Below, in pieces: positions 1-64,000 of a stretch of DNA of 64,000 nucleotides. Position 1 is the first letter of the stretch, and each line of letters starts with the position of its first letter. The notes beneath the pieces are model-generated. The model searched no databases and had not been told where the DNA came from. It saw only the letters and a list, made by a program, of their open reading frames with translations. Location of the stretch: positions 65,507 to 129,506 of the forward strand of contig JAPOIM010000002.1 of the NCBI GenBank assembly GCA_029978905.1, read 5' to 3'. Origin of the DNA: Planctomycetota bacterium. GTDB taxonomy: Bacteria; Planctomycetota; Planctomycetia; Pirellulales; UBA1268. The translations under genes were made by a program, and so were the position numbers.

Positions 1-1429
1 TCTCCGAAAGAGCCCACGGCCATTCCAGCGGCGTGTGAAAGATGTTGCCCCCGGGAATCGCGAGCGTCTGCTCGAGGTCCACAGTGGTGTTGATTTCCAA
101 ACACTCGCGACCGTCAGGCATCCGCAAGATGCAGTCCGCGATCGGCTCGCCAAGCACGGAGTCGAGCGTCTGCAACACGGCGGCCCGCAGTTCGGCACGG
201 GTTGGTGGTGAGGCCGACGTAAAGAGGGCGTGCGGCGTGTGCAGCACAAACATGGTGAGCGTATGCACGCCTGCCGCGTGCAACGCGGGCCCAAGGATCG
301 TGGGGTCGGAGAGCGAGTGGCAGTAGATCTCCGCAGGCAACGGATGGGGGAGACTTCCTGCCCGGGCCTGCTCGTAGGCGTGCTGCAGCTGGCTCGCCGT
401 TTCGTTGACATGGAAGGTGCCGCAAAACGCTTGGTCGATCGACGTGTGGCGGTCACGCAGCCGCGGCAGCCTCTGCAGCAGCATGTTGACTTTGAGCTGC
501 GCGCCGGCGTTGCCAGCGGTCACTGGCTCAACCGGGAGCCCACGCAGGCGTGCCAACGTGGCTGGCGTGCAGTTGGCGAGCACATAGCGGGCCTGGATCT
601 GCTGGTGCTGACCATCGATCTCCACCTGCACGCCCGCCCCCGCCGCGTCGGCATCGATGCGGCCCACCGTCGCCGCCGTGATCAGGCGGGCTCCAAAGTC
701 GGTCGCTCGCGCCGCCAGCTGGCCGGTGAGCGCTCCCATCCCGCCGACGGGCAGGTCCCAGTCTCCGGTGCCATTCCCGATCACGTGGTAGAGAAAGCAG
801 ATGTTCTGCCGCAGCGACACATCGTGGGCCTCGGCAAACGTGCCGATCAACGCGTCGGTGAGCACGACACCCCGCGTGAGGTCGCTGCAAAACGACCGCT
901 CAATTACCTCACCGATCGGACGCTCCACAAAGTCGCGCCAGTCGTCGTCGGCGCACAGCCGCCGCATGTCGGCCGCCGACCGGAGAGGTTCGGTCAGCGT
1001 GGGGAAGATGGCACGGGCAATTCGGGTCGTGCGTTCGTAAAACGCTCGCCATCGTTCGGCCTCCCCGCGATCTCCCGTCGCCCTGAGAAACTGCACCCCC
1101 AGTGCGTCGGGATCCCTGACCACCGCCAACCCCTTCGAGGGATCGTCTGGGCAGGGTGTGTACGACGAGACGGCTCGCCGCACGAGGGGCACTCGAAGCC
1201 CGAGGTCGTCCATCAGCCAGCGGGGCATCAGCGACACGAGGTAGGCGTATTTCGAGAGCCGAGCCGGCACGCCCGAAAACACCTCTGCCGACACCGCCGC
1301 GCCCCCGACACCGCGGCGGCGTTCCAACACCACCACATCGAGCCCCGCCCGCGCGAGCACACAGGCGGCCACGAGACCGTTGTGCCCTCCGCCAACAATC
1401 ACGACGTCAGCCTGCGTTGGAGTCGCCAT
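1..1429 (-). CDS. Phytoene desaturase-like NAD(P)/FAD-dependent oxidoreductase (3' end runs off window)
   Basis: Not in the ORF track because it has no stop in the window. Read by hand from ATG at 1429: MATPTQADVVIVGGGHNGLVAACVLARAGLDVVVLER (Rossmann GxGxxG). Near the window edge the frame reads EIYCHSLSDPTIL...PGGNIFH, typical of this family. Confidence 0.85.
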   Translation of the reverse strand, partial: MATPTQADVVIVGGGHNGLVAACVLARAGLDVVVLERRRGVGGAAVSAEVFSGVPARLSKYAYLVSLMPRWLMDDLGLRVPLVRRAVSSYTPCPDDPSKGLAVVRDPDALGVQFLRATGDRGEAERWRAFYERTTRIARAIFPTLTEPLRSAADMRRLCADDDWRDFVERPIGEVIERSFCSDLTRGVVLTDALIGTFAEAHDVSLRQNICFLYHVIGNGTGDWDLPVGGMGALTGQLAARATDFGARLITAATVGRIDADAAGAGVQVEIDGQHQQIQARYVLANCTPATLARLRGLPVEPVTAGNAGAQLKVNMLLQRLPRLRDRHTSIDQAFCGTFHVNETASQLQHAYEQARAGSLPHPLPAEIYCHSLSDPTILGPALHAAGVHTLTMFVLHTPHALFTSASPPTRAELRAAVLQTLDSVLGEPIADCILRMPDGRECLEINTTVDLEQTLAIPGGNIFHTPLEWPWALSE

Positions 1430-1612
1430 CTGCCCTCACACCTTTCACGCTCACGAGCCCCAGGGGGCGAAGGGGCAAGATACCACCCCGCCTCTGCCGG
1501 CAGCGGCAACCGCCGCGGAGAAGCCCATCCATCGTGAAACGGGCCCTCTCACCGGAACCACGCTCTCCCTCACGCTGTTTTGTAGACTGGATGGCGGTCC
1601 TGGAGGGGTGCG

Positions 1613-3913
1613 ATGGGGCGGAAAGACACAACAACCGGAGGAAGGCTCGCGTGGCGACACATCGTGGCCGCGGTATGTCTTGCGGCCAGTGCAGTGAGGA
1701 TGCCAGCCGCCCTGAGCGATGATCCCTCGCCGCCGCCGCACGTCGACTTCTCGCGTGACATCCAGCCACTGCTCGCCAAGCACTGCCTCCTCTGCCACGG
1801 ACAGGATGCAGCCCAAGGAGGTCTGCGCCTGCACACCGAAGCGGCGGCCACGGCCGAGCTCGATTCAGGAGCCCGCGGCATCGTGCCGGGAAGCCCAGAG
1901 GCGAGCGAACTTCTCGCCCGCGTGAGGTCGCACGATCCGCTCCAGCAGATGCCGCCGGAGGGAGAGCGGCTGACCGCAGCCGAGATAGCACGCCTGGAAG
2001 CCTGGATCGCCGCAGGCGCCCCCTGGGACCAGCACTGGGCCTACCAGCCACTCCAGGCTCCCACGCCGCCAGAAGTGATTGGCCCCACGGCCGGGGTCGA
2101 CCGGCTGACCGACATCGACCGCTTCGTGCGGGCGAACCTCGCCAAACAGGGCATCGAACCCTCGCGTGCAGCGGATCGCCCCACGCTCATCCGGCGGCTC
2201 TCATACGACTTGATCGGCCTGCCGCCTGAGACGGCTGACGTTGATGCGTTTGTGGCCGACGCATCCCCAGAAGCCTACGAGCAGCTTGTCGACAGTCTGC
2301 TGGCCTCGCCCCACTTTGGTGAACGCTGGGGCCGTCATTGGCTCGACATGGCCCGCTTCGCCGACTCCGACGGCTACGAAAAAGACAACCATCGCCCCGA
2401 CGCGTGGCGGTATCGCGACTGGGTGATCGAGGCAATCAACCGCGACCTGCCGTTCGACCAGTTCACGATCGAACAGCTCGCTGGCGACCTCCTGCCCGAC
2501 GCGACTCCCCAGCAGCTCCTCGCCACCGCCTTCCATCGGCAAACACTGACCAACACCGAAGGGGGCGTCGACCGCGAACAATTTCGTGTGGCCGCCGTGA
2601 TGGACCGCACGGAAACCCTCGGCACCGTGTGGCTGGGCCTGAGCGTGGGCTGCGCGCGATGCCACTCGCACAAGTACGACCAGATCACGCACCGCGAGTA
2701 TTACGAGCTCTACGCCTTCTTTAACAATGCCGACGAGGTCGACGCACCGTTCCCCGCCGACGCGTCTGCACCGCCCGCCTTAGCCGAAGACACCACAGCC
2801 GACGCCGGCGACGATGCCCCCAAGACGGTCCCGGTCCGCGTGGTACGGGAACGCCAGGAAGACCTGCGTGCGACGCACATCCTCCGTCGCGGTGAGTTTA
2901 AGCAGCCGCTCGATGAGGTGACCGCAGGCACGCTGACCACGCTCCCACCAGTGCAGCCCCGCGACGGCCGCGAGGAGCCCGATCGGCTCGATCTCGCGCG
3001 ATGGCTCGTCGACGGCACCAACCCCCTCGTGCCACGCGTGGCAGCCAACCACATCTGGAAGCACCTCTTTGGCGAGGGCCTCGTCGCCACCATGAACGAC
3101 TTCGGGGTCCGTGGAGATCCGCCATCGCACCCCGCGCTCCTCGACCACCTGGCCTCACGACTGATTACCCTCGGATGGTCACGGAAGGCGCTGATCAAAG
3201 AGATCGTGATGTCGGCCACCTACCAGCAGTCGTCTCGGCACCGGCCTGAACTCGCCGAAGTCGATGCCACCAATCGGCTGCTCCACCGGCAGAACCGCTT
3301 CCGGGTGGAAGCGGAGATCGTCCGCGACATCAGCCTCGCCGCCGCGGGCCTGCTCTCCCCAACGGTTGGCGGTCCAAGCGTGTTTCCGCCGATTCCTGCA
3401 GGCGTGACCGACCTGACCTACAACAGCAGCTTCACCTGGAAAACCAGCCAAGGCGACGACCGCTACCGGCGCGGGCTCTACACCTACTTCAAGCGGACCG
3501 CCCCCCACCCCAACCTGATCACCTTCGACTGCCCCGACTCCAACGTCAGCAACGTCGCCCGTGATCGCAGCAACACCCCCATCGCCGCGCTCGTCACGCT
3601 CAACAACGCCACCTTTGTGGAGGCCGCCCAGGCGCTCGCTCGGCGAACCCTCGCGGAACCGGATCTCGACGACACGGCGAGGCTGCAGTTCGCCCTGCGA
3701 CGCTGCATCGCGAGAGTGCCAACGCCCGAGGAACTCGCGGACTTTGCATCCCTCCTCACCACGAGCCGCACCTGGTTTGCCGCACACCCGAGCGAAGCCG
3801 AAGCGCTGAGTGGCGCGGCCCCGGCCCTCGACACGGAGCCTGCGGAAAACGCTGCCTGGATCACCGTGGTGCGGGTCATGCTCAATCTGGACGAGTTCCT
3901 CACCCGCGACTAG
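1613..3913 (+). CDS. PSD1 and planctomycete cytochrome c domain protein (PSCyt1/DUF1549/DUF1553)
   Basis: Signal-like N-terminus; two heme motifs (CLLCH, CARCH); DUF1549 motifs FGERWGRHWLD and TLGTVWLGLSVGCARCHSHKYD; DUF1553 motif RFRVEAEIVRD; GGAGG just upstream. Confidence 0.93.
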   Translation: MGRKDTTTGGRLAWRHIVAAVCLAASAVRMPAALSDDPSPPPHVDFSRDIQPLLAKHCLLCHGQDAAQGGLRLHTEAAATAELDSGARGIVPGSPEASELLARVRSHDPLQQMPPEGERLTAAEIARLEAWIAAGAPWDQHWAYQPLQAPTPPEVIGPTAGVDRLTDIDRFVRANLAKQGIEPSRAADRPTLIRRLSYDLIGLPPETADVDAFVADASPEAYEQLVDSLLASPHFGERWGRHWLDMARFADSDGYEKDNHRPDAWRYRDWVIEAINRDLPFDQFTIEQLAGDLLPDATPQQLLATAFHRQTLTNTEGGVDREQFRVAAVMDRTETLGTVWLGLSVGCARCHSHKYDQITHREYYELYAFFNNADEVDAPFPADASAPPALAEDTTADAGDDAPKTVPVRVVRERQEDLRATHILRRGEFKQPLDEVTAGTLTTLPPVQPRDGREEPDRLDLARWLVDGTNPLVPRVAANHIWKHLFGEGLVATMNDFGVRGDPPSHPALLDHLASRLITLGWSRKALIKEIVMSATYQQSSRHRPELAEVDATNRLLHRQNRFRVEAEIVRDISLAAAGLLSPTVGGPSVFPPIPAGVTDLTYNSSFTWKTSQGDDRYRRGLYTYFKRTAPHPNLITFDCPDSNVSNVARDRSNTPIAALVTLNNATFVEAAQALARRTLAEPDLDDTARLQFALRRCIARVPTPEELADFASLLTTSRTWFAAHPSEAEALSGAAPALDTEPAENAAWITVVRVMLNLDEFLTRD

Positions 3914-3928
3914 CACGAGCGATTGCCG

Positions 3929-5419
3929 ATGTCCGTCCTTCGAAATCATCTCTGCCGCACCCGCCGCGAGTTTTTCACCACTTCCGCCAGTGGGCTCGGC
4001 GGCATGGCCCTCGGTGCCATGCTCTCCGACGATGGCGTGCTCCGCGCGGACGACGCGATTGATGGCCCCGCCTCCCCTGGCACCGTGCGACCGCCTCACT
4101 TTGAACCCAAGGCCAAGGCCTGCATCTTCATCTTCATGGCCGGCGCGCCATCGCAGCTTGATCTCTTCACACCCAAGCCAAAGCTCAACGAACTCCACGG
4201 TCAAAAGCTCCCGCAGTCGATCCTCGACTCTGCCCGCTTTGCCTTCATCCAGCCCGACACCGCAACGCTGCTCGGTTCGCCAAGGACATTCACAAAGCAC
4301 GGCGAGTGCGGGATGGAGTTTTCCGACTGGCTGCCCCATCTCGGCAGCGTGGCCGACGACCTCCTGATGGTTCGCAGCGTGCACAGCGATGAGTTCAATC
4401 ACCACCCAGGCCAACTGCTGATGCAGTGCGGCGTGTCTCGCTTTGGGATGCCGACGATGGGCTCCTGGCTGACCTACGGCCTGGGCAGTGAATCAAAGGA
4501 TCTTCCCGGCTACGTCGTGCTCACCGCTGGCCGTGGAAGCAGCGGCGGTGCCACGCTCTACCAGAGCGGGTTTCTGCCTTCGAGCTACGGTGGCGTGTTG
4601 TTCCGCAACCAAGGGGAGCCCGTCCTCAACCTCGCCAACCCAGCTGGCCTGCCGCCAGAGTTGCAGCGTGCGGGGCTCGATGTGCTCGCCCGCGCCAACA
4701 ACCGGCGGTACCAGGAGGTCCACGATCCAGAGATCGCCAGCAGAATTGCCAACTACGAACTCGCCAACCGGATGCAAACCGCGGCTCCCGAACTGACCGA
4801 TCTCTCCCAGGAGTCGGCGAAGACACTCGCCATGTATGGCGTGAACCGCCCCGAGCCTGAAAAGGTGTGGCGCGGGTCGCTCGGTCACCTCCGCACCTAC
4901 GACACGTTTGCCCGCAACTGCCTCCTCGCCCGGCGGCTCGTGGAACGGGGCGTGCGGTTTATCAACATCATCCACGCCTCGTGGGATCAGCACAGCGACC
5001 TCGACTTCAATCTCTTTCACAACGCGGAGTGTGTGGACCAGCCGATCGCTGCCCTGATCAAAGACCTCAAGCAGCGAGGGCTGCTCGACTCCACCATGGT
5101 GGTCTGGGGGAGCGAGTTCGGCCGCACGCCGCTGGGCGAGAACCGCAAAGGACGCGATGCCAACACCGGGCGCGACCACCACCCCTTCGCCTACACCATG
5201 CTCATGGCTGGTGGCGGTCTCAAGGGAGGCATGACCTATGGCTCCACCGACGACATCGGCTGGCACATCGAAGACAAGCCGGTGCACGCCAATGATCTCC
5301 ATGCGACGATGCTGCACCAGTTCGGGCTCGACCACCTGCGCCTGACGTACCGCTTCCAAGGCCGCGACTTCCGCCTGACCGATGTGGCTGGCAGGGTGAT
5401 CTCAGAGTGGATCGCCTGA
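3929..5419 (+). CDS. DUF1501 domain protein (Tat-like signal)
   Basis: RREFF twin-Arg-like leader; FIFMAGAPSQLDLF; WDQH; WGSEFGRTP; GRDHHP. Directly follows the PSD1 gene, the usual planctomycete pairing. Confidence 0.93.
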   Translation: MSVLRNHLCRTRREFFTTSASGLGGMALGAMLSDDGVLRADDAIDGPASPGTVRPPHFEPKAKACIFIFMAGAPSQLDLFTPKPKLNELHGQKLPQSILDSARFAFIQPDTATLLGSPRTFTKHGECGMEFSDWLPHLGSVADDLLMVRSVHSDEFNHHPGQLLMQCGVSRFGMPTMGSWLTYGLGSESKDLPGYVVLTAGRGSSGGATLYQSGFLPSSYGGVLFRNQGEPVLNLANPAGLPPELQRAGLDVLARANNRRYQEVHDPEIASRIANYELANRMQTAAPELTDLSQESAKTLAMYGVNRPEPEKVWRGSLGHLRTYDTFARNCLLARRLVERGVRFINIIHASWDQHSDLDFNLFHNAECVDQPIAALIKDLKQRGLLDSTMVVWGSEFGRTPLGENRKGRDANTGRDHHPFAYTMLMAGGGLKGGMTYGSTDDIGWHIEDKPVHANDLHATMLHQFGLDHLRLTYRFQGRDFRLTDVAGRVISEWIA

Positions 5420-8008
5420 GGCACGCGCCAGCGGCACGATCCGCACAGGCCCCAGCAGCCCCGACGGTTTCAGTGGCCACGCCGACGCATCAAACCGCTG
5501 ATAGTGCACATCCACGAAGTTGATTTCGTGGAAGTTCTTCCAGGCCACGCCCTGCTTGTCGAGATCGCGAATCCGGTTGGCCGCGAGGTTGGTGACTTCG
5601 ATCACCAAGTGATTCCGACCAGCCTGCACACGCCCGTCGAGCCGACAGGAGAACGGCAGGCTCCAGACGCAGTCGATCTCGTGGCCATTGAGCTGCACAC
5701 GCGCCACTTCGCGAACATCGCCAAGGTCGAGCCGCCAGTCGTCCGCGCTGTCGAGCATCGCCTGATCGACGTCAAACGCCACTGCATACGCGGCCGTGCC
5801 TGCGAAGCGTTCCCACTCCCCGCCCTGTTCCGTCCACGAGCCAAGTTGCTCAGCGGTGAAGGGCGGGGGCAGCAGTGGCCCGCCGGCGAGTGCGGTGACC
5901 TGCCACGGACCATCAAGGGCCACTGTTCGCTCACCCACAGGCACGGCGTAGGGCCAGGCAGTCACCAGGGCAGCTGCCGCAGCGTGGGAGCGGACAAAGA
6001 TCGACTCGCCTGGCTCGAGCTGCAGCCGCACTGCTGTCTGGCCTGCTGTCTGTCGCACCGCTGCGCGGCCGACCTGCCCTGTGCGGGGATCCATCACCAC
6101 CGCCGCAGCCGCCGGCGTGGCCATACCCACCCAGTCATCCACGGCTTCCGCGCGGTGATTGACGAAGAAGTAGAGCGTGTCGTCGCCGAGCCGCCGACGC
6201 AGCACGCCGAGCCCTCGTGCGGCTGCAGGCTCGCGGCGGGCAATGCCGAAGGCCATCACGCCCTTGGCATCATCCACGAGCACCAGCTTTCCCCCACCAA
6301 CCAACGCGGTCCGTCCATCACCCTCCTCTTGCCACGCAAGCCTCGCGGTCTGCTGCTTGAAAGCAGCCCGCCGCTCATCGAGCCTTCCCCAGCCCGGTAC
6401 ATCGTTGGGCACCCGCCCCACGAAGATCACCGTCCCGCCGGCTGCGGCATGATCGAGCAACCGCTGCAGCGTCTCCGCGGGCAGCAACCTACAGGGAGGC
6501 ACCACCACCGCCCGGTAGCGGCCCGCTTCGCTGAGCAGGGCATCGGAACAGAAGTCAAACGAAAGCCCCGCGTCGATGAGCGACTGGGCGAGCCGGCCAC
6601 TTTCGGCCTCGGTCAGCCAGTCGGCCTCGTGCATCGAGAATGCGCGCTGCCATCCGTCGACGGTGTGCAACAGGTCGTGGATCGGCCAGTAGACGAGCAG
6701 GTCGTTGTCGGGCTCGCTTGCCTGAAGCAGCGATTGAGCCCGCGCGATGTAGGCGTTGACCTCCGCGAACTCTCGCCACAGCGGATTGCGGTCGTTGGCC
6801 TGCGTGGACGCGTAAAACAGCCACCCCGGCCACGCGGCATCCTCCGGCGAATACGCGGTACCGTGATAGAAGATGTGGTTGATCCCCGCGAGAAAGAGCT
6901 GGTCGATCTCGGGCTTCATCTGCGAGGGAGCCCCGCGAAAGTGCTCCCGCATCCAGGTAAACGTCTCGGACGAGACAAGCCGCTTGCCCGCGAGATGGGC
7001 AGCCGACGACGCCAGCCGAGTCACGAGCGGCTGCGGCAGGTTCTTTCCGACCTCCGCCTCCTCGCGTCGCAGACCAGGGATCACAAATCGGCTCGCCCCA
7101 AACACCTCAGTCTCTGGAATGTCCGAGATGGCATAGAGATCGATCAGGTTGGCAGGAGCCCCGTGGGCCTGTTCCCGGGCGAGGCATCCCTGACCGTGCG
7201 CCCACGTCACCCACGCTTTCACGTAGTCCATGTGCAGGCTGGCCAGCGTTGCCCGATAGTCGGCCTTCACGCGGGCAATCGTCTCAGGATCACCCCGGCC
7301 CTCGAGAGCATCGAGCTGCGACGCAAGTTCGTAGCCGTGCATGGCATGAAAGGCCTCGGGCACCTCATGTGCCCAGTTGGCCTGATACTCAAACGAATCG
7401 TGAAACTGGCTCCTGAGGCTCGCGGGCGGCAGCTGACTGAGCGCGTCGCTGAACGGATGCAGGTATCGCTCCAGGGCCGCAGTGGAATACGGATTGACCA
7501 CAAACCCCGCCCCGCCGGGTGCGGCCCGCTTCACCTTGAACCCGGTGGGATGGGGTGCGAATCGCCCATCCTTCCCAGCAATTCGAAGTTCCACATCGTC
7601 CGGTCCAACCTGTGGCCCACCAAAGGGCCAGCCGGTTCCCGTGGCCATGTCCACACCGAGCCCAAGGCGTTTGGCCTCCTGGCAGGTGACCTTGAGAGCC
7701 TGCATGTAGTCAGCGGAGAGAAACGAAAGGAAGCGATCCTCCGCGCCCCGCGCTCCGTAGATCGGCGTGATCTCCACACCCCCGAAGCCGGCGTCCGCGA
7801 GCGAGGCAAGTTCTTGCGTGAGTCCGGCTTCATCGACGGCACTTCCCAGCCACCACCACCGCGTCCACGGCTTGGCTTCCAGCGTCACCGCCGGCCAGAG
7901 ATCCGCAGCCTCGTCACCCAAACTCTGAGCCCCCGCCACAACGCACGCGATCGCGACGAGGCAGCCAAGCCCTCGAGACACACCTATGGTTCTCCGGCGC
8001 CTGTTCAT
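5402..8008 (-). CDS. Glycoside hydrolase family 106-like (putative alpha-L-rhamnosidase)
   Basis: Signal peptide; KPWTRWWWLG; GFGGVEITPIYG; SQFHDSFE; SSETFTW; GINHIFYHG; C-terminal beta-sandwich ending PSGLLGPV. Confidence 0.82.
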   Translation of the reverse strand: MNRRRRTIGVSRGLGCLVAIACVVAGAQSLGDEAADLWPAVTLEAKPWTRWWWLGSAVDEAGLTQELASLADAGFGGVEITPIYGARGAEDRFLSFLSADYMQALKVTCQEAKRLGLGVDMATGTGWPFGGPQVGPDDVELRIAGKDGRFAPHPTGFKVKRAAPGGAGFVVNPYSTAALERYLHPFSDALSQLPPASLRSQFHDSFEYQANWAHEVPEAFHAMHGYELASQLDALEGRGDPETIARVKADYRATLASLHMDYVKAWVTWAHGQGCLAREQAHGAPANLIDLYAISDIPETEVFGASRFVIPGLRREEAEVGKNLPQPLVTRLASSAAHLAGKRLVSSETFTWMREHFRGAPSQMKPEIDQLFLAGINHIFYHGTAYSPEDAAWPGWLFYASTQANDRNPLWREFAEVNAYIARAQSLLQASEPDNDLLVYWPIHDLLHTVDGWQRAFSMHEADWLTEAESGRLAQSLIDAGLSFDFCSDALLSEAGRYRAVVVPPCRLLPAETLQRLLDHAAAGGTVIFVGRVPNDVPGWGRLDERRAAFKQQTARLAWQEEGDGRTALVGGGKLVLVDDAKGVMAFGIARREPAAARGLGVLRRRLGDDTLYFFVNHRAEAVDDWVGMATPAAAAVVMDPRTGQVGRAAVRQTAGQTAVRLQLEPGESIFVRSHAAAAALVTAWPYAVPVGERTVALDGPWQVTALAGGPLLPPPFTAEQLGSWTEQGGEWERFAGTAAYAVAFDVDQAMLDSADDWRLDLGDVREVARVQLNGHEIDCVWSLPFSCRLDGRVQAGRNHLVIEVTNLAANRIRDLDKQGVAWKNFHEINFVDVHYQRFDASAWPLKPSGLLGPVRIVPLARASGDPL

Positions 8009-10512
8009 TGAGCCTCTCCGTCATGCATGCCAACGGGGGTGAGCGTGAGGGAGTGAATGGCCTTCCCGGGCAGAAATGGTGTTGGCTCCCCTTTGGCCCA
8101 TGCCTGGTGGCCATCCCCATAGTGCGGCGAGAGCGGATGGCCCGACTGGCCTCCGGGCATGTGAAAGAAGCCTTCGTCTTCCCGCCCTGGTGACACCACC
8201 ATCCGCTGCGAGGCTCCGGCCCACGGCAGCTGCACCCGCGGCATGTTGGCATCCCCAGGCAACGACTGCGCCGGCATATCGAGCCACTGAGAGAGAAAGG
8301 GGATGGCCGCACCAAGTGGATGCTGCACCCGACTGACATTCCATTCACCCCACGTACGGCGTGAGAGAGGCCCAACGTGTGCAAGCGTTTCCAGGGTCGA
8401 ATCGAGTGCGGACACGAGCACCTCGGACCAACTTTCAAACCGCTCCGGGAGGAGATCCGTGGGTTGTTCGGTCACCAGCATCCACAGCGGTGTTTCAAAT
8501 CGCCGAAAGTCACGCAGGTAATCAAAGCGTGGATCTGCCTCGCGAAGTTCCGCAACGAGCGATTCGAAGGCGACGTTGGCCACCTCATACCGCCACTCGC
8601 GAACGATTCTGTAGCCAGCCGATTCGACTGAGGCCTTGCCGCCCCAGGCTTCCACAAGTTGCCGCGCCTCGGCACGCTGAGGGTTCGCCGCCACCACCTC
8701 TGGCGTCAGGGTTTCCAGTAACAGCGCTCGCCACCTCTCAAGAAACATCGCTCGGTCGTCGAGTTGGATGGCAAGCATGTCGGCAGGCGTAGCGTTATCA
8801 ATCTCGAGCAGTGCATCACGAATCTGCCCCTGACGGCCGCCCACATCTTGGCCATCATCGCCAATCACTGCGTGGCCCGAGACCGGCACCACGCGGGCGT
8901 TGGCCGACCAAAGTCGCCCCGACGTGGGATCGACCACGGTAGGCCGCTCATCTGCCGAGACCCAGCCGTCCCATGAGGCCGTCCCGTCGGCCCACGACAC
9001 GGGCGTGCTCCCATCAAAACCAACCCGCTTGGGGATGCGGCCGAGGATCGTCCAGGCGACACGACCATCGACATCCACGCAGAGCAGGTTTTGTTGGGGC
9101 ACACCAATCGTGTCGACGATTGCCAGCGCATCGTCGATCGACTGTGCTTCTTCAAAGCGGATCAGATTCAAGTTGGCCCCATCGGCTTCGTGCGCCGTCC
9201 ACCGCACCGCCCGCAGTCGCCCCGCGTGGTCGCGATCGATGACCGGCCCCCAGATCGTTTCGGCCACATCCAGGGTGACATCCTCGCCGCCAGCGACTTT
9301 GATCGTTTCCGGGTGATGGACGAAGTCTTGCCAGCCCGTCGGCGTCCGGTAGCGTTCCGAGTTGGCCGGATCCGTCTCCAGCACGACGAGATCGAGCCAG
9401 TCTCCTTCGCTGTTGGTAAACGTCCACGCGATTCGCCCGGTGCTTCCCGCCACGACACACGGTGCCCCCGGCAGCGTCACGCCCACCACACGTCGCTCAC
9501 CATCCTCGCCAGGCCACACCAAGGCCGCTCGATACCAAATACTTGGCACGCCAAGGCGAAGGTGCATGTCGCCGGCGAGCAACGCTCCTCCACCTGCCGT
9601 CTTGCTGCCAGCGACAGCCCAGTTGTTGCTGCCAAACACCACCTCGCGGGGCGCATGGGCATCCCGCAGCTGATCCCAATAACTCGCGGCGTGCTCAACC
9701 GCCCTAACCTGGTGATCCTGATCCGCACGCTGCCGACGCACGTTTACGGTGGTGGGTGCGGGCAGCGCCGTTGCCTCAAACGCAGGCCCGTCAAGCGGTG
9801 CATCCAGCGGTGAACCCGCGGGGAGCAGGAAGGCCACCTGATCCGCGGGGAGCAGGTCATGAATGAGACCGCGGGCGGACTCGTGTCCTCCACTTTCGTT
9901 TTGCAGGTCGAGAAACATGGCGTACACCGCGAGCAGGCTATCGGCAGGCTGCCATGGCTCGGGTGTCGCCTGGATTGCCAGGTACTCCGGTGGGGCTGCA
10001 GACAGGGCTGCAAGCCCAGCGTTGGCTCCGGCGGCATAGGCCACGAGCAGTTCCCGGTACGGCTCCGGAAGCTGGTCGACCGCCCTCTCTGCTCTGAAGC
10101 GGAAGCGGTGCAGCCGCGTTTCACGATCCAGGCCCACCGCGGCTCCCCCCACGAGGGCCGACAGTTCTCCTGCACTGCGTCGCCGCAGCAGGTCCATCTG
10201 AAAGAACCGGTCCTGGGCATGGACGTAGCCGAGCGCCCGGGCCGCATCCACGCGACTCTGTGCACGCACCGTGGGCACACCAAGCCCATCGCGATCAACG
10301 ATGACCTCGGCCGCCAAGCCAGGCAATGGGTGCCTGCCATCGAGGTGTGGCAGGCTCGCTCGCAGTTGCCACACCCCAAGGCCCACCACCGCCGCCAAGC
10401 ACCCGACCATCACGAGGCAGGCGATTGCTCCACGACGGCGCCATCGCCTCGCACGCGGCGGAGCGGTCAGGGTTTCTCCTTGCTCACGATCGATGTCTGG
10501 CTCTGTCATCAC
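8005..10512 (-). CDS. Penicillin acylase family Ntn-hydrolase (peptidase S45)
   Basis: N-terminal TM anchor; RDGLGVPTV; GYVHAQDRFFQMDLLRR; catalytic beta-chain start GSNNWAV; DMHL; C-terminal GGQSGHPLSPHY. Confidence 0.93.
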   Translation of the reverse strand: MMTEPDIDREQGETLTAPPRARRWRRRGAIACLVMVGCLAAVVGLGVWQLRASLPHLDGRHPLPGLAAEVIVDRDGLGVPTVRAQSRVDAARALGYVHAQDRFFQMDLLRRRSAGELSALVGGAAVGLDRETRLHRFRFRAERAVDQLPEPYRELLVAYAAGANAGLAALSAAPPEYLAIQATPEPWQPADSLLAVYAMFLDLQNESGGHESARGLIHDLLPADQVAFLLPAGSPLDAPLDGPAFEATALPAPTTVNVRRQRADQDHQVRAVEHAASYWDQLRDAHAPREVVFGSNNWAVAGSKTAGGGALLAGDMHLRLGVPSIWYRAALVWPGEDGERRVVGVTLPGAPCVVAGSTGRIAWTFTNSEGDWLDLVVLETDPANSERYRTPTGWQDFVHHPETIKVAGGEDVTLDVAETIWGPVIDRDHAGRLRAVRWTAHEADGANLNLIRFEEAQSIDDALAIVDTIGVPQQNLLCVDVDGRVAWTILGRIPKRVGFDGSTPVSWADGTASWDGWVSADERPTVVDPTSGRLWSANARVVPVSGHAVIGDDGQDVGGRQGQIRDALLEIDNATPADMLAIQLDDRAMFLERWRALLLETLTPEVVAANPQRAEARQLVEAWGGKASVESAGYRIVREWRYEVANVAFESLVAELREADPRFDYLRDFRRFETPLWMLVTEQPTDLLPERFESWSEVLVSALDSTLETLAHVGPLSRRTWGEWNVSRVQHPLGAAIPFLSQWLDMPAQSLPGDANMPRVQLPWAGASQRMVVSPGREDEGFFHMPGGQSGHPLSPHYGDGHQAWAKGEPTPFLPGKAIHSLTLTPVGMHDGEAQ

Positions 10513-10576
10513 GGGCTCCTCTGGCTGCCCAGAGTTTACCCGCTGCCCGTGGCTGAACCGAAGTGCTCAAGCCCCA

Positions 10577-13500
10577 CTAAAACCGCGAGAAGAACAGGTT
10601 GCGTGTTTCTTTGGTGACGTCGATCGTCTGGAAGCCCCAACGCACGGTCTGCATGAGGGTGTCTGTGATGTCAGCCACCCACAGTGCTCCTCGAGCAGAC
10701 TCCGGCGTGGTTGCACGCCTGCCGATCAACTCGTCGACCCCGTCGCCATCGGCGTCCCCGACCGTGATGCCTGTCCACACCACATTGGGATTCCAGTAAC
10801 CAACCAAGCGGTTGGTGCGGAGATTTGTCGTGCCGTCGGAGATGAGGCCCCACCACTGGCCGTTCGCGGCGCGAGCGATGATGTCGGTTTGCCCGTCGCC
10901 ATTGAAGTCACCGACGGACGTGTCGCCCCACGTCGTTTCTCCCCAAATACCGAGGGTGGTTGTCGTAAAGCCGATCGTGTCGGTGTTGGCGGTCGCCACA
11001 TACCAGACGTTGCCCGTCGTCCTGCCGGCGATGTCCGTCAGGCCATCGGCGTTGAAATCCCCCGTGACAATATCGTCACTGAAGTTGAGCGTCGGCGACC
11101 ACACCCCGAGAACCTTCGACGTCCAACCGCCGCCGTTCTGACCAAGCAGCCCCAGCCAATGGCCCGTCGTCGCAAGCCCGGCGATATCCATGTTGCCATC
11201 GCCATCGAAGTCGCCTGTTTGGATGGAGCGAATCTGAAACTGGGGGAGCCATCCGCCCACGCGCTGGTTGGTGAAGCCGACGTCGCCCCCTGTCTTAGCA
11301 AAGCCAACCCACCACACGCCGGCGCTCGTAAACCCAGCGATATCCGTGAAACCGTCACCGTTAAAGTCGGCTGCAACAACCTGCTGGATATCGAGCCCCG
11401 GACGCCAGTAGGTCATCAACACCGGCGCCCTGCCCCCTTGGCCGTCGCCTCCCGTGCCATCGCCGTTGTTGAGGGACGCCCACCACTGACCAAGGTTGGT
11501 GCGGCCGGCGATATCCATCAGCCCGTCGCCGTTAAAGTCACCTTCCACAACGTTGGTCCAATCGAACGATTGATTGATCGCCCACGTCGCAAATGTGGTT
11601 TGCGTGAAGGAGGAACCGTCGCTGGTGTTGAGCAACCAGTACCCCGCCGAGGTGAACGTCATGTACGACTCATACACCGGCGGGTCAGCAATCGCTGTCA
11701 CCGTCACGTCAAAGCTCACTGTCACACTGCCGTTATCGCCGGTGGTGCTGAGATCACCGTCGAGCCCACCGTCTTCCACGGTCACATCGATGGTGACGGT
11801 GCCCGTCTGCCCGGTGATCGGCGTGAAGGCCAGGCTCCCCGTGCCCTGCGGCGACGTGTAGGTCACCACCGGATTGGCGAGGGTCGCTGGATTGCCGCTC
11901 GTGGCGGTGACACGCAGCGGCTGCAGCTCTCCGAGCCCCGCCGAAATCCCTGTCAGCGTCACGGTTTGTTCACCGTCGTTCTCGGCAACCGTGACGTCCG
12001 CAATCGCTGCGATCGTGGGTAGCTTATTGACAGCAACGACCTCCACGCTGACCGTGTCGGTCGCTTCGGAGACCGCGGGCGCCTCCACAAACACTCTCAC
12101 ATGCCCGGCTTGAACCCCTGCCCCTGCGTGCCCCAGGGCGCCGACCGCGACCACGCCACCATTGTACGACACGGCAACTGCCGACCCAGCACTGTCGGTC
12201 GCAGCCTCGCCATCGATGTCGCTGTTAGCACGAACCCAGGCTGACTGGCCCACGTCCCAGCGGTAAACCCTGGCATGCCCTGCGTTGTTTCCATTGCCGT
12301 CGTTCCCGGTGGCCCCGATCACCACGGTGCTCGCATCCCCCGACAAGGCAACAGCCGAACCCGCGCTATCAAAGGCGGCCTCACCATCGAGATCGAGGCC
12401 CTGCTGAACCCATGCAGATGATCCGGTGTCCCAGCGGTAGACCCGCGTGTGTCCAGCGCCATAGCCGTTCCCCTGATTGCCGATCGCACCAGCAGCGAAC
12501 ACCAAGCCGTCGGCCGACAGCGAGAGCGCACTGCCGAAGTTGTCCCCACTGGCTTCACCGTTTATCTCAGCGCCGACCAACTCCCAACTGGTCGTCCCAG
12601 CATTCCAGCGGTAGACGCGCACCACCCCTGTGCCGCCGGTTTCACGCGGCGAACCGACTGCGAGTACCGAACCATTTTCGGAGAGCGACACCGCGGTACC
12701 GGCGCCAACACCTTCGGTGGTCCCCTGGATGGTGGCCCCTTGCTGCTCCCAAGACGAGGAGCCTGAGTTCCAGCGAAACACCTTCGCGTGGCCCGCGTCC
12801 ACCCCCGCAGCGTCATTACCAAACGCACCGATCGCAAGCGTCGTGCCATCTGCAGAAAGCGAAATCGCCGAACCGAATCGATCACCGAGCGCCTCGCCAA
12901 CAAGTGCTCCACCGAGCGGCGTCCAACCGGTGTTGTCGACCCACTGAAACACACGAACCTGCCCAGAATCGCGGCGGCCGCCACCGTCATGGAGCGGCGC
13001 CGCGATCGCCACAATCTTGCCGTTGCCGGCGAGAGAGACCGTGGTGCCAGCGGCATCCGACGCAGCCTCGCCGACGATCGGACTGCCCACCACATCCCAC
13101 CGGTCCCCGGCGCTGCTGCTCGTAAGGCGATAGATGGTTACAGCGCCCGCATTGGTCGCCGCTTGATCGCTCCCGGAAGCCCCCACCGCCACCGTGAGCC
13201 CGTCGCTCGACATGGCGACGGCCTTTCCGGCGTTGTCAAACGCGGCCTCACCGTCGAGGTCCCCTCCCAACTGCTCCCAAAGCGTGACTTGATCCCAGGC
13301 TCGGAAGGTCAGCACATCCGCAATTGATCCGCTCCAGCCAGCGGCCGGTTGGTAGTACACGCGCGTCGTGGCATCTGCCGCAAGAAATAAAGGATCGGCT
13401 TCCGCCACATTCGGGAAAGGAGCCCAGTTTGTTGTCCCGTTATCTCGTGAATACCACAGAGAGCCCCCTTCAAGATTCACGGCAACCACGGCAATGCCGA

Positions 13501-14110
13501 GCGGGTCGCCATCCGCATCTTCAAAGTTGTCGAGTTGGCCGCCGGCCTCAATCAGCGAAGACACCAACACCCCGACGGCGCCCACCGGGGCACCGGTGTC
13601 TTGGTCGACGGAACCGAGCGTGGGGGAAGCCGAGGGATCGAGCACCGGCCGATCATCGACCGCCAGGACAGTCACATCGAAGGCACGAGAAAACGTGGCA
13701 TTGTCTCCAGCCGTCGCCAGATCTCCGTCGGCCCCACCGTCCTCGACCGTCACGGTCACGGTGGCAACGCCAGAGGCATCCGCCACCGGTGTGAAGGTCA
13801 TCACACCGAACGACTTGGGGGACGTGTACGCGATCGTGGGATCAGGCAAGACGGCGACGTTGTTGCTGACCGCGGTCACCCGCAAAGGCTGCGTTTCACC
13901 GAGCCCGGCTGAGATGCCCTGCAGATAGAGTGTCTGCTCGGTCGAATCCTCATCAATTACCACATTGGCGATCGCGTCGAGCGTGGGTGGCAGATCACCC
14001 GCGAGCATTGCCCGCGACTCCAGATGCTCAAGCACCGAGCGCAATGACGGCTGCTGCCGAGTCGCTCCCACCTTGGTTCGAGACGTGCGTGATCGCGATG
14101 CCTTCCGCAT
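10577..14110 (-). CDS. Large planctomycete surface protein/adhesin with Ig-like repeats, FG-GAP beta-propeller and C-terminal FG-GAP/VCBS-like repeats
   Basis: N-terminal LEHLESRAMLA planctomycete export motif; two similar Ig/cadherin-like repeats (ISAGLGExQPLRVTA...VEDGGxDGDL); about seven GxAVxLSxDG...VxVGA blades; five or more GDFNxDGxxDIxG Ca-binding repeats. Start moved from the ORF-track 14248 to ATG 14110. Confidence 0.85.
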   Translation of the reverse strand: MRKASRSRTSRTKVGATRQQPSLRSVLEHLESRAMLAGDLPPTLDAIANVVIDEDSTEQTLYLQGISAGLGETQPLRVTAVSNNVAVLPDPTIAYTSPKSFGVMTFTPVADASGVATVTVTVEDGGADGDLATAGDNATFSRAFDVTVLAVDDRPVLDPSASPTLGSVDQDTGAPVGAVGVLVSSLIEAGGQLDNFEDADGDPLGIAVVAVNLEGGSLWYSRDNGTTNWAPFPNVAEADPLFLAADATTRVYYQPAAGWSGSIADVLTFRAWDQVTLWEQLGGDLDGEAAFDNAGKAVAMSSDGLTVAVGASGSDQAATNAGAVTIYRLTSSSAGDRWDVVGSPIVGEAASDAAGTTVSLAGNGKIVAIAAPLHDGGGRRDSGQVRVFQWVDNTGWTPLGGALVGEALGDRFGSAISLSADGTTLAIGAFGNDAAGVDAGHAKVFRWNSGSSSWEQQGATIQGTTEGVGAGTAVSLSENGSVLAVGSPRETGGTGVVRVYRWNAGTTSWELVGAEINGEASGDNFGSALSLSADGLVFAAGAIGNQGNGYGAGHTRVYRWDTGSSAWVQQGLDLDGEAAFDSAGSAVALSGDASTVVIGATGNDGNGNNAGHARVYRWDVGQSAWVRANSDIDGEAATDSAGSAVAVSYNGGVVAVGALGHAGAGVQAGHVRVFVEAPAVSEATDTVSVEVVAVNKLPTIAAIADVTVAENDGEQTVTLTGISAGLGELQPLRVTATSGNPATLANPVVTYTSPQGTGSLAFTPITGQTGTVTIDVTVEDGGLDGDLSTTGDNGSVTVSFDVTVTAIADPPVYESYMTFTSAGYWLLNTSDGSSFTQTTFATWAINQSFDWTNVVEGDFNGDGLMDIAGRTNLGQWWASLNNGDGTGGDGQGGRAPVLMTYWRPGLDIQQVVAADFNGDGFTDIAGFTSAGVWWVGFAKTGGDVGFTNQRVGGWLPQFQIRSIQTGDFDGDGNMDIAGLATTGHWLGLLGQNGGGWTSKVLGVWSPTLNFSDDIVTGDFNADGLTDIAGRTTGNVWYVATANTDTIGFTTTTLGIWGETTWGDTSVGDFNGDGQTDIIARAANGQWWGLISDGTTNLRTNRLVGYWNPNVVWTGITVGDADGDGVDELIGRRATTPESARGALWVADITDTLMQTVRWGFQTIDVTKETRNLFFSRF

Positions 14111-14230
14111 GACTGCCTCTCGTGTGTCGTGACAACTGCACATGGTCGCTCCGAACACCTCTTTCTTGAGACGAAGGAGCGAAGCCCCCGCCAAGGAGGG
14201 AGCGAAGTCGTGAGCGTACCGGGCCAAGTA

Positions 14231-14252
14231 AAAACCGGTCAACATCAACCGG
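14231..14252 (-). terminator. Possible weak intrinsic terminator after the DUF1080-PhoD gene
   Basis: Minus strand reads CCGGTT-GATGTT-GACCGG followed by a T-run. The stem is short. Confidence 0.35.
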
Positions 14253-14269
14253 CTGTCATTGTTGACAGC
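14252..14269. promoter_or_regulatory. Perfect 7-bp inverted repeat (operator-like or hairpin)
   Basis: GCTGTCA-TTGT-TGACAGC, about 140 bp upstream of the adhesin start. Confidence 0.3.
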
Positions 14270-14305
14270 GCATTTGCCGACACGGTTGTCAGACGCTCAG
14301 CCCGA

Positions 14306-16492
14306 TCACGGAGTTACGGGCTGGAAGTCAAAATTGTTCAGCGGCTGCCCATCGACCGTGTGGTGGCGGAGCGTGAGCGTGGGGCGCGGTGGCTTACCTG
14401 AATACCCCACCTCCCCAGACAAAAACCCACCGGCCACCCGCAGGAAGCGGTGCGCCGCCCGCTCATCCCCTTCTTTCCAGCCAAGCTCATGTGCCTCGCT
14501 GCCCGGACCACAGCCAAACTCCCAGAGCCCGGTTTCGTCATCGACCGACGCATACTGCCAGTGCCGATCACCGCAGCAGACAATCACGCCGGGCGTCGCG
14601 GCAAACAGGTCGCGCAGCTGCTGCCCTTCGTGGGCGAAGATGTCGTTGGCATGGTTGTCTCGCTTGTTGTCACGATCTGGCCCCACGACCGGGGTCGGAC
14701 TGAACACGAGTTTGAAGGGGGCGTCGGACTCGGCGAGCGTCCGCTCGAGCCACGCTTTCTGCTCAGCGCCCAAGATCGTCTTCTCTGGCCCATCCGGCAT
14801 TGTGTGCGGGCTGCGATAATCGCGCCCTTCCAGCAGCCAGATCTGCAAGTCACGGCTCCATCGCACCGTGGCATACCGAGGAGAGCGTGTCGGAAACTGT
14901 TCGTCGTTGAACAGCCGCACTCCCTCTTCAAATGTCACTGCCCCATACCTCTGCCCTGGCCAGCAGTCGTTGGCCAGCGTGTCGTGGTCGTCCTTGATGA
15001 AGTAACTCGACGTGCTGCCGTAGAAGCGGCGATTCACAGGCAGGGCGAAGATTCTGCCCCACTTGAACCGCATCAGCTCTTTTGTCAGGGCCCAGGGATC
15101 GGGCTTGTCGTAATACTCGATGTCCCCAGCATGCACGACAAACGCCGGGGCCATTTTTTGCATGGCTGTGTAGATCTTGTGTCCACGGTCGCCATCGTCG
15201 CGGCGAATGAAATCGTGGCATGTCGTCACACAAAACGTGATCGGCTGTGCGGCGTCTGTTGGGAACGCGGTCTGAAAACTGCCGAGCGCGACCGCCGTCG
15301 GTTCGCCTTCTGGCGACTGCGCCTCAATCACCGTGAGATACCGCTTGCCGGCGGTAAGACCTTCGAGTTTCCACTGCGCCGTAAAGTCGTGGTCCGCGTG
15401 CGTGATGCTCCAGGGCGTGTGCTGCATCAACCGCCGTTGATGCTCCGGGTAATACGAAAGCCGCACCCGGCCTGACTCGCCAGGGCATGCCCCGAGCATG
15501 TCGTCGAGCGAAGCACCTTCCGGGAGTTGCGTGCCGAGTAGTACGGCGGGGTCTTTTTCGCTCGCCAGCTGCCTCGCTTCTTTGCTCGAAAGGCTGACGA
15601 ACGGAGTGCCGTCGAAACGCATCTCTGGGTTTTGTGTGGTCCGCGTCCAGATCACGATGCTGCTCTGATCGGCCCAGCTGTTGCGGCTCCCGTTGGCCAG
15701 GAAGGGCCCCTGGGGGGGCTCGTTCGAAGGCGGGGGGGCGGCGTGTGCCACAAAGTGGAAATCCTTGTAGGTGACTTTCCCACCGTGGTCGGTGAGCATC
15801 ACCCGATCCCCTTCGCGCGGCCGGCCGAAATCGTCGGTGCCAAAAAACTTGCTCAGGGCAACCGTTGTGTCCCAGGCTGCCCCTGCGGTGCTCGCCGACG
15901 TCACCACCTTTCCATTGAGCGAGTGCTCGATGCGGTCGCCGATCGCGATTACGGTCGACTCGTTCCATTCACCTGGCGGATGCAGCAACTTGTCTTTGCA
16001 CGGTTCAACGAGGTCATAGATCGCGCCTGTGGACCCCAGCGACGTGTCGTCCGGCGCGCTGTCGATGATCTGGTACTCAAGGCCAAGCGTGCGTGCGTGC
16101 GCCCCATCGCCAAACGTCCGCACCCGATACTTCAGCCCACTGTTGACTCCCTTCTCAATCTTCCACTTCCAACTCAGCTCAAAGTTGGGAGGCAAAGGAC
16201 GGCTGACAATGTTACCCCCTTGCCGCGGCACAACGAGCGACACCTCACCATTGGCAAACTGCCAACCATCGGAGACGGGCTTTCCATCGGGTGTGCTCCA
16301 AAACCCACGCTCACTCCACTCCGCATCGGCAGGCCCTGCGTGCGCGTCAGCCGCCGCATCCGCCCCGCGACTCCCGGCCGTGCACACGCCCCACGCAACC
16401 ACCATCAGGGCACACGCCACGCACCCAGTTCTTAAAAATGGCAACACGACAGTTCTCCCTGATCGCAACGTCCCCGACCCTCCCGACCGCAT
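14306..16492 (-). CDS. DUF1080 (3-keto-glycoside hydrolase-like) fused to PhoD-like metallophosphatase
   Basis: N-half: NFELSWKWK, VNSGLKYRV, LEYQIID, TGAIYD, GEWNES, DHGGKVTYK. C-half: HAGDIEYYD, DDHD, GDRHWQY. Start codon uncertain (16492-16537). Confidence 0.82.
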   Translation of the reverse strand: MRSGGSGTLRSGRTVVLPFLRTGCVACALMVVAWGVCTAGSRGADAAADAHAGPADAEWSERGFWSTPDGKPVSDGWQFANGEVSLVVPRQGGNIVSRPLPPNFELSWKWKIEKGVNSGLKYRVRTFGDGAHARTLGLEYQIIDSAPDDTSLGSTGAIYDLVEPCKDKLLHPPGEWNESTVIAIGDRIEHSLNGKVVTSASTAGAAWDTTVALSKFFGTDDFGRPREGDRVMLTDHGGKVTYKDFHFVAHAAPPPSNEPPQGPFLANGSRNSWADQSSIVIWTRTTQNPEMRFDGTPFVSLSSKEARQLASEKDPAVLLGTQLPEGASLDDMLGACPGESGRVRLSYYPEHQRRLMQHTPWSITHADHDFTAQWKLEGLTAGKRYLTVIEAQSPEGEPTAVALGSFQTAFPTDAAQPITFCVTTCHDFIRRDDGDRGHKIYTAMQKMAPAFVVHAGDIEYYDKPDPWALTKELMRFKWGRIFALPVNRRFYGSTSSYFIKDDHDTLANDCWPGQRYGAVTFEEGVRLFNDEQFPTRSPRYATVRWSRDLQIWLLEGRDYRSPHTMPDGPEKTILGAEQKAWLERTLAESDAPFKLVFSPTPVVGPDRDNKRDNHANDIFAHEGQQLRDLFAATPGVIVCCGDRHWQYASVDDETGLWEFGCGPGSEAHELGWKEGDERAAHRFLRVAGGFLSGEVGYSGKPPRPTLTLRHHTVDGQPLNNFDFQPVTP

Positions 16493-16550
16493 CACAGTAC
16501 CATGTTGGGGTGATCCTGAAGATCGTCCCTTTCCCACCTATTGGCCAGCC

Positions 16551-17693
16551 ATGTCTCTCGACACACTCACCTTCCCTGGCGGTGTCTTTAGCGATCAACT
16601 GCCTGGGGGGCGGCGTGGGGCGGACCTTTGGCTGGCGGCCGACCGTGTGGTGGCTCGCGTTTCGTCTGATGCCAGCGACGAAGAAGTCCACGAACTGTCG
16701 ATCCGCTACAGCGACTGCCGCGTGGACCTCGGAGGCTACAACGGCCGCATCGTATTCCTGCGGACCGCGGACCGCAGCCTCACGCTGTTCTCGGAAGCGC
16801 GGGGCTTCGCGAGGGAACTCGCGGTGGCGGCCGGCGGCCTCCTCGACGAACCGCTTCGGGCGGCGACTGCCAAACAACGACGCGCACGCTGGCGAGGCCG
16901 GTCGGCGGGGCTGTTGTTGACCCTGCTCATCGCCGGTTTTTGCCTGGCCTGCTTCTACGGGATCCGACGCGTCGCCGACACCTCGATTCACGCCGTGCCG
17001 CTGGAGGTGGACCGCCAGATCGGTGGGCAGGCCTACCAACTCATGGATCGTGGAGGGCCGGAAGTACACGATCCTCTGCTCACCGACGCGGTGCAGCAGA
17101 TCGTCGACCGACTCGCCCCCCAGGTCGCCACCGATGGCCTCCGCTTCGACGTGCACATCATCGACGCCGACATCTGCAACGCCTTCTGCCTCCCTGGCGG
17201 AACCATCGTGCTCTACACCGGGCTCCTCAAGCGTGCCGGTTCGGCAGAGGAAGTGGCGGGCGTCTTGGCACACGAGATGGCTCACGCCTCCGAACGACAC
17301 GGGCTGCGTCAGGTCGCACAGTCGCTGGGGTTGGCCGCGGCTGTCAACCTGCTGATTGGCAACTTCGAAGGCATCGTCGTGGCGGGGGCAGAAGTCTTCA
17401 AACTCGCCACAATCAATAGTTACAGCCGTGAGCAAGAAACGGGAGCGGATCGCGAAGGTGTGCGGATGCTGCATGCGGCGGCAATCGACCCAATGTCGCT
17501 CGCCCGCTTTTTCGAAACGCTGCAACGAGAAGCCGGTGGCCTTCCGGGTGGCCTGACGTGGCTCAGCACCCACCCCGACCACGCCGCCCGCATCGCCGCC
17601 ATCCGGGATCAGGTAGGCAAGCTCCCGCCGCGCGAGTATCTTGCTCTCGGGATCGACTGGGGTCAGGTGAGGGAGTGGTCGCGTTCCCCCTGA
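16551..17693 (+). CDS. M48 family membrane-anchored Zn metallopeptidase
   Basis: NAFCLPGG, HEMAH (HExxH), YSREQETGAD, WLSTHP; one TM helix after a PH-like N-terminal region. The upstream part of the track ORF (from 16029) overlaps the opposite gene. Confidence 0.9.
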   Translation: MSLDTLTFPGGVFSDQLPGGRRGADLWLAADRVVARVSSDASDEEVHELSIRYSDCRVDLGGYNGRIVFLRTADRSLTLFSEARGFARELAVAAGGLLDEPLRAATAKQRRARWRGRSAGLLLTLLIAGFCLACFYGIRRVADTSIHAVPLEVDRQIGGQAYQLMDRGGPEVHDPLLTDAVQQIVDRLAPQVATDGLRFDVHIIDADICNAFCLPGGTIVLYTGLLKRAGSAEEVAGVLAHEMAHASERHGLRQVAQSLGLAAAVNLLIGNFEGIVVAGAEVFKLATINSYSREQETGADREGVRMLHAAAIDPMSLARFFETLQREAGGLPGGLTWLSTHPDHAARIAAIRDQVGKLPPREYLALGIDWGQVREWSRSP

Positions 17694-17762
17694 GGGCTCC
17701 AAACAGGGTTCCAGCCCTGCTCCCGCCAGCGCGTCTTCCTTGTTTCTGACAAGACCTGCCTT

Positions 17763-18419
17763 ATGCAGCACGTCATCCGTAATCGTCCTTCGTTTGCCAA
17801 CATCCACCTGCATCTGCAGAAGGGTGATCGCGTGATCGCGGAAGCCGACGCGATGGCCAGCATGAGTGCGACGGTGGGGATGCGGACCCGATTCAGCGGC
17901 GGGCTCATGCGAGGACTTCTCCGCCGCGGCTTCGGCGGCGAGTCGATGTTTGTCAACGAGTTTTTCACGGAATCGGAAGGGGAACTTGTGCTCACCCAAC
18001 CGTTTCCTGGCGACATCGAATGCCTCGACCTGGAAGGCACCACGCTCTTTCTCCAGCCCGGGGCCTTCATTGCCTGTGAGCCGCGCGTCCGTCTCGGCCT
18101 TGGCTGGGCGGGGCTGCGGATGGCGATTGCTCGCGAGGGCCTGTTTCGCTTGCGGGTGAGCGGCAAGGGGAAAGTCTGGTTTGGCGCTTACGGTGGTATT
18201 TTTTCGCGCGAAGTGACCGACGAGTATGTGGTCGACACTGGTCACCTCGTGGCCTACGAACCAACCGTCGACATCCGCATCGGCATGGCCGGCGGCATCT
18301 TCTCAAGCTTTTTCAGCCAGGAAGGGCTGGTGACACGCGTCCGAGGCCCAGGCCGTATCTATCTTCAGTCGAGGTCCTTTGGAGGCCTCGCCGCCTGGGC
18401 CAACGCCCACCTCTGGTGA
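17763..18419 (+). CDS. TIGR00266/AIM24 family protein, copy 1
   Basis: AEADAMASM, GGESMFVNEF, AREGLF, YVVDTGHLVAYE, EGLVTRVRGPGRIYLQSR. Confidence 0.9.
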   Translation: MQHVIRNRPSFANIHLHLQKGDRVIAEADAMASMSATVGMRTRFSGGLMRGLLRRGFGGESMFVNEFFTESEGELVLTQPFPGDIECLDLEGTTLFLQPGAFIACEPRVRLGLGWAGLRMAIAREGLFRLRVSGKGKVWFGAYGGIFSREVTDEYVVDTGHLVAYEPTVDIRIGMAGGIFSSFFSQEGLVTRVRGPGRIYLQSRSFGGLAAWANAHLW

Positions 18420-18423
18420 TCCC

Positions 18424-19110
18424 ATGCGTCACGACATCCTCTCCCGTCCGGCTGCGGCCGTGGCCCAACTGACGTTCGACGAAGGTGAGTCGCTCACCTG
18501 CGAAGTGGGCGGCATGATTGCCATGTCGCCAGATTTCGTCGTGGAAACCACGACCCGCAAGAAAAACAGCAGCGGCGGCGGTCTGCTGAAAGGGCTCAAG
18601 CGGATGCTCGCCGGCGAGAGCCTGTTTCTCAACCACTTCACAGCCACCAAGCCTGAGCAAACGCTGATCGTTGGCCCGCGACTCTTGGGAGACGTGGTGC
18701 ACCGTCGCCTCCACGGTGGAACGATGATCGTGCAAGGCAGCAGCTGGCTCGGCTCGAGCACCGACATCGAGATCGACGCCACGTGGCAGGGCTTCGGCAA
18801 AGCCCTCTTCAGTGGCGAGGGGCTGTTCTGGCTGAAATGCAGCGGCTCCGGGGATCTCTTCTTGAGCAGCTTTGGTGCGATCTACGAGGTTGAGGTCGAC
18901 GGCGACTACATTGTCGACACAGGACACATCGTAGCCTTTGAAGACACGCTCACCTTCGCCATCCGCAAGGCGGGAGCGAGTTGGATCGGCAGCTTCCTTG
19001 GCGGTGAGGGGCTTGTGTGCCGCTTTTCCGGGAAAGGTCGCTTGCTGTGCCAATCCCACAACCCACCGAGCTTCGGTGCGCTGCTTGGCCCCAAACTCAA
19101 GCCGCGGTAG
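18424..19110 (+). CDS. TIGR00266/AIM24 family protein, copy 2
   Basis: CEVGGMIAM, AGESLFLNHF, FSGEGLFW, YIVDTGHIVAFE, GGEGLVCRFSGKG. Confidence 0.9.
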   Translation: MRHDILSRPAAAVAQLTFDEGESLTCEVGGMIAMSPDFVVETTTRKKNSSGGGLLKGLKRMLAGESLFLNHFTATKPEQTLIVGPRLLGDVVHRRLHGGTMIVQGSSWLGSSTDIEIDATWQGFGKALFSGEGLFWLKCSGSGDLFLSSFGAIYEVEVDGDYIVDTGHIVAFEDTLTFAIRKAGASWIGSFLGGEGLVCRFSGKGRLLCQSHNPPSFGALLGPKLKPR

Positions 19111-19135
19111 CCCACGCCGCGCGGGAGCGAGAGTC

Positions 19136-19999
19136 ATGATTGAGTTTGCCTGCCAGCACTGCAGCACCACCTTTCGGGTCGCCCCTGAGCACGCGGGCAA
19201 AACCGCCACGTGCAAGAAATGCGGCGCGTCACTACAGATTCCGCACGCGGCAGCGGCGTCTGCTGACACGGCCCCTGAGCAGACGTCAGCCGTAATCCGT
19301 GGAGCGAGCCCCGACTTCACGTATGAGATCAGCCAACGCCCTGACTTTGCCTTAATCACGATCGGCCTCCACGAAGGCAAGCAAGTCTTTGCGGAGCCTG
19401 CGGCGATGGCCTGCATGTCGCCGTCGATCAAGCTCAAAGCAGGCTTTAAGGGAGGGCTTCGCAAGACCCTCGGCCGGGCGTTTGGCGGCGAGAGCATGAT
19501 CGTCAACACGTTCACCGCCGAGCGAGGCCCGGGGGAGGTGGTGTTTGCCCCAGGGGCCGCCGGCGACGCCGCCCACTACCGACTCAGCGGCGGCAGCCTG
19601 CTGATGCAAAGGGGAGCGTTTGTTTGCCACGGTCCCGGCGTGGAGATTTCAGGGAAGTGGCAAGGGGCCAAGAGTTTCTTTGGGGGCGAGGGCCTCGTGC
19701 TCCTCAAGGCGAGCGGCACCGGCGACCTCTTTTTCAACTCGTACGGAGCGATTCTGCCGATCGACGTGAAGGACGAGTACATCGTCGACACGGGCTACAT
19801 CGTGGCCTTCGAAGACACGCTCGATTACAGCGTTTCGGTTCTTCCGGGACTCCGCTCAAGGAGCAAACTCAAAACGTTCTTCTTCGGAGGCGAAGGACTC
19901 GTGTGCCGCTTCCGAGGCCAGGGCAGGCTGTGGGTGCAAACGCGGCACGTGCAGTCCTTCCTCGCGTGGGTCCACCCCTTCCGCCCCACAAGCCGATGA
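19136..19999 (+). CDS. TIGR00266/AIM24 family protein, copy 3, with N-terminal zinc ribbon
   Basis: MIEFACQHC...TCKKCG zinc ribbon, an Ala-rich linker, then AEPAAMACM, GGESMIVNTF, GGEGL, YIVDTGYIVAFE. Confidence 0.9.
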   Translation: MIEFACQHCSTTFRVAPEHAGKTATCKKCGASLQIPHAAAASADTAPEQTSAVIRGASPDFTYEISQRPDFALITIGLHEGKQVFAEPAAMACMSPSIKLKAGFKGGLRKTLGRAFGGESMIVNTFTAERGPGEVVFAPGAAGDAAHYRLSGGSLLMQRGAFVCHGPGVEISGKWQGAKSFFGGEGLVLLKASGTGDLFFNSYGAILPIDVKDEYIVDTGYIVAFEDTLDYSVSVLPGLRSRSKLKTFFFGGEGLVCRFRGQGRLWVQTRHVQSFLAWVHPFRPTSR

Positions 20000-20008
20000 C
20001 GCCCACGC

Positions 20009-20971
20009 CTACGTGAGGCGAGCATCGCCGTCGAGGATCCGCCGCGCCTCATCAAGGCGAGTGCGGCAGGCAACCGTGCGGGGGTGATCCACCCCATGAA
20101 CCTTCGCGTGAATCGTTGCAGCGCGCTCGTAGTAGGGCACCGCTGCGCCGTAGCGTTCTTGAAGCCAGTAGAGATTGGCCAGGCTATTCACGGTGACAGC
20201 AATGTTGCTGTGGCTTTCCCCGAACGACTCCTCGAAGACCGCCAACGCCCGGCGAAATAGGTCTTCCGCGTCGTCATACCGTCGCTGATGACTGTAGAGC
20301 GCGGCGAGATTACTCATGCTCGTCGCCGTCCGAGGATGCCCCTGCCCCAGGATCCGTTCGCATATGGCAAGGGCTCGTAGGAACAGTGGCTCGGCTTCGG
20401 CATAGCGGCCGCGAGCGTCGTAATGCAGCGCGAGATTGTTGAGGCTCGTCGCGGTGTCGGGGTGCTGGGGCCCAAGACTCTTTTCGTAGATGGCGAGGCA
20501 TCGTTGGTACAGCGACTCCGCCTGTTCGGCCTTCCCTTGCGCGTCGTACAGCAGGGCGAGATTGTTGAGGCAGGTGGCCGTATCCGGATGGTCAGCCCCC
20601 GAAACTCGCTCATAGATCGCGAGCCCTCTTTGATACGCGTCTTCCGCTTCGTCGTAGGCGGCAAGGCGGTAACACGCATGCGCCAGATTGATCAAACTCG
20701 TCGCCGTATCGGAATGGTCCGGCCCAAGCGTCTGTTCTCGAATCGCGAGGGCGTCGCGATACAAGGCCGTCGCTTCGTCGTAGCGTGCAAGGGCGTCGTA
20801 GAGGACGGCGACATCATTGATGGCCCTCGCCGTAACCGGGTGGCAGTCGCCATGGTGCTGGCGGGCCTCGGCAAGTTCGACTTCGGCCAATGGAACCGCG
20901 CGACTGTATCTACCAAGCGCATACAACCGCTCGATTTCCGCACGTTGCGACATCGCAGGCTCCTGCTCCAC
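20009..20971 (-). CDS. Tetratricopeptide repeat protein (42-aa kinesin-light-chain-type TPRs)
   Basis: About six repeats of HPDTATSLNNLAxLYxxQGRYxEAExLYxRxLAIxE. Confidence 0.92.
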   Translation of the reverse strand: MEQEPAMSQRAEIERLYALGRYSRAVPLAEVELAEARQHHGDCHPVTARAINDVAVLYDALARYDEATALYRDALAIREQTLGPDHSDTATSLINLAHACYRLAAYDEAEDAYQRGLAIYERVSGADHPDTATCLNNLALLYDAQGKAEQAESLYQRCLAIYEKSLGPQHPDTATSLNNLALHYDARGRYAEAEPLFLRALAICERILGQGHPRTATSMSNLAALYSHQRRYDDAEDLFRRALAVFEESFGESHSNIAVTVNSLANLYWLQERYGAAVPYYERAATIHAKVHGVDHPRTVACRTRLDEARRILDGDARLT

Positions 20972-21116
20972 GCCACCACACCTTTAAAGCAGTATACCCC
21001 CCCCGAGAACCACGTCATCCTCAAAAACATGATGCGACACCAAACGTCGCACCTGGTCGCGAAATCTCGCAAATCCGACAGAAGCCTTACAATCAGGCTC
21101 TCACCCGGAGCTCCCA

Positions 21117-21698
21117 ATGGTCCCCACTGCGATGCAACTGCTGATTCCCGCGGCATTCGTGGCCGCGGCCACCCTGCTGGCGTTGGCCTACAACCGGCTC
21201 GTCCGCTGTCGAAACTTCGTGGCCGAGGGCCTCAGTGGCATCGACGTACAGCTCAAGCGTCGACACGACCTGATCCCCTCTCTCGTCGAGTGCGTGAAGG
21301 GCTACGCGGGCTTTGAGCGCACCCTCCTTGAGGACCTGACGAAACTGCGAGAAGACGCAGACCACGCCACATCGATGGCCGATGTCAACGAGCTTGAAAC
21401 CAGGCTCAACGGCGGTCTTGTGTCGTTCTTCGCTCGGGTGGAGGCCTACCCCGACCTCAAAGCCAACACCACCTTCGAGGAGCTCACCGAGCAGCTGGTG
21501 GCGACAGAAGACGCGCTCCAGTACGCCCGTCGCTATTACAACGGCGCAGTCCGCGATCTCAACATCGCCGTAGAGGCCTTTCCCTCGAACCTCGTTGCTC
21601 GCTGGTTTGGCTTTCGCACGGCCGACTACTTTCAGGTGGAGTCTGTTGGAGAACGTGCCGCTCCGAAGGTGACTCCCACCGCCTCCCCCAACCAGTGA
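21117..21698 (+). CDS. lemA: LemA family protein
   Basis: N-terminal TM; YNRLV, IDVQLKRRHDLIP, EAYPDLKAN, YARRYYN, FPSNLVA. Confidence 0.95.
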   Translation: MVPTAMQLLIPAAFVAAATLLALAYNRLVRCRNFVAEGLSGIDVQLKRRHDLIPSLVECVKGYAGFERTLLEDLTKLREDADHATSMADVNELETRLNGGLVSFFARVEAYPDLKANTTFEELTEQLVATEDALQYARRYYNGAVRDLNIAVEAFPSNLVARWFGFRTADYFQVESVGERAAPKVTPTASPNQ

Positions 21699-21710
21699 AG
21701 GGAAGGTTCA

Positions 21711-23699
21711 TTGATGACGTTCTGGCCCCTGACGCTTCCCCGTCTTGCGTCGCTGCTCACGCTGATCGCCGCGATGATTTCCTTTGGCACAGCACGTGCC
21801 GCGGAAGAAATCTCACACTTCGCGTGTCGTGTCGTGGTGCAAGACGGCGGATTTCTTGACGTCACGGAAACCATCACCGTGCAGGCGGAAGGCACCAACA
21901 TCCGCCACGGCATCTATCGCGACATCCCCACGCGATACTCCGGTGGCTGGCTGACCTCTGGAGCACGGGTGCCATTTGAGATCCTCGCGGTTGAGTACGA
22001 CGGCGCCGCTGCTCCGTACCACACCGAGAACCTCGACACCTTCGAACGGATCTACATCGGCGACAAGTCTTCGCTCGTCCCCCACGGCGAACACACCTAC
22101 ACGCTCCGCTACAAGACCCGCCAGCTGCGATTCTTCGCCGACCATGACGAGGTCTACTGGAACGCCACAGGCCATGGCTGGGCCTTTCCGATCAAGAAGA
22201 CTTCCGTTGAGGTCGTGCTCCCGGCGAGTGTGCCTGCGGCGGCGATCGACCCCGAAGCCTACCTGGGCAAGCTTGGATCTCAGGATCAGTCCGGCGTGAT
22301 GATCACCATCGGAGGCGATCCGCCAACGGTGCAGTTCTCCTCATCACGCGTGTTCCCGCCGGGCGAAGGCATGACCGTCGTTGCGCAGTTTCCGAAGCAC
22401 GCCGTCGTTGAACCGGCGGCCTTTGATCGCATGCGGGAAGACCCGTTTTTTCGTATTGGCGTCGTCGCGCTCGGCGTCGTGATCGCCTACTTTTCGGTTG
22501 CGTGGTGGCTGGTCGGCCGAGATCCATCCAAGGGCATCATCATTCCCCAGTTTGAGTCACCAGACGGCTTGAGCCCCGCCGCCTGCCGCTTCGTCGCCAG
22601 AATGGGGTTTGACAAGGAATGCTTCTCGGTAGCCCTCCTCTCGCTGGGAGCCCAGGGAGCACTCCGGATCATGGAAGAGGGTGGCAGCTACACGTTGCGA
22701 AAAACCGGCGAGCTCCCTGCCGGCGCGTCTGCGGGCGAGACGAAAGTCTTCACCACGCTCCTTGGCACACGCATGACCCTCCCCGTCAAGCAGACGTATC
22801 ACACCACCTTCTCCAAGGCGATCTCCGACCTGCGAACGGCATTGAGCAAGGAATACGAAGGGGCGTTGTTTCAGCCCAATCGGAAGTGGTTTGTGGGCGG
22901 CGTCGTGGTGGCCCTCGCGGCGGTGGGGGCCACACTGCTCCTCGCCGATGGCGGCGGCACCTCCGCGAAAGCGGCGTTTCTCACCGCCTGGCTGTCGTTC
23001 TGGACCATCGCCGTGGTGGGCTTACTACACGCAACGATCGGACAGTGGCGAGCTGTCTTCACCACGGCGGGAGCGCTCCAGCGCGTGCTTGGCGTCGGCA
23101 CGGCCCTCCTCGCGACGGCGTTTGCCACTCCGTTTCTGGTGGCGGAGGGCTTCGGGGTGTTCATGCTCGCGGAGAGCACGTCGATCTGGATGATCCCGAT
23201 CATGCTCGCGATGATCACGACAGTGGCCGGTTTCTACGAACTGATCAAGGCCCCCACCCTGGCAGGCCGAGCCGTGATGGACCGCATCGATGGCTTTCGC
23301 ATGTATCTCGCCACTGCCGAAGAGGACGACCTCGAAGCGGTCGGCAGCAACGCCTTCGATGCAGACCGTCACGGCCCAGCTCCGCGAACCCTCGAACTCT
23401 TTGAACGGTTCTTGCCATTCGCCGTCGCGCTTGGCGTTGCCGACCGTTGGGCCGCAAAGTTTCACGACCTGATCGAGGCGGCCTCGGCCGCGGACACTGA
23501 TGGCACCGGCTACCACCCTGCTTGGTACCAAGGTAACGCCTGGTCTGCCTCGAGCATCGGTGCCGCGGCAGCCGGTGTGGGCACGGCGATGGCGAGCGCC
23601 GCAGCGGCAGCAGCCACCAGCCCCTCCTCAAGCAGCGGTGGCGGCGGTGGCGGCTCGTCTGGCGGTGGTGGCGGTGGCGGCGGTGGCGGGGGCTGGTGA
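21711..23699 (+). CDS. DUF2207 domain membrane protein
   Basis: [24 protein letters not shown]; several TM helices; [13 protein letters not shown]; C-terminal [22 protein letters not shown] tail. Confidence 0.92.
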
Positions 23700-23700
23700 G

Positions 23701-24159
23701 ATGCCCGCCCAAGACCGTTCTTCCCCAGACCTGCTGTTTGTCTACGGCACCCTGCGGCCCAGCCTGATCGACGCGGCACCGGAGACGCCACGTCAGATCG
23801 TGCGAGCGCTGCGAGTGCAGGGCGAGGCCACCGTTGCCGGGTTGCTCTTCGACCTCGGGGACTATCCCGGATTCGTGCGGGCGACACCGTCGATCGGCGG
23901 GGGGGCGCAGGCAGGCTCACCGCGCGTCGTCGGGGACGTGCTCGAGGTCGATGCATCGGACCTCGCAGCGCTCGATGCGTACGAAGAGTGCGGCGGCCCA
24001 TCCCCGCTCTACCGCCGGGAACGGGTGCTGGCGACCTGGCGATCGGGAGGCGAACCCATTACGTGCTGGATCTACGTCGCGTGCGGCGATCTCTCCAAGC
24101 GGCCCGCAATCCCCCAAGGCGACTTCGCGGCGCACCTGAGATCGCGCCGCGATGCGTAG
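23701..24159 (+). CDS. Gamma-glutamylcyclotransferase (GGCT/AIG2-like)
   Basis: LFVYGTLR, LFDLGDYPG, LDAYEE, LYRRE, IPQGDF; starts 2 nt after the DUF2207 stop. Confidence 0.88.
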   Translation: MPAQDRSSPDLLFVYGTLRPSLIDAAPETPRQIVRALRVQGEATVAGLLFDLGDYPGFVRATPSIGGGAQAGSPRVVGDVLEVDASDLAALDAYEECGGPSPLYRRERVLATWRSGGEPITCWIYVACGDLSKRPAIPQGDFAAHLRSRRDA

Positions 24160-24233
24160 CCCTCAGCGGCCCCGCCCCCCGATGTCTCGCGACTTCAGCA
24201 CTGCCGCGCACTGAGGCAGCAGAGACAGCCGCG

Positions 24234-24250
24234 TGCTCCTTTTTTGTGCG
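24234..24250. promoter_or_regulatory. NtrC-like enhancer site upstream of glnII
   Basis: TGCTCCT-TTT-TTGTGCG versus the NtrC consensus TGCACCA-N3-TGGTGCA (5/7 in each half), about 100 bp upstream of the predicted start site. Confidence 0.4.
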
Positions 24251-24312
24251 TCCCCAGATCTCGCCCACCACGGTTTCCGCGTATTTCCGCTGGATTCCCT
24301 CCTAAGCCCAAT

Positions 24313-24329
24313 CTGGTACAGTTTTTGCT
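24313..24329 (+). promoter_or_regulatory. Sigma54 (RpoN) -24/-12 promoter of glnII
   Basis: CTGGTACAGTTTTTGCT: GG at 24315-16, exactly 10 nt, GC at 24327-28. Close to consensus YTGGCACG-N4-TTGCW. Confidence 0.78.
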
Positions 24330-24522
24330 CGACAGTCTAGTGGCGGCTTCGTCGATTCAAAACGACGGCATGCTCGCCGGCGGAGTGCTGGGTGCAAATC
24401 CACGCCTCCAGCGGCACGTGTGCTGGCGTCTTGCGGAACGAGGTAGCGACGTCCGGCGGATGACCAAGCCACCAGCGTTTCCAAACCCTTTTTTGCCCAA
24501 TAGCGATAGGAAGAGCGACAGT

Positions 24523-25539
24523 ATGAGCACGAAGTCGAAGCTCGAGTACATCTGGCTCGATGGATACAAGCCCACCCAAAGCCTGCGGTCGAAGACGCGC
24601 GTCGAGAAGGACTTTGGCGGTACCCTCGAAGAGTGCCCCATGTGGTCCTTCGACGGCAGCAGCACCGAGCAGGCAACAGGCCGCTCGTCGGACTGCCTGC
24701 TGAAGCCCGTGGCGATCTATCCCGATCCAGGTCGCAAGAACTCCTACCTCGTGATGACCGAAGTGCTGAACCCTGACGGCACTCCTCACGAATCCAATGG
24801 CCGGGCTACCATCGGCGAAGACGACGACGACTTCTGGTTTGGCTTCGAGCAGGAGTACTTCCTCTGGTCCATCAAGAACAACAATCCTCCGGGCTTTCCC
24901 CAGGGTGGTTATCCTGGCCCTCAAGGCCCGTACTACTGCGGTGTCGGTGCGGAAAACGCCCACGGCCGTCCCTGCGTGGAAGAGCACCTCGACGCCTGCC
25001 TCGAAGCAGGGCTGAATGTTGAAGGCATCAACGCCGAAGTTGCTGCCGGCCAGTGGGAGTTTCAGATTTTCGCGAAGGGTGCCAAAGACGCTGGCGACCA
25101 GATCTGGATTGCTCGCTACCTGCTCGAGCGAATCGGCGAGAGCTACGGCTATGCCATCGAATGGCACCCAAAGCCACTGGGCAAACTCGACTGGAACGGC
25201 TCGGGCATGCACGCCAACTTCTCAAACGAAGTCATGCGGACGTGCGGTGACAAGGAAGTTTTCACGAAGATCTGTGAAGGCTTCGGCGGCGTGATCGATC
25301 GCCACATCAGCGTGTACGGTGCCGACAACGACCAGCGGCTCACCGGCAAGCACGAGACGGCGAGCATCCACGAGTTTAGCTACGGCGTTTCTGACCGAGG
25401 TGCCTCGATCCGCATCCCCGTGGGAACGATCGAGAACGGCTGGAAGGGACGCCTCGAAGACCGTCGGCCTGCGTCCAACGCCGACCCCTACAAGGTCGCT
25501 GCGGCGATCATCAAGACGGTGAAGGAAGCCCTCGCCTAA
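24523..25539 (+). CDS. glnII: Glutamine synthetase type II
   Basis: 338 aa; KLEYIWLDG, WSFDGSST, WFGFEQEY, GINAEVAAGQWEFQ, DWNGSGMHANFS, RLTGKHET, RGASIRIP, LEDRRPASNADPY. Confidence 0.95.
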   Translation: MSTKSKLEYIWLDGYKPTQSLRSKTRVEKDFGGTLEECPMWSFDGSSTEQATGRSSDCLLKPVAIYPDPGRKNSYLVMTEVLNPDGTPHESNGRATIGEDDDDFWFGFEQEYFLWSIKNNNPPGFPQGGYPGPQGPYYCGVGAENAHGRPCVEEHLDACLEAGLNVEGINAEVAAGQWEFQIFAKGAKDAGDQIWIARYLLERIGESYGYAIEWHPKPLGKLDWNGSGMHANFSNEVMRTCGDKEVFTKICEGFGGVIDRHISVYGADNDQRLTGKHETASIHEFSYGVSDRGASIRIPVGTIENGWKGRLEDRRPASNADPYKVAAAIIKTVKEALA

Positions 25540-25581
25540 GCGACGTCTGACACATCGCCTTGTGAGAATAGGGATTGAACG

Positions 25582-25618
25582 CACCCCCGCGGGCATTGGT
25601 CCGCGGGGGTGTTTTTTT
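25582..25618 (+). terminator. Intrinsic terminator of glnII
   Basis: 11-bp stem CACCCCCGCGG / CCGCGGGGGTG, 8-nt loop, then T7. Confidence 0.9.
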
Positions 25619-25665
25619 CGCGAACACTCAGCCGAGCCCCATACGCCAAAGCCACCCGAAGCGGC

Positions 25666-26655
25666 TTACGCCTCCTGAGATGGCGACGCGAATTCGACGT
25701 CTCGGAGGGCCTCCAGCAGTTGCCGCATCGTCTGAAAGCGATCCGCAGGTTTCTTGCTGATCGCTTTCATCACCACGTCATCGAAAGCAGGTGGAATCCC
25801 TTCGTCTGGATTCTTTTTCGAGGGAGGCGGAGGCGTGTCGTAGATGATGTAGTCGAAGGTCTCTTCGATCGTTCGGCCGCGGAAAGGCTCCCGCAGGGCA
25901 GCCGTCTCATAGAGCACAACCCCCAAGCTGAAGATGTCGCTCCGCTCATCAACCTGCGCCCGATTCGCATTCACTTGCTCGGGCGACATGTAGAGCGGGG
26001 TTCCTGGGCGATCCCCCACCATCGTCAGTTCCTGCACCTGCTCCTGCTGGCGAGCGATCGTGGGGTGGAGCGGCATGTCGTCGGGCTGCCCCCAAACTTT
26101 GGCCACGCCCCAGTCGAGCAGCAACACTTCCCCGAAGTTGCCCACCCAAATGTTTTCCGGCTTCATGTCGCGGTGAATCACGCCGCGGGCATGGGCATAC
26201 ATCAGAGCCTGGGCTGCATCGGCGACGATGCCCACGCGACGAGCGATCGGAAACTCAGCGACCGCTTCTGGGACCTGGGTCGCCACGCGTTTGAGAATCT
26301 GGAAGAGGTTTTCTCCAGAAACCCGCTTCATCGTGAAGTAGATGCCATCGACCGGATCCCGACCGATCTCGTAGACCGGCACGGTGTTGGGGTGCTGAAG
26401 TTGGGCAGTGACCCGGGCTTCCCGCAGCAGCCGCCGGCTTTCCGTCTCATCGAGGAGGAAGCGTTCCTGCAGGGTTTTGACCACAATCGTGCGGCCGGTG
26501 ATCTGGTCGTAGCAGCTGCGCAGCCGACCTGTCCCCCCCGAGGCCATCTCACGAAAACCGGTGTATTTCGCCAGCCCGACGGGCATGGGATCTGGCAGCT
26601 TAAAATCCGTGGACGAGAGAAAAATGGCCCCTTGGCCGTCAGCCGTGCGTCCCAT
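25666..26655 (-). CDS. Hanks-type Ser/Thr protein kinase (stand-alone catalytic domain)
   Basis: ASGGTG loop, VVKTL, HPNTVPVYE, HRDMKPEN, LDWGVAK, GTPLYMSPEQ, SDIFSLG. Confidence 0.93.
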   Translation of the reverse strand: MGRTADGQGAIFLSSTDFKLPDPMPVGLAKYTGFREMASGGTGRLRSCYDQITGRTIVVKTLQERFLLDETESRRLLREARVTAQLQHPNTVPVYEIGRDPVDGIYFTMKRVSGENLFQILKRVATQVPEAVAEFPIARRVGIVADAAQALMYAHARGVIHRDMKPENIWVGNFGEVLLLDWGVAKVWGQPDDMPLHPTIARQQEQVQELTMVGDRPGTPLYMSPEQVNANRAQVDERSDIFSLGVVLYETAALREPFRGRTIEETFDYIIYDTPPPPSKKNPDEGIPPAFDDVVMKAISKKPADRFQTMRQLLEALRDVEFASPSQEA

Positions 26656-26714
26656 GAGATCGCTCCCAGCAGCAGGATTTCACCAAAACGAACGGCTCCG
26701 CCTCAGCCACCTCG

Positions 26715-26744
26715 TTGAAATGCGAAATCTGGTAAGGGTATTCT
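26715..26744 (+). promoter_or_regulatory. Candidate sigma70-type promoter for the Cys-rich protein gene
   Basis: TTGAAA-18 nt-TATTCT in a locally AT-rich patch. Confidence 0.4.
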
Positions 26745-26868
26745 TATTGTGTAAAGCGTAACGATTATGCGGGAGCTTCTGCTTACAGCCAACAGCAATG
26801 ACACGGCCGTCCAAGCACCAGGCTTCCGTCCCGCCTTCACTTCCCCGATGCACCTGCGAAAGGACGTC

Positions 26869-27252
26869 ATGAAACTTCCTGCTATGCTCGCCGCCACCCT
26901 CCTGTTCTCTGGCCTGCTGTCGACCCCCATGCTCGATACGGCCGGTTCCGCTGAAGCTGGTTTCCGTCACCATCGCCGTGACTGCTGCGACCCCTGCTGC
27001 CAAGACACCTGCTGCACACCGTGCCCACCACCGCCGGTCGATGTCACGCTTTGCGTGGTGGATCCTTGCACCTGCTGCGCGCAAGAGGTGTGCGTGACCG
27101 TTCCCGCTTGCTGCGCGGACGAAACCCCCTGCGTTGCTGACTGCCGTCCGGGCGCCTTTGGCCGCACGATCCTGACCTATCGCTGGGCCTCCTGCGACTA
27201 CTGCGTCGACGTGGTGCTCACCAAGCACGGTCGGGCTATTGTTCGCGACTGA
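26869..27252 (+). CDS. Small secreted Cys-rich protein (127 aa)
   Basis: AAGGA upstream of the ATG; signal peptide ending AEA; 18 Cys in the mature part (CC pairs) and a PPPP run; has its own terminator. Confidence 0.8.
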   Translation: MKLPAMLAATLLFSGLLSTPMLDTAGSAEAGFRHHRRDCCDPCCQDTCCTPCPPPPVDVTLCVVDPCTCCAQEVCVTVPACCADETPCVADCRPGAFGRTILTYRWASCDYCVDVVLTKHGRAIVRD

Positions 27253-27315
27253 CCCTGCACGAGGTTTCTCGACTGGAGCGTGACGCCACAGGCGCGAGAC
27301 TGCTGATCACATGCG

Positions 27316-27347
27316 GAAGGCCGCGTCTCCCTGGAGACGCGGCCTTC
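27316..27347. terminator. Strong hairpin between convergent genes (probable bidirectional terminator)
   Basis: GAAGGCCGCGTCTCC-CT-GGAGACGCGGCCTTC, perfect 15-nt arms, followed by TTGCTTT. Confidence 0.75.
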
Positions 27348-27429
27348 TTGCTTTCCGATCGTGATCACAGCGCGATCACACGGTGACGATCCGTTGCCGA
27401 GCCGCCGGCCAGACACATTGGCAAATGCG

Positions 27430-29184
27430 TTAGTTCTTTCCGCGCCACGCCCCGAGCGGGAGCACGTTGGCGCGGGCCGCGTAGGCATCCCAGGCGGCCG
27501 CCATCCGCTCCACCCGCTCCGGCATGTCGCCAGCCAGGTCGTGCAGTTCGGTGCGATCGGCCTGCATGTCGTAGAGTTCCCATGGCTTGCCTTCTTTGGC
27601 CACCAACTTCCAGCGACCCTCTCGAACCGCCCGGTTGCCTTCGTGCTCCCAGAAGATGGGCTGGCTCCTCACCAACTCTCCACCATCGAAAGCGGGCACG
27701 AGACTCACGCCCTCGGCCGGCTTGATGGAACGGCCTCCGCGTTCGTCGGGATAGTCCGCATCCGCTAGATCCACACAGGTGGCCATGATGTCAATCAGGT
27801 GGCCTGGGGCATGCACGAGGCTGCCGCGACGACCTGCCTCGATTCCTGCTGGCCAGTGCACGATCAGCGGCGTGGAAATCCCGCCCTCATGCACCCAATG
27901 CTTGTACTCGCGAAACGGTGTGTTGCTCACATTGGCCCACCCCTCACCGTAGCCGATGTAGGTGTCGGCTCCGCCAGGCATCACGCCATACCCCTGCCGC
28001 ACCGGATACCCGTCGCGGGTCTGCTTGGGGATCATGTCGAACTGCAGGTCGTCTGCTGCCATGGGGGGCAATGAAGGCGCTTCAGCGCGAGCCACCACCT
28101 GCTTTTTCCCGCCTCGCCCCATGCCCTCAGCACAGCCACCGTTGTCTTGCAGGTAGAAAATCGCGGTGTTGTCGAGCGTGCCCTGCCGCCGCAGCTCGTC
28201 TACCAACCGACCGATGCTGCGATCCATCGCATCCACCATCGCCGCGTAGACCTCCATGCAGCGAATCTCAAACGCGGCATCGGCAACGGCGTCCCACGCC
28301 ACCGCCTGCGGGCTCATCGGCCACGAGGCATCCACGAGACCAAGGCTTCGCGACTTCGCCAGCCGGGCGTCGCGGATGGCCGCAAACCCCTCGTCATAGC
28401 GACCGTGGTAGCGAGCCACGTCGGCCTCGAGGGCGTGCATGGGCCAGTGTGCAGCCGTGAAGGCGACGTAGAGGAAGAAGGGACGCTCGTCCCCTGACGA
28501 GGCGTGGTCTGCGAGGAACGCCACCGCGTTGTCGCCAATCGCATCGGTGTAATAGTAGGTCTCGGGTGTGTAGTCGGGGTCTGCAAACGGAGAGATCAGC
28601 GTGTTGTCGCGGGTGAGCGAGTTGGGGTCAAAGAAACTCCCCGCGCCATGGATCGTGCCGTAGAAGCGTTCGAACCCTCGCTGGAGCGGCCAGTTGTCCT
28701 GCTGCTGAGGCCCCTCAGGCCGCACCTTCTTGGTCACATGCCACTTCCCCACCGCATAGGTCGCATAGTCGGCATCGTGCAGCACTTCGGCAATCGTGAC
28801 GCACTCCTGGCTGAGGTCACCGCGATAGCCGTCAAGGCCCCGGTCTTCCATCATGTGGCCGATGCCCGCCTGGTGGGGATAGAGCCCCGTCAGCAGTGAT
28901 GCCCTCGTCGGGCAGCAGCGGGCCGTGTTGTAGAACTGCGAAAACCGCAATCCTCCGGCAGCCAAGCCATCCAGCACCGGCGTGTGGATCTCACCGCCAT
29001 AGCAGCCGATGTCGGAAAAGCCCATGTCGTCGGCCATGATCACGATCACGTTGGGGCGATCACTGGGCTGTCCGGTCACCGCAGGCGTCTGACGTTCTTC
29101 TGCCAATGCCGTCGCGCCCCCTGCCGCGACACACGCCACGGCCACAGTGCCTCGCAGCCACGCTACCGAAAAGATCCGCTTCAT
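27430..29184 (-). CDS. Arylsulfatase (formylglycine-dependent, S1 family)
   Basis: Signal peptide; PNVIVIMADDMGFSD; CCPTRASLLTG; VGKWH; AAHWPMHA; QDNG; HEGGISTP. Confidence 0.95.
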   Translation of the reverse strand: MKRIFSVAWLRGTVAVACVAAGGATALAEERQTPAVTGQPSDRPNVIVIMADDMGFSDIGCYGGEIHTPVLDGLAAGGLRFSQFYNTARCCPTRASLLTGLYPHQAGIGHMMEDRGLDGYRGDLSQECVTIAEVLHDADYATYAVGKWHVTKKVRPEGPQQQDNWPLQRGFERFYGTIHGAGSFFDPNSLTRDNTLISPFADPDYTPETYYYTDAIGDNAVAFLADHASSGDERPFFLYVAFTAAHWPMHALEADVARYHGRYDEGFAAIRDARLAKSRSLGLVDASWPMSPQAVAWDAVADAAFEIRCMEVYAAMVDAMDRSIGRLVDELRRQGTLDNTAIFYLQDNGGCAEGMGRGGKKQVVARAEAPSLPPMAADDLQFDMIPKQTRDGYPVRQGYGVMPGGADTYIGYGEGWANVSNTPFREYKHWVHEGGISTPLIVHWPAGIEAGRRGSLVHAPGHLIDIMATCVDLADADYPDERGGRSIKPAEGVSLVPAFDGGELVRSQPIFWEHEGNRAVREGRWKLVAKEGKPWELYDMQADRTELHDLAGDMPERVERMAAAWDAYAARANVLPLGAWRGKN

Positions 29185-29309
29185 CCCTGTGTCCCCCTCA
29201 AGTGCACCTTCGCAGACTACAATCAATGCCGAGTATCTCTGACAACGCGTCGGCTGACCACCTCAGGGGGCCGCGCGTAAGTCACGAGCCAAACAGGGGT
29301 GAGGTCACT

Positions 29310-32300
29310 GTGTTTGAAAGTCGATGGTCGGTGAGCGTCGTCAGAGGAATGCTGTTCACTGCGGTCGTCGCATGCAGCATCACCAGCGAGTGTTTTGCGG
29401 CAGACGAAGATCCGTTTGCCTCGCATGTTCGTCCCACAGACCCACGCTCTCCTGCCGAGGAGATGGCGGGCTTTCAACTGCCCCCCGGCTTTGTGGCAGA
29501 ACTTGTCGCCAGCGAAGACGAGATCGCCAAGCCGATGAACCTGGCCTTCGACGACCGCGGTCGGCTGTGGGTCACCTCCTCTTTGGAATACCCCTACGCG
29601 GCCCCGCTCGACACGCCGGCACGCGACTTCATCAAGGTGTTCGAAGACCGTGACGGCGACGGCACATTCGAAACGGCGACGACGTTTGCCGATGGCCTCA
29701 ACATCCCAATCGGTCTCCTGCCGGTGGCCGATGGCGTGATCTGCTACAGCATCCCCAACATCTGGCACCTTCGCGACACCGACGGCGATGGCCGAGCCGA
29801 CGAACGCACTGTGCTCTACGGGCCGATGGGATGGCAGCGTGATACCCACGGCATGTGCAACGCATTTCGCCAGGGCCCCGACGGCTGGATCTACGCCTGC
29901 CATGGCTTCAACAACGAAACGACCGTCAGCGGTCGCGACGGCCACACGATCACCATGCAGTCGGGCAACACCTTCCGCTTTCGTCCCGATGGGAGCCGCA
30001 TCGAGCACTACACCTGGGGCCAAGTCAATCCTTTCGGGATGGACTTCGACCTGCACGGTGACCTGTTTACCGCCGACTGCCACACCAAGCCAGTGACCCT
30101 GCTCCTCCCGGATGGGCGTTACGAGAGTTTTGGCAAACCACACGACGGCCTTGGATTTGTGCCGGCCGTGATGGACCACCTCCATGGCTCCACGGCCATT
30201 GGCGGCATTGCCATCTACGACGACGTGCGGTTCCCCGAGGCCTACCGCGGGCGCAGTTTCGGCGGCAATGTGATGACGAGCCGCATCAACACCAATCGGC
30301 TCGACCACACGGCCGCCACGGTGCGCGCGATGGAAGAGCCAGACTTCCTCGCCGCCGACGACCCCTGGTTCCGCCCGGTCGATCTGCGGATGGGGCCTGA
30401 CGGCGCGCTCTACGTCGCCGACTTCTACAACCGCATCATCGGCCACTACGAAGTGCCCCTCGATCACCCTGGCCGCGACCGCACCCGCGGTCGGATCTGG
30501 AGGATTCGCTACCAGGGTTCCGAGGCCGCCCCCACGCCGAACCTCGCGGCCACTCGGCTCGACCAAGCCGAGCCTGCTGCGCTCGTGTCGGCGCTTACCA
30601 ATCCCAACCGCCTGCTGCGCACGTTGGCCTTGGAGCGGTTGGTGGCGTCGAGCAGTCCTGACATCGCAGCACTCCTCGTCGATCTCTCCACGCAGGAGAC
30701 GGCCCCCGGGGTTGCCCGGGCCGCAGCGGCCTGGTGCCGCGCTCGTCGCCACGAACTTCCTTCCGCCGACCTCGCCACGCTCGCCACCTCGGGCGATGCA
30801 CTCCTGCGGGAGCATGCGATGCGGATTGCGGGAGCAGGCCTGCTGCCAGTGACGGAACCGTTGCGAGAAATCCTGCGTGTCGGCCTTGGGGATGCCCTCC
30901 CCATGGTCCAGCGTGCGGCGGCGATGAGTGTGGCCAGCCTGCCGGCCGACGCCTTGACTGGGCCGAGTGCCGAAAAGCTCGCCTGGCAGTTGGTGAAGAC
31001 CGAGGCCGCGTGCGAACCTTCCGACGTCCACTTGCAGCACACCCTGCGGATTGCGCTGCGCGCGTGCCTGCGTGACGAGGCTGTGCTCTTAGCGGTCGCC
31101 GCCAGGGCGAGCGAACCAACCGATTCTGGCATTGTCGCCTCGGTCTGCCTCGGCCTGGAATCGTCGCAGGCGGCTGATGCGATCGTGCATCACCTCGCCC
31201 ACCACGGTGTCGCCAACCCGGGAGAGCTGCGGGCCTTTGTGGAACACGCCGCCACGCGCGCTTCAGCAGAGGGATTGGCCACGCTCGCCGGCATTGCTCA
31301 GGAACGCTTCGCCGACAACCTTCCGTTTCAGATCGATCTGCTCGAATCCGCACGGCGTGCCCTTGATCGGCAGGGCAAACAGCCCGCCGACACACTTCGC
31401 CAGTGGGCCGACACCGTCGCCCGCCGCCTCCTGCAGATTGATGAATCTGGCCGGCCAGCCGAGCGGTTGGTGGCGATCTCCTGGACCGCTGCGCCGCTCA
31501 GGAAGCATCCCGGCGACAGCACCCCCTGGCCCATCCACTCGCGGACGTCTGCCGATGGAGTCTCCGCGCCCTTCCGCTGCAGCCTGCTCCGGGGCGAGCA
31601 GTGGCGAGGGCAAACCCGCTCAGCACCCTTTCCAGTGGGAGACCGTTTTTCGTTCTTCCTGGCCGGCCACGCGGGCTACCCCGACAAGCCAGCCCACCAA
31701 CGCAACGCCGTACGGCTGCGAGATGCGGCCACCGATGCAGTCCTCCGCGAGGCCTTCCCGCCGCGAAACGACACTGCGCAGCAGGTGGTGTGGGACACCT
31801 CCGACATCGCAGGTCGCAAGGTGCTCCTGGAAATCGTGGATGGCGACGCAGGAGACGCCTACGCCTGGCTGGCCGTGGGCCGTTTCTCGGAAGAAGGGCT
31901 GAATTCTTCAGCCGTCGACAGCGAACGCCAGGCTGCCGCCTCGCTGGTGGCCGCCTACCGACTGTCGAGCCTGATCGACCCTCTGGGCTTGCTGATCACC
32001 ACACTCCCGGCCACGGAAGCCACACGCGTGGCCGCCGCCGACGCCATCAATGCCTTTGCCGCGGATGCCCGCCTCGACGCCGCCGCCTTGGCCTTGTCGA
32101 TGCAGGCAGCGAGCGACGAACAGCGTGCCACCGCCGGGAAGGTGATCGTCGCGCGTGAGGCGGATGCCGCTGCCGATCTGGTGACGGCGATCCTGCGTGT
32201 CGCCACCTCAGAGCAGCAGCGTGCGATGGCCACCAGGCTCGCCGCCGACGAGGCTGGGTGCAGCCTCCTGGCCGCGGTGGTCGAGCAAGGCATCTGCTCG

Positions 32301-32870
32301 CCGCGGCTGCTTGCTGAACCGTCGGTGAGCACACGAATCAGCGGCCTTCGCGACGCAGCTCTGCGCAACCGTCTCCTCGCCCTCGCCGCCACAGCCCCCG
32401 CAGACGATGCCGTGCTCGCGCGACTGATCGACGACCGCCGTCAGGAGTATCGCGAGCACCCGGGCGATGGCGGTGCTGGCATCGCCCTCTTCCGCAAGCA
32501 CTGCGTGGGCTGTCATCAGGTGGCTGGGGAGGGGGCCAAAGTGGGGCCACAACTCGATGGCATCGGCAACCGAGGGCTCGACCGGGTGGCCGAAGACCTG
32601 CTCGATCCGAATCGCAACGTCGACGTCGCCTTTCGGACCACCACCTTCCTCACCACTGACGGACGAGTGCTCTCCGGGCTCGTCACGAGCGAAACCCCCG
32701 ATGCGGTGGCCTGCGTCGACCAGCAAGGGAAAGAGTTTGCCCTGCCGGTCGCCGATATTGAGGAGAGGACGGTGTCGAGCCTGTCGCTGATGCCCGCCAA
32801 CTTCCACGAAACGCTCCCCCCAGACGACATCCGGGACCTGCTGAGTTACCTTTTGTCATTAAGAAACTAA
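29310..32870 (+). CDS. PVC-type heme-binding CxxCH protein (dehydrogenase-like propeller, helical repeats, C-terminal cytochrome c)
   Basis: KPMNLAFDDRGRLWV, DTHGMCN, GQVNPFG, DPWFRPVD, DFYNRIIGHYEV, RGRIWRI; C-terminal CVGCH...VGPQLDGIG...SLMPANF. Start approximate. Confidence 0.92.
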   Translation: MFESRWSVSVVRGMLFTAVVACSITSECFAADEDPFASHVRPTDPRSPAEEMAGFQLPPGFVAELVASEDEIAKPMNLAFDDRGRLWVTSSLEYPYAAPLDTPARDFIKVFEDRDGDGTFETATTFADGLNIPIGLLPVADGVICYSIPNIWHLRDTDGDGRADERTVLYGPMGWQRDTHGMCNAFRQGPDGWIYACHGFNNETTVSGRDGHTITMQSGNTFRFRPDGSRIEHYTWGQVNPFGMDFDLHGDLFTADCHTKPVTLLLPDGRYESFGKPHDGLGFVPAVMDHLHGSTAIGGIAIYDDVRFPEAYRGRSFGGNVMTSRINTNRLDHTAATVRAMEEPDFLAADDPWFRPVDLRMGPDGALYVADFYNRIIGHYEVPLDHPGRDRTRGRIWRIRYQGSEAAPTPNLAATRLDQAEPAALVSALTNPNRLLRTLALERLVASSSPDIAALLVDLSTQETAPGVARAAAAWCRARRHELPSADLATLATSGDALLREHAMRIAGAGLLPVTEPLREILRVGLGDALPMVQRAAAMSVASLPADALTGPSAEKLAWQLVKTEAACEPSDVHLQHTLRIALRACLRDEAVLLAVAARASEPTDSGIVASVCLGLESSQAADAIVHHLAHHGVANPGELRAFVEHAATRASAEGLATLAGIAQERFADNLPFQIDLLESARRALDRQGKQPADTLRQWADTVARRLLQIDESGRPAERLVAISWTAAPLRKHPGDSTPWPIHSRTSADGVSAPFRCSLLRGEQWRGQTRSAPFPVGDRFSFFLAGHAGYPDKPAHQRNAVRLRDAATDAVLREAFPPRNDTAQQVVWDTSDIAGRKVLLEIVDGDAGDAYAWLAVGRFSEEGLNSSAVDSERQAAASLVAAYRLSSLIDPLGLLITTLPATEATRVAAADAINAFAADARLDAAALALSMQAASDEQRATAGKVIVAREADAAADLVTAILRVATSEQQRAMATRLAADEAGCSLLAAVVEQGICSPRLLAEPSVSTRISGLRDAALRNRLLALAATAPADDAVLARLIDDRRQEYREHPGDGGAGIALFRKHCVGCHQVAGEGAKVGPQLDGIGNRGLDRVAEDLLDPNRNVDVAFRTTTFLTTDGRVLSGLVTSETPDAVACVDQQGKEFALPVADIEERTVSSLSLMPANFHETLPPDDIRDLLSYLLSLRN

Positions 32871-32953
32871 CGCAACCTTCTCTTTCCAGGCACGTTCGAA
32901 CGGTATATGCCTTCTGGCTTCCAATCCCCGTTCATCACGAAAGTTTGTGTCGC

Positions 32954-34339
32954 ATGCCTGGCTGGCGTATCGGAATAGTGGGCGGAGGACCGGGGGGCCT
33001 GCTAGCGGCACGCATGCTGGAGAGCCATGCCCCCGTGCCCCCCTCGATCACGATTTTCGAGGGGAGCCATCGCGTTGGCGGCAAGGTCCTCACCGCCCGC
33101 TTCGACACCATGCCAGTCGCCTACGAAGCCGGAGCCGCGGAACTCTACGACTATTCCGAAATCGACGAAGACCCGCTCAAAGAGTTGATTGCCGATCTGG
33201 GCCTGCCGATTCAGCCGCTCGGAGGCTCGTCGCTGATCCACAAGGAAAAACTTCTTGGCAATCTCGATGACCTTCGAGAACTGATGGGCCACGAGGCGGC
33301 GGCTTCCCTGGTCGACTTTCATCACCTGGGTCGCGACCGGCTGTCGCCACGTGAGTTTTACGAAGCCGTTCCGGTGCCTCACCTCGATGCGGCCGACGAA
33401 GGGGCGTTTGACACGCTCCTCTCGGGGATCACGTCGCCGGAAGCCCGCCGTTACATCGAGCGGTTTATCCACAGCGACCTGGCCACAGAGCCGACCCGCA
33501 CCAGCCGTCGCTACGGCTTGGAAAACTACCTGATGAACGACTCGGCCTACATGCAGCTCTACTGCGTAGCCGGGGGCAACGAGCAGTTGATTGATGCCGT
33601 GGCCTCGCGACTCGCCGCCCGGATCGAGTTGAACACGAAGGCACTTGCGGTTTCAAAGGCCGACGACGGTCGCCTGGCAATTGACCTCGAGTCGCCGCAA
33701 GGACGCCGCCGAGAGGTCTTTGACGCAGTGATCTTGGCCCTGCCCATCGCCCCGCTTGAGCAGGTGTCGTTCGCCGGGAGCCGCCTGCACGCCGCGATGC
33801 AGCAGCACATCGCCCACCACAACCATCCTGCCGATTACCTGCGGGTGTCGATCCTCTTCGACAAAGCCTTCTGGAGAGGCCGGTGGGATGATGCCTACTG
33901 CATGCTCGAAGCCTTTGATGGCTGCTGCCTTTACGACGAATCTGCCCGCGATCCCGCGGAAGAACATGGTGTGCTCGGCTGGCTGTTGGGCGGCGAGGCC
34001 GCGATGACCTGGAGCACCCGCGACGATGAAACGATCATTGAGGCGGCCATCGATGCCCTCCCATCGTGGCTGCGCGAACCTGCCCGCAAGCATCGCCTCG
34101 AGGCCCGCATCCACCGCTGGACCGGGGCCGTCAGCGCTCTCCCCGGCGGCTGGGGACCGTTGCCCCTCGACCGGCGGCACCAGCCCGAACCGACCGAACA
34201 CCCCAATCTCTACGTGGTGGGCGACTACCTGTTTGACTCCACCCTCAACGGAGTCCACGATTCCGCCGAGTATGTCGCCCACTGGCTCTCTGCACGCATG
34301 CACGAACACTTCCGTGGTTCAACCTCTGAGCACTCATGA
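32954..34339 (+). CDS. Flavin-containing amine oxidase-like FAD oxidoreductase
   Basis: IVGGGPGGL, EGSHRVGGKV, EAGAAEL, C-terminal VVGDYLFDSTLNGVHDSA (amine-oxidase G-D/E...G...A..S motif). Confidence 0.8.
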   Translation: MPGWRIGIVGGGPGGLLAARMLESHAPVPPSITIFEGSHRVGGKVLTARFDTMPVAYEAGAAELYDYSEIDEDPLKELIADLGLPIQPLGGSSLIHKEKLLGNLDDLRELMGHEAAASLVDFHHLGRDRLSPREFYEAVPVPHLDAADEGAFDTLLSGITSPEARRYIERFIHSDLATEPTRTSRRYGLENYLMNDSAYMQLYCVAGGNEQLIDAVASRLAARIELNTKALAVSKADDGRLAIDLESPQGRRREVFDAVILALPIAPLEQVSFAGSRLHAAMQQHIAHHNHPADYLRVSILFDKAFWRGRWDDAYCMLEAFDGCCLYDESARDPAEEHGVLGWLLGGEAAMTWSTRDDETIIEAAIDALPSWLREPARKHRLEARIHRWTGAVSALPGGWGPLPLDRRHQPEPTEHPNLYVVGDYLFDSTLNGVHDSAEYVAHWLSARMHEHFRGSTSEHS

Positions 34340-35130
34340 ACGCTGCTACCGCTTCTCCTGCTGCTGACGCTTCCTCCGCCGCCTCGTCGCCAGCGACCCT
34401 CCCGGCGGCTCGTCGGGTGGAGACGCTCACCCTCGGCCCGGGCCTGACCCACACGCTCCTCTTGATCCCACACACGGCTGGCGAGAGCCCGGAGGTTCTT
34501 GCCGCCGCACGCCACTGGGTCGCCGAGGCCCCACCGATCCGCAGCCGATCTCCGATCGACCTGCCGGTCCTCCTGCGGCTCTACAACGTGGAGCTGTGCT
34601 GGTCGCCCGAGCGGTCCGCGGCGATTGCCACCGAAGAGCGCTTTGAGAGCGTGCGCAGTGCCGTGTCAGACTTCACACGGCTGGAGGCCGAACTGGCGTC
34701 GATTGAAGAGGGTATCGAAGCGGCCTGGCCGGCATACGAAGCCGACCTGCCGCTGGCCTACGGCTTCACCGAAACCACCGCAGAGTTGCGGGAAGGCTTG
34801 CAGGCTCGCTACAGCAAGGTGATGTCGCTCCACGGTCGCCTCGCCCGGCTCACACGCAGCATCACCCAACCCGCCCCACAGCCGCCAACGCTGGCGGGCC
34901 AGATCGGTGAGCGGCTCCGCGAACGGCTCCGTGTGCATGAGCGCGACGAAGCTGCGGATGGCGAACTCGACGTGCTGGCAGGGCACTACGACGCCTGCGG
35001 ACAGCGATCGAGCGACTTCATGATCGCCCGTCGCGAACAGATGCTCTCCTGGACGATCATCGTGCTCTTGAGCATTGAAGTCCTCCTCTTCACGGTCGAG
35101 CTGCTGGCTTCCGCATCGGCAGGGACCTGA
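34336..35130 (+). CDS. RMD1/YagE (DUF155)-like protein with C-terminal TM helix
   Basis: C-terminus LRERLRVHER...LDVL...REQMLSWTIIVLLSIEVLL parallels the DUF155 ending (...R..l..kLd...LEwiIIiLI.iEil). ATGA overlap with the oxidase gene. Confidence 0.55.
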   Translation: MNAATASPAADASSAASSPATLPAARRVETLTLGPGLTHTLLLIPHTAGESPEVLAAARHWVAEAPPIRSRSPIDLPVLLRLYNVELCWSPERSAAIATEERFESVRSAVSDFTRLEAELASIEEGIEAAWPAYEADLPLAYGFTETTAELREGLQARYSKVMSLHGRLARLTRSITQPAPQPPTLAGQIGERLRERLRVHERDEAADGELDVLAGHYDACGQRSSDFMIARREQMLSWTIIVLLSIEVLLFTVELLASASAGT

Positions 35131-35134
35131 CGGC

Positions 35135-36295
35135 ATGCGACATCTGTCGATCGACATTCTTCGCACGGCAGCCATCTTCATGATGGTGGTCGTGCACTTC
35201 GTGGAAAATCTCTCCGCCACCTACAACACCCACGCCTCCGGCGGGCATCCCCTGACCCCCTGGTGGCTTCCCACAGGGCTCGCCGCCCCGCTCTTCACCC
35301 TGCTTTCCGGGGTCAGCTACGCGATCTGGTTGAGTCTGCAGGAACGTCAGGGTGTCGCCGACGACGAAGTGAGTCGCCGCACCGTTCGCCGCGGGCTATT
35401 TCTCTTTGGGCTGGGGTTCGCCTTCAACATTTTTGTGTGGCTTCCTGAAGACACCTTCAACTGGGACGTGCTAACGCTCATCGGTGGCGCGATGCTGGCC
35501 TTTGCCGTGGTCCGTCACCTCCCTCAGCCGGTCACGCTCGGAATCGCAGGTGCGTGCTGCCTTTTGGCACCGGTGCTGCAAGAAATTGCCGACTATCCGG
35601 CGTACTGGGAGAACTACTACTTCGACTACGACTTCACCCTGAGCGATGTCACGCTCGGTTTCCTCGCGGTGGGATACTTCCCGATTTTCCCCTGGCTCCT
35701 CTATCCCCTCGTGGGGCTCGTCGTCGGCCGGCAGGTCTTCACCGCCAAACACTCCAAGATCTGGCCGGCCGTCTCTGGTGACCGCCGACTGTTTCGAGCA
35801 GGCGGCCTCATGCTGATCGCGGCGGTCGCGGCCTCGCTCATCTCGCTGCTCCAGGACAACCCGGTCGATGTTGGTTTTCGTCCTCCCGGATGGACGATGT
35901 TTCCTGCGTCACCGACCTACATCGCGGGCACCCTCGCCGCCGCGTTTTTCTTGCTGGGCGCTTTGCACCGGCTCGTCGACGTCCCTCCCACCGGAAGCGC
36001 CCGGCAGACACCGCAGGTCACCGTCGCCCCACGCATCACCGCCTTCTTCAACCGCATGAGCCGGCACTCGCTCTCGATCTACCTCCTGCATCATGTGGTG
36101 CACATCTGGCCGCTGTGGGTGTACGGTTTCACGCACTCGGGGGAGCCCACCGAAATCTGGCAGTCGCTGATGCCTGCCTGGGCGTCTGGCCTCCTCGGCG
36201 TGGCCTTCTTCGCTGCGTGCGAACCGCTCTTTACGTGGCTCGATCGACGCGGGCTGCCCACGGCCGAGTCCGTGATGCGGTGGATCTGCGACTAA
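35135..36295 (+). CDS. DUF1624/HGSNAT-like multi-pass membrane acyltransferase
   Basis: SIDILRTAAIFMMVVVH, APLFTLLSG, RRGLFLF, DVLTLIG, YFPIFPW, HSLSIYLLH; about 10 TM helices. Confidence 0.8.
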   Translation: MRHLSIDILRTAAIFMMVVVHFVENLSATYNTHASGGHPLTPWWLPTGLAAPLFTLLSGVSYAIWLSLQERQGVADDEVSRRTVRRGLFLFGLGFAFNIFVWLPEDTFNWDVLTLIGGAMLAFAVVRHLPQPVTLGIAGACCLLAPVLQEIADYPAYWENYYFDYDFTLSDVTLGFLAVGYFPIFPWLLYPLVGLVVGRQVFTAKHSKIWPAVSGDRRLFRAGGLMLIAAVAASLISLLQDNPVDVGFRPPGWTMFPASPTYIAGTLAAAFFLLGALHRLVDVPPTGSARQTPQVTVAPRITAFFNRMSRHSLSIYLLHHVVHIWPLWVYGFTHSGEPTEIWQSLMPAWASGLLGVAFFAACEPLFTWLDRRGLPTAESVMRWICD

Positions 36296-36386
36296 ATCGC
36301 CCCCACACTCCGCGATCGCCCTCGCTACAATCTCCAGCACAATTTGGCGGCCGCCAGAGGTGGCCTGTTTTGCCGAGGGGAATCAC

Positions 36387-37667
36387 ATGACTATCAGCCA
36401 ACACCGATGGGCCCATCCTGTTTCCTACCTGAGCCTTGTCGTCGTGGCGATGGCTGCGGTCGTTGGCGAAGCCGCGGAAGTCTCGCGCGTCTCAACCAGC
36501 AGCGACTGGCCCGGCTGGCGCGGCCCGCATCGCGATGGCGTGGCGACAACCGATGCAACGCTGCCGCTGGAATGGTCTGACGAGTCGCACGTGATCTGGC
36601 AGGTGAACGTGCCTGGGCGTGGGCATGGATCGCCGTGCGTCTTTGGCGATGCGATCTATCTTGCCACCTGCGACGAGGGAGATGGCAGCCAGTCGGTCCT
36701 CGCGTTCGACCGCGCAACCGGCGAACGGCGATGGCAGCGGCAGGTGCATGCCGATGGAGGCATGCGGAAGAACGAACGCTCCACAGCCGCGTCGGCCACC
36801 GTTGCCTGCGACGGCAAGGCAGCCTACATCACGTTTCCCAACAACGGCCGCCTCGTGGCTTCAGCCCTCTCCACAGACGGCCAACTGCTCTGGCAGACCA
36901 CCATTTGCGACTACGAAGTGCATCAAGGCTACGGGGCGTCACCGCTGCTCTATGGCGACACCGTGATCGTGGCGGCCGACAACAAACTCGGTGGCGCAGT
37001 CGCCGCGCTCAACCGCGCTACGGGCGACATCGTCTGGCAGGTGAAGCGGCCTGCCACTCCCAACTACCCTTCTCCGATCGTGCATCACCTCTTCGGCCGT
37101 GACCAGCTGATCATGACCGGCTGCGACAAGGTCGTGTCGTACGATCCCACGAATGGCGACGTGATCTGGGAGATCGCAGGGGCCACCACCGAATGCGTAA
37201 CGACCACGGTCACCGACGGCGAGCGGGTCTATTCTTCGGGCGGCTATCCCCGCAACCACGTTGCCGCCATCCGTGCGGATGGCTCGGGCACCATCGACTG
37301 GGATATTGGCCAGCGGCTCTACGTGCCTTCGATGGTCTACCTCGACGGCCATCTCTATGCCGTGCTCGATGCAGGCATCGCTGTCTGCTGGAACTCCGCC
37401 ACTGGCGAGGAACGCTGGAAGCAGCGACTCGGGGGAACGTTTAGCGCCTCTCCGGTCGTCGTGGGAGACACGATTCTGGCAACCAACGAGGCGGGCCAGT
37501 CGTACCTCTTCCGGGCAACACCAGACCAGTACGAGGCTCTCGGGGAAAACCAACTCGGCGACGAGGTGTTTGCCTCGCCTGCGGTGTGTGGTGGTCGGAT
37601 CTATTTCCGTGTCGCGGACCACGATGGTGATGTGCGGCAGGAACGGCTGGTCTGCATCGGCAACTGA
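36387..37667 (+). CDS. PQQ-binding-like beta-propeller protein (planctomycete expanded family)
   Basis: Signal peptide; DWPGWRGP; GRGHGSP; YGASPLLYGD; FSASPVVVG; VFASPAVCGGRIYFR. Confidence 0.9.
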   Translation: MTISQHRWAHPVSYLSLVVVAMAAVVGEAAEVSRVSTSSDWPGWRGPHRDGVATTDATLPLEWSDESHVIWQVNVPGRGHGSPCVFGDAIYLATCDEGDGSQSVLAFDRATGERRWQRQVHADGGMRKNERSTAASATVACDGKAAYITFPNNGRLVASALSTDGQLLWQTTICDYEVHQGYGASPLLYGDTVIVAADNKLGGAVAALNRATGDIVWQVKRPATPNYPSPIVHHLFGRDQLIMTGCDKVVSYDPTNGDVIWEIAGATTECVTTTVTDGERVYSSGGYPRNHVAAIRADGSGTIDWDIGQRLYVPSMVYLDGHLYAVLDAGIAVCWNSATGEERWKQRLGGTFSASPVVVGDTILATNEAGQSYLFRATPDQYEALGENQLGDEVFASPAVCGGRIYFRVADHDGDVRQERLVCIGN

Positions 37668-37924
37668 CCACACCTTTCGACCTCGCAAAGACCGAACGGC
37701 CTCCCCGCAAGTCGCCTCCCCCACGCAAGACTCCCAGTCTGCCGGCTAAGACGCCGCAAGCCGTGGAAGGTGCGCAAGCGGGCGAAGTGCTGACGTTCGC
37801 TGTTCATCCTCGCAGGGCCGAGTGTCGATGCTAGCGAGAGGATGGTGCGGCCAGTGGTCGCAGTTTCGTGTGCTTTCCGCAGCACCGGCAGGCACCATGC
37901 TCCCCTCGGACTCCCCTGCTCGCC

Positions 37925-39352
37925 ATGCGTCGGCACCGCGTCCACCGCACGATCCTCGCAGCGACTTTCGCAACAGCGTCTTGGCTGGTGGCCACGACGG
38001 GCGGCGCCCAGGCGCCGGAGATGTCTGACGTCGCCCCCGATGAGGTTCGTGAGGCCTGGGAACGTACCGACTACGGGAGCGGCCCCGATCGTCGCATTCA
38101 CCTCCCGCGGCTCGAAGACCACGACATCTTCACCTACGGCTGGATCGAGGCCGGGCTTGGAGCCAACAACTGGGGATCGCCCTTCAACGGCCCGGTCAAC
38201 ATGGCGGACCGTTCCTGGCAGGGCCAACTCAACCAGTTCTACCTGGTGACCGAGCGGGTGGCCGATGGCTCTCAGGGGTGGGACGTTGGCGGACGGGCCG
38301 ACCTGCTCTTCGGCACCGACTACTTCTACACGACCGCGCTCGGCTGGGATGCCTACAACTTCCAGCCACTTGGCATTGAAAACACGGCCGCCTGGGGCTT
38401 CTCCAAAGACTACGGCATCGCGATGCCGCAGCTCTATGCCGACCTTGCGTACGAAAACGTGAACCTCCGCTTTGGACACTTCTACAGCATCCTGGGTTTC
38501 GAGCAGGTGCCGGCGATTGGCAACTTCTTCTACACCCACTGTTTCTCGATGATGTTCTCCCCGTTCACATTCACGGGCTTCCTCGGTTCATGGGAAATCG
38601 ATGACGAGTTCACGGTCTACAGTGGCGTGACCACCGGCTGGAACAACTTCTTTGACGGTCAGCCCATGACGGGTGATTTCGCGATCCTGAACCCCACCTA
38701 CCCAGGCGCCAGCAGCAACGCGAGTTATCTCGGCGGCGTGGAGTACGAGAGTCTCGACAAGAAAGAAAAGATTGCTGTCACAATCACCACCGGCAACGAG
38801 GTCACCACCATCAGCCGAAATCCCGCGGATGGCTCTCTTGTCGGCAATCGAACGCTTGTAAGCACGGTCTACACAAACCGCCTCTCGGACCGCCTGATCT
38901 GGGTTTTCCAAAACGACAACGCGTGGCAGTTCAACGCCAACGTCGCTCCAGCCGCTGCAAATGAGCAGCCAGGCACGGCCCAGTGGTACTCCTTCGTGAA
39001 CTACCTCTTCTGGGAGTTCACGCCAGAGTGGCAGGGCGCCGTGCGACTGGAATACTTCCGCGACAACAACGGCTACATCGTCTCAACGCCCCTCCGCAAC
39101 GAGAGCCAGTTGGGCAATCCGGGCGACTGGACAGGGGGATTCGCGGGTAGCTTTTGGGAGCTGACCTTCGGGCTCAACTGGTATCCCAACGAGAACTGGC
39201 TGATCCGCCCCGAGCTCCGCTATGACTGGTTCACCCCCAACAACGACTCCGTGCCCCTGCCCTACGGCAAGCCCCTCGGCCAAGCCATCGGCGCAGGTGG
39301 CGATCAATACGGCCAGTTCTATGCCGGCTGCGACATGGTCTGGCAGTTTTAG
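37925..39352 (+). CDS. Outer-membrane beta-barrel porin (BBP2/OmpL-like, DUF1597)
   Basis: Signal peptide; QLNQFY, LLFGTDY, MPQLY, GHFYSILGFE, NFFYTH, RLEYFRD, IRPELRYDW; C-terminal aromatic residue (WQF). Confidence 0.85.
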   Translation: MRRHRVHRTILAATFATASWLVATTGGAQAPEMSDVAPDEVREAWERTDYGSGPDRRIHLPRLEDHDIFTYGWIEAGLGANNWGSPFNGPVNMADRSWQGQLNQFYLVTERVADGSQGWDVGGRADLLFGTDYFYTTALGWDAYNFQPLGIENTAAWGFSKDYGIAMPQLYADLAYENVNLRFGHFYSILGFEQVPAIGNFFYTHCFSMMFSPFTFTGFLGSWEIDDEFTVYSGVTTGWNNFFDGQPMTGDFAILNPTYPGASSNASYLGGVEYESLDKKEKIAVTITTGNEVTTISRNPADGSLVGNRTLVSTVYTNRLSDRLIWVFQNDNAWQFNANVAPAAANEQPGTAQWYSFVNYLFWEFTPEWQGAVRLEYFRDNNGYIVSTPLRNESQLGNPGDWTGGFAGSFWELTFGLNWYPNENWLIRPELRYDWFTPNNDSVPLPYGKPLGQAIGAGGDQYGQFYAGCDMVWQF

Positions 39353-39358
39353 TTGTCG

Positions 39359-40213
39359 CTAGCCCTGAATGCGGTAGCGACGGCGGATCAGCGAAAGAAA
39401 AACGCTCTCCGGCAAGACCTTTCGCAGGGCGACGAGCAGGGGTGCGGGAGCGGCCACGGGATACCGCAGGCGCGTACTCCGATCCGTGATCGCTCGTACC
39501 ACCGTGGCAGCAACGGCCTCCGGGGGCGCGCCTTCAAGGCCTGCTGAAAGGCTGATCTCTTCGCAGCGTGTGACGAACTCGGCATAACCAGCGTCGTCTG
39601 GGGGTGTGATCCGCTCGCGGCTTCGGCCATAGAAATCCGTGCGAACGGCCCCTGGCTCGACAAGCCTCAACTTGATCCCGTGGGGCTGCAGTTCATACGC
39701 CAGTGATTCACTGAAGCCCTCCACCGCCCACTTCGTTGCGTGGTACACGCTGTAGAGCGGGAAGGTGATTCGGCCGCCCATCGACGAGACCTGCACGATC
39801 GTGCCCTGGCGTTGCCGGCGCATGATGGGAATCACCTCCCGTGTGACGCGCATCAGGCCCAACACGTTGACCTCGAACTGCCGCGTGAGCACCTCGTCGT
39901 CCATCGCCTCAAAAACGCCGTCAACCGCGAAGCCCGCGTTGTTCACCACCGCGTCGAGTCCGCCAAAGGTCTCGACGGCCTCGGCCACCGCAGATCGCAC
40001 GCTGCCTGGATCCGTGACATCGAGCTTCAGCACGCACACCCCGGAGAGCGTGCCGAAGTCACCCGCGTCTTGCGGTGATCGCATCGTGGCAGCCACACGC
40101 CAGCCGCGTGCGGCGAGGGCCACGACGGTGGCCCTCCCAATGCCAGTAGACGCGCCCGTCACCAGGGCACGGCCCGCTGCTGATCCACGGCCTCCACCCA
40201 ATCCGTTGTTCAT
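39359..40213 (-). CDS. SDR family oxidoreductase
   Basis: TGASTGIG, NNAG, VSSMGG, YHATKWAVEG (YxxxK), VEPG. Confidence 0.95.
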   Translation of the reverse strand: MNNGLGGGRGSAAGRALVTGASTGIGRATVVALAARGWRVAATMRSPQDAGDFGTLSGVCVLKLDVTDPGSVRSAVAEAVETFGGLDAVVNNAGFAVDGVFEAMDDEVLTRQFEVNVLGLMRVTREVIPIMRRQRQGTIVQVSSMGGRITFPLYSVYHATKWAVEGFSESLAYELQPHGIKLRLVEPGAVRTDFYGRSRERITPPDDAGYAEFVTRCEEISLSAGLEGAPPEAVAATVVRAITDRSTRLRYPVAAPAPLLVALRKVLPESVFLSLIRRRYRIQG

Positions 40214-40341
40214 GGCGTTCTCCTCGCCGCCCCCTCAGGCAAGACGGCATTGCCAGACGCTTCTTCGGACCCCAGAATCTTTATCAACTTCGCCGCAAAA
40301 TGCGGAGAAAACTGAGCATACCGCCTTTCGACACTTTCCCG

Positions 40342-42018
40342 ATGACCGCTCCAACACCCTCTGCAGTACGCGGCACGCTGAACGACTACCTCGATGCCAG
40401 CGACATCATGGACGTGCCTCCGTTGACGGACGCTGCCTGGGATGCGATCCGCCAGCAATCCGGACGATCTCTCGCCTGGAAGTTTTGCACGCTTCGCAAT
40501 CTGCTCGTCCACCGGGGGAAATTTGTCAATGATGCCAACGGCTTTGCTTGGGGAGGCATCTACCGCACGCTCTTTGTCACCTCGATCACTACGACCTCCT
40601 ATCGCAATGAGGGGCACTTCCGCTCCGGCGAGCGGATCCAAGGCACGAACGATTTCTTCTTCGGTTCGTTTGTGTTGCCCAAATCCGCATCCGAGTTTCG
40701 AGATATCGTGCGGGTCGTGAATCTCCGACACCACGTGGCTGGCGTCGCCCGCCCCACGCTCGATGGCGACGTCCGGGTGATTGATCCGTATGAGGCTGAC
40801 TACGCCTATGTGGCCACCTCGTTCATCGAATCCATCCGCCGCGGGCTCACGCTCTGTGGTTCGTCACGCGAAGGGGACAGCAACCAAGAACTGGCTTGGA
40901 AGGTGGCGATGATCCTCTACCAACTTGCCGGCTTTACAGGCCTCAAGCGGATGCCGCGGAATCTCGCCGCGCACGACCGATTTTGTGCCGCCTTCGACCA
41001 GCGGCTGCGTGAACACGCACCCTCGTCGCGCGTGCGTCGGATGGCCCAAGAAATCGCTTGGCGGATCATCCCTTTCACCGCCACCATGGCGGGCACCACC
41101 GTCGCCAAACACGTGCACCGGCATATCGATCCGGAAACGCGCGAGTTGCTGTTTCCAGGTGGGGAGATCCCCGAGGAACTCGAACAGCAGCGACAGGGGT
41201 GGCAACGTCGCCGAGACACAACGGGAGCGGTCGAGCAGATTCGCGGCCGATCGTTGAAACGCAAAGAGCTCTACCAGCGTTCCGACGTGGCTGCTCTCCG
41301 CACCGCCTACCAAGATGCCCAGGACGAAAAGACCGATGACCTCGTCGTCGCTCGCTTGATCGGCGCGATTCTCCTGCACGCCATCGATGCTGGAAAAGAC
41401 GAAAAACCACTCGAACGGCGCACGGTTGAACTGTCCGCTGGAGAATCGCTGATTCAGGAAGGGGCCACGGTGGAGGAGATGTTTGTGGTGCTTTCGAGCA
41501 CCGCCCCGCTCCTCGCTCGCCAGGTTGACGCGTCGGCCCCATCGGGCGATCGGCTCCTTGCGACAATCACCGCACCAACGGTGCTCGGTGAAATCGGCAT
41601 GTGGCGTGAGAAGCCTGCGGTGGCCACGGTGGCTTCCAAGGAGCCCAACCGACTCGAAGTACTCGTGATCGACCGTCGGCGATTTCAGATCCTCAAGGAA
41701 GAACCTGGCTTTCGGGCAGCGATCGCCGCCGAACTCCAGCGGCGGCTGGCGATGAACGCGGTGCGGGTGGGCTCCCTGTTGGACGACACTGCGGCCCGTA
41801 CGCAAGACCCTCAACTGCGTTCCATCGCGCAACTCTTCCGCTACCTCACCGGAGACTCCCACGGATCACTCGACGCCGTGATCGACCTTCCCGCTTCCGC
41901 AACGCCCGCAGAGTGCACCGAAGCCCTGCGAACCCAGGTGGCGGCGGTGATGGCGACCGACCGCCTTGAGCCCGAGCTCATGCAGCACCTGCGAAACATC
42001 ATGACCACGCTCGGGTAG
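40342..42018 (+). CDS. Hypothetical protein: Lcp/MpaB (DUF2236)-like N-terminal domain plus C-terminal cNMP-binding-like domain
   Basis: N-terminal ERIQGT...VVNLRHH...DYAYVATSF...GLKRMP; C-terminal LSAGESLIQEG...EMFVVL...LGEIGMW...ATV...LEVLVIDRRRF. Confidence 0.65.
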   Translation: MTAPTPSAVRGTLNDYLDASDIMDVPPLTDAAWDAIRQQSGRSLAWKFCTLRNLLVHRGKFVNDANGFAWGGIYRTLFVTSITTTSYRNEGHFRSGERIQGTNDFFFGSFVLPKSASEFRDIVRVVNLRHHVAGVARPTLDGDVRVIDPYEADYAYVATSFIESIRRGLTLCGSSREGDSNQELAWKVAMILYQLAGFTGLKRMPRNLAAHDRFCAAFDQRLREHAPSSRVRRMAQEIAWRIIPFTATMAGTTVAKHVHRHIDPETRELLFPGGEIPEELEQQRQGWQRRRDTTGAVEQIRGRSLKRKELYQRSDVAALRTAYQDAQDEKTDDLVVARLIGAILLHAIDAGKDEKPLERRTVELSAGESLIQEGATVEEMFVVLSSTAPLLARQVDASAPSGDRLLATITAPTVLGEIGMWREKPAVATVASKEPNRLEVLVIDRRRFQILKEEPGFRAAIAAELQRRLAMNAVRVGSLLDDTAARTQDPQLRSIAQLFRYLTGDSHGSLDAVIDLPASATPAECTEALRTQVAAVMATDRLEPELMQHLRNIMTTLG

Positions 42019-42156
42019 CCACCTGGGGCGACGAACTGCCGCAGCGCGACTTCAGCGGCGCGTAGCCGCCCGAAGAGATTCAGCCGAGCATCTACCTCAA
42101 GCCTTTGGCAGAGTTCGCGACGGGGCTCATGAAAGGCGATGACTTGAAACGCCGGA

Positions 42157-43263
42157 TCACTCGAGCCGCTGCTGCCTGCGTCGCCATCGCCAGCCGCCGA
42201 TCCCGCCCAAGCCAGCAAGCAGGAGCCCCATCGTCGACGGCTCCGGCACGGGAGCCACCAACCGGAAGCCGGTATCGTAGTTGGCCGTCGTCACGGAGAT
42301 GTCCAAACCAGCCCCGGCACCAAATGCATTCAGGTTCCAAGCTCCACCGCGCAGGATCGCGCTGCCCGTTGAACCAGCCGTCGACGTCCATTCCGACACA
42401 TTACCAGTCTGGTCGAACGTGCCGTAGTAACTCGCGCTGCCCGAGTAGGACCCCACATCAGTGAGGTAGTTTTGCGTTGAATCAAGCGTACTGCTCTGCG
42501 TAAGCGAATACGTCCCGCTTGGCGCTGTACCGACATACACGTTCGCTTGATTTGGCGTACTCCCAACTGCGTTGCCAGGGGCGATGTCACTCTGCGTTGC
42601 GTAGTCGGTGTAGGTGCCCGTGCTCCCGTTGTAGTAAGCGGCTTTGTACCACTGATCCGATGTGGGAAGCGCATAGATGGGAGCCGCACTCGTGTTGGGA
42701 TTCGTTAGGTTCAGCGCAACTACACCCGTCGCTCCAGATAAGTTGTACGCCCCGTTCTCAGTCGTACTTGCAGCTTGCACCCCGGTGGATGGCTGCCCAT
42801 TCGCCATCCAATTCGCGAAGCGGGCGGCGTTGGACCAATTCACAAACGTTACTGGTCTATTCGCGGTCGTTGCCGCAGCGTACTGCGTGCCTCTTGGCCC
42901 CGTCGCGGAATACACGTACAGGTCACCAGTCGTCCCGTTTCCCGTCCGCGAGATCCCGCCATTTTGATTAGCGTCGTAAGACGTGTTGAAGATTGTCTCG
43001 CTGCTGGTCTTCGCTACGGCGTTGAGAAACTCAACGTACTGACCGATGGTCACTTCGTATTTGCTGATTTGATACGAAGTGGCAACCGCGCCATACCCGC
43101 CTGTATCAGCCGTGTTGCCCGGATTGCCGACGGTGACCATCGACATGGTGACGGCCGCGGCGTCCCGTGGCACTACGGCTGACGCAAGACACGTGAAGAC
43201 ACAAGCGACGCAGATCATTGCCCTTTTGGGCAATGAACGGCCAAAAAAAATGTCACAAACCAT
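42157..43263 (-). CDS. PEP-CTERM protein with FGE-sulfatase/SUMF1-like (lectin-type) domain
   Basis: Signal peptide; MVTVGNPGN, KYEVTIGQY.EFLN, RPVTFVNW.NAARFANW, LPTSDQWYKAAYY, DQTGNVSEW, RGGAW, GFRL; C-terminal VPEPST + TM + RWRRR. Confidence 0.92.
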   Translation of the reverse strand: MVCDIFFGRSLPKRAMICVACVFTCLASAVVPRDAAAVTMSMVTVGNPGNTADTGGYGAVATSYQISKYEVTIGQYVEFLNAVAKTSSETIFNTSYDANQNGGISRTGNGTTGDLYVYSATGPRGTQYAAATTANRPVTFVNWSNAARFANWMANGQPSTGVQAASTTENGAYNLSGATGVVALNLTNPNTSAAPIYALPTSDQWYKAAYYNGSTGTYTDYATQSDIAPGNAVGSTPNQANVYVGTAPSGTYSLTQSSTLDSTQNYLTDVGSYSGSASYYGTFDQTGNVSEWTSTAGSTGSAILRGGAWNLNAFGAGAGLDISVTTANYDTGFRLVAPVPEPSTMGLLLAGLGGIGGWRWRRRQQRLE

Positions 43264-43433
43264 TCCAACACGATGCCCTCAGCACCGCCCCCTAATCAAA
43301 AACCATGTTCCTAAAACAGTGTTTCGCGGGATAGCCGGGCAAAAACCCCGTTCAGCCAACTCCTGCCGCCGCGGCTAAAAAACCGCCTCGGCGAACGAGG
43401 AGAGAAGTCTCAACACGAACTGATGGATAAGGC

Positions 43434-43955
43434 TCAACCGAGCATAACCACCGCGAGAGCCACCACCGCAGCGCCCATGCTCACCGGCAGGGTGAGGATC
43501 GAGCGGGCGAGATCGCGGCCAGGGAGAATCATCTCCCGCTCGGCAGGCGTCATCTCGAGGAACTCCTCGAGGGCAGAGATCGATATCGGCTTGACCATTG
43601 AGTGGTCAGCGCCATGCTCAGTGGCTTCCCAATGACCGGGCTTGCCCGGGACTTCACTGACGATGGCCACACGCTGCTCGCCACCTTCAGTATCGGTGGC
43701 CTTGCTAGTCTCAAGGTGATGGCGAAGCAGTTCGACAAAGTCGAGGCCCGACATGTCATCAAGATCAGCAGCCACGAGCCAGGCATCGACCGATCGCCGC
43801 GACGCCAGAGCCAAACCTTCCTCTCCTGAACTTCTCAGGTGGAGATGGATCCGTCCTTCACGGGCACTGGCAGCAAGATCGTGATACGCGTCAAACCGTG
43901 GATCAACAACGACAACGTTTGGCGTGTGGATCGTCTTCGCGCTCTTGCTGACCAT
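43434..43955 (-). CDS. Atypical (pseudo-)receiver domain protein with C-terminal TM anchor
   Basis: VVVVDPR, DAWLVAADLDDMSGLDF, GADHSMVKPI; phospho-acceptor position is Ala; hydrophobic tail AAVVALAVVMLG. Confidence 0.72.
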   Translation of the reverse strand: MVSKSAKTIHTPNVVVVDPRFDAYHDLAASAREGRIHLHLRSSGEEGLALASRRSVDAWLVAADLDDMSGLDFVELLRHHLETSKATDTEGGEQRVAIVSEVPGKPGHWEATEHGADHSMVKPISISALEEFLEMTPAEREMILPGRDLARSILTLPVSMGAAVVALAVVMLG

Positions 43956-44006
43956 GATGAACTCCCTGGCTAAAAACCGAGTGAATGATTCGATGGATTG
44001 GTGATC

Positions 44007-44522
44007 TCAGAGAACGCCAGTGGCGGTCTCAACATCAGCGGTCGGCCGAAGGGCCGCTACGAGTTCCGCTGCGACTGGCTGCACGAGGTAGCCAGCAATG
44101 CCGGCCGAAAGAGCCTCTTGTTCTTCTTCGAGGCTGTAGTCGTCGGCCACCATGAAGATGCCGGCGTGACGAGCCTGCCCAACGCGACCGAGCGATCGGC
44201 GATGCCCTCGCAGGAACGGATCGACCTCGCCTTGGCTAACCTGATCCGCCAGCAGCGGCAGCAGGTCAAAACCTTCCATGTCGGGCAGGTCAGTGCTCAC
44301 CAGCCACACATCGGCTCGGAATCGCCTCGCCAACTTCAGGGCAGACTGTGCGTCGCAACAGAAGTGCAATCCGATCTCGCCATTCGTCGCGGCGTCAACG
44401 AAGTGAGCGTAACGATCGCAGCGCGGGTCAACGATCACCACTTCGCAGGCTTCGCGACTGGTGTCGGCAGGAAGCGATACGACGCTCTTTGCTGAACGGT
44501 CGTAGGCGTTGGGGAGGTTCAT
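44007..44522 (-). CDS. Atypical (pseudo-)receiver domain protein
   Basis: VVIVDPR, DVWLVSTDLPDMEGFDL, AGIAGYLVQPV; acceptor position is Ser and the conserved Lys is Gln. Confidence 0.72.
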   Translation of the reverse strand: MNLPNAYDRSAKSVVSLPADTSREACEVVIVDPRCDRYAHFVDAATNGEIGLHFCCDAQSALKLARRFRADVWLVSTDLPDMEGFDLLPLLADQVSQGEVDPFLRGHRRSLGRVGQARHAGIFMVADDYSLEEEQEALSAGIAGYLVQPVAAELVAALRPTADVETATGVL

Positions 44523-44586
44523 GGAGCGTTTCTCTGAAAGCGGTGGACGGAAATGCGATTGGAAGATGCGGGTTCAAATCAGCGGC

Positions 44587-44970
44587 TCAGTCGTCAACAC
44601 CAACGGTGGGACGGGAGGCGGAGGTCTTCGACGCCACGGCAGCTCGCAGGGTGTCCCAGCTCGACGTCATCGGAGGCACACCAAACAGGTCACCAACCAC
44701 GGCTGGGAGCACGGCAGCCGAGATACCCGTCACCGAACGAGCGGCGACCACCTGCTCGGCTTCGGCACGAGTCAGCCCCATCACCGAGATCACCGCTGTG
44801 TCGCTGAGATCAAGCGTCAACGAACCACTCGGGAGCGGCACGGACAGAAACGTGGGCTCGATGCCGAGGGCCTTTCGGCTCCCTGCGTCGTCAGCAAAGG
44901 CAGTCGTGCCACATGCAAGCGTCGCGACAACCGCAGCGACCAACAGTTTGAATGAAGATGCACGTGACAT
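44587..44970 (-). CDS. Small secreted hypothetical protein (127 aa)
   Basis: Signal peptide ending AFA-DD; AGGGG upstream of the ATG; co-oriented with the two receiver genes. Confidence 0.65.
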   Translation of the reverse strand: MSRASSFKLLVAAVVATLACGTTAFADDAGSRKALGIEPTFLSVPLPSGSLTLDLSDTAVISVMGLTRAEAEQVVAARSVTGISAAVLPAVVGDLFGVPPMTSSWDTLRAAVASKTSASRPTVGVDD

Positions 44971-45058
44971 GAGGAACCCCTGAAAATGCTTGAACCAGTG
45001 ATGAATGCGACCAAGAAACCCGACGAACCGCGTGCACTCGGCACGCCCTGACCACGGC

Positions 45059-45187
45059 CTACGAGACGACGGAGATCAGTGACAAAAACGCGACAATCGG
45101 CACCACACAGCAGAGGATGTCTGCATGCGTGAGCTGCAAGGAATCAGCCAGCGACGAGGCTGAACCTGCCTTCCCACGAAAGTTCAT
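45059..45187 (-). CDS. Unannotated 42-aa small membrane protein
   Basis: AGGAG 7 nt before ATG 45187; MNFRGKAGSASSLADSLQLTHADILCCVVPIVAFLSLISVVS*; about 70 nt downstream of the predicted sigma54 start site. Confidence 0.55.
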   Translation of the reverse strand: MNFRGKAGSASSLADSLQLTHADILCCVVPIVAFLSLISVVS

Positions 45188-45267
45188 GAGCGAACTCCTA
45201 TTTCAAAAACGGTGTGAACGATCCATCAGCGGACGGTGCGTAAGCACTACCTGCTGTTAGTTGCATT

Positions 45268-45284
45268 TGCAGATCGCGTGCCAA
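45268..45284 (-). promoter_or_regulatory. Sigma54 (RpoN) -24/-12 promoter
   Basis: Minus strand TTGGCACGCGATCTGCA: perfect TGGCACG, GG-N10-GC spacing, one mismatch (C for T) in TTGC. Confidence 0.75.
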
Positions 45285-45304
45285 ACTGAACGCACTCGAC
45301 ATAG

Positions 45305-45356
45305 AAAATGAAAAAACGTCGTTTCACTCGAGAAAAAACGCATTCTCCAAGAAAAA
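45305..45356. promoter_or_regulatory. Phased A-tracts (intrinsically bent DNA)
   Basis: GAAAAAACG at 45310 and 45332 (22 bp apart), GAAAAAGG at 45351, AAAA at 45305. Lies between the promoter and the palindrome array. Confidence 0.5.
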
Positions 45357-45382
45357 GGCAGCGAAGACCCCCTCTTAGGTAG

Positions 45383-45509
45383 TGGAGCGAATCGCACCAC
45401 CCCCTGGAGCGATTCGCTCCAGCCCCCCCCCCTAAAAGACCTAAAGGTGGAGCGATTCGCTCCACCCCCCTGGTGCGATTCGCTCCACCCCCTGGTGCGA
45501 ATCGCGCCA
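45383..45509. repeat. Array of five 17-bp palindromes, consensus TGGWGCGA-W-TCGCDCCA, joined by C-runs
   Basis: Units start at 45383, 45405, 45448, 45471 and 45493 (spacings 22, 43, 23, 22 bp). Units 2 and 3 are identical: TGGAGCGATTCGCTCCA. Confidence 0.92.
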
Positions 45510-45587
45510 CCTTTGATCACCGGAGCGACCGTCTTGCGGCTATCCTCGCAGTCGCGGTTTTGATCACGACCCAAGAGCAGGTTCCCA

Positions 45588-46946
45588 ATGCACCCCACCG
45601 AAACACCGACTGCAGAGGGCAAGAGGCTCGCTCCCGTGCTGGGCACGTGGCAACTGTGGGGGCTCGCTGTCGGGCTCGTGATTTCCGGCGAGTACTTTGG
45701 CTGGAGCTACGGATGGGCCCAGGCAGGCACGCTCGGGTTCCTGGTGACCACGCTCGTCGTCGCGGTGATGTACACGAGCTTCATCTTTAGTTTCACCGAA
45801 CTCACCACCGCCATTCCAGATGCGGGGGGCCCGTTCGCCTACGCAAGGCGGGCATTCGGCCCCCTCGGCGGGGCCATCGCCGGCTGGGCCACGTTGATCG
45901 AGTTTGTGTTTGCCCCGCCAGCGATCGCCCTCGCCATCGGGGCTTACGTGGCCGTGCAGTTCCCTGGTCTCGAGCCTGCCTGGACGGCCGTGGGGGCCTA
46001 CGCCATCTTCATGCTCCTCAACATCCTCGGCGTCACGATCGCCGCGAACTTTGAGCTGTTTGTGACCCTGCTGGCGGTTGGCGAACTGCTCGTGTTTATG
46101 GGGGTGGTCGCCCCGGGTTTCTCGTGGGACCATTTCAAGGCGGGCGGATGGGCCGGCAGCGATCAGTTCAGCCCCGAGGCTGTCGGCGGGATCCTCGCCG
46201 CCACGCCCTTTGCCATCTGGTTCTTCCTGGCGATCGAGGGGGTGGCAATGGCCGCGGAAGAAGCCCGCGATCCGCACCGCACCATTCCACGGGCCTACAT
46301 TGGCGGCATGCTCACGCTCCTCGCGCTCGCGCTCGGCGTGATGTTTTTTGCCGGCGGCGTGGGGAACTGGTCGGAACTGGCCAACATCAACGACCCACTG
46401 CCCCAAGCGATGAAGAAAGTGGTTGGCGAGGCGAGCGGCTGGCTCCACATGCTCGTCTGGCTCGGCCTGTTTGGGCTCGTCGCGTCCTTTCACGGGATCA
46501 TCATGGGCTACTCGCGGCAGATCTTCGCCATGGCCCGCGCTGGCTACCTGCCGAGGCGACTAGCGATGCTCCACCCCACCCGCGGCACTCCCTGGGTGGC
46601 GATCCTCGCCGGCGGTGTCGTGGGGATCGCAGCCATCTTTAGCGACTCGGTCGTCGTCCTTGGTGGGCAGCCGTTGACCGCCAACATCGTCACCATGGCC
46701 GTGCTCGGCGCGATGGTGATGTACATCTCCGCCATGGCGAGCCTGTTTGCCTTGCGCCGTCGTGAACCCGAGTTGCCTCGCTCCTTTCCAGCCCTCGGCT
46801 ACCCATGGGTGCCCGGCCTCGCGCTCGCCTTGGCCGTCTTTTGCCTCGGCACCGTGATCTGGTCCAACCCCGGCGTGAGCCTGGTCTTCGGTGGCTTGAT
46901 GACAGCGGCGGTGGCAGGGCACATGCTCTTTGGCCTCGAGCGGTGA
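45588..46946 (+). CDS. eat: Ethanolamine permease (APC family)
   Basis: LWGLAVGLVISGEYFGWSYG, PDAGGPFAYARRAFG, PFAIWFFLAIEG, ASFHGII; 12 TM helices; directly upstream of eutB. Confidence 0.93.
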   Translation: MHPTETPTAEGKRLAPVLGTWQLWGLAVGLVISGEYFGWSYGWAQAGTLGFLVTTLVVAVMYTSFIFSFTELTTAIPDAGGPFAYARRAFGPLGGAIAGWATLIEFVFAPPAIALAIGAYVAVQFPGLEPAWTAVGAYAIFMLLNILGVTIAANFELFVTLLAVGELLVFMGVVAPGFSWDHFKAGGWAGSDQFSPEAVGGILAATPFAIWFFLAIEGVAMAAEEARDPHRTIPRAYIGGMLTLLALALGVMFFAGGVGNWSELANINDPLPQAMKKVVGEASGWLHMLVWLGLFGLVASFHGIIMGYSRQIFAMARAGYLPRRLAMLHPTRGTPWVAILAGGVVGIAAIFSDSVVVLGGQPLTANIVTMAVLGAMVMYISAMASLFALRRREPELPRSFPALGYPWVPGLALALAVFCLGTVIWSNPGVSLVFGGLMTAAVAGHMLFGLER

Positions 46947-46956
46947 AGGAGCGGGA

Positions 46957-48333
46957 ATGGCCTACCAACACACCCTCGACAGCCGCGTGTGGCACTTTCC
47001 TGATCTGAAGACGCTGCTCGCGAAGGCCACGCCACACCGCTCAGGCGATGTGCTCGCTGGTGTCGCCGCCGACTCGCCCGTGGAGCGGACCGCCGCCCGC
47101 ATGGCCTTGGCCGACCTCCCGCTCTCCCGGTTTCTCGAGGAACCGGTGGTGCCCGCTGAAACGGACGAGGTTACGCGGCTGATCTTTGAGAGCCACTGCC
47201 GCGACGCGTTTTCGCCAGTGGCCCACCTCACCGTGGGCGATTTCCGCGACTGGTTGCTGAGCGACGCGGCAGACGAAGCCTCCCTGACGGCGCTCCGCCC
47301 CGGGCTGACGCCCGAGATGGTGGCGGCCGTGAGCAAGTTGATGCGTCAACAAGACCTCATCAGCGTGGCTCGCAAGTGCCGTGTCGTCACCCGTTTTCGC
47401 AACACGATCGGGCTCCCCGGCACGCTGGCGATGCGACTGCAGCCAAACCATCCGGCCGATGATCCCCGAGGCGTGCTCGCCGGCGTCCTCGATGGGCTGA
47501 TGTATGGCTGTGGCGACGCCGTGATCGGCGTCAACCCTGTCAGCGACGACATGACCACGCTGGCAATGTTGCTTCGAAACCTCGATGAGGTGATCCAGCG
47601 TTTTGCGATCCCCACCCAGGCGTGTGTCCTCGCGCATGTCAGCAGCCAGATCGAAGCGATCAATGCCGGCCTGCCTGTTGACCTCGTGTTTCAGTCAATC
47701 GGCGGCACCGAGGCCACCAACCGCAGTTTCGGCATCAGCCTGGCCATGCTCCGCGAAGCCCACGATGCCGCCCTTGCCACCGGCCGAGGCACCGTCGGCA
47801 GCAATGTGATGTACTTCGAGACAGGCCAGGGCTCGGCCCTCTCGGCAAACGCCCACCACGGTGTCGATCAGCAAACCTGCGAAGCCCGGGCCTACGGTGT
47901 GGCTCGCGCCTTTGATCCGCTCATTTGCAACACCGTCGTCGGCTTCATCGGGCCGGAGTATCTCCACGATGGCAAGCAGATCATCCGGGCAGGTCTGGAG
48001 GATCACTTCTGCGGCAAGCTCCTCGGCCTGCCGATCGGCTGCGACGCCTGCTACACCAACCATGCCGAGGCCGATGCCGACGACATGGACTCGCTGATGA
48101 CGCTCCTGGCCACGGCGGGCGTGACGTTCCTCATTGGGGTGCCAGGCGCCGACGATGTGATGCTTGGCTACCAGAGTCTGTCGTTCCACGACGCGCTCTA
48201 TCTTCGCGAGGTGTTTGGCCTGCGAAGGGCGCCGGAGTTTGAGGCGTGGCTCGCCGAGATGGACCTCCTGGACCGCCACGGCCGCTTGCTGCCTGTCTCG
48301 ACACGACACCCGCTGCTCTCCATGCAGACATAA
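46957..48333 (+). CDS. eutB: Ethanolamine ammonia-lyase large subunit
   Basis: LLAKATPHRSGDVLAG, RLQPNHPADD, GDAVIGVNP, MYFETGQGSALS, NTVVGFIGPEYL, GLEDHFCGKLLG. Confidence 0.96.
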   Translation: MAYQHTLDSRVWHFPDLKTLLAKATPHRSGDVLAGVAADSPVERTAARMALADLPLSRFLEEPVVPAETDEVTRLIFESHCRDAFSPVAHLTVGDFRDWLLSDAADEASLTALRPGLTPEMVAAVSKLMRQQDLISVARKCRVVTRFRNTIGLPGTLAMRLQPNHPADDPRGVLAGVLDGLMYGCGDAVIGVNPVSDDMTTLAMLLRNLDEVIQRFAIPTQACVLAHVSSQIEAINAGLPVDLVFQSIGGTEATNRSFGISLAMLREAHDAALATGRGTVGSNVMYFETGQGSALSANAHHGVDQQTCEARAYGVARAFDPLICNTVVGFIGPEYLHDGKQIIRAGLEDHFCGKLLGLPIGCDACYTNHAEADADDMDSLMTLLATAGVTFLIGVPGADDVMLGYQSLSFHDALYLREVFGLRRAPEFEAWLAEMDLLDRHGRLLPVSTRHPLLSMQT

Positions 48334-48372
48334 ACTGCATACTTCCTCGCGAGACGGCACTCGCGAGCCTTT

Positions 48373-49224
48373 TTGCCACATGTCCCACAGTCCCCGCGTT
48401 TGATGATGCACGAGCCTCCACCGCTTCCTTCGCTTGCCTTTTCTCCCCAGGGACCTGCCGTGGTTGAGGATCCCTGGGCCGGCCTGCGGTCGCTGACGCC
48501 AGCGCGGATCGCCCTCGGTCGTGCGGGACACGCCCTGCCCACGCGGGAACTGCTCGCCGCCGATGAGGCTCATGCCCGCGCTCGCGCGGCCGTCCACGCC
48601 CCACTCGACGTCGACGCGTTGGGCGACCAACTCCGCGAACTCACCGGCGGAGTACCGCCCGTGCGTGTCGAATCAGCCGCTCCGGACCGTTCTCGTTACC
48701 TGCTCCGCCCCGATCTCGGCCGCCGCCTGTCCGCAGAGAGCAGACGCCAACTCACGCCGCCTGCAGGCCATGCCCCGGGCTGCGATCTTGCGATCTTGAT
48801 CGCAGACGGGCTCTCCACCACCGCGGTCGCTCGGCACGCCGCTGCGGTCGTTGGCGCGATCCTCTCCGCGGCACCCGCGGACTGGCGAATCGCCCCCTTG
48901 GTGCTCGCCACCCAAGCCCGCGTGGCGCTCGGCGACGAGGTTGGTGAACTGCTCGGCGCGCGGCTCATCGCTGTCCTGCTTGGGGAGCGACCCGGGCTCT
49001 CCTGCCAGGAAAGCCTGGGGCTCTACCTGACTTGGGCTCCGCGACCGGGCCGCACCGACGCCGAGCGCAACTGCCTTTCCAACATTCATCCCGGTGGGCT
49101 CTCGCCGGCCAACGTGGCCCACAAACTCTGGTGGCTGGCGGGTGAAGCACGTCGCCTGTCGCTCACCGGTGTGCACCTCAAAGACCGCAGTGGGGCCGCC
49201 GGATTGCTCGGCGAGAACTCGTGA
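48373..49224 (+). CDS. eutC: Ethanolamine ammonia-lyase small subunit
   Basis: TPARIALGRAG, HARARAAVH, YLLRPDLGR, ADGLS, LGERPGLS, DAERNCLSNI. Start uncertain (48373-48406). Confidence 0.94.
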   Translation: MPHVPQSPRLMMHEPPPLPSLAFSPQGPAVVEDPWAGLRSLTPARIALGRAGHALPTRELLAADEAHARARAAVHAPLDVDALGDQLRELTGGVPPVRVESAAPDRSRYLLRPDLGRRLSAESRRQLTPPAGHAPGCDLAILIADGLSTTAVARHAAAVVGAILSAAPADWRIAPLVLATQARVALGDEVGELLGARLIAVLLGERPGLSCQESLGLYLTWAPRPGRTDAERNCLSNIHPGGLSPANVAHKLWWLAGEARRLSLTGVHLKDRSGAAGLLGENS

Positions 49225-49257
49225 GCCGTCACGCGATGGGGCACGCAGCGGCTCCAC

Positions 49258-49980
49258 TCATCGTGAGCGTCGACCGCTAGCGGTGCGGGTTCGCCGCTCC
49301 CACGCCGCCTCCAGTTCCTGGATCGTCTCCCGCTGCACCCGTCGCCACTCTGCCTGCTTCGGCCCTACCCCGTGTTTGGTCTCTTCGTCGTAGCGGGCGT
49401 CCGCTGCGCGGCCTTCTTCCTCAAAACTCGTCAGTTTCTCGGTGAGTTCTCGCGTAAGTATGTCGGTGGCCTCTGCGAGCGTGGCAGCGGACACGGTCCA
49501 GCCACGTCGTCGTTTCTCATCGAAGGCGAGCCGCGCTTTGAGGCACTGAATCCAGGCGTTGTCGGCATGCCCTTGTTCATGTTCGAGAAGCCTTGGATCT
49601 GTCGGCCGCCGGTTCCACGACTGATCCTTTCGCACCACCGCTTTGATGCTCACCTCCGTCACAGTGGCACGCACACGCCCTTCGCGTCCCTCGTAGCGGT
49701 ATCGAAAGTCGTAGCCGAGCTGCGTGCCGGTAAACGCATCGCCCGCTGCATCGCTCGGCACAGTGGCCTGGAAGTCTTGGGCGGTCAGCAGGCCGTCTTC
49801 GTAGAGACGCGTCTCATCGGCAGCGGCGGAGAGCCTTGCGACGCCGCTGATGCTCAGCGCCACGAGCAACCCGTACACGCCCACACAACGCAGCCTCCCC
49901 ACCACGCGACCACATGCACGAAAAGGACGTTTGGTGCACGAAAAATGCGTGCGTCTTGTTTCACGACCACGTACGTTCAC
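49258..49980 (-). CDS. DUF922-like secreted Zn-dependent protease-like protein
   Basis: Signal-like segment; LTAQDF, DQSW, LLEHEQGHAD (HExxH), YDEETKHG, QAEW. Start uncertain. Confidence 0.72.
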   Translation of the reverse strand: MNVRGRETRRTHFSCTKRPFRACGRVVGRLRCVGVYGLLVALSISGVARLSAAADETRLYEDGLLTAQDFQATVPSDAAGDAFTGTQLGYDFRYRYEGREGRVRATVTEVSIKAVVRKDQSWNRRPTDPRLLEHEQGHADNAWIQCLKARLAFDEKRRRGWTVSAATLAEATDILTRELTEKLTSFEEEGRAADARYDEETKHGVGPKQAEWRRVQRETIQELEAAWERRTRTASGRRSR

Positions 49981-50111
49981 GTCGGTTTCTCTTCGTCCGC
50001 GTCGCGTGCTGAAAACACGCCACTGTCAATTCCCGCGATTCCCGCCACCGTCGCCCCTTTCAAAAAGACCACAATTGGGGCGAGAATCCAAGGACACTCA
50101 CCCTCGAGGAG

Positions 50112-51287
50112 ATGGCCGTGGCACGGTTGCTCGCCCGCGACACTGACGTCACGGCGACTACACATGAGACCGAAAGACCACTCTTTACGAGAGTATTTTG
50201 GACATTTCAGTTTCTCTTCTGGACGGTGATGGCCCTGCTCAACATGGGCATGAGCCTTGCGGTCGCCCCCGATCGCTCCGTCGCCTCGATGGCAATCTTC
50301 ATCCGCATCGCAAGTGGCTTCCTGGTAACGGCAGGTGCCTACCGTCTCCTGCACCTCCCTCCGATACAAAAACGGACACGCGTTTTGCGTTGGCTGCTCG
50401 TCGCGGGAGCGACCGTCGCCATGCTCCTGCTCACCCTCGCACCCTTTCACCTGATGGGCATCGGCTTGGGCGTCGTCTGGATGGGCCAGGATCTTCTGGG
50501 TGAAGTTTTGCCCCGGGTGGCGGTGGGGCTTTTTTGGTGTTCGGCAGCCTTCACCCTCGAATCGCTAGAACGTGCCGTCGCCACGGAGGTGCAGCTCGCA
50601 CAGGCGAAGACGGAAGCGGCGAGGAAGGAAGCTCACGCGCTCCAGATGGAGGCAGCGGCCTACGAGCACGAGGTGCATCGCCTGCAGGCTCAGATGAACC
50701 CCCATTTTCTCTTCAATGCGCTCAACACCATCGCGGCCTGCAAAGAGAATCCAGACGAGGTGTCTCGAGTCACCCAAGACCTGGCCGATTTTCTTCGCAG
50801 CGCCCTCCGCGACAACCGCTCCTTGGAACCCCTCTCGCGAGAACTGGGAAATCTCGAGAAGTACTTGGCGGTCCAACAGGCAAGATTCGGCGAGCGGCTC
50901 ACCTGTCGAATTGCGTGCGATCGTGCTGCACGCGGCGTGATGGTGCCACCCCTGATCGTGCAACCGTTGCTCGAAAACGCGATCGCCTATGGAATGCAGA
51001 CCAGCGAGATGCCACTTCGCATCGACGTGACGGCGAAGGTGCACAACGGCCAGCTGTCGGTCAGCGTCACCAACTCTGGGCGATGGGTATCTCCCAACAC
51101 GCTCACGAACCCCGGCACCGGCCTCGCCACGCTCCGCAAACGCCTCGGGCTCTTGGCAGGCCCCGAGGCGTCGGTGCAGGTCGATCCGGGTGAAGGCTTC
51201 GTGCAGGTGCTTGTGCAGGTGCCAGCGGATCTCACCGCGGCGTCTCCCTCCGAGCCCAACCCGTCCACACCGGAGCTGGTGTCGTGA
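50112..51287 (+). CDS. LytS/YehU-type sensor histidine kinase
   Basis: Four TM helices; LQAQMNPHFLFNALNTI, YLAVQQARFGERL, PPLIVQPLLENAI, GTGL. Confidence 0.92.
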   Translation: MAVARLLARDTDVTATTHETERPLFTRVFWTFQFLFWTVMALLNMGMSLAVAPDRSVASMAIFIRIASGFLVTAGAYRLLHLPPIQKRTRVLRWLLVAGATVAMLLLTLAPFHLMGIGLGVVWMGQDLLGEVLPRVAVGLFWCSAAFTLESLERAVATEVQLAQAKTEAARKEAHALQMEAAAYEHEVHRLQAQMNPHFLFNALNTIAACKENPDEVSRVTQDLADFLRSALRDNRSLEPLSRELGNLEKYLAVQQARFGERLTCRIACDRAARGVMVPPLIVQPLLENAIAYGMQTSEMPLRIDVTAKVHNGQLSVSVTNSGRWVSPNTLTNPGTGLATLRKRLGLLAGPEASVQVDPGEGFVQVLVQVPADLTAASPSEPNPSTPELVS

Positions 51288-52081
51288 TCTCGATCCTCCT
51301 TGTTGACGACGAACCCCTCGCGCACGCCCGTATGGAGGCTCTGCTGAGCGAGTTCACTGGCGTTGAAGTCGCGGGCCGCGTGACCAGCCTGCAGCAGGCC
51401 AAGGAATTCCTCGCGACGAACCAGCCCGATGTTGTCTTTCTCGACGTGGAGATGCCCGGCGGGAGCTCGTTCAGCCTCCTGCCGTCGATCGCCGACACGG
51501 CGGACGTCGTGTTTGTGACCGCACACGAGCGACATGCCGTGCAGGCGTTTGCGGTCGGCGCCGTCGACTATCTCGTCAAGCCTGTCGATCCCATTCGCCT
51601 CGCCGACACCCTGCAGCGGCTGCGACGTGGTCGCGCCCCGCACCCGGCATCGTCCGCCGACGCCAGCCCTCAGTCCCACCCCGCACTCGATGGCGCAGAT
51701 GAGGAAAGCCCCTCGCTGACGGTGCCCTTGCGACTGTCAGGGCAGAAGGCGGTGGTCCGCATTCACGATATTTGTTGGATCGAGTCGCTTCGGAACTACA
51801 CGCGGGTCGCCCTGCACAGCCCCGCCCGGCTGCTCGTGTTTCGCCGCAGGCTTGGTGAGTGGCTTCCAGACCTGCCCGATGGCATGTTCGCCCGACTGAG
51901 TCGCTCCGAAGTCGTCCAACTCGCGATGATCCGCGGCACTGAATGGAAGTCCCGTGGCGAAACGGTTGTCACGTTTCATGACGACGCGCCTCCACTCACG
52001 CTTGGTCGGATGTCGGCGCAGAGGCTCAACAGCCTTCTGGACGGGATGAGTGCGTCTCACGATCTGCCGCCGCTGCGGTGA
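51284..52081 (+). CDS. LytTR family response regulator
   Basis: LLVDDE, PDVVFLDVEMP, FVTAH, AVDYLVKP; C-terminal IESLRNYT...FARLSRSEVV. GTGA overlap with the kinase. Confidence 0.92.
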   Translation: MISILLVDDEPLAHARMEALLSEFTGVEVAGRVTSLQQAKEFLATNQPDVVFLDVEMPGGSSFSLLPSIADTADVVFVTAHERHAVQAFAVGAVDYLVKPVDPIRLADTLQRLRRGRAPHPASSADASPQSHPALDGADEESPSLTVPLRLSGQKAVVRIHDICWIESLRNYTRVALHSPARLLVFRRRLGEWLPDLPDGMFARLSRSEVVQLAMIRGTEWKSRGETVVTFHDDAPPLTLGRMSAQRLNSLLDGMSASHDLPPLR

Positions 52082-52409
52082 TCACCATCTCAACTTTGTA
52101 GGTGCCAGCAAGGCCGACCTGCACCATCGCCCGCACGGGCGGCTGCCCCGCAGGCACCCACGCATCCCACAGCTCATTCAGGACGGGCGCGTTTCCAAGA
52201 TCCGTGACATAGATCATCACCTGCAAGAGATCGGTCCGCTGGCCACCAAACGACGCGAGCGTGGCATCGATCTGGTTGAGCACCTGTGCGATCTGACCAC
52301 GGGCGTCGAGCGACATATCCTCCGCCACTTCGACCCAGCGAGCCACGCCACCATGCACCACAAGATCGGCCCATCGCACCGAGGTGCCAACCCGTTGAAT
52401 CTCACTCAC
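52026..52409 (-). CDS. RidA/YjgF family protein
   Basis: QIAQVLNQID, LLQVMIYVTD, NELWDAWV, PPVRAMVQ, KVEMVITAA; GTG start at 52409. Confidence 0.85.
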   Translation of the reverse strand: MSEIQRVGTSVRWADLVVHGGVARWVEVAEDMSLDARGQIAQVLNQIDATLASFGGQRTDLLQVMIYVTDLGNAPVLNELWDAWVPAGQPPVRAMVQVGLAGTYKVEMVITAAAADRETHSSRPEGC

Positions 52410-52434
52410 GCGTCTCTCTCCACGCTGCCCATCC

Positions 52435-54348
52435 TCACGGCACCACGTGCGCCGTTTCCTCGAGATCATTGACCGCTCGATTCGCCACGCGAACCACGTA
52501 TTTGTTTTCGTCGCTGTCACGTGCGGCGATGAGGGCAGAGAGCGCCGGCCGAGCGGCCTCCCCTGCCTCGTCGAGCACAATCGCCGCCTGCAGACGCACC
52601 CACTCCGCATCGCTCGACAGTTCCCGGGTGAGCACCGCGAGCCCCTCCTCCGGCAGATCAAGGCGGAGCACCGCTCGGGCAGCCGCCACCCGCACCACGG
52701 CCGCAGAGTCCTTCAGGCTGCGAACCGCCACGGCGGTAGCGTCGGTGGCGTCTGGGTCGGCGACAGTCCCAATGCCTGTCAGCGCCCAGGCCCGCACCGC
52801 GGCATCCGCATCCGTCGCCGCTGACACCAGTTCCGGGAGGGCAGCAGCTCCCTGCGATGCGAGCGCGGCAGTCGTCGCCAAGCGTTCGGGAAGTGACGAA
52901 TCAACTGTCTCGGTGAGAATCGCGTACCGCGAGCCTGCCTTCTCCTCCCGCTCGACGATCTCCGGCTCTGGCATCAGGCCCAAATCCCTCGTTTCGCGGA
53001 CCCACGCCGCGTGCACCTCGCGCATCTGCGCGAGCCGCTCGGCATGCTGAGGGTCGCTGGCGAGGTTGTGAATCTCGTGGGGATCGGCCTCGAGGTCGTA
53101 GAGTTCTTCCACAGGCTTCTGCGGAGCCATGAAAGTCTCTGCTGCCGGGGGCAGGTCGCCGGCGGTATGCACCCGACGCAACTCCTGCATCGTCGTCCCC
53201 TTCTCCGGCGTGTTCATGTACTGGTAGTACGGCTTCAGCGGTTCGTAGTTGCGGATGTAGCGATACCGCTCGTCGCGGACCGCGCGGATGATGTCATACC
53301 GCTCGTCCATCCGGTCGCGAGCCCCAAACACAAACGCCCGTGGCTCGCCCAAATCGCGCCCCAGAAAGGCCCGCCCCTGCATCACCTCGGGCACCGGCAC
53401 TCCGGCGAGATTGAGCACGGTGGGGCCGAAGTCGATCGAGCTCACGAGTTCGCGATTCACCGAACCCGCAGAGCCCTGCCCGTCCACCTGAAATGCACCT
53501 GGTATCCGCACGATGAGCGGGATGCGGGTGCCGGAGTCGTAGAGCCATCGCTTCGCCCGCGGCAGCCCGGTGCCATGATCGGACCAGAACATAACAATGG
53601 TCTCTTCTTCAAGGCCCGCCTCGCGCACCTCCGCAAGCAAGTTGCCAGCCCAGGCGTCCATGGCCGTGATCAGTTCGTAGCACCGTTTCCAGTCTTCCAG
53701 CACATCGGGCGTCGGAGGGTAATACGGAGGCAACGTCCGCGCCAACGCCTCGGGATCCTGACGCTCTGCCTCCGAGAGGTCTGCCGTCACGCTCTCATAC
53801 TTGCTGGCACTGCTGATGCCGCTCTCATGACAGCCCGTGAAGTTGAAGACCGAAAAAAACGGTTGGCCTTCTTTGCGGTTTCGCCAGTGGGCGGAGCTGC
53901 TCGAAGCATCCCAGGTGTCATTGGGATGCTTGAACTGGTAGTCGGTCTTGGAGTTGTTGGTGCAGTAGTAGCCCGCCTGACGCAGAAGTCGCGGAAAAGG
54001 CTGAACGCTCTCGGGCAGACGAGCCTCACACCGCATGTGATGCGTGCCGATCGTCGTCTGATACATGCCCGTGATGATGCCCGAGCGGCAGGGCGCGCAG
54101 ACGCCCGCCGTGGTGAAAGCGTGCGAATACCGAACCCCATCGCGGGCCAACGCGTCGAGGTGCGGCGTTTTGGCGAGCGGATCGCCATAGCACCCAAGCA
54201 GCGGGCTGATGTCTTCGCAGGAGATCCAGAGGATGTTGGGCCGCCGTTGCTCGGCCGCCTCCAGGCCCTGCGCGACAAACACCCACGCGAAGACCGTCAC
54301 TGCAGCCAGCACGCGTCTGCAATGGCCCAACACTGTGCGATTTTCCAT
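52435..54348 (-). CDS. Sulfatase with C-terminal HEAT repeats
   Basis: PNILWISCEDIS, CAPCRSGIITG, YYCTNNSKTDY, WSDHG, ARDRMDE; C-terminal AVRAWA, VRVAAA, VRLQAA repeats. Confidence 0.92.
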   Translation of the reverse strand: MENRTVLGHCRRVLAAVTVFAWVFVAQGLEAAEQRRPNILWISCEDISPLLGCYGDPLAKTPHLDALARDGVRYSHAFTTAGVCAPCRSGIITGMYQTTIGTHHMRCEARLPESVQPFPRLLRQAGYYCTNNSKTDYQFKHPNDTWDASSSSAHWRNRKEGQPFFSVFNFTGCHESGISSASKYESVTADLSEAERQDPEALARTLPPYYPPTPDVLEDWKRCYELITAMDAWAGNLLAEVREAGLEEETIVMFWSDHGTGLPRAKRWLYDSGTRIPLIVRIPGAFQVDGQGSAGSVNRELVSSIDFGPTVLNLAGVPVPEVMQGRAFLGRDLGEPRAFVFGARDRMDERYDIIRAVRDERYRYIRNYEPLKPYYQYMNTPEKGTTMQELRRVHTAGDLPPAAETFMAPQKPVEELYDLEADPHEIHNLASDPQHAERLAQMREVHAAWVRETRDLGLMPEPEIVEREEKAGSRYAILTETVDSSLPERLATTAALASQGAAALPELVSAATDADAAVRAWALTGIGTVADPDATDATAVAVRSLKDSAAVVRVAAARAVLRLDLPEEGLAVLTRELSSDAEWVRLQAAIVLDEAGEAARPALSALIAARDSDENKYVVRVANRAVNDLEETAHVVP

Positions 54349-54548
54349 CGTTCCCGCTCCCGCTTCGTTCGTCGGCCCCTCTGCACGCAGTTCGGCACAG
54401 GGCTTCTTGTCGGTGGACCAGCGTACCAACCGCTCCCTCGCGCACACACCGTCCGAATCCGCGCTACACTAGGGCCTTCGAAATACATGATCCTTGGACT
54501 GTCTGTGGGGAGGGTGTCGTGAGGGAACGTCAAAGAGGAATCCGTTTT

Positions 54549-56246
54549 ATGCCGCACACATGTCGTCTCGTCCTTTTTGGCCTGGCGCTGGGGATCGCTG
54601 CGGCGGTTTCGTCGACGCAGGCCGCGGACGCTCCGCAACCCAACATCGTGTGGCTCTCGGTCGAAGACATGAGCCCATGGATCGGCCCCTACGGCGACAC
54701 GACCGTGCCTACCCCCAACCTCGACCGGCTCGCAGCCGAGGGCATCACCTACGACAACGCGTTTGCCACCTCACCCGTGTGCGCTCCTGCCCGGTCTTCC
54801 CTGATCACGGGCATGTTCTGCACCCGCATCGGCACGATGCAGATGCGGAACAACACACCAAGCCCCGCCGCAGTCGCCAAGAATCCCGAGGCCTACAAAG
54901 AGATCCCTGGCTACGAAGGCCTCCCTCCCGCGTTCGTGCGTTGCTTTCCGGAACACCTGCGGAAGGCGGGCTACTACTGCACAAACAATTCAAAGAAGGA
55001 CTACCAGTTTGCCGAGCCTGTGACAGTGTGGGACGAATCGAGCCGCAAGGCGCACTGGCGGAATCGCGCCGACGACCAACCTTTTTTTGCCGTCTTCAAC
55101 CACACCGGCACGCACGAAAGCCAGACCTTCCCCAGCACGCCAGCGAGCCCCAAGGTGGTGGCCCACGACGACGTGCCGTTACCCCCAATCTATCCCGACA
55201 CCCCTGCGGTTCGTGAAGCGGTGGCCCGCACCTACGACAACATCGCGCGGATGGATGCGTGGGTGGGAGAGCAGATGGCCGAACTGGAAAAGGCCGGCTT
55301 GCTGGAAAGCACGATCGTGATCTTTTTTAGTGATCACGGAGTCGGCCTGCCGCGTGGCAAGCGTTCCTGCTTCGACACCGGCCTGCGGGTGCCGCTGATT
55401 GTGCGGTTCCCAGACAAGCGCGACGCAGGGAGCCGTGAAGCCCGGGTGGTGAGTTTTATCGACTTTGGTCCGTCGGTGCTCTCCCTGGCAGGCCTCAAGC
55501 CCGATGAGCGGCTCGACGGAACGCCCTTTCTCGGACGCTTCGCCACCGAACGCACCGACTATCGGCAGGGCCGTGCCTACGCCAACGCCGACCGCTTCGA
55601 CGAAGTCTACGACCGCGCACGGACGGTCTCGGACGGTCGCTTCCGGTACACGAGAAACTTCATCACCGATCTGCCCTACCTGATCCGGAATGCCTACCGG
55701 GAACAGATCCCAATGACGTTCGACCTCTACGCGCTCGAAGAAAAAGGCGCTGCGCAGCCTGAGCAGTGGCAGTTCGCTTCTAAGGTGCGGCCGGCGGAGG
55801 AGTTTTACGATTCCGAAGCCGATCCGTGGGAAGTCCACAACCTGATCGACGCCGCCGAACACCAGGCAACGATCGCTCGCCTGCGGAAGGACCTCGAAAC
55901 CTGGATCGACACGACGGGCGACCTTGGCTTCGTGCTCCCCGAAACCAAACTCGTGCGTGAGCACATCTGGCCGCCCGAGGGCGTGCAGCCACAAACGCCG
56001 GCCGCCGAGATCAGCGACAAGGCCGTCCAGCGAGGCGACCGCACGGCATTTGTGGTCACGCTCACCTGCGACGACCCCGCCGCGTCGATCGGCTACCGCG
56101 TGGGAACGAGCAAAAACCACACCGGCCCTTGGCAGGTCTACTCCGGCCCGTTCGAATCTGCTGGCGACATGCGGTTTCTTGAGGTGCAGACACATCGGAT
56201 CGGCCACGCCCCCACCACAACGGGCGCGTACTTAGGAGGCGAATAA
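54549..56246 (+). CDS. Sulfatase (S1 family) with small C-terminal beta domain
   Basis: Signal peptide; PNIVWLSVEDMS, CAPARSSLITG, YYCTNNSKKDY, FSDHG, RFDE. Confidence 0.92.
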   Translation: MPHTCRLVLFGLALGIAAAVSSTQAADAPQPNIVWLSVEDMSPWIGPYGDTTVPTPNLDRLAAEGITYDNAFATSPVCAPARSSLITGMFCTRIGTMQMRNNTPSPAAVAKNPEAYKEIPGYEGLPPAFVRCFPEHLRKAGYYCTNNSKKDYQFAEPVTVWDESSRKAHWRNRADDQPFFAVFNHTGTHESQTFPSTPASPKVVAHDDVPLPPIYPDTPAVREAVARTYDNIARMDAWVGEQMAELEKAGLLESTIVIFFSDHGVGLPRGKRSCFDTGLRVPLIVRFPDKRDAGSREARVVSFIDFGPSVLSLAGLKPDERLDGTPFLGRFATERTDYRQGRAYANADRFDEVYDRARTVSDGRFRYTRNFITDLPYLIRNAYREQIPMTFDLYALEEKGAAQPEQWQFASKVRPAEEFYDSEADPWEVHNLIDAAEHQATIARLRKDLETWIDTTGDLGFVLPETKLVREHIWPPEGVQPQTPAAEISDKAVQRGDRTAFVVTLTCDDPAASIGYRVGTSKNHTGPWQVYSGPFESAGDMRFLEVQTHRIGHAPTTTGAYLGGE

Positions 56247-57199
56247 TGGACTCGGCTCCCTCATCCACGCCCCGTCGTGTGCGTGGCGTGCTCACCGTCA
56301 CGGCCATCATCGCCGTCACGCTGGCGATGGGAACAGCTGCCGCGGTGGCGGCTGGCTGGATCTACTTCCATCCACACTTCGCGTGGAAACGCGGCATTGT
56401 GTACGGCGAGCGAAATGGCACCGAATTGACCCTCGACGTGGTCACACCAGACCAACCCAATGGGCTGGGGGTGGTGTTTGTGGTGAGTGGCGGGTGGAAG
56501 TCGGGCACCGGGTCGTTTCAACCATGGCTGGCCGCTCCCCTGCTCAGGCACGGCTACACCGTGTTTCCCGTGTATCACGTCTCGCAGCCAGAGGCCTCGG
56601 TCAGCGAGATCTTTGAAGACGTCTCGCGCGGCGTGCGGTATGTGCGGGCCCATGCCGACGAGTACGGCATCGACGCCTCGAAACTCGGTGTGGTCGGAGG
56701 CAGTGCGGGTGGGCACCTCTCGCTGATGCTTGCCACCCGCGGAGCCCCAGGCCCTGCCGACGCGGAGGATCCGGTGAGCCGAGCGAGCAGCGAAGTGCAT
56801 TCGGTCGCCATCTTCTACCCGGTGACCGACCTCACAGACCTCTCGGGCTCCACAGAGTTTGCCGGCGAGGGCCAACCTCCCAAGAGTTTTCTCAAAGCAT
56901 TCCGCCAAGAGCCGATCGACTTGCCGAAGTGGCAAGAAACGGCACACGAGCTCTCGCCCATCAAGCACCTCACCGCGTCACTCCCTCCGACTCTGATCCA
57001 CCACGGCAACGCCGACACGCTCGTCCCCTTCAGTCAGTCGAAGCGGTTCATCGACCAGGCTGAGAGGCTCGGCTGCACCGTCAAACTCAAAGAAGTGCCA
57101 GGCGCTGGCCACGGCTGGCTGACAATGCCTTTGGACATCATGGCCTTTGCCAAATGGTTTGATCGCACGCTGCTTCCCACTGCCGGCCAGGCTCAGTAA
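56246..57199 (+). CDS. Alpha/beta hydrolase (BD-FAE-like esterase)
   Basis: VSGGW, GGSAGGHL nucleophile elbow, HGNADTLVP, GAGHG. Confidence 0.88.
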   Translation: MDSAPSSTPRRVRGVLTVTAIIAVTLAMGTAAAVAAGWIYFHPHFAWKRGIVYGERNGTELTLDVVTPDQPNGLGVVFVVSGGWKSGTGSFQPWLAAPLLRHGYTVFPVYHVSQPEASVSEIFEDVSRGVRYVRAHADEYGIDASKLGVVGGSAGGHLSLMLATRGAPGPADAEDPVSRASSEVHSVAIFYPVTDLTDLSGSTEFAGEGQPPKSFLKAFRQEPIDLPKWQETAHELSPIKHLTASLPPTLIHHGNADTLVPFSQSKRFIDQAERLGCTVKLKEVPGAGHGWLTMPLDIMAFAKWFDRTLLPTAGQAQ

Positions 57200-57225
57200 T
57201 CGCCTCTGCTCAGGACCGTTCCAAC

Positions 57226-58659
57226 ATGCTGCCCTTCACGCATCACCTCCGCGGCGTGGCTCTTGTGCTCGCGTCTACCTACGGGCTGTTGCTTCCAGCG
57301 GTCGCAGATGACGCGGCCTGCAACTACGCCATCGTGGTTTCGTCGTCGACCCTCCACGACCCAGCGTGGAGCCGCGTGGTGGATGCCCTGGTCGCGAAGC
57401 ATCAGGCGCGGCAGCCGCGGGTGTTCGTCCACCGAGGCTCGGGTCCAAGCGAAGTGATCGCGCAACTCGCCGCTTGCATGCCCACCTACACCTGTTTCGT
57501 GGCCACCCCCGCCGAGGCCACCCGTACCTTCGTGGCCGAGGTCCACCAGCTGACCCGTGCCTTCGACGAGGATCCCTACGCCGACACGCTGTGGGGCATC
57601 CTCACCGGCTTCGATGCGGAGAATGCCTTCAGGATCGCGAGCCACACCGAGCCTTTGGTGATCGAGCAGGTCACCTCCGGCACCGAACTGGCGATGGACC
57701 GAGTGACGGAAGGGGCGTGGTTTTCCGAGCTCGAGCAGAACCTGATGGTGGTCAAGTCGCGCGGCGAGAACGCCCATCCCGCCCACGCCGACAATGACAC
57801 CACGGCTGCCATCGCCGCCCGGCTCCGCGACGGCTCGACCGATCTGTTTGTCACGTCCGGCCACGCCACCGAGCGCGACTGGCAAATCGGGTTTCGTTTT
57901 CGCAACGGCTCTTTTCGTTCCCAAGGGGGCAAGCTCTTTGGCGTCGACTCCGCCGGCACCGAGTTCGCGATCGCCTCGGAAAACCCCAAGGTCTGGATGC
58001 CCATCGGCAACTGCCTGGCGGGCCACATCGACGGGCCTGATGCGCTCGCTTTGGCCTTCATGAACGCCGCGGGCGTGCACCAAATGCTCGGCTACACCGT
58101 CCCCACCTGGTTTGGCTACGCCGGCTGGGGGTGCCTCGACTACTTCGTGGAGCAGCCCGGGCGTTACACCCTCGCTGAAGCCTTTCACGCAAACGCCCAC
58201 GCCTTGACCTACGAGCTCGAGCGGCTTGAAGCGGATAAGGCACCGCAGGCGAGCCTTCGCGGCCTGCAGTTTGATCGAGACGTGGTGGCTTTTTATGGCG
58301 ACCCTGCCTGGGAGGCCAGGATGGCCCCTGGCCCACTCAACTACTCCCAAGCGCTTACGAGCCAATCGCGGGCCGATGGCCGCGTGGAACTCACGTTTGA
58401 GATCTCACCCGAGCGTGGCCGCGACACCTTCCTCCCAGTCAACACGAACGGTTCCCAGCGAGGCGGCCGACCCATGCTCGCGTATCTTCCCCAGCGACTT
58501 CTCGATCTTCGCCTTGAGGAAGGCGAGAGTTGTCACCCGGTGCTCAACGACCGTTTCGTGCTGGTTCCAAACCCTGGCGCGTCGTTTGAGGGCGAGGCAT
58601 TTCGGGTGGTCTTTTCTGGCCTGCCGGTTGATTCACTGAATGAAAAGGACGCTCTGTGA
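57226..58659 (+). CDS. Secreted hypothetical protein, peptidase C25/clan CD-like
   Basis: Signal peptide; FVTSGHA, IGNCLAG, GYTVPTW, FYGDPAW resemble the gingipain His, Cys and LGDP motifs. Confidence 0.5.
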   Translation: MLPFTHHLRGVALVLASTYGLLLPAVADDAACNYAIVVSSSTLHDPAWSRVVDALVAKHQARQPRVFVHRGSGPSEVIAQLAACMPTYTCFVATPAEATRTFVAEVHQLTRAFDEDPYADTLWGILTGFDAENAFRIASHTEPLVIEQVTSGTELAMDRVTEGAWFSELEQNLMVVKSRGENAHPAHADNDTTAAIAARLRDGSTDLFVTSGHATERDWQIGFRFRNGSFRSQGGKLFGVDSAGTEFAIASENPKVWMPIGNCLAGHIDGPDALALAFMNAAGVHQMLGYTVPTWFGYAGWGCLDYFVEQPGRYTLAEAFHANAHALTYELERLEADKAPQASLRGLQFDRDVVAFYGDPAWEARMAPGPLNYSQALTSQSRADGRVELTFEISPERGRDTFLPVNTNGSQRGGRPMLAYLPQRLLDLRLEEGESCHPVLNDRFVLVPNPGASFEGEAFRVVFSGLPVDSLNEKDAL

Positions 58660-59807
58660 CCGAAGCGTGCCACGTTGACGTTTTCACGCACCTGGCCAAC
58701 TGGATCGGGCGCCAGCCGGAGTTGGCCTCGGCGGCCCCCGGTCGCATCAACCTGATCGGCGAACATGTCGACTACCAAGGTGGGCTCGTCCTGCCTGCGG
58801 CGATCGACCTCGGTGTGTATGCGGCGGCGGTCCGCATTGACGAGCCCGTGCTCCGTTTGCACACCTCGTTTCGTGGCGGGGCGGAAGTGGAGCTTCCACT
58901 CGACGCGTTGGCACCGCTCGACGGAGCGTCGTCCTGGGCGAACTATCCCCTGGGCGTTGCGGCCTGTTACCGAAAGGCTGGCCACGAGACTGGCGGACTG
59001 GCCATCGCCTTTGACGCGACGCTCCCCGCCGGTGCCGGCTTGAGCAGCAGCGCCGCGTTTGAAGCCGCGACAGCGGTGATCGTCGAACAGGCTCTCGGCA
59101 TCGAACTTCCGCCGCGCGAACGGGCGCTGCTTTGTCAGCAAGCCGAACACGCCTATGCGGGCGTGCCTTGTGGCATCATGGATCAACTTGCGGTCAACGC
59201 GGGGCATGTTGGGCACGCGCTGCTCATCGACTGCCAATCGCTGAGCGTCACCCCCACTCCCCTGCCAGAAGGTGTGGCGATGGTGGTGGTCGACAGTGGA
59301 GTCAAACACGCCCTCGCCGACGGCGAGTACGCGAAGCGTCGCGCGGATTGCGAACAGGCAGCGTCGATCCTGGGCGTTGGCTGCCTCCGCGAAGCCTCGC
59401 TGGCCGATGTGGAAGCCGCGCACGCGACCCTTGGCGACCGTGTCTTCCGCCGAGCCCGCCACGTGGTGAGCGAGATCGAGCGGACGCGTCGCTTTGCCAC
59501 AGCGATGGCGACCGGTGAGCTTCAGGCCGCGGCCGCCCTGATGGCCGCAAGCCACGCCTCCCTGCGGGACGACTACGAGGTGAGCTGCCCTGAACTCGAC
59601 ACGTTAGTCGAAATCGCCAACACCCTCGGTGTGGCGGGCGCGCGGATGATGGGCGGGGGATTTGGTGGCAGCACGATCCAGTTGGTCCCGGCATCGGCGG
59701 CGGTCGACCTCGCCCGCGCGATCGAAGTGGCAGCCACGGCGAAGGGGCTCCGTGTCTCGGCGTTCCCCGTGAACGCCGCAGCTGCGGCCGCGCCGGTTGC
59801 GTTGTAG
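58656..59807 (+). CDS. galK: Galactokinase
   Basis: APGRINLIGEHVDY, PAGAGLSSSAA, GVPCGIMDQ, GEYAKRR, RARHVVSE, SLRDDYEVS, GARMMGGGFGG. Confidence 0.95.
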   Translation: MTEACHVDVFTHLANWIGRQPELASAAPGRINLIGEHVDYQGGLVLPAAIDLGVYAAAVRIDEPVLRLHTSFRGGAEVELPLDALAPLDGASSWANYPLGVAACYRKAGHETGGLAIAFDATLPAGAGLSSSAAFEAATAVIVEQALGIELPPRERALLCQQAEHAYAGVPCGIMDQLAVNAGHVGHALLIDCQSLSVTPTPLPEGVAMVVVDSGVKHALADGEYAKRRADCEQAASILGVGCLREASLADVEAAHATLGDRVFRRARHVVSEIERTRRFATAMATGELQAAAALMAASHASLRDDYEVSCPELDTLVEIANTLGVAGARMMGGGFGGSTIQLVPASAAVDLARAIEVAATAKGLRVSAFPVNAAAAAAPVAL

Positions 59808-59846
59808 CCGTCGCCAACGGATCATCCTCCCAATGGATCCACGCCG

Positions 59847-59866
59847 AGCGGGGCTTCTGCCCCGCT
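59847..59866. other. GC-rich hairpin between galK and the GH2 gene (no U-tract)
   Basis: AGCGGGGC-TTCT-GCCCCGCT. Confidence 0.35.
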
Positions 59867-59947
59867 GCTGGATTCGCCAATGCCCGTGCTCACGGACCCG
59901 GCCACGTCTCGTGGTCTGCTGTTCCTGCGATTTTTGAGGTGCCCACG

Positions 59948-62239
59948 ATGACGATTCGCCAGTTGCTCTGCCTGTCTCTCTTCGCCGCGAGTGCGTCTGG
60001 GCTCCTTCCGACCGTGAGCATGGCTCCTCAAGCCCGTGGTGAGTTTGCCGATCCAGCGTGGCAATACACCACCACGGCTCCCGCCGCAGGCTGGGAAAAA
60101 CCTGGCTTCGACGATGCCGGTTGGAAAACTGGCTTCGGTGGTTTTGGTGATCCGTCCACCCCCGGCTCGCGGGTGAGCACCACCTGGTACACGCCAGAGA
60201 TCTGGCTCCGCCGCACCGTGGAACTTGCGAGCGTGCCGGCAGAGCCAGCCTTGCTGATCCACCACGATGAAGACGCCACGATCTTTATCAATGGCGAGAA
60301 GGCCGCCCAATTCGCCGGATACATCACCGAGTTTCAGGTCCACAAACTCGACGCGGCAGCTGCCAAGCTGCTGAAGCCCGGCGCGAATCTGATCGCGGTG
60401 CATTGCACCCAGACCGGTGGTGGCCAGTCGATCGACGTGCATCTCGTCGACGCCACCGCGGTGCCCAACCTGCCTGCAGCCAAGCGCCCCGAGCAGCCGT
60501 TTGTCTCCGAACTCATCACCCGCTGGGGCCGCGAGGTCACCGCGGAAAACGCCTGGCAGGAATACCCTCGCCCCCAACTCGTCCGCGAGAACTGGACGAA
60601 CCTCAATGGCCACTGGAACTACACGATCGCCCCGATCGCTGAGGCCGACGCTCCGCACGGCGAGTGGGACGGGAAGATCCTGGTGCCATTCGCCCTCGAG
60701 TCGAAGCTCTCCGGCGTGCAGCGGCTCCTGCACGAAGACCAGGCCCTCTGGTATTCCCGTGTGATCGACGCCACCGCCAAGGCGGGCCATCGCACACTGC
60801 TGCACTTCGAAGCCTGCGATTACCAGATGACCGCCTGGGTCAACGGCGTCGAGGTAGGCAGCCACACCGGCGGCAACCTGCCCTTCTCCTTCGACATCAC
60901 CGACGCGCTCGGCAAGGCGGCTGACACGAGTGGCAGCGAGTTGCTCATCCGGGTGGAAGACGCGACCGGCGAGTACCAACTCCGCGGCAAGCAACATGTG
61001 CGGCCGCATGGCATTTTCTACACGCAAGTCTCTGGAATCTACGGCACGGTCTGGACCGAAGAGGTGCCCGCGACCTATCTCCGCGACATCGCCGTGACGA
61101 CGACCTGCGATGGAGAAGTCACCTTCATGCTCGAGGTGGTCGGGCCCGTGCAGGAGGTGGAACTCGTGGCCTCGCTCGCTGGCAAGCAGGTCGCCTCGGC
61201 GGAGGTGGCAAACGCCAGTGAACCGATCACGCTGAGCATCGCCAATCCCCAACTCTGGAGCCCAGATTCGCCCACGCTCTACGACCTTGAGATCCGGATT
61301 GGAAGCGATCGCGTGAAGAGCTATTTCGGCATACGCGAGGTCGGTCGCACCAAAGATGCCGACGGTCACTGGCGGTTCACGCTCAACGGCGAGCAGATCT
61401 TCCACTTCGGCCCGCTCGACCAGGGCTGGTGGCCCGACGGACTCCTCACGCCTCCTTCGGACGAGGCGATGCGGTGGGACGTCGACTACCTGAAGGCCGC
61501 CGGATTCAACATGATCCGCAAGCACATCAAGGTGGAACCGCGTCGCTTCTACGCCTACTGCGACCAGGTTGGCATGCTCCTCTGGCAGGACCATGTCGCC
61601 GGCTTCCCCAATCCTCCGTGGACGCACCTCGACCCCAATCCCACCGACCGCGAGTGGCCCGAGTTTGCCCGCACGCAGTTCATGGACGAACTCGACACGA
61701 TGATCACCCAACTCGACACGCACCCAAGCATCGTTGTCTGGGTGCCCTTCAACGAAGCATGGGGGCAGCATCGCACGGTGGAAGTCGGCGAATGGACGGT
61801 GGCCCGCGATCCTTCACGGCTGGTGAACATCGCCAGCGGTGGCAACTTCTGGCCCGCCGGTCACATTGTCGACGAGCACCGCTATCCGCATCCCGACTTT
61901 CCGTTCAATCTTGATGTGAACGGCCGCTTCGACGATTACATCAAGGTGGTCGGCGAGTTCGGCGGTCACGGTCTGCCCGTCCAGGGCCACCTCTGGGACA
62001 ACTCCACCCGCAACTGGGGCTACGGCGGTCTTCCCAAGAACCGCGCGGAGTATCTGGAGCGGTATCAGGAGTCGATCCGCCGGCTGCTGGACCTGCAAAC
62101 CCGTGGAATCTCGGCCGGTGTCTACACGCAGACCACGGACGTCGAAGGCGAAATTAATGGCCTCCTCACCTATGACCGTGAAGCGATCAAGATTCCCGCC
62201 GAAGAACTCAAAGCCATGCACGCCCCGCTCTACAAGTGA
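59948..62239 (+). CDS. Glycoside hydrolase family 2 (beta-galactosidase-like) with extra N-terminal beta-sandwich
   Basis: Signal peptide; EYPRPQL, LNGHW, LHFEACDY, LDQGWWPDG, GFNMIRKHIKVE, VWVPFNEAWGQ (acid/base), VGEFGG (nucleophile), YTQTTDVE. Confidence 0.92.
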   Translation: MTIRQLLCLSLFAASASGLLPTVSMAPQARGEFADPAWQYTTTAPAAGWEKPGFDDAGWKTGFGGFGDPSTPGSRVSTTWYTPEIWLRRTVELASVPAEPALLIHHDEDATIFINGEKAAQFAGYITEFQVHKLDAAAAKLLKPGANLIAVHCTQTGGGQSIDVHLVDATAVPNLPAAKRPEQPFVSELITRWGREVTAENAWQEYPRPQLVRENWTNLNGHWNYTIAPIAEADAPHGEWDGKILVPFALESKLSGVQRLLHEDQALWYSRVIDATAKAGHRTLLHFEACDYQMTAWVNGVEVGSHTGGNLPFSFDITDALGKAADTSGSELLIRVEDATGEYQLRGKQHVRPHGIFYTQVSGIYGTVWTEEVPATYLRDIAVTTTCDGEVTFMLEVVGPVQEVELVASLAGKQVASAEVANASEPITLSIANPQLWSPDSPTLYDLEIRIGSDRVKSYFGIREVGRTKDADGHWRFTLNGEQIFHFGPLDQGWWPDGLLTPPSDEAMRWDVDYLKAAGFNMIRKHIKVEPRRFYAYCDQVGMLLWQDHVAGFPNPPWTHLDPNPTDREWPEFARTQFMDELDTMITQLDTHPSIVVWVPFNEAWGQHRTVEVGEWTVARDPSRLVNIASGGNFWPAGHIVDEHRYPHPDFPFNLDVNGRFDDYIKVVGEFGGHGLPVQGHLWDNSTRNWGYGGLPKNRAEYLERYQESIRRLLDLQTRGISAGVYTQTTDVEGEINGLLTYDREAIKIPAEELKAMHAPLYK

Positions 62240-62376
62240 GCAGCCCCTCTGTTCCCCGAGCACCCAGCGGAGGCACCGGGGGTCGGCGAAAGCTTGAGGA
62301 GCGTTTGAGGCGGAAGGCCTCAGCGACGAAACTTTTGCCGCCTCCGGGGCCGGAGCACCCCTGCTCCACGAGCACC

Positions 62377-63669
62377 TTACGCGGCAAACACGGCGATCAG
62401 CTTGAACACGGTCCGCGCGGTGAGCAGCGTGGTCACCACGAGACCGAGCGACGCCATCACGAGCATCCAGCAAGGAATCGTACGAGGGCCCGTCAGCTCG
62501 GGGCGCGTTGCGAGATAGAGCAGCGTGGCAGCGAGTGCCGGCAGTCCGAGTACAGTGGAGGCCTGTGCGATGGTGATCGCAGCCACCGGCTGGATCCCCA
62601 TGACCTGGCAAGCGATGGCGATCCCCATGGCGATCAGAAGGGCGGCCAGCGTGGCGTGCTTGGTGCCGCGATCGTTCATGGTTTCCCCAAAGCCGAAGCC
62701 GTCGGCAAGCATGTTGCCTCCGATCAAGGCGTTCACCATGAAGGCTCCAAAGCCACCGGCAAAGATGCCGGTGCTAAAGACGAGTGCCGCGTAGCGACCG
62801 AAGAGGGGCTCAAACTGCTTTGCCACGTCGCTGACGTTGGTCAGGCTTGCGGGATCGACCTCGGTGCCGTGGAGGGCTGCAGCGGCGGTGCTCATCAGGA
62901 TCACCGACACCCCGCCGAGCACGCTGATTCCAGCCAGCGAGTCGATCATTCCCTTGCGGGCGTCGGCAATGCCCCAGCCGCGAGCCCGCACGTTATAGGC
63001 CTGGTAAAAGGCGCCCGCCACGGAAAAAGTGGTGGCCACGAGTGCTTGCAGCACGGTCACGTTCGCGTCGGCCTTCGGCGAGAGGAGCATGCCGAAGCCG
63101 CCCTCAGGTGGTGACGGGATCAGCCCGCGCAGCATGGCGCCGAGATCGGGACGGGCGAGGACAAAGTTGACCAAAAAGGAGCCGACGACCACCAGCACAA
63201 TCCCCTTCAGGAGCTTTTCGACTGGCTTGTAGAGGTTGCCGAAACGGTAGATCACGGCGATCACAAATGCATTCACGAGCAGGAGCACGACCACCGGCAT
63301 GACCGGCGACCCATCGCTCCCCAAAGGCAGGCCAAACGCCTGGAGGGCGGCGATCACGGCGATGTTGTTGCTCACCTGAAAGCCAACCACGACGAGAAAC
63401 AGGCAGAGCCCTACAAAGGCTGCCACGCCTCGCCCCAGTCGCGCCGCCACTTCACCGAGGAGCGTGCGTTCATACACCACGCCAAGGCGGGCGGAGAGCA
63501 CGATCATGCCCCACATCAGCGCGGCGGCCGACACCACGACCCAGAGCATGGAGTAGCCGTAGATGGCCCCTGTCTTGGAGCTCATCAGCATGCTGCCTGG
63601 CCCACAGACGACAGCGGCCACAATGATGGCTGGGCCGATCGAGCGGAGGATGGAGAGGAGTCCCTGCAT
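62377..63669 (-). CDS. Nramp-related APC-fold transporter lacking the DPGN motif
   Basis: IGPAIIVAAVVCGPGS, GAIYGYSMLW, about 11 TM helices, TTFSVAGAFYQAY. Confidence 0.78.
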   Translation of the reverse strand: MQGLLSILRSIGPAIIVAAVVCGPGSMLMSSKTGAIYGYSMLWVVVSAAALMWGMIVLSARLGVVYERTLLGEVAARLGRGVAAFVGLCLFLVVVGFQVSNNIAVIAALQAFGLPLGSDGSPVMPVVVLLLVNAFVIAVIYRFGNLYKPVEKLLKGIVLVVVGSFLVNFVLARPDLGAMLRGLIPSPPEGGFGMLLSPKADANVTVLQALVATTFSVAGAFYQAYNVRARGWGIADARKGMIDSLAGISVLGGVSVILMSTAAAALHGTEVDPASLTNVSDVAKQFEPLFGRYAALVFSTGIFAGGFGAFMVNALIGGNMLADGFGFGETMNDRGTKHATLAALLIAMGIAIACQVMGIQPVAAITIAQASTVLGLPALAATLLYLATRPELTGPRTIPCWMLVMASLGLVVTTLLTARTVFKLIAVFAA

Positions 63670-63713
63670 GCCAAACCTTCCTGCTCAAAGAGCCAAGCGC
63701 CGCGGCCTACGGC

Positions 63714-64000
63714 TCAGTACTTGAAGCCAACACCGACGTCGATCCCGTCGGCGGAGAGTGCCGACGTCACGTTTGTTCCTGGGATAGGTCCCTGCGGTGA
63801 CTGCCACGGACCACTCACGCTGCCGCTGAAAAAGTGTGCGTAGGCCACCGACACATTAAAGCTCTTTGAGATGTCGTAGGTACCACCAAGCGTCAGCGCT
63901 TGCTGCATCACGAATGGCGAGGCCACGTTGGCGAATGCCTGATCCGAACCAATGGGCTTCGTGTTGTAGGAGTAACCGATCCGCAGCCGCGTCGCCTCAT
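63714..64000 (-). CDS. FadL/OmpP1/TodX-like outer-membrane transporter, C-terminal fragment (5' part outside window)
   Basis: Frame stays open to the window edge: RLRIGYSYNTKPI...LTLGGTYDI...VSVAYAHFF...DVGVGFKY (terminal aromatic residue). Confidence 0.65.
   Translation of the reverse strand, partial: EATRLRIGYSYNTKPIGSDQAFANVASPFVMQQALTLGGTYDISKSFNVSVAYAHFFSGSVSGPWQSPQGPIPGTNVTSALSADGIDVGVGFKY

Follow-up and report, generated by a model that had tools for sequence, protein, structure and literature searches.

The 64,000-nucleotide stretch of planctomycete DNA analysed here (the window) contains a gene whose 558-residue product places an all-helical domain in front of a cyclic-nucleotide-binding (CNB) domain. 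A preliminary description had taken this protein for a fusion of a latex-clearing-protein (Lcp)/MpaB-type haem domain with a degenerate cNMP-binding domain. Is it a haem oxygenase, and what would a CNB domain contribute to it? MpaB/Lcp-type enzymes, a class of haem proteins that is still small but expanding, break C=C bonds in an ozonolysis-like manner; they are known to act on rubber, on anethole and on the farnesyl chain during the biosynthesis of mycophenolic acid. The explanation that we favour, with a probability of about one half, is a ligand-gated, alkene-cleaving haem oxygenase of a lipid/isoprenoid tailoring pathway.

Gene and domain architecture

An alternative in-frame ATG lies at 40300, upstream of the ATG at 40342. 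We place the start at the latter because homologs begin at the equivalent position, and residue n then begins at 40342+3(n-1). All motif letters and coordinates given in the preliminary description were recovered in this reading frame (Table 1). The AF2 model of the full-length protein reached a pLDDT of 89 and a pTM of 0.85, and the latter value suggests that the packing between the N-terminal and CNB domains is defined. Neither a signal peptide nor a transmembrane segment was detected in the 558 residues (maximum 19-residue Kyte-Doolittle hydropathy 1.5), so that the earlier statement on the signal peptide holds. Lcp, in contrast, is secreted, whereas the protein studied here is cytoplasmic and carries neither a Tat nor a Sec signal; a secreted Lcp-like rubber oxygenase was rejected for this reason. 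The best reading is that of a soluble, cytoplasmic and uncharacterised protein with a very divergent relation to MpaB/Lcp at its N-terminus.

Table 1. Features of the locus, in positions of the window
Feature	Position	Strand	Remarks
Classical SDR oxidoreductase gene	39359..40213	-	284 aa; conserved-cluster member
Divergent intergenic region, presumed shared promoter region	40214..40341	.	128 bp between the SDR gene and the 558-aa gene
Gene of the MpaB/Lcp-like + CNB protein	40342..42018	+	558 aa, stop included
N-terminal all-helical domain, putative divergent MpaB/Lcp-type haem-b oxygenase	40369..41166	+	residues ~10-275; AF2, Foldseek, hhalign, relative P0198
R98-I-Q-G-T102 motif, candidate counterpart of Lcp R164...T168	40633..40647	+	start of helix 95-111; codons of R98 and T102 begin at 40633 and 40645
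N127-L-R-H130-H131 motif	40720..40734	+	end of helix 117-132; H130-H131 at 40729-40734
Segment aligning to MpaB residues 185-318	40795..41163	+	residues 152-274; profile-profile
H211, invariant family-specific His	40972..40974	+	Ala at the aligned position of MpaB and Lcp
Helical linker and N-terminal helices of the CNB domain	41173..41391	+	residues 278-350; AF2 model
CNB-type beta-roll	41404..41706	+	residues 355-455; PF00027 match 362-450
Phosphate-binding cassette, G416 to V430	41587..41631	+	residues 416-430; Arg position occupied by A426
Long C-helix and conserved C-terminal helical region	41704..42015	+	residues 455-487 and 490-558; AF2 model

Relation of the N-terminal domain to MpaB/Lcp proteins

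MpaB-family proteins and Lcps carry a b-type haem, cleave C=C bonds and can share as little as ~13% identity with one another (PMC12724181, PMC5522427). The N-terminal domain is ~13-15% identical to them and stays below the Pfam threshold: even with the limit relaxed to E<=10, PF09995 (MPAB_Lcp_cat) matched neither the whole protein nor its first 290 residues, and this model found no member in the genome that carries the window. An MpaB HMM had no match among all 257 collected family proteins, and an HMM search with the N-domain profile against PDB sequences left Lcp unmatched, returning just spurious TAL-repeat and designed-helix matches. A link appears with P0198, a distant full-length relative and the only one of 10 tested that matched PF09995 (22.3 bits, E=1.5e-4, gathering cut-off 23 bits). 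The match spans the region bearing its R/T/H residues; a search of PDB sequences with P0198 gave no match.

Profile-profile comparison gave a signal that is confined to the second half of the domain. With hhalign, the N-domain profile aligned to PF09995 (MpaB) proteins over 117 columns with E=1.7e-5 and a probability of 78%, and scored 44.6, as opposed to 25.6+-3.1 in block-shuffled controls (~6 SD) and 13.2 in reversed ones. The same MpaB profile also matches LcpK30 (E=6e-27). The aligned segment contains the invariant residues Y193, G200, P205, H211 and F214. No profile-profile signal was obtained between the first half, with RIxGT and the His, and the R...T...H region of MpaB.

Since a Foldseek query with the full-length model was dominated by matches to the CNB domain, the N-domain was also folded separately (pLDDT 90.4, pTM 0.89). 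Among 350,542 PDB chains its best match was the t-anethole oxygenase of Stenotrophomonas maltophilia (8S1J; TM 0.42/0.45, probability 0.84, 290 aligned columns), followed by LcpK30 (5O1L; TM 0.38/0.34). These two were the only matches with real TM-scores over ~290-310 columns, and ordinary globins came next; all E-values were non-significant (>=0.38) and all TM-scores below 0.5. Anethole oxygenase cleaves the alkene of trans-anethole, giving p-anisaldehyde. Like the 558-residue protein it is soluble and bacterial, but the two are only 14% identical and 8S1J is a single domain lacking a regulatory one. Its source is, we assume, Purwani et al. 2024 (N Biotechnol 83:82), as cited in PMC12724181. 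The Lcp-type fold is a globin-like helical core capped at both its N- and C-terminal ends. LcpK30 (PDB 5O1L/5O1M) and MpaB/DUF2236 (PF09995) appear to resemble the N-domain in being all-helical, globin-like and of similar size. We read both structural matches as MpaB/Lcp-type haem enzymes, and the queries used gave no sequence link between t-anethole oxygenase and MpaB or Lcp. Overall, we tentatively count the N-terminal domain among the b-type haem oxygenases of the MpaB/Lcp (DUF2236) superfamily, as a highly divergent member. The earlier assignment draws some support from hhalign, the near-threshold P0198 and the two best Foldseek matches; it finds no counterpart in the PF09995 and HMM searches or in the TM-scores.

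Which residues could hold the haem? An alignment that reaches down to 21-25% identity shows R98, T102, H130 and H211 without variation, and all four are also present in a 36%-identical Verrucomicrobiota ortholog, whereas H131 is conserved in the close clade only. Judged by this invariance, the R98/T102/H130 motif is more than a product of chance. LcpK30 uses R164, T168 and H198 (PMC5522427). In both families an (E/D)-R-I-x-x-T motif precedes by ~30 residues a His that lies towards the end of the following helix, after which comes a helix led by EAD or QAD; the spacing from R98-x3-T102 to H130 is 28 residues, compared with 30 in Lcp. The other two motifs named earlier, DYAYVATSF and GLKRMP, are residues 153-161 and 200-205. 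The profile alignment does not set R98/T102 opposite MpaB R126/T130. On the diagonal, VNL(R/M)H adjoins LRLLH of MpaB and TRMVH198 of Lcp in a greedy, low-confidence alignment in which, of the triad, the His alone lands next to H198 of Lcp, and H130 sits 21-24 residues upstream of the EAD/QAD anchor, which belongs to the confidently aligned block. Because the first-half segment gives no profile signal, the equivalence of the triads rests on motif, spacing and helix position. H130 is a candidate proximal haem ligand and counterpart of Lcp H198. The protein differs from Lcp in having Gly at the position of the distal-ligand Lys K167 and in the additional invariant H211, which might ligate the haem as well or take part in catalysis.

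The absent distal Lys, the R...T...H segment that fails to align, the unmatched PF09995 and the non-significant Foldseek scores would all fit a helical N-domain that is free of haem and has another task, for example lipid binding or non-haem catalysis. Its likeness to MpaB/Lcp would then reflect fold-level convergence, or ancient homology with loss of the cofactor, and Arg, Thr and His would serve other chemistry. We consider this unlikely: the hhalign signal lies well above its controls, the two top structural matches of the whole PDB set are t-anethole oxygenase and LcpK30, and an invariant His stands where it would be expected from the aligned block.

The CNB domain and the C-terminal region

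PF00027 matches residues 362-450 with 31.9 bits (E=1.4e-7; gathering score 27.5), a beta-roll is visible in the AF2 model, and the family profile finds PKA-R with E=1e-16. Foldseek with the full-length model returned the cNMP domains of PKA-R, CRP and HCN at E ~1e-5 and a probability of 1.0. In the cassette, GEIGMWREKPAVATV, Gly-Glu is kept and the canonical cyclic-phosphate Arg is replaced by Ala426, at a position that we take to be that of R209 in PKA RIalpha and R82 in CRP. A CRP-like beta-roll with this substitution is what the preliminary description had proposed. The Arg is missing in 119 of the 120 closest homologs, which mostly read GEIGMWRGQPAVATV and show a P-A-x-A-T-V pattern. G416 is invariant family-wide, and G416-E417, the ribose 2'-OH contact, throughout the close clade. 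Because the cassette is almost invariant among homologs it is constrained rather than decaying, and the label "degenerate" was misleading.

With regard to the ligand, R422, four residues upstream of A426, might replace the lost Arg and leave the domain a conventional cAMP/cGMP receptor. This would touch the ligand question only and be compatible with a gated oxygenase. R422 is invariant in the close clade, and distant members often have a basic residue there or at the next position. Gly416-Glu417 and Thr429 are still present, the canonical cassette survives as KRTATV in the distant member P0163, and nucleotide cyclase genes lie near some of the clusters described below. Even so, we regard a conventional receptor as very improbable. 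The cassette Arg, whose role in binding the cyclic phosphate has been described, is the key determinant, and restoring it alone gave Trypanosoma PKA-R a cyclic-nucleotide response (PMC10959531); here, Ala is fixed in its place in 119/120 homologs. We infer that the CNB domain either has another ligand than canonical cAMP and cGMP or makes a fixed regulatory contact.

There is precedent for the former. Even without the Arg, a CNB domain can bind a non-cyclic ligand with high affinity, as the regulatory subunit of trypanosomatid PKA does, and the Arg-less cassette of Trypanosoma PKA-R binds nucleosides rather than cAMP (PMC10959531). In this "ribose-binding cassette" (PDB 6FLO/6H4G) the Arg is likewise replaced and followed by Val (P-T-V-A; P-A-V-A here). 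However, E311 of TbPKAR (GELELM), which binds the 3' and 5' hydroxyls of the ribose, corresponds to Gly419 (GEIGMW), so that its nucleoside-binding solution is not reproduced. Moreover, trypanosomatid PKA-R is a eukaryotic kinase regulator, whereas the 558-residue protein is a putative enzyme fusion. For allosteric control of an attached catalytic domain by a CNB domain within one polypeptide, the closest parallel is the mycobacterial acetyltransferase Pat (PDB 4OLL/4ORF), which was among the PDB, Foldseek and NCBIfam matches to this CNB domain. Pat differs in that an N-terminal CNB domain with a canonical cassette binds cAMP and controls a GNAT domain; here, the CNB domain lacks the Arg and is C-terminal to the presumed catalytic domain.

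The protein shares the CNB fold and the long C-helix with CRP/FNR, but not the HTH, the defining output of CRP. The C-helix and C-terminal helical region occupy its place. No HTH family matched the protein in Pfam at E<=1, the C-terminal fragment alone gave nothing relevant in Pfam at E<=10, a profile of the region found no relative in the PDB, and wing strands are missing from its predicted secondary structure. A recognisable HTH is absent, as had been claimed, and a CRP-like transcription factor was rejected on this account. A relation to cytochrome P422 (DUF6875) and one to the lipocone/VanZ family were also rejected, each against its published description. No recognised transmitter domain (MCP, GGDEF/EAL, kinase, STAS) was detected, PF00027 being the sole domain found besides the N-domain. 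With neither an output domain nor an HTH, the protein fits an enzyme with a regulatory domain. The MpaB/Lcp-type examples compared here are single-domain and unregulated, and we found no description of an MpaB/Lcp protein that continues into a CNB domain and a C-terminal helical region.

Conserved gene cluster and proposed function

The divergently transcribed SDR gene, correctly noted before, is the only cluster partner within the window; the remaining cluster genes are found on another contig, next to a paralog. The downstream PEP-CTERM/FGE gene was rejected as a functional partner because of its convergent orientation. SDR orthologs with 64-73% identity recur beside family members in other genomes, Verrucomicrobiota included. 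The recurrent cluster comprises the family gene, a terpenoid-type P450, a PLD-like protein, an Acyl_transf_3-ankyrin acyltransferase, an MFS transporter and the SDR; co-location of the latter five recurs in 54 loci and persists in Verrucomicrobiota, and a glycosyltransferase and a sulfotransferase join in some genomes. Among characterised proteins, the closest relatives of the P450 have terpenes, carotenoids and sterols as substrates. As a point against the proposed pathway, no terpene synthase was seen among the cluster genes, nor any other that would obviously supply a substrate. Haem-b-dependent C=C cleavage of isoprenoids, the chemistry of Lcp/MpaB, fits this P450 and the SDR. The recurrence of the SDR in a cluster with this P450 strengthens the suggestion that the protein could act with the SDR on a lipid or isoprenoid, and the cluster common to the two phyla probably tailors such a compound.

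A different output was also weighed. Like globin-coupled sensors, the protein begins with a globin-like, putatively haem-binding domain that is followed by other domains, and it could be a haem-based sensor of O2, NO, CO or redox state that signals through the CNB-like and C-terminal regions to a partner protein or DNA and regulates the neighbouring cluster. Lcp and globin-coupled sensors are similar in fold (PMC5522427), and the next Foldseek matches after the two oxygenases are ordinary globins. H211 could provide the bis-His coordination typical of sensors, the C-terminal region lies where CRP-family proteins have their HTH, the gene is often first in the cluster or divergent from it, and a REC-HNOBA guanylate cyclase adjoins some clusters. 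We nevertheless think a sensor improbable. Globin-coupled sensors have MCP, GGDEF or kinase outputs, and no recognisable output or DNA-binding domain is present here. CNB domains are normally inputs rather than outputs, the number of paralogs in a genome, one to three and frequently in tandem, would be more usual for tailoring enzymes than for a dedicated regulator, and all characterised MpaB/Lcp relatives encountered here are oxygenases.

For the gated oxygenase that we prefer, the data show the domain architecture, the conservation, the remote homology signal and the cluster, whereas haem binding, catalysis, gating and the nature of ligand and substrate are inferences. The following course can be envisaged. 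With H130 as proximal haem ligand and R98 and T102, on the preceding helix, lining the distal pocket, the N-domain would use O2 to cleave a C=C bond in an isoprenoid or alkenyl chain, yielding an aldehyde and a ketone. The Arg-less CNB domain, through a ligand or a fixed contact, would gate this domain allosterically in the manner of Pat. A lipophilic substrate, probably an isoprenoid, would first be cleaved oxidatively or oxygenated; reduction of the carbonyl by the SDR, decoration, and export by the MFS transporter would follow. A bolder version, which we hold to be rather doubtful, makes the protein the first ligand-gated member of MpaB/Lcp: a former CNB sensor of a molecule other than a cyclic nucleotide, perhaps a pathway intermediate or a nucleoside-like signal, would switch on an alkene-cleaving dioxygenase that makes a new apo-isoprenoid or modified lipid, the product of a six-gene cluster common to Planctomycetota and Verrucomicrobiota of fresh water. 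A cytoplasmic enzyme containing its own sensor domain would extend the sequence space of the MpaB/Lcp family far below present Pfam detection, give it a new regulatory logic and add another CNB domain re-purposed for a non-cyclic-nucleotide ligand. With its P450, SDR, acyltransferase, PLD-like protein and exporter, the conserved cluster suggests a lipid or isoprenoid product not described before.

The architecture had been called unusual and unrecognised. It is indeed uncharacterised, all homologs being annotated merely as cNMP-binding proteins, but it is not rare: homologs fall into >270 clusters, mostly from uncultured freshwater Pirellulales with a few from Verrucomicrobiota, and species-representative genomes hold 54 loci of the family. 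A homolog search that started from an aligned set of the distant members recovered nothing beyond the query. A cultured host was not found among its carriers; the hosts of the gene cluster are abundant, uncultured freshwater PVC bacteria. A compact order of all six cluster genes is seen at locus L071.

Domain architecture and the phosphate-binding cassette

The family gene in the window forms a transcription unit of its own and converges with a PEP-CTERM/FGE gene. An in-frame ATG lies upstream at 40300; homologs begin at the equivalent of 40342. All sequence motifs named in the preliminary description (RIQGT, LRHH, DYAYVATSF, GLKRMP and the phosphate-binding cassette) were found where that description places them, as was the divergent SDR oxidoreductase gene. 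The sole Pfam domain detected is PF00027 cNMP_binding (residues 362-450, E=1.4e-7, 31.9 bits against a cut-off of 27.5), which together with the modelled beta-roll confirms the proposed CRP-like C-terminal domain. Also as described, a Pfam search found no HTH family in the protein, and it has no TM segment or signal peptide (19-residue hydropathy peaks at 1.5). The full-length AlphaFold2 model (23-sequence alignment) reached pLDDT 89.2 and pTM 0.85, and the latter value suggests a defined interface between the CNB (cNMP-binding-type) and N-terminal domains. Foldseek with the whole model returned CNB-domain proteins only (PKA-R, CRP, HCN, SthK, Pat).

Positions of the family gene, its protein features and genes discussed in the text
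Feature	Position	Strand	Remark
Family gene	40342-42018	+	558-aa product
R98-I-Q-G-T102	40633-40647	+	sequence
N-L-R-H130-H131	His codons 40729-40734	+	sequence
DYAYVATSF and GLKRMP motifs		+	sequence
Cassette GEIGMWREKPAVATV	residues 416-430	+	sequence
All-helical N-terminal domain	~residues 10-275		AlphaFold2
Helical linker	residues 278-350		AlphaFold2
Beta-roll	residues 355-455		AlphaFold2
Long C-helix, then small helical C-terminal region	C-helix residues 455-487		AlphaFold2
SDR gene	39359-40213	-	divergent from family gene, 128-bp spacer
BBP2 (OmpL-like) beta-barrel porin	37868-39352	+	directly downstream of SDR, opposite strand, convergent
DUF7133 protein	29106-32870	+	1254 aa, C-terminal cytochrome c domain
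Amino-acid permease, then EutB and EutC	45588-49224	+	
Second family copy	L014 5315-7114	-	contig C205
P450 ORF of L014	L014 2447-3421	-	324 aa
AMP-binding enzyme fused to CNB domain	L003 946-2874	-	acyl-CoA-synthetase-like
REC-HNOBA-guanylate cyclase	L003 11747-12976	-	

The CNB domain keeps its fold and the cassette its Gly-Glu, and Ala426 takes the place of the Arg whose role is to neutralise the cyclic phosphate, as previously noted. Because, among the 120 closest homologs, 119 keep the Arg-less form (98 of them exactly as GEIGMWRGQPAVATV) and the Verrucomicrobiota ortholog does so too (GEIGMWRGRPAITTV), the cassette is, on sequence grounds, strongly constrained; its earlier description as degenerate does not hold. 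The distant relative P0163 (~22% identical, loci L016 and L017) has a canonical cassette, GEIRMLKGGKRTATV, with KRTATV kept, so the loss of Arg is clade-specific, affecting most of the family without being universal. P0163 is flanked by SLH-domain proteins, not by the conserved cluster.

The closest precedent is the trypanosomatid PKA-R, whose Arg-less cassette GELELMYQTPTVA binds inosine and guanosine (PMC10959531). P-A-V-A of the window protein is similar to P-T-V-A of that cassette, but Gly replaces the Glu that binds the ribose, so this nucleoside-binding solution is not copied. The conserved R422, four residues upstream of Ala426, could conceivably compensate for the lost Arg; with the Arg-less cassette nearly fixed in close homologs, we consider a conventional cNMP receptor using R422 very improbable, a point that concerns the ligand only.

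Relationship of the N-terminal domain to MpaB and Lcp

C=C bonds are the point of attack for MpaB-family oxygenases and Lcps, both of which contain b-type haem (PMC12724181). The proposal that the N-domain is of this type stands in part. At a threshold as loose as E<=10, PF09995 still matched neither the window protein nor its first 290 residues. An N-domain HMM did not find Lcp among PDB sequences, and an HMM of genuine MpaB proteins matched none of the 257 collected family proteins. However, the divergent full-length relative P0198 came within 0.7 bits of the PF09995 cut-off (E=1.5e-4, 22.3 bits), over the region with its R/T/H residues.

We built an MpaB profile from ‘oxygenase MpaB family’ proteins, starting from a PF09995 match in a Planctomycetota genome. 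It matched LcpK30 at E=6e-27 and placed DRIAKT (R164/K167/T168) and TRMVH198 on MpaB columns. In hhalign, the N-domain profile aligned to it with 78% probability (E=1.7e-5, 117 columns), covering window protein residues 152-274 and MpaB 185-318, that is, only the second half of the N-domain. The score of 44.6 clearly exceeds every control, with 13.2 for reversed columns, 14.8±2.5 for single-column shuffles and 25.6±3.1 (maximum 31.6) for 15-column block shuffles. The first half alone gave no signal against the MpaB R...T...H region (8.9 vs 11.0±1.4).

When the N-terminal 330 residues were modelled alone (pLDDT 90.4, pTM 0.89), no Foldseek match among 350,542 PDB chains had a significant E-value. 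Even so, the only meaningful TM-scores (over ~290-310 columns) belonged to t-anethole oxygenase 8s1j (0.42/0.45, probability 0.84) and LcpK30 5o1l (0.38/0.34), followed by ordinary globins and phycocyanins. We take 8S1J to be the structure from Purwani et al., cited in PMC12724181.

G91, R98, T102, H130, Y193, G200, P205, H211, F214 and L270 are invariant in an alignment reaching down to 21-25% identity, and H131 is conserved solely within the close clade. In a greedy, low-confidence alignment, VNL(M/R)H of the divergent wing lies on the diagonal beside MpaB LRLLH160, equivalent to Lcp TRMVH198, with the Arg/Thr register ambiguous. The distance from His to the anchor agrees between the two: H130 precedes E151 of ‘EAD’ by 21 residues, and Lcp H198 precedes Q222 of ‘QAD’ by 24. 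Within the proposed R...T...H triad, H130 is the probable proximal haem ligand, and equivalence of R98/T102 to Lcp R164/T168 is plausible but unproven. Unlike in Lcp, the distal Lys167 is replaced by Gly, and the family-specific H211 aligns with Ala in both MpaB and Lcp. Divergence this deep has a precedent in the nitrile rubber oxygenase Nro1, which is predicted to share the fold and His ligand of an Lcp despite an identity of 12.8%. A non-haem helical domain would accommodate the PF09995 result and the silent first half; in view of the hhalign scores and H130 we regard it as unlikely, and the N-domain is quite probably a remote member of the MpaB/Lcp superfamily.

Distribution and conserved gene cluster

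The window protein has many relatives: 278 clusters of full-length homologs at ~57-65% identity came from a word-indexed search, and those that carry a name are called simply ‘cyclic nucleotide-binding domain-containing protein’ or ‘CRP-like cAMP-binding protein’. Exhaustive phmmer extended the family to full-length members of 40-50% identity and to a divergent wing of 21-31%. Species-representative genomes contained 54 family loci, none from a cultured isolate; nearly all are uncultured freshwater Pirellulales/Planctomycetia MAGs, and three are Verrucomicrobiota MAGs (36-38% identity). The family occurs in only 5 of 41 close relatives of the window's genome, 2-3 copies being common in carriers. 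Copies 54-62% identical appear in MAG records under ‘Candidatus Kuenenia stuttgartiensis’, ‘Actinomycetota bacterium’ or ‘Chitinophagaceae bacterium’ titles (L038, L043, L046, L054, L068, L069, L070), several beside Pirellulales-type cluster genes; these titles are probably taxonomic mislabels or binning errors.

Genomic context is the most informative new result. Surveyed by tblastn with cluster proteins at 11 and then 54 independent loci, many on short contigs, the family gene lies in a recurrent, rearranged cluster with an Acyl_transf_3-ankyrin acyltransferase (21/54), cytochrome P450 (19), PLD-like protein (16), SDR (15, roughly two-thirds of them 64-73% identical to the window's), MGT-type glycosyltransferase and Tet-like MFS exporter (10 each), tandem family paralog (7) and sulfotransferase (6). 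Despite the divergence of its family protein, Verrucomicrobiota has a compact core: acyltransferase (-), family gene, MFS, P450 and PLD-like (+), SDR (-). The nearest characterised relatives of the P450 (albaflavenone monooxygenase CYP170A1, pentalenene oxygenase, carotene hydroxylases CYP97A3 and CYP97C1, cholesterol 24-hydroxylase) all act on terpenoids, carotenoids or sterols. The cluster thus supports the earlier suggestion that protein and SDR may act together on a lipid or isoprenoid.

The window's genome carries the cluster in two separate parts. The SDR is the only partner beside the window copy, and a second copy on contig C205 (locus L014, 1-8339) belongs to a series of genes on one strand: sulfotransferase, family gene, PLD-like, P450, GDSL lipase and SRPBCC/DUF805. 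The P450 ORF there matches only Pfam p450 positions 143-452 and may lack its N-terminus, contain a frameshift or carry a wrongly placed start.

We propose, with a probability of about 0.5 for the whole chain, that a cytoplasmic haem-b oxygenase domain would oxygenate a lipophilic substrate at a C=C bond or cleave that bond, that SDR and P450 would process the resulting carbonyl/hydroxyl groups, that acyl-, glycosyl- or sulfo-transferases would decorate the product for MFS export, and that the CNB-like domain would gate the oxygenase on some ligand that is neither cAMP nor cGMP. A putative haem domain joined to a CNB domain would also fit a haem-based sensor or cluster regulator; with MpaB and Lcp being oxygenases, we think this unlikely. 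In our literature search no published account connected a CNB domain to DUF2236 or MpaB, and none described the cluster. Both the cross-phylum cluster and the architecture are genuine, undescribed features of uncultured hosts. We read the protein as a remote MpaB/Lcp-like domain placed in a regulated architecture that is new, with a conserved pathway context; haem binding, catalysis and ligand are inferred.

Neighbouring genes

Beside one cluster (L003) lie the CNB-fused AMP-binding enzyme and the guanylate cyclase listed in the table, which suggests that in some genomes the pathway is surrounded by signalling related to cyclic nucleotides or NO. No BBP2 porin was seen near family members at other loci. 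In the window, the DUF7133 gene is followed by genes for an amine-oxidase-like flavoprotein, an HGSNAT-type acetyltransferase and a PQQ-like beta-propeller protein, and the permease with EutB and EutC (ethanolamine ammonia-lyase large and small subunits) forms an apparent ethanolamine-utilisation operon.

Follow-up and report, generated by a model that had tools for sequence, protein, structure and literature searches.

Sigma-54 activators of the NtrC1/DctD type carry a receiver domain in cis that represses AAA+ assembly, and there are also receiver-less sigma-54 activators that are regulated in trans, as PspF is by PspA/PspB/PspC and HrpR/HrpS by HrpV/HrpG. Regarding the PEP-CTERM surface proteins, Haft et al. 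2006 (PMC1569441) described PrsK/PrsR/PrsT together with a 'PEP-CTERM box', a motif that they found in Proteobacteria only, and RpoN-dependent PEP-CTERM genes function in floc formation (PMC9850573). Finally, the switching of bacterial pseudo-receivers is an open question according to a 2025 review (PMC12632262).

The locus described here lies in the window, by which we mean the whole stretch of 64,000 nucleotides that was analysed, and its features are collected in Table 1. An earlier note on this DNA had reported five minus-strand genes, a 170-bp gap and a -24/-12 promoter, and our re-analysis of ORFs and motifs gave the same positions. The region 43434-45283, with p42, p127, rec1 and rec2, is a sigma-54-dependent, enhancer-controlled operon with a predicted promoter. 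The proposal of a sigma54-driven unit agrees with the conservation of this promoter in orthologous loci, and we found no published description of such a unit. The enhancer/sigma-54 regulon of PEP-CTERM surface proteins in Pirellulales is undescribed, and the pseudo-receiver operon most likely tunes the receiver-less activator of this regulon.

Table 1. Features of the locus, in positions of the window
Feature	Position	Strand	Description
PAL array, enhancer-like	45383..45509	.	five 17-bp palindromes TGGWGCGAWTCGCWCCA at 45383, 45405, 45448, 45471 and 45493; spacing 22/43/23/22 bp
sigma-54 promoter TGGCACGCGATCTGCA	45268..45283	-	-24/-12 element; predicted transcription start near 45257
p42, first gene of the operon	45059..45187	-	42-aa microprotein with a C-terminal hydrophobic membrane helix
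p127	44587..44970	-	127 aa, secreted, Sec-type signal peptide
rec1	44007..44522	-	171 aa, soluble Asp-less receiver (pseudo-receiver), Ser76 at the phospho-acceptor position
rec2	43434..43955	-	173 aa, tail-anchored Asp-less receiver, Ala62 at the acceptor position, TM helix at residues 161-172
weak terminator-like hairpin CCTCGTTCGCCGAGG then CGGTTTTTT	43377..43400	-	34 nt 3' of the rec2 stop codon
PEP-CTERM gene	42157..43263	-	368 aa, Cys-free FGE-sulfatase-fold domain, 170-bp gap after rec2

Taken singly, the sigma-54 element does not exceed chance expectation (the window has 5 matches versus 2.45 expected), and we consider it valid because it is conserved across 69 orthologous promoters, where the GG and the GC are kept in 100% of the cases and the consensus is TTTGGCACG-N4-GTGCAT. 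By its sequence it would be a sigma-54-dependent promoter, with GG at -24, GC at -12 and canonical spacing, in a genome where rpoN is located on the same contig as the window and 11 sigma-54 activators were counted. The palindrome, PAL, has 19 sites in the genome versus 0 for the reversed control, and 157 orthologous sites show at least 94% conservation at 13 of the 17 positions. The palindromes are phased, with a typical spacing of 43-44 or 22-23 bp, and the last site lies upstream of the promoter at a median distance of 119 bp. We ruled out that PAL is a generic dispersed repeat, as its sites come exclusively in arrays, located 63-156 bp upstream of -24/-12 promoters, and also that it regulates the divergent ethanolamine permease/eutBC genes, as every other locus has a different upstream neighbour.

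PAL and promoter also lie directly before PEP-CTERM genes, both in this genome (contig C12) and in others (G001:C23, G005:C9, G004:C116 and G024:C3), as well as directly 5' of other secreted-protein genes, and therefore the unit marks a regulon. On this sequence evidence, PEP-CTERM and other secreted-protein genes are predicted to be under the direct control of the PAL enhancer and the promoter, and this defines the regulon. Sigma-54 had been known to control PEP-CTERM surface proteins in Proteobacteria only; this control is in this way extended to Planctomycetota, where it follows a different logic with no kinase. As in the Prs system, many PEP-CTERM genes are preceded by a sigma-54 promoter and a conserved upstream activator site, and it was a cis-element with the phylogenetic profile of one activator that defined the regulon. 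However, the 17-bp dyad that serves as enhancer here is a different one, a receiver domain is missing from the candidate activator, and the best-conserved operon encodes Asp-less receivers and a microprotein without any Prs counterpart. The analogy with PrsK/PrsR that had been drawn before holds for the logic only, as the genome has no PrsK or PrsR equivalog. Among the six activators scanned for PrsR, which are the five with a receiver domain and the candidate on contig C213 (see below), the best score was 372 bits and the C213 candidate obtained 263 bits (TIGR02915, cut-off 502.6), whereas the best PrsK score was 99 bits, from the kinase core only (TIGR02916, cut-off 300). There is no kinase among the cassette genes, as had been observed.

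The unit formed by PAL, promoter, p42, rec1 and rec2 is present in two copies in this genome, and the paralogous cassette on contig C110 has identities of 93/80/79/80% and an identical arrangement of PAL and promoter. Moreover, we found the unit again in about 60 species-level MAGs of Pirellulales from lakes and estuaries, and the cassette is present in 12 of the 25 genomes of the family. We found 80 further loci, 67 of them with enough upstream DNA; in these 67 the PAL sites and promoter were present in 62 cases, p42 in 55 and rec2 in 47. About 30% of the loci have no rec2, which is therefore dispensable for the core. Synteny in relatives, on which the proposal of a module depended, is seen for the cassette genes in the 12 family genomes and in the further loci. 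Thus, apart from p127, the operon is conserved across an uncultured aquatic family of Pirellulales and duplicated in this genome. Regarding the set of five genes proposed before, the PEP-CTERM gene is indeed co-oriented with the others, but the conserved core consists of PAL, promoter, p42, rec1 and usually rec2.

Orthologues of p42 were found in 66 loci. The N-terminus is variable, the conserved C-terminus reads W[SA]LT[RQ]xD[VML]LLCxxPIxLFLSIVSLV followed by the stop codon, and the Shine-Dalgarno region AAGGAGttcgctcATG is likewise conserved. A conserved membrane microprotein of 34-54 aa, overlooked by gene callers, is therefore added to the known genes. On the other hand, p127 is demonstrable within the genus only, with 80% identity to the copy in the paralogous cassette and 56-57% to that of G001, and is an optional part of the operon. 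It matched no Pfam family. A secreted family of about 150 aa occupies the same slot in around 30 other loci, and p127 is possibly homologous to it, judging from a weak match of 8.9 bits and the AVLPxxVGDL motif that they have in common.

Against Response_reg (PF00072) rec1 and rec2 scored 26.3 and 24.4 bits, both under the Pfam gathering threshold of 30.2, and none of the small pseudo-receiver Pfam families matched them at E <= 0.1. The AF2 models show the (beta-alpha)5 flavodoxin-like fold, with a pLDDT of 66 for rec1 and a mean pLDDT of 82 for rec2, and a Foldseek search with rec1, which has more than 260 homologues, returned the CheY4, KdpE, PmrA and PorX receivers at E about 1e-5. The Asp at the C-terminal end of beta3 (CheY D57) is absent from both proteins. 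Its position is taken by S76 in rec1, placed at the end of beta3 in the model (S, A or G in the family), and by A62 in rec2 (A or S in the family), and in the order-wide relatives it is N in 22 of 24 loci. The acidic pair after beta1 is reduced to D-P (D32-P33 in rec1 and D18-P19 in rec2). At the position of the Lys after beta5, the rec1 family has Q or R, and the K of the window's rec2 is unconserved among rec2 orthologues; the canonical set of acidic pair, Thr/Ser after beta4 and Lys after beta5 is incomplete in both proteins.

Rec1 and rec2 are thus Asp-less receivers, with the receiver fold and without the phospho-acceptor Asp, and agree with the definition of pseudo-receiver/aspartate-less receiver given in PMC12632262. 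Lacking the acceptor, they are therefore not phosphorylated at the canonical site, which bears out the idea of phosphorylation-independent receivers (Ser in rec1 and Ala in rec2 replace the Asp). The membrane tether of the second receiver was also correctly recognised, since the TM tail ...TLPVGVGAAVVAIAVLMLG-stop is kept in 42 of the 44 complete orthologues; both rec2 and p42 are predicted to be anchored via C-terminal helices. As in the pseudo-receivers of the review, the (beta-alpha)5 fold is present and the phosphorylation-site Asp and other active-site residues are not. Unlike the aspartate-less receivers at large, rec1 and rec2 are stand-alone proteins, one of them tail-anchored; they branch as a clade of their own, under the PF00072 gathering score, and are consistently linked to sigma-54 promoters in the genomes. 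The module is therefore a recurrent and genomically well-defined case of pseudo-receivers, and the question of their switching becomes testable because these single-domain Asp-less receivers go together with one receiver-less sigma-54 activator, a single enhancer motif and one target class.

The candidate for this activator is encoded at C213:42735-44117 and has the domains Sigma54_activat, AAA lid and HTH_8; it lacks an N-terminal domain and is receiver-less. Full-length orthologues (61-88% identity) were found in 12 of the 12 genomes that carry the cassette, G004, G005 and G023 have one as well, and the activator was missing from 10 cassette-negative genomes. PAL arrays occur in G004 and G005; in G023, a MAG 87% complete, we found the activator and neither PAL nor cassette. 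One receiver-less activator (AAA+ plus HTH_8) thus co-occurs with PAL and cassette, although its phylogenetic profile may partly reflect shared ancestry, as the cassette-positive genera may form one clade. The C213-type activator adjoins the cassette in 0 of the 80 loci of the family. In the order as a whole, the nearest homologues of this activator have a single Asp-less receiver gene as neighbour, with a sigma-54 promoter 5' and PEP-CTERM genes 3' of the receiver gene. In our order-wide survey of 24 stand-alone Asp-less receiver loci, a sigma-54-like promoter was found at most 260 bp upstream in 23 cases, a receiver-less activator directly upstream in 13 and a PEP-CTERM ORF directly downstream in 13, while four Asp-containing low-score matches had no promoter, activator or PEP-CTERM features. 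We also considered a PspF-like activator as the cognate regulator, whose orthologue in G001 lies 1.5 kb upstream of a cassette, and rejected it, as it is divergent from a pspA-like gene and next to the cassette in only 1 of the 80 loci. In this genome, a separate PspF-like/PspA-like pair lies on contig C20.

The explanation that we prefer, with about an even chance of being right, is a sigma-54 operon of the PAL regulon whose pseudo-receivers act in trans, and in an autoregulatory way, on the receiver-less activator. The C213-type activator would bind the PAL dyads, and rec1 would be its trans-acting regulatory subunit, either as anti-activator or as co-activator. Rec2 and p42 would hold rec1 at the membrane or release it on a cue from the envelope or the cargo; we found no evidence that the signal is attachment, development or nitrogen stress, as had been suggested. 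As the operon itself is a target of the regulon, an autoregulatory loop would result, in the manner of PspA/PspBC on PspF or HrpV/HrpG on HrpS. As in those systems, the activator has no sensory domain, small putative regulators are encoded in the operon that it would control, and membrane-anchored small proteins could sequester a soluble regulator. However, the proteins are unrelated in sequence and fold, the cassette lacks a PspA or HrpV domain, and no cassette protein matched PspA, PspB or PspC in Pfam, the resemblance being one of logic only. The comparison with NtrC1/DctD is similar: a receiver fold is tied to a sigma-54 AAA+ activator, and the two genes adjoin each other in other families of Pirellulales, as in a split NtrC, but the receiver is a separate polypeptide with its gene downstream of the activator gene, is unphosphorylatable and is itself under sigma-54 control.

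More tentatively, stand-alone Asp-less receivers may be an undescribed class of trans regulatory subunits for receiver-less sigma-54 activators, a split and phosphorylation-independent NtrC, controlling the PEP-CTERM regulons of Pirellulales. In the lineage of the window, rec2 and p42 would then sequester soluble rec1, and the envelope or exosortase-cargo status would feed back on transcription. We consider it very unlikely that the pseudo-receivers belong to an unrelated pathway, such as second-messenger binding or another transcription factor, and that the sigma-54 regulon merely supplies their expression. The partners of single-domain receivers and pseudo-receivers are very diverse (PMC12632262), in one subgroup an HtrA-like protease or unrelated enzymes come after the receiver, and the cassette is expressed where another PAL-driven PEP-CTERM gene was undetected; nevertheless, PEP-CTERM genes, a sigma-54 promoter and a receiver-less activator are recurrent neighbours of the Asp-less receiver in 10 or more families of the order.

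An action after transcription also seems unlikely to us. In that case the pseudo-receivers would not act on the activator and would be membrane-proximal adaptors, with rec2 and p42 in the membrane and rec1 recruited, for PEP-CTERM export, exosortase processing, anchoring or the coupled polysaccharide machinery. The tail anchors of rec2 and p42 fit with this, PEP-CTERM cargo and small secreted proteins are often found 3' of the cassette, and pseudo-receivers such as FrzS are protein-recruiting hubs (PMC9811614). Furthermore, an exosortase was found in every cassette-positive relative, including 4 of the 5 genomes of the same genus, and because of this the absence from our own 94%-complete MAG, where neither PF09721 nor TIGR04178 matches, is likely due to an assembly gap. 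However, exosortase is also present in cassette-negative genomes, whereas the receiver-less activator tracks the cassette, and no exosortase or polysaccharide genes lie beside the cassette in the loci examined. In other families the Asp-less receiver gene directly adjoins the activator gene, which is typical of regulator pairs.

Regarding the transcripts, RNA contigs from natural metatranscriptomes cover 86% (X25), 84% (X26) and 60% (X28) of the cassette and bridge the p42/p127/rec1 and rec1/rec2 junctions. In these three no RNA contig lies upstream of 45222, so that the RNA starts at or below this position, downstream of the predicted transcription start. The other 40 kb compared showed scattered short contigs only. 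The operon transcript is abundant in natural water samples, judged from contigs that are unstranded and whose depth reflects expression poorly. Few genes of the organism are covered as well as this operon in natural metatranscriptomes, which suggests ecological importance for abundant lake and estuary Pirellulales. The PAL-driven PEP-CTERM gene on C12 was undetected in the runs that show the cassette; therefore, we rejected co-expression of the regulon, and its members are not simply expressed together. In X7 and X27, two libraries of one study, junction support is limited to rec2/rec1(/p127), and these libraries may contain DNA, since the PEP-CTERM gene of the window, and in X7 also the PAL region, are covered.

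This bears on the earlier note's view that all five genes are one co-transcribed surface/signalling operon with the PEP-CTERM protein as output, which we find doubtful. All five genes point the same way, and no promoter could be recognised in the 170-bp gap: a separate sigma-54 or PAL element was rejected, as neither was found there, and the sigma-70 scan was empty, with a consensus that may not apply to planctomycetes. A PEP-CTERM gene follows both cassettes of this genome and that of 19 of 55 other loci, the window's PEP-CTERM gene is covered in X7 and X27, and the X25 contig, a strain variant with an interrupted T-run, passes the hairpin and reaches 43281. However, X25, X26 and X28 cover the four-gene cassette and none of the 1.1-kb PEP-CTERM gene, with the 3' edge of the RNA at 43407 in X26 and 43546 in X28, and the paralogous cassette is likewise covered without its PEP-CTERM gene, of which the 5' two-thirds were compared. 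A weak terminator-like hairpin follows rec2, of a type whose count is not above that of shuffles. In addition, the downstream genes are not orthologous between loci, and the homologues of the PEP-CTERM gene in G001 and G005 have four PAL sites and a promoter of their own, sigma-54-type in the G001 orthologue. Because the RNA cover of the three metatranscriptomes ends before it, this gene is a loosely coupled downstream member of the regulon and not a firm member of the operon; it would be a cargo gene of the regulon type with at most attenuated read-through here.

The product of 42157-43263 matches PEP-CTERM with 31.7 bits (PF07589) and 28.3 bits (TIGR02595), both exceeding the cut-offs. It also matches FGE-sulfatase (PF03781) with 75.7 bits, a domain that was missed when the module was said to contain no enzyme. 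The mature protein has zero Cys, hence no FGE catalytic Cys pair, and therefore the domain is presumably non-catalytic, so that the former statement still holds in effect. The PEP-CTERM gene downstream of the cassette varies, being FGE-type here, of 211 aa in the paralogous copy and an S8 protease of about 630 aa in 26 loci.

The five minus-strand open reading frames and the gap before the last one, which an earlier note had read as a sigma-54-driven surface and signalling module, were confirmed at exactly the positions listed in the table. Its interpretation is supported in part. We use cassette for the first four genes, which encode a 42-aa transmembrane microprotein (p42), a secreted protein (p127), a soluble receiver-like protein (rec1) and a tail-anchored one (rec2).

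Features of the cassette region and of the candidate activator (window positions, unless a contig is named)
Feature	Position	Strand	Remark
-24/-12 element	45268-45283	minus	TGGCACGCGATCTGCA
PAL, five copies	starts 45383, 45405, 45448, 45471, 45493		17-bp palindrome TGGWGCGAWTCGCWCCA, upstream of the promoter
p42	45059-45187	minus	
p127	44587-44970	minus	
rec1	44007-44522	minus	
rec2	43434-43955	minus	
PEP-CTERM gene	42157-43263	minus	170-bp gap separates it from rec2
Candidate activator	contig C213 of the same genome, 42735-44117		Sigma54_activat + AAA lid + HTH_8, no N-terminal domain

Neither p42 nor p127 had a Pfam match, and the Response_reg matches of rec1 (26.3 bits) and rec2 (24.4 bits) were below the Pfam cut-off of 30.2 bits. 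The PEP-CTERM gene product matched FGE-sulfatase (75.7 bits) and PEP-CTERM (31.7 bits). The mature form contains no cysteines, and hence no catalytic Cys pair as in FGE enzymes; its FGE-sulfatase domain is probably a binding domain.

The single -24/-12 match is by itself statistically unremarkable, with 5 one-mismatch matches in the window versus 2.45 expected. The PAL copies upstream of it follow one another at intervals of roughly 2 or 4 helical turns, and the whole genome contains 19 PAL sites versus 0 for the reversed control, all 19 in arrays around 100 bp upstream of a -24/-12 element (contigs C158, C110, C43, C12 and C219). Contigs end at several of these arrays, suggesting that assembly breaks at the PAL repeats. 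This enhancer-promoter is conserved: the promoter reads TTTGGCACG-N4-GTGCAT in consensus, without any exception to GG and GC in 69 loci, and over 157 PAL sites 13 of the 17 positions are at least 94% conserved, the spacing being mostly 43-44 or 22-23 bp and the median distance from the last PAL to the promoter 119 bp. The contig that holds the window also carries rpoN, and 11 sigma-54 activators are encoded in the genome. On the plus strand (45588-48333), an ethanolamine permease gene (TIGR00908, 573 bits) diverges from the PAL array, starting 78 bp from the outermost palindrome; the next open reading frame resembles eutB, as judged by eye.

A second complete cassette was found on C110 (p42 93%, p127 80%, rec1 79% and rec2 80% identical); PAL and promoter are laid out there as in the window, and a different PEP-CTERM protein of 211 aa follows. 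The tandem receiver pair is present in 12 of 25 genomes of the same family, always behind a -24/-12 promoter and usually behind p42 and PAL dyads, and a scan of species-representative genomes retrieved 80 further loci. These all belong to MAGs from lakes, estuaries or similar habitats that carry the label Pirellulales or Planctomycetota or, in some cases wrongly, Kuenenia. Because the cassette recurs in this way, it is syntenic in relatives. Among the 67 loci with at least 1.4 kb of upstream DNA, 62 have the PAL array with an in-register promoter and 55 have p42. Of the loci with enough downstream DNA for each count, rec2 follows in 47 of 67 and a PEP-CTERM open reading frame starts within 3 kb downstream in 19 of 55. 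Secreted proteins of about 150 aa, variable in position and weakly homologous to p127, occur in around 30 loci, and a Pro-rich one of about 100 aa in 20. The most frequent gene downstream of the cassette encodes a Peptidase_S8 + PEP-CTERM protein of about 630 aa (26 loci). What held of the proposed module was a core of PAL, promoter, p42, rec1 and usually rec2, and not the five-gene set as a unit.

Some loci depart from this layout. In a same-genus MAG (L047/L052, G002:C397, 973-1656), p127 is absent, and rec1 and rec2 are separated by an inserted open reading frame that weakly resembles the PEP-CTERM protein of FGE type. A subgroup (L114, L116) has PAL, promoter and a rec1-like gene but neither p42 nor rec2; after the rec1-like gene come a gene for an HtrA/DegP-type protease of 500-700 aa (Trypsin_2 + PDZ) and pdxJ, in that order. 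Several cassette-bearing public MAGs (L055, L062, L065, L079 and others) go under the names 'Candidatus Kuenenia' or 'Planctomicrobium piriforme', in one case Microbacteriaceae; these are probably taxonomic mislabels or binning errors.

Regarding the proteins, p42 orthologues have 34-54 aa and a variable N-terminus, whereas the C-terminus, ending at the stop codon, is strongly conserved (W[SA]LT[RQ]xD[VML]LLCxxPIxLFLSIVSLV), as is the ribosome-binding region AAGGAGttcgctcATG. On this sequence evidence p42 is a real microprotein, predicted to be tail-anchored. Of 44 complete rec2 orthologues, 42 keep the predicted C-terminal transmembrane helix. The database homologues of rec1, more than 260 in number, are annotated as hypothetical or CheY-like. 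Foldseek confirmed the receiver fold (AF2 models with pLDDT 66 for rec1 and 82 for rec2). Alignments and models place S76 of rec1 (S, A or G in the family) and A62 of rec2 (A or S) at the end of beta3, the position of CheY D57; moreover, only D-P is left of the acidic pair, and Q or R replaces the conserved Lys in rec1. The residue two positions past the acceptor site in the receivers is acidic, D or E; Glu cannot be phosphorylated as a receiver acceptor. By the definitions of PMC12632262, which include an aspartate-less type, rec1 and rec2 are pseudo-receivers of that type.

PAL plus promoter also lies directly before PEP-CTERM genes elsewhere: on C12 of the same genome (251 aa), in G001:C23 (366 aa, a homologue of the FGE-type protein of the window, judged from N-terminal sequence), in G005:C9 (352 aa, FGE-type as in the window), and in G004:C116 and G024:C3. 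In G001 and G002 it also precedes genes for large, Gly-rich secreted proteins. PAL plus promoter thus defines a regulon that includes PEP-CTERM genes and parallels the 'PEP-CTERM box', a motif that its authors found in Proteobacteria only (Haft et al. 2006, PMC1569441). The likeness to PrsK/PrsR regulation is one of logic, as equivalog profile scans found neither PrsK nor PrsR in this genome. No exosortase (PF09721, TIGR04178) was found in it either, despite several encoded PEP-CTERM proteins; 4 of 5 same-genus genomes have one, and the absence is probably a gap in a 94%-complete MAG.

Two loci of this genome may be rearranged. At C12:6158-7187 (L001), behind three PAL sites and the promoter, the 5'UTR and first 25 or so codons of the PEP-CTERM gene are homologous to the p42 gene, with its ATG changed to ACG and the start lying further upstream; this leader looks recombinant, as though deletion of an intervening cassette had joined p42 and a cargo gene. 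At C47:1-850 the end of a PEP-CTERM gene is followed by a rec2-like open reading frame (67% identical) cut at about residue 110 by a PAL site. This junction is either the trace of a recombination or a chimera that arose at the repeat during assembly.

In metatranscriptomes from three separate studies (X25, X26 and X28), contigs covered 86%, 84% and 60% of 43434-45187 respectively. Contigs spanned the p42/p127/rec1 and rec1/p127 junctions, and in X7 and X27 the rec2/rec1 junction. The 5' limit of coverage was no higher than 45222, with the transcription start predicted near 45257; downstream, coverage gave out between 43281 and 43546, where a weak terminator-like hairpin lies (43377-43400). The PEP-CTERM gene, the flanking cNMP gene and the permease had no coverage in X25, X26 and X28, and the other 40 kb examined gave only scattered 150-500-nt contigs at lower depth. 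The contigs carry no strand information, and their depth is a poor measure of expression. A true five-gene operon, PEP-CTERM gene included, would be a rival explanation: X7 and X27, both of one study, cover that gene too. Nevertheless, because of this coverage, which in X7 extends to the PAL region, these libraries may contain DNA. We read the data as a four-gene operon strongly expressed in situ, with the PEP-CTERM gene at most weakly read through; co-transcription would thus hold for p42 through rec2 and at most weakly for the fifth gene. The C110 cassette was also detected, with no contigs in the examined part of its PEP-CTERM gene, and the C12 PEP-CTERM gene was not detected. Elsewhere in the window, X25 has one 262-nt contig in eutB (47249-47510), and the region of a Cys-rich secreted miniprotein (26626-27302) is among the few other stretches covered in both X25 and X26.

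The candidate activator is the one receiver-less activator that was profiled for co-occurrence, after Haft's logic. Full-length orthologues (61-88% identity) are present in 12 of 12 cassette-positive genomes and also in G004, G005 and G023, the first two of which have PAL arrays, whereas 10 other family genomes have only AAA+ paralogues of about 45% identity. In three genomes of other families the best homologue (49-58% identity) is directly upstream of a single rec-like gene, with PEP-CTERM genes after it. Both co-occurrence and gene neighbourhood link the cassette to this activator. Surveying 200 genomes of the order yielded 24 loci with a stand-alone Asp-less receiver, spread over at least 10 families (acceptor position N in 22, S in 1, G in 1). 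Of these, 23 have a sigma-54-like promoter within 260 bp upstream; in 13 the gene immediately upstream, in the same orientation, encodes a receiver-less activator, and in 13 a PEP-CTERM open reading frame follows directly. Several closed genomes show the activator, an N-type Asp-less receiver and PEP-CTERM in this arrangement. None of the 4 low-scoring Asp-containing matches of the survey had promoter, activator or PEP-CTERM features. Therefore, the link between activator, Asp-less receiver and PEP-CTERM is an order-wide pattern, and these counts speak against the rival explanation in which the pseudo-receivers have their partner in an unrelated pathway. The window is a derived form, with the activator unlinked, the receiver duplicated, one copy tail-anchored and p42 added. 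In L048 (G039:C85), the gap between activator and rec-like gene holds two different palindromes, CTGTCCGTTTTTGGGACAG and TCGTCCGTTTGTGGACGA, about 100 bp apart. They precede the sigma-54-like promoter in front of the Asp-less receiver gene and may be the enhancer of that lineage.

We propose, giving it an even chance or slightly less, that a C213-type activator would bind PAL, that rec1 would modulate it in trans and that rec2 and p42 would tether or release rec1 at the membrane; the operon and its products would form a feedback loop, because the operon would itself be a target of the activator. PspA/PspBC act on PspF, and HrpV/HrpG on HrpS. The proposed action of rec1, rec2 and p42 would resemble them in function only, since the cassette has no homology to the Psp or Hrp systems and the genome has a separate PspF-PspA pair. 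High expression of the cassette while a direct PEP-CTERM target is silent, and the secreted S8 or HtrA-type proteases downstream in many loci, are both compatible with an anti-activator and envelope-quality role, short of proof. Post-transcriptional control of PEP-CTERM sorting is a rival to such transcriptional action. The system combines a sigma-54/enhancer PEP-CTERM regulon with pseudo-receivers, and we found no description of this combination in the literature searched. The separate pair, at C20:2330-4251, has the classical divergent layout, with a PspA/IM30-like gene next to one for a PspF-like sigma-54 activator that lacks a receiver. In G001, the distance from an orthologue of this activator to a copy of the cassette downstream of it is 1.5 kb.

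Follow-up and report, generated by a model that had tools for sequence, protein, structure and literature searches.

In the window (the whole stretch of planctomycete DNA that was analysed, 64,000 nt long), two neighbouring genes, here called A and B, belong to a reverse-strand cassette that consists, in this order, of five palindromes, a -24/-12 promoter element, a micro-ORF, the gene of a 127-aa protein, B and A (Table 1). The micro-ORF, B and A are co-encoded behind this putative sigma-54 promoter with its upstream palindrome array, and a second whole cassette with ~80% identity exists in the same genome (on C110). A sigma-70 promoter scan of the region found none.

Table 1. Features of the A/B cassette and of the adjoining PEP-CTERM gene (positions within the window).
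Feature	Position	Strand	Remarks
FGE-sulfatase-domain protein with PEP-CTERM anchor	42157..43263	-	PF03781, 5.9e-21; PEP-CTERM, 31.7 bits
Terminator-like hairpin CCTCGTTCGCCGAGG, then T-run	43386..43400	-	34 nt after the A stop codon
A, aspartate-less pseudo-receiver, predicted tail-anchored	43434-43955	-	173 aa
B, soluble aspartate-less pseudo-receiver	44007-44522	-	171 aa; conserved 13-residue insertion between alpha3 and beta4
127-aa protein, no known family	44587..44970	-	N-terminal signal or lipobox-like sequence (…ATLAC/G…)
42-codon micro-ORF (MNFRGKAGSASSLADSLQLTHADILCCVVPIVAFLSLISVVS)	45059..45187	-	Basic N-terminus, then C-terminal transmembrane helix
Sigma-54-type -24/-12 promoter element TGGCACGCGATCTGCA	45268..45283	-	Equivalents in relatives
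Array of five 17-bp palindromes TGGNGCGAWTCGCNCCA	45383..45509	.	Starts at 45383, 45405, 45448, 45471 and 45493

The palindrome array is a candidate enhancer for a sigma-54 activator. Genome-wide we counted 18 copies of the palindrome in 5 arrays, against 0 for a reversed-pattern control; two of the other arrays precede, respectively, the paralogous C110 cassette and a gene on C12 for a 251-aa PEP-CTERM protein. The palindrome is hence common to the A/B cassette and at least one other PEP-CTERM surface-protein gene of the genome. Among related loci, it was found upstream of A in 62 of 65 (8 of 10 in a smaller locus set). A -24/-12-like element precedes A in 61 of these 65 loci, and at 9 of 10 loci the micro-ORF is preceded, at a distance of 120-230 nt, by the equivalent element GGCAC-N6-TGCA.

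An HMM built from five copies of the micro-ORF and scanned over six-frame ORFs matched at all B-containing loci examined and upstream of A in 60 of the 65 loci. Differences between the copies are distributed over the three codon positions as 323/132/552, the pattern of a translated gene, and the micro-ORF is therefore taken to be translated. The micro-protein is 35-42 aa long across loci, has a Kyte-Doolittle 19-residue mean of 2.71 and keeps eight residues invariant (L19, T20, D23, C27, P30, F34, S36 and S39). A word-based protein search with the 42-aa sequence gave only 3 matches, probably because gene callers seldom report ORFs of this length. The 127-aa protein, predicted to be secreted, is 79.5% identical to its copy in the C110 cassette; relatives may have the operon with or without it. 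Downstream of A, the hairpin CCTCGTTCGCCGAGG marks the probable end of the operon; its position alone is suggestive, as the terminator scan overall was not above chance (3 found, 3.0 expected). The FGE-sulfatase/PEP-CTERM gene that follows is associated with the cassette and probably forms a separate transcript, with no sigma-54 element or palindrome in the interval before it (43263-43434).

That A and B are tandem paralogues, as proposed in an earlier note on this DNA, was borne out by BLASTP (29 of 64 residues identical, 45%, E = 4e-16), in an alignment that spans the motifs quoted there, and by an hhalign comparison of the A and B profiles (probability 99.8%, E = 7.9e-28, 120 columns). At E <= 1e-3, A has 459 homologues and B has 263, so neither is a chance ORF. 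The match to the Pfam family Response_reg (PF00072) is weak, with 24.4 bits for A and 26.3 bits for B, below the gathering cut-off of 30.2; some relatives carry a precomputed PF00072 match. The AlphaFold2 model of B (mean pLDDT 71, core ~90) shows beta1-alpha1 to beta5-alpha5 in order, and its top 50 Foldseek hits in the PDB are receiver domains only (TM-score on target ~0.75, E ~1e-6). The model of A (mean pLDDT 63) is confident only in the N-terminal three fifths, from beta1 to alpha3, and of low confidence in the C-terminal half; receivers nevertheless make up all but one of its top 50 hits (E ~1e-3), and the A profile aligns to Mycobacterium tuberculosis PrrA across residues 15-135. As modelled, both proteins keep the flavodoxin-like (beta-alpha)5 receiver fold, well supported for B and, for A, supported in the N-terminal part.

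The B family (n=118 sequences) has 34 invariant columns, clustered in beta1, alpha1, alpha2-beta3 and the beta3-alpha3 loop, and the conservation seen in the alignments indicates that the A/B homologues are under strong purifying selection. Together with the hundreds of homologues and the second full cassette at ~80% identity, this led us to reject the idea of decaying or non-functional paralogues. Also rejected was an alignment of B that puts the acceptor loop inside the 13-residue insertion, given the normal strand order of the AlphaFold2 model with beta3 at residues 72-76. The rejected register may still point to a partial internal duplication.

The earlier reading of the active site, too, held at each residue that it named. 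The acceptor Asp is replaced by Ser76 in B (aligned with Vibrio cholerae CheY4), which is the final residue of beta3 in the model and occupies the canonical acceptor place, and by Ala62 in A (profile alignment with PrrA). In place of the second acidic residue both proteins have Pro, giving a D-P pair (D32-P33 in B, D18-P19 in A); across the family the first Asp of the pair is invariant, and the second position, occupied by Pro in each of the 116 A sequences, varies in B (P/A/S/T/V). At the position of the conserved Lys, B has Gln148 (R106/Q10 in its family, n=118) and A has Lys122 (H41/K36/Q30), and at the Thr position B has Ala126 (A/S/G in the family) and A has Ser100 in a highly variable column (A/G/E/S). 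Receiver hallmarks missing from the family are thus the acceptor Asp, the Mg2+-binding acidic pair and the conserved Thr/Ser and Lys. A and B share with aspartate-less receivers the combination of a receiver fold and no acceptor Asp.

No Asp occurs at the acceptor place in any of the 118 B-family and 116 A-family sequences (234 close homologues). The residues found there are S84/A28/G4/N2 in the B family and A114/S1/G1 in the A family. More distant relatives were sampled as 146 representatives of 50%-identity clusters, and in the 111 of them with a readable beta3-loop motif the position is again never Asp (N54, A29, S10, G8, H4, T2, C2 and R2). Across these alignments the loss of the Asp is family-wide. 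For aspartate-less receivers, Ser, Ala, Asn and Gly have been reported as some of the most frequent acceptor substitutions (PMC4395418). A phosphoryl group cannot be taken up at the canonical site of A or B, in agreement with the proposal that the pair acts without His-Asp phosphotransfer, and because an entire lineage-specific clade lacks the Asp, the receiver fold appears to be used here for something other than phosphotransfer.

One copy had been said to end in a transmembrane helix, and this is A, whose residues 153-171 reach a Kyte-Doolittle 19-residue mean of 2.34; nothing else in A, and nothing in B, exceeds 1.6. The hydrophobic tail is found in 80 of 80 genomic loci and is conserved in sequence, beyond mere hydrophobicity. 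As its only hydrophobic helix is at the very C-terminal end and an N-terminal signal peptide is lacking, A is predicted to be a tail-anchored membrane protein. A full-text literature search returned no tail-anchored single-domain receiver, and such proteins appear not to have been described previously.

Two forms of the cassette are found in MAGs of uncultured Pirellulales, most of them from lakes: micro-ORF, B and A, or a small PEP-CTERM protein, micro-ORF and A. At 39 of 65 A loci B is the gene immediately upstream of A, and at five more the two are separated by an extra ORF. About a third of the operons consist of micro-ORF and A without B, which is therefore no obligate partner of A; some B loci, in turn, have no adjacent A. 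At least 15 loci have the second form, in which the palindromes are followed, in most cases after a -24/-12 element, by the gene of the small PEP-CTERM protein, then the micro-ORF and A. In these operons the small PEP-CTERM proteins belong to a single family whose anchor is nearly invariant. By regular expression, a PEP-CTERM gene was found near A in 23 of the 65 loci, and in many relatives PEP-CTERM genes adjoin the operon or are part of it.

A spread across the whole phylum was considered and dropped, as 300 further genomes sampled from it gave 0 matches at E <= 1e-10. Among the Pirellulales genomes sampled, strong matches to A and B are confined to a single GTDB family, their own; elsewhere in the order there is a related ‘Asn-type’ protein without transmembrane helix or micro-ORF. 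The B profile is matched by at least 602 clusters at 50% identity. The best explanation for these observations is that A and B are old paralogues within a Pirellulales-specific family of single-domain aspartate-less pseudo-receivers, a large planctomycete family for which a literature search found no published description.

Within the GTDB family, an exosortase match was found in exactly the 7 other genomes that have A/B and in neither of the 2 without (10 genomes in all; one-sided hypergeometric p = 8/120 = 0.067, calculated by hand). The genome under study gave no match to exosortase (PF09721), which may reflect its assembly completeness of 94%. It encodes sigma-54 activators without a regulatory domain, one on C20 (343 aa) and one on C153 (352 aa), which would need a regulator acting in trans. 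The activator on C20 was examined as the cognate regulator and rejected: its orthologues (66-70% identity) were found in only 3 of the 7 further family genomes with A/B, and it therefore does not track the module, a result that concerns this one of the 11 sigma-54 activators.

Since A and B lack the acceptor Asp and are co-transcribed with a membrane peptide, they probably function by binding partners at the membrane. With the fold, the altered site and the operon structure described above, we consider it probable that A and B form a phosphorylation-independent, membrane-associated adaptor pair of a sigma-54/PEP-CTERM regulon. A would sit at the cytoplasmic face of the membrane through its conserved tail anchor, beside the micro-protein and possibly the anchor helices of PEP-CTERM proteins, and B would be its soluble partner. 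The conserved acidic ‘active-site’ face (VVDP…, D-x-W-L-V, L-x-D-M-S-G) would then serve as a protein-binding surface and not as a catalytic site. How such a pair might be used is more tentative. The module could report the state of a PEP-CTERM protein or of the exosortase at the membrane back to a sigma-54 activator, a specific feedback mechanism that we put forward with low confidence. Doubtful is the wider suggestion that the micro-protein, A and B constitute a previously unrecognised signalling device. In it, PEP-CTERM anchors that are unprocessed or exosortase-bound would be sensed by the membrane helices of A and the micro-protein, and the pseudo-receiver domains would relay this without phosphorylation to a sensor-less sigma-54 activator, so that the output of surface proteins in these lake Pirellulales would be under feedback control.

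Phosphorylation might still take place elsewhere in the two proteins. The beta3-alpha3 loop of A is acidic (ADLDDMSG), more acidic residues follow along the loop, the first acid of the DD pair is invariant, and the D+2 residue (Asp78 in B, Asp64 in A), a candidate for the neighbouring pocket Asp that the earlier note had considered, is acidic in 230 of the 234 close homologues (116 of 118 B, 114 of 116 A). Phosphorylated there, A and B would be ordinary single-domain response regulators or phosphate sinks. Yet the majority residue at D+2 in B is Glu (74 of 118), the wider family has R/Q/S/V, and residue 78 lies in the loop, two positions past the end of beta3 at Ser76 in the B model. With Pro in place of the second metal-binding acid, the Thr and Lys places not conserved and no histidine kinase gene in the operon at any locus seen, we regard this as extremely improbable. 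It is very unlikely, too, that B is switched by a Ser/Thr kinase at Ser76, as the earlier note had suggested. At one locus (L046) a gene for a Ser/Thr kinase is found a few kb from A, although planctomycetes very commonly have kinases of this type. Ser is the commonest residue at the acceptor place of B (84 of 118) and a frequent substitution in aspartate-less receivers, for which the possibility has been raised (PMC4395418). This suggestion is nonetheless unsupported because Ser76 is not a conserved phosphorylatable residue: 34 of 118 B sequences have Ala, Gly or Asn instead, with everything else conserved, which looks like a constraint to a small residue rather than a conserved phospho-site. 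Besides, A has Ala in 114 of 116 sequences, and there is no conserved kinase neighbour.

Alternatively, A and B could be membrane-located receptors for a second messenger or an ion, with c-di-GMP, a divalent metal or another small ligand bound in the degenerate pocket. Binding of c-di-GMP is known for other degenerate receivers, among them the pseudo-receiver of ShkA. VpsT and the REC* domain of BcsE belong here as well (PMC7840130). An Arg-rich stretch of B (R66-R67-F-R69-A-D71) is invariant, and the acidic cluster is retained in A as well as in B, but no recognised c-di-GMP motif was found by eye (RxxD I-site, W[FLM][TS]R of VpsT), and the operon contains neither a diguanylate cyclase nor a phosphodiesterase at the loci seen. 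We judge a ligand-binding role to be quite unlikely. A and the micro-protein could also be structural accessories of PEP-CTERM sorting that, for instance, hold the anchor for the exosortase, with B a chaperone-like cytoplasmic protein and no signalling involved. This would fit the three sequence-conserved transmembrane helices brought together in the small-PEP-CTERM operons (PEP-CTERM anchor, micro-protein and A tail) and the co-occurrence of A/B with exosortase within the family. However, 120 of the 151 Pirellulales genomes sampled have an exosortase, and the restriction of strong A/B matches to one family argues that the module is no general requirement of sorting. The receiver fold is typical of signalling proteins, and the genome studied here holds two cassettes and no detectable exosortase, which makes a purely structural role unlikely as well.

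An adaptor pair of this kind would be of interest beyond the present genome. Pseudo-receivers make up several percent of ~2 million receiver domains, and how the bacterial ones are switched is largely unknown, according to a 2025 review (PMC12632262). The A/B cassette offers an unusually well-defined system for this question: it is compact and repeatedly duplicated, has a sigma-54 and palindrome promoter logic, a fixed micro-protein partner and a PEP-CTERM output, and comes in two natural architectures, with B or with a small PEP-CTERM protein, that can be compared. Its hosts are uncultured planctomycetes that are abundant in lakes, and little is known of their surface biology.

Among characterised proteins, the closest parallels to A and B are the aspartate-less receivers FrzS, RitR, ChxR and HP1043, which have a receiver fold without the acceptor Asp (reviewed in PMC4395418 and PMC12632262). 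They share with A and B the (beta-alpha)5 fold and a presumed phosphorylation-independent activity. Nearly all characterised examples, however, have an output domain or a coiled coil, whereas A and B are single-domain tandem paralogues, A being predicted to be tail-anchored, of a lineage-specific clade with Asp in no member read, and are encoded with a membrane micro-protein behind a putative sigma-54 promoter. The arrangement of the operon recalls the Psp system, whose sigma-54 activator, PspF, lacks a regulatory domain and is under the control of a soluble protein and small membrane proteins (PspA and PspB/PspC). Both systems combine a sigma-54 operon and upstream activator sites, here the palindrome array before the A/B operon, with small membrane proteins and a soluble partner. 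The A/B system, by contrast, has no PspA/IM30-like protein, its players being pseudo-receivers, and we see the likeness as one of logic only.

In enterobacterial cellulose secretion, the small membrane protein BcsF recruits BcsE. The parallel consists in a degenerate receiver that is placed at the membrane with a very small single-pass membrane protein, in connection with a surface or export apparatus; BcsE, however, is a multi-domain, c-di-GMP-binding protein without sequence relation to A or B, and regulon and phylum differ. For the PEP-CTERM/exosortase system itself, Haft et al. in 2006 reportedly described the regulators PrsK, PrsR and PrsT. PrsR is of the canonical NtrC type, can be phosphorylated and has a partner kinase, whereas A and B have neither acceptor Asp nor AAA+ or DNA-binding domain. 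In both cases sets of PEP-CTERM genes lie behind a common cis-element and would depend on a sigma-54-type activator.

The tail-anchored ORF A and its soluble neighbour B are evidently paralogues: they share 45% identity over 64 residues (BLASTP, E = 4e-16) and 31% globally, and their family profiles match with an hhalign probability of 99.8% (E = 7.9e-28). Pfam Response_reg stayed below its cut-off of 30.2 bits in both (24.4 bits for A, 26.3 for B), and NCBIfam returned weak partial matches to response regulators, nothing more. In AlphaFold2 models built with family alignments, B has the usual beta1-alpha1…beta5-alpha5 order (mean pLDDT 71, core ~90), whereas the model of A is confident in its N-terminal half and poor in the rest (pLDDT 63). 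The top 50 Foldseek matches in the PDB were receiver domains only for B (E ~1e-6, TM-score on target ~0.75) and receivers except for one weak match for A (E ~1e-3). A and B have a receiver fold but lack a phosphotransfer site, and both are under strong purifying selection.

Ser76 of B and Ala62 of A occupy the acceptor position, an assignment on which the sequence alignment to CheY4, the profile alignment to PrrA and the end of beta3 in the B model (residues 72–76) concur; the comparison with CheY-type receivers had been proposed as a check in the earlier note. The DD pair reads Asp-Pro in A and in B, and the K position of B is Gln. In alignments of 118 B-type and 116 A-type sequences, the acceptor column of the B type held S84/A28/G4/N2 and that of the A type A114/S1/G1, with Asp in none. 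The DD pair has an invariant first Asp; its second residue is P/A/S/T/V in the B family and Pro throughout the A family. At the T position, B-family sequences have A/S/G and the A family varies widely; at the K position, most B-family sequences have Arg and the A family has H/K/Q. By these alignments, neither family has a normal phosphotransfer site. Since alignments, column counts and the B model agree on the altered residues, the earlier note had described the pair accurately (paralogues with acceptor Asp replaced by Ala or Ser, the second DD acid by Pro and the Lys of B by Gln), and it rightly placed them outside His-Asp phosphotransfer. Its suggestion that the Ser copy could be a Ser/Thr kinase substrate fared worse, as this Ser is unconserved in the B family; Ser76 is better read as a "small residue" position than as a conserved phospho-site. 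Aspartate-less or pseudo-receivers are a recognised class comprising several percent of ~2 million receiver domains, with Asn, Ser, Gly and Ala among the common acceptor replacements (PMC12632262, PMC4395418). A and B belong to this class, so the note's framing was right.

The note had also assigned a C-terminal transmembrane helix to one copy. This is A, in which residues 153–171 form a hydrophobic 19-mer (Kyte-Doolittle mean 2.34), and a Kyte-Doolittle scan of B found no comparable segment. The tail (…TLPVxxGAAVxAxAVLMxG-COOH) is conserved at the sequence level and was found in 80/80 loci; the basic residues before it fit an anchor that would be oriented N-in, C-out. V100, P102 and G106 are invariant in the insertion of B, which aligns better with RcsC's canonical acceptor loop (SDVNMPNMDGYRL) than does B's own beta3 loop; the beta3-alpha3 segment seems to have been partly duplicated within B.

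The 42-codon ORF of the window was recognised because, on other contigs, B or A genes are preceded by 39–42-aa genes that share its C-terminal sequence. An HMM made from five copies detected this micro-ORF in all B-containing loci examined and upstream of A in 60/65 loci with sufficient flank, making it A's most constant partner, ahead of B. Start Met aside, L19, T20, D23, C27, P30, F34, S36 and S39 are invariant (L-T-x2-D-x3-C-x2-P-x3-F-x-S-x2-S), and nucleotide differences at codon positions 1/2/3 number 323/132/552; it is evidently a translated gene encoding a predicted tail-anchored micro-protein. The 127-aa protein matches no Pfam or NCBIfam family, and its window copy is 79.5% identical to that of a second cassette in the parent genome; in the related locus L001, a different secreted protein occupies its slot.

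Features of the cassette in the window and of related operons
Feature	Position	Strand	Description
Palindrome array	45383-45509		five 17-bp copies of TGGNGCGAWTCGCNCCA
Sigma-54 -24/-12 element	45283-45268	-	TGGCACGCGATCTGCA
Micro-ORF	45059-45187	-	42 codons; upstream of B and the 127-aa protein gene
127-aa protein	44587-44970	-	signal or lipobox-like N-terminus; upstream of B
B	44007-44522	-	ORF, 171 aa
B insertion (residues 95-115)	44178-44240		between alpha3 and beta4; QG[DE]VDPLLxGSRxSL, conserved
A	43434-43955	-	ORF, 173 aa; starts 51 nt downstream of B
Small PEP-CTERM genes	L081, L082, L084, L086, L097, L098, L104, L117, L119, L122, L126, L129, L132, L003		first in Type 2 operons

Repeated "GGAGCGAATCGCTCC" palindromes lie upstream of the micro-ORF. 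The parent genome holds 18 copies in five arrays (reversed control pattern, 0); besides the window, arrays occur on contigs C110, with a paralogous cassette, C12, ahead of a 251-aa PEP-CTERM gene, C43 and C219. At least one palindrome was found upstream of A in 62/65 related loci. The -24/-12 element was present in 9/10 loci of one set and upstream of A in 61/65 of a larger set, where both sigma-54 and PEP-CTERM counts come from simple regular expressions. A, B and the membrane micro-protein are encoded together behind a predicted sigma-54 promoter, whose putative enhancer motif marks PEP-CTERM genes, too. A hairpin and T-run 3' of the A stop codon are no more than suggestive of an operon terminator.

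Two operon types were distinguished. Type 1, that of the window, comprises palindromes, sigma-54 element, micro-ORF, in some cases a secreted protein, B and A, often followed by a PEP-CTERM protein (e.g., of ~600–650 aa, or a 609-aa S8 peptidase in L001). Type 2 lacks B and runs palindromes, sigma-54 element, small PEP-CTERM protein, micro-ORF, A. These small proteins (ORFs of ~105–220 aa as called) form one family (…GSLAWAGENET…; motif GS[LF]AWAGE[ND]E) with a nearly invariant anchor, APEPPALVLAGMAFGGVLCGRSLLMRRRK (APEPPA[LI]VLAGMA[FL]GG[VL][LI]CGRS). The transmembrane helices encoded together here, those of the PEP-CTERM anchor, the micro-protein and the tail of A, all show sequence conservation beyond mere hydrophobicity. 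Within the GTDB family, the seven other A/B-positive genomes are exactly those with an exosortase (PF09721, one match each), and neither of the two A/B-negative genomes has one; with 10 genomes and a hand-calculated p = 0.067, this co-occurrence is only suggestive. The parent genome (94% complete), with PEP-CTERM proteins and two cassettes, has no PF09721 match; its exosortase gene either falls within the ~6% that the assembly lacks or was lost.

Strong A/B matches occurred in 8/10 sampled genomes of this family and in none of 300 genomes sampled elsewhere in the phylum. By their record titles, 80 further loci come from MAGs of uncultured Pirellulales or Planctomycetota, with lakes as a frequent source; several MAGs are filed as "Candidatus Kuenenia stuttgartiensis", "Chitinophagaceae" or "Planctomicrobium piriforme", names that are probably loose or wrong for MAGs with a Pirellulales-type cassette. 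When the B profile was run exhaustively with HMMER against 1.84 billion cluster representatives, 602 proteins matched at E <= 1e-3; the E-value was <= 1e-10 for 155 of them and <= 1e-30 for 24. Among the 150 of the 602 that were listed, almost every one is a single-domain protein of 120–230 aa. Of 146 representatives retrieved, 111 had a legible beta3-loop motif; their acceptor place held N54, A29, S10, G8, H4, T2, C2 and R2, and no Asp. A related "Asn-type" protein (…LW[ML]IN..LPDMSG…), lacking both transmembrane helix and micro-ORF, occurs in other families of the order. An Asn-type subgroup (P0273, P0277, P0279, P0285, P0286, P0309, P0321, P0333, P0339) shares a C-terminal …[IL]LPF…R[RS][RP][PS]AA, suggestive of a further tail for partner binding in this superfamily. 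Our literature search found no description of a lineage-wide single-domain clade lacking Asp in every member read, of a tail-anchored single-domain receiver, of a receiver in fixed pairing with a membrane micro-protein, or of such receivers in a sigma-54/PEP-CTERM operon setting.

We propose that A resides at the inner face of the membrane, adjoining the micro-protein and perhaps PEP-CTERM anchors, with B as its soluble partner. The conserved acidic face of the former active site would then be a binding surface, and the module might return PEP-CTERM protein or exosortase information to a sigma-54 activator as feedback, alike in logic to PspA/B/C-PspF. The parent genome encodes 11 sigma-54 activators, two to four without regulatory domain; the distribution of the one profiled, that on C20, does not follow that of the module.

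The residue two places beyond the acceptor is acidic in 230/234 sequences, with Glu predominating in B; that it is itself phosphorylated (D+2) seems scarcely credible. Phosphorylation of B on Ser, at a position shared with Ala, Gly and Asn, is very unlikely. Ligand binding by these receiver folds we regard as unlikely, and a pure accessory of PEP-CTERM protein sorting as conceivable but doubtful. The reading we prefer is a membrane-associated adaptor pair that works without phosphorylation within the sigma-54/PEP-CTERM regulon; the feedback mechanism in particular is less likely than not.

The second complete cassette, on C110, has the order micro-ORF, 127-aa protein, B', A' behind its array; its proteins are 78–80% identical to those of the window, and next comes a 211-aa protein whose end is PEP-CTERM-like. 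A third A copy, on C47 (L018, 458–847), follows a PEP-CTERM gene and is truncated after residue ~105. Its frame continues into palindrome-like sequence (…LERFAPP…), as if it had been hit by insertion or recombination of an enhancer array or repeat; an apparent AbiEi/AbiEii-like pair, from reading ORFs, lies downstream. In several family genomes (L001, L005/L048, L047, L049, L051), the cassette sits within one conserved neighbourhood: obg, L27, 557 aa, ParA-like, 208 aa, 75 aa, DHQ-synthase-like, micro-B-A, PAP2, MacB-type ABC. Both cassettes of the parent genome lie outside it, so the cassette moved or was duplicated there. Within the window, G+C is lowest in the cassette region (0.587 at 42001–44000), and GC3 is 0.65–0.67 for A and B of the window vs 0.80 for the C110 paralogues (L017); the two cassettes differ in their compositional history.

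Follow-up and report, generated by a model that had tools for sequence, protein, structure and literature searches.

The locus

The window, a 64,000-nucleotide stretch of DNA from a Planctomycetota bacterium, lies within contig C158 of a draft genome (G000; 4.26 Mb, 235 contigs, 64% G+C, 94% complete). At 45268-45509, it holds a leftward-pointing sigma-54 promoter, a spacer rich in A/T tracts, and an array of five 17-bp palindromes. To the left of the promoter lies a minus-strand operon that encodes a small membrane peptide, a lipoprotein, and two pseudo-receivers. To the right, the array ends at 45509; the ATG of eat follows 79 bp further, at 45588. Pfam assigns the divergent genes on this side to an amino-acid permease (eat), EutB, and EutC. 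The features of the locus are as follows:

42157..43263, minus strand: FGE-sulfatase-domain protein with a PEP-CTERM tail, 368 aa (Pfam PF03781 and PF07589); downstream of the operon, after a gap
43434..43955, minus strand: pseudo-receiver 2, 173 aa, with a C-terminal membrane helix; Response_reg match sub-threshold; marker of the conserved operon
44007..44522, minus strand: pseudo-receiver 1, 171 aa; Response_reg match below the Pfam threshold
44587..44970, minus strand: lipoprotein, 127 aa, lipobox LACG; only in this genus's versions of the operon
45059..45187, minus strand: membrane peptide, 42 aa, MNFRGKAG...ILCCVVPIVAFLSLISVVS; leading gene of the transcript, with an AGGAG ribosome-binding site in front and RNA contigs over it
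45268..45284, minus strand: sigma-54 (-24/-12) promoter TTGGCACGCGATCTGCA; matches the consensus, with rpoN in the genome
45285..45382, no strand: spacer rich in A/T tracts (by A+T content and tract count), presumed region of intrinsic bending or looping
45383..45399, no strand: palindrome 1 (promoter-proximal), TGGAGCGAATCGCACCA; centre at about -134 from the predicted transcription start site (TSS)
45405..45421, no strand: palindrome 2, TGGAGCGATTCGCTCCA; centre at about -156
45448..45464, no strand: palindrome 3, TGGAGCGATTCGCTCCA; centre at about -199
45471..45487, no strand: palindrome 4, TGGTGCGATTCGCTCCA; centre at about -222
45493..45509, no strand: palindrome 5 (distal), TGGTGCGAATCGCGCCA, one mismatch; centre at about -244

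Promoter, spacer, and array

On the minus strand, 45268-45284 reads TTGGCACGCGATCTGCA, a sigma-54 (-24/-12) element. Its GG (45282-45281) and GC (45270-45269) stand at the exact GG-N10-GC spacing that an earlier note on this DNA had described, and TGGCACGCGATCTGCA at 45268-45283 is a good match to TGGCAC-N5-TTGCW, also with exact spacing. The predicted TSS lies leftwards at about 45257, some 12 nt past the GC. The promoter fits the consensus of 70 orthologous promoters, TGGCACG-N4-(G/T)TGCA. The genome encodes 11 Sigma54_activat proteins (bacterial enhancer-binding proteins, bEBPs) as well as rpoN (C158:52780-53253; Sigma54_DBD). This sole rpoN shares the contig of the locus and lies about 12 kb before window position 1.

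The spacer (about 98-99 bp) is 57% A+T and has 4 tracts of at least four A or T; 95-bp stretches drawn at random from the genome have means of 36% A+T and 0.27 tracts. A runs are present at approximately 45304-45308, 45311-45316, 45333-45338, and 45352-45356, in agreement with the A-tracts previously placed at 45310, 45332, and 45351. Over 26 array-promoter spacers, the mean is 2.5 A/T tracts (at least 4 nt) per ~100 bp against a background of 0.27; this roughly 10-fold enrichment is an upper estimate, because the background takes in coding DNA.

The palindromes start at 45383, 45405, 45448, 45471, and 45493, with centre-to-centre spacings of 22, 43, 23, and 22 bp, exactly as first reported. 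The motif of the regulon is TGGNGCGAWTCGCNCCA; TGGWGCGAWTCGCWCCA matches four of the five window palindromes exactly and the remaining one with a single mismatch. In this genus, the repeating unit is 22 bp long and consists of the 17-bp palindrome and a 5-bp spacer, which is a C-run in the window. Duplication of one such unit would keep the phase, and we infer that the window array holds one unit more than its orthologues in the genome G001. The earlier note also saw a second, NtrC-like dyad centred on the C-runs. It is there in the window, but the inter-unit spacers of other arrays are unrelated (GTGCTCGGCGCCAGG in the array on contig C43, GTGGA in G001). Because the dyad is gone where other sequence separates the units, it is a by-product of their adjacency. 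The strong fold predicted for the array region is a trivial consequence of the palindromes. A known RNA family and a CRISPR-like array were rejected as explanations, with Rfam matches that are sub-threshold and at chance level only.

The operon and its expression

The 42-aa peptide has a C-terminal motif that is common to several genera (...SLTxADxLLCxVPIxLFLSxVSxV). In relatives from at least 6 genera, the array, a spacer of ~100 bp, the sigma-54 promoter, a small peptide, and the two pseudo-receivers follow one another in this order. Co-transcription of the FGE-sulfatase/PEP-CTERM gene with the operon is uncertain.

Three metatranscriptomes hold this stretch of DNA, and the operon is expressed in situ. 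In two RNA-Seq runs, assembled contigs cover 43281-45222 only: the pseudo-receivers, the lipoprotein, the peptide ORF, and the leader. Neither run has RNA contigs over the array, the eut genes, or the PEP-CTERM gene. Between the rightmost RNA contig and the predicted TSS, 35 nt are left uncovered. Assembled contigs do not define 5' ends; they are consistent with a start near 45257, which they cannot map, and with eut not being co-expressed. The third run, X8, possibly contains DNA and covers the whole region, promoter included.

Arrays and targets across the genome

The 17-mer occurs about 30 times in the genome with up to 2 mismatches, and 20 of these copies group into five tandem arrays, located on C12, C43, C110, C158, and C219. 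Genome-wide, TGGWGCGAWTCGC has 17+17 matches and the reversed-pattern control has 0. All five arrays stand 86-101 bp upstream of an outward-pointing TGGCRC-N5-NTGCA (-24/-12). A loose sigma-54 pattern has 412 matches in the genome, which gives a rough chance estimate of ~0.006 per array; with a correctly oriented sigma-54-like 16-mer at 86-101 bp from each of five arrays, chance is excluded.

A paralogue of the operon, headed by a four-site array of its own, is found on contig C110, and the C12 array precedes the gene of a 251-aa PEP-CTERM protein; the genes 3' of the C219 and C43 arrays run off the contig ends. PF07589 tails are found in the C12 and C110 targets, in the window gene at 42157-43263, and in the targets of several relatives, where further arrays lie upstream of PEP-CTERM proteins of several kinds. 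The regulon is the pseudo-receiver operon together with PEP-CTERM surface-protein genes; it counts about 5 promoters in this genome, and family genomes have 1-20 sites each. The idea that every PEP-CTERM gene is a target was rejected: most of the 13 found by pattern are without the motif. Two PEP-CTERM genes without the palindrome, on C42 (upstream of 891) and C193 (upstream of 20368), share a different block, GAAGGAGCAAGCTACTGACCGCGTGCGAC...GTCGCAACA, which suggests a second regulatory motif for such genes.

Other arrays have features of their own. Arrays and their targets often sit at contig ends (C12:7109-7187, C43:2930-3328, and C219:1-571 in this genome; C223, C406, and C408 in G005; C16 in G008). 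Copy numbers from MAGs are lower bounds, because repeats and paralogous targets break short-read assemblies. At C47:461-799 of the window's genome lies a third, partial paralogue of pseudo-receiver 2 (67% identity over residues 2-110); it ends exactly in a copy of the palindrome, TTGAGCGATTCGCACCA at 783-799, and may be a chimeric contig or the product of recombination at an array. Short mini-palindromes, CCCC(C)-N3-5-GGGG(G), lie beside or between the 17-bp units of some arrays (G004 locus L041:5377-5510; C110:4245-4260 and C12:7090-7108 here); they are not universal. In G001, loci L033/L034 (contig C21:193000-222000) hold four two-site arrays within 28 kb, each with a spacing of 66 bp and each upstream of a very large glycine-rich secreted protein, at least one of which has a PEP-CTERM tail.

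Conservation and helical phasing

A search of public genomes, one per species, with an alignment of pseudo-receiver 2 yielded 80 loci. Their labels name the lineage: Pirellulales, Planctomycetaceae, or Planctomycetota for the MAGs of nearly all loci, and Candidatus Kuenenia, Planctomicrobium, Chitinophagaceae, or just bacterium for about a dozen. Where enough upstream sequence was available, a -24/-12 element in the right orientation has 1-5 palindromes 70-330 bp upstream of it at 70 of 72 loci; the same test in the opposite orientation succeeds at 3 of 69. Conservation upstream of orthologues, which had been proposed as a check on the locus, is thus borne out. Arrays of two (32) or three sites (29) prevail among the 70; four sites occur in 6, one site in 2, and five sites in 1.

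The spacing of the sites is periodic. In these 70 arrays, the 112 distances between neighbors are 21-25 bp (n=24), 29-34 bp (n=44), or 40-45 bp (n=44), and the gaps between these groups, 26-28 and 35-39 bp, are empty; for a period of 10.5-10.8 bp, the mean resultant length reaches 0.80-0.81. These clusters at about 22, 32, and 43 bp, with a period of ~10.7 bp, extend to these 70 arrays the earlier observation that the window's sites face one side of the helix. Within this genome and its close relatives, array spacings are 22-25, 31-35, 40-44, 60, and 66 bp. Periodicity also holds for the distance between the proximal site and the promoter (R = 0.6 at 11-11.5 bp), as expected if a bound activator has to face the polymerase across a loop. 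Confined to spacings of 2, 3, and 4 helical turns, the arrays offer a natural data set of unusual clarity on enhancer phasing. At G016 L048:5095-5152, a single palindrome lies ~26 bp downstream, not upstream, of a sigma-54-like element; it could be a site for another promoter or a repressive arrangement.

Candidate activators

Activators of this kind are bEBPs, and we collected them from 12 genomes of the family, 6 of which are motif-positive, with orthologues assigned by reciprocal best hits. Six of the 11 bEBPs of the window's genome are core proteins, present in 12 of 12 genomes. The PspF-type and C11 bEBPs are missing from most motif-positive genomes of this set, the C44 bEBP is also present in motif-negative G011, and the C167 bEBP in motif-negative G011 and G012. 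Of all 11, just one fits the genus profile of the motif in these 12 genomes: a receiver-less bEBP encoded at C213:42735-44117.

The C213 protein was then profiled in 121 family genomes; the profiles of the other ten bEBPs cover the 12 genomes only. Motif and C213 orthologue are both present in 51 genomes and both absent from 64. The 6 mismatches are mostly incomplete MAGs. Two genomes have the motif and no orthologue (G058 and G084, 74-76% complete), and 4 have the orthologue and no motif (G003, G019, G023, and G044, the last three 75-87% complete). In G003, which is without an exact motif, the operon stands behind a degenerate three-site array and TGGCACGCAGTCTGCA; in G019, the target operon is present. 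Fisher's exact test gives p = 1e-26, a value uncorrected for phylogeny. In genera g8 and g9, nearly all members are without motif and without C213 orthologue; G046, G123, and G047 are motif-positive and are the only g8/g9 genomes with the orthologue. The fourth motif-positive genome of these genera, G084 (g9), has a five-copy array at C280:7829-7955, and no C213 orthologue was detected in it. With this MAG at 76% completeness, the assembly may have missed the gene; otherwise, G084 is a counter-example.

The C213 protein is built of Sigma54_activat, AAA_lid_14, and HTH_8 domains and has no sensory or receiver domain; its first ~75 residues look disordered. It has GSFTGA in place of the canonical GAFTGA loop, which counts against it as the activator, and its Walker A sequence is GPSGTGKE. 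At all 7 loci examined, the orthologues lie between an LpxA-like gene and a divergent Peripla_BP_5 gene, and at 3 of the 7 the 1.8-kb flank reaches the start of a chemoreceptor gene after the Peripla_BP_5 gene. In the window's genome, this chemoreceptor has dCache, HAMP, and MCP domains, and a CheR-TPR gene is next. The PspF-like bEBP was rejected as activator: it is encoded 1.5 kb upstream of an array in G001, but this synteny is not kept in the window's genome, and the gene is missing from most motif-positive genomes. A search of the neighborhoods of array loci for bEBP genes (GAFTGA plus Walker A motif) found this G001 case only.

Interpretation and alternatives

The 17-bp palindromes are very likely upstream activator sequences (UAS), that is, an enhancer for a bEBP that drives the promoter at 45268-45284. 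Context, conservation, and copy counts strongly support the core of the earlier note, an enhancer-bend-promoter layout with a motif that its author did not recognize. The note had set few RpoN-linked copies, as expected of an enhancer, against many copies and a RAYT gene, as expected of REP or BIME elements. Selfish or structural repeats of this type, with no regulatory role, would also be palindromic and tandem; GTAG precedes unit 1, and arrays often coincide with assembly breaks at contig ends. Yet the exact motif is found in 53 of 121 family genomes with a maximum of 20 copies in any of them, not tens to hundreds; of 16 genomes from other families of the order, 1 has a single copy and 15 have none. 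Every array lies 5' of a sigma-54 promoter rather than in a 3'-intergenic position, and position and phase are kept across genera. The RAYT profile (Y1 transposase, PF01797) has 0 matches in the window's genome, 94% complete, and did match in control genomes. Few promoter-tied copies and the lack of a RAYT gene decide for an enhancer over REP; copy number and context refute the repeat explanation. Nor is the array likely to serve both directions. Ethanolamine operons of Pseudomonas are controlled by a sigma-54 activator, EatR. The array is only 79 bp from the eat start codon, and the earlier note held that it could also regulate the divergent eat-eutBC genes. Such bidirectional control is very improbable, since 45510-45588 contains no GG-N10-GC facing eut, a simple scan found no sigma-70-like site, the orthologous arrays in G001 adjoin unrelated genes, and the two runs that express the operon have no eut RNA contigs. 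A direct repeat TTTGATCAC (at ~45512 and ~45559) and a terminator-like hairpin (45534-45557) within 45510-45588 may represent eut-specific control unrelated to the array.

The remaining alternatives concern the protein that would bind the palindromes. They could bind a non-AAA+ accessory protein (a repressor, an anti-activator, or an architectural protein), with the bEBP acting elsewhere or from solution. The G016 palindrome just downstream of a sigma-54-like element and the CCCC-N3-5-GGGG mini-dyads that flank units in some arrays would suit such a protein. However, a length of 17 bp, a position ~90-250 bp upstream, phasing, and multiplicity are typical of NtrC-family UAS, and no other conserved element is evident between array and promoter; we consider an accessory protein improbable. 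For an enhancer, the question becomes which bEBP binds it. Co-occurrence with the motif points to the C213 protein, which is probably the activator. It is possible, though we think it doubtful, that a different bEBP (C44, C167, or one of the six core proteins) binds the array and that the C213 correlation comes from belonging to one and the same accessory gene set. All of these bEBPs are present in every tested motif-positive genome, the C213-type gene is never adjacent to an array, and any gene of the same accessory module would give the same co-occurrence pattern. The HTH regions are equally conserved in all three accessory orthogroups, and HTH conservation was discarded as an uninformative discriminator among the candidates. 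Against a different bEBP stand the occurrence of C44 in motif-negative G011 and of C167 in motif-negative G011 and G012, the presence of the core bEBPs in all motif-negative genomes, and the way in which C213 tracks the motif in 121 genomes, even inside the mostly negative g8 and g9.

Proposed mechanism

In an enhancer reading of the locus, activator dimers would bind the dyads through a Fis-type HTH. Because the sites lie on the same helix face (~2, 3, or 4 turns apart), neighboring dimers could assemble an active AAA+ hexamer. The A/T-tract spacer would bend the DNA so that the hexamer touches the sigma-54 holoenzyme ~110 bp away, and ATP hydrolysis would open the presumably RpoN-dependent promoter. 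The transcript would then run leftwards from ~45257 through the 42-aa peptide, the lipoprotein, the two pseudo-receivers, and possibly the PEP-CTERM protein.

We tentatively extend this reading to a circuit not described before in planctomycetes, in which the array would be the cis-element and the receiver-less bEBP would turn a chemosensory-type input into sigma-54 transcription. The input may come via the Peripla_BP_5 protein, the dCache chemoreceptor, and, in the window's genome, also the CheR-TPR methyltransferase. The targets would be of two kinds: a feedback operon, whose 42-aa peptide and two pseudo-receivers may modulate the activator in trans, and PEP-CTERM/exosortase cargo. Output would be tuned in evolution by gain or loss of the phase-keeping 22-bp unit (two turns).

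Comparison with known systems

Outside the Proteobacteria, sigma-54 regulons are mostly inferred from promoters alone, and few pairs of activator and site are known; for Planctomycetes, the searchable literature describes none. Nor does that literature contain a description of this motif or regulon: a full-text search for the motif letters returned primers and unrelated matches only. The motif defines a compact regulon that is computationally recognizable in dozens of uncultured Pirellulales species, and it yields a specific, experimentally tractable candidate activator-site pair. It also extends the tie between sigma-54 and exosortase cargo to a second phylum, where the motif is not that of PrsR and the activator is probably of a different type. 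Judged on every sequence-level criterion, the element should work like an NtrC-family enhancer. It is not a PrsR box, an NtrC site, or a REP element, because the defining features of each were tested and are not those found here.

The closest parallel in terms of targets is the proteobacterial PEP-CTERM box associated with PrsR/PrsK/PrsT, whose motif 1 is a 17-nt sequence terminating in TTTACA (Haft et al. 2006, PMC1569441); in Aquincola, a PEP-CTERM gene has been shown to depend on RpoN (PMC9850573). Both systems have a 17-nt upstream motif that is sometimes repeated, a spacer, a sigma-54 -24/-12 element, and PEP-CTERM genes, and in both the activator was inferred from a DNA motif's phylogenetic profile. 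They differ in the motif itself (TTTACA at its end there, TGGNGCGAWTCGCNCCA here), in the spacer (mean 63 nt there vs ~80-140 nt here), and in the phylum, here Planctomycetota. In addition, the candidate activator here is without a receiver domain, the core target is the pseudo-receiver operon, and most PEP-CTERM genes of this genome are without the motif. No PrsR orthologue was found in the genome, where TIGR02915 gives at most 371.9 bits and its cut-off is 502.6. With a different motif and no PrsR, the PrsR/PrsK PEP-CTERM box was rejected.

NtrC sites have the half-sites TGCACC-N5-GGTGCA, unlike TGGAGCGA-W-TCGCTCCA here. None of the genome's bEBPs reaches the TIGR01818/NF008176 cut-offs for an NtrC orthologue (best TIGR01818 score 437 vs 558.6), and the targets here are not nitrogen-assimilation genes. 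An NtrC binding site was rejected on the half-sites, the lack of an NtrC orthologue, and the C-run dyad, which is unconserved between arrays. The earlier note held that the array has more sites than usual; five is the top of the range in this regulon, but the NtrC enhancer of E. coli glnAp2 also has five sites, two strong and three weak (PMC5159524). The architecture is otherwise alike: five 17-bp dyads ~100-250 bp upstream of a sigma-54 promoter, with dimers that form a hexamer and DNA looping, as proposed here. Unlike those of glnAp2, all five sites of the window are near-consensus and regularly phased.

Several receiver-less bEBPs are controlled in trans, as in the PspF/PspA and HrpRS/HrpV systems, and Che3-CrdA of Myxococcus is a chemosensory-to-bEBP pathway. 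The candidate here resembles them in having only AAA+ and HTH domains and in lying beside an MCP/CheR/binding-protein cluster, and the regulon likewise encodes small regulator-like proteins. It differs from them in that neither a PspA/HrpV-like partner nor a phosphorylation route was identified here. The true PspF-type gene of this genome is a separate one, on contig C20, and scores above the TIGR02974 cut-off.
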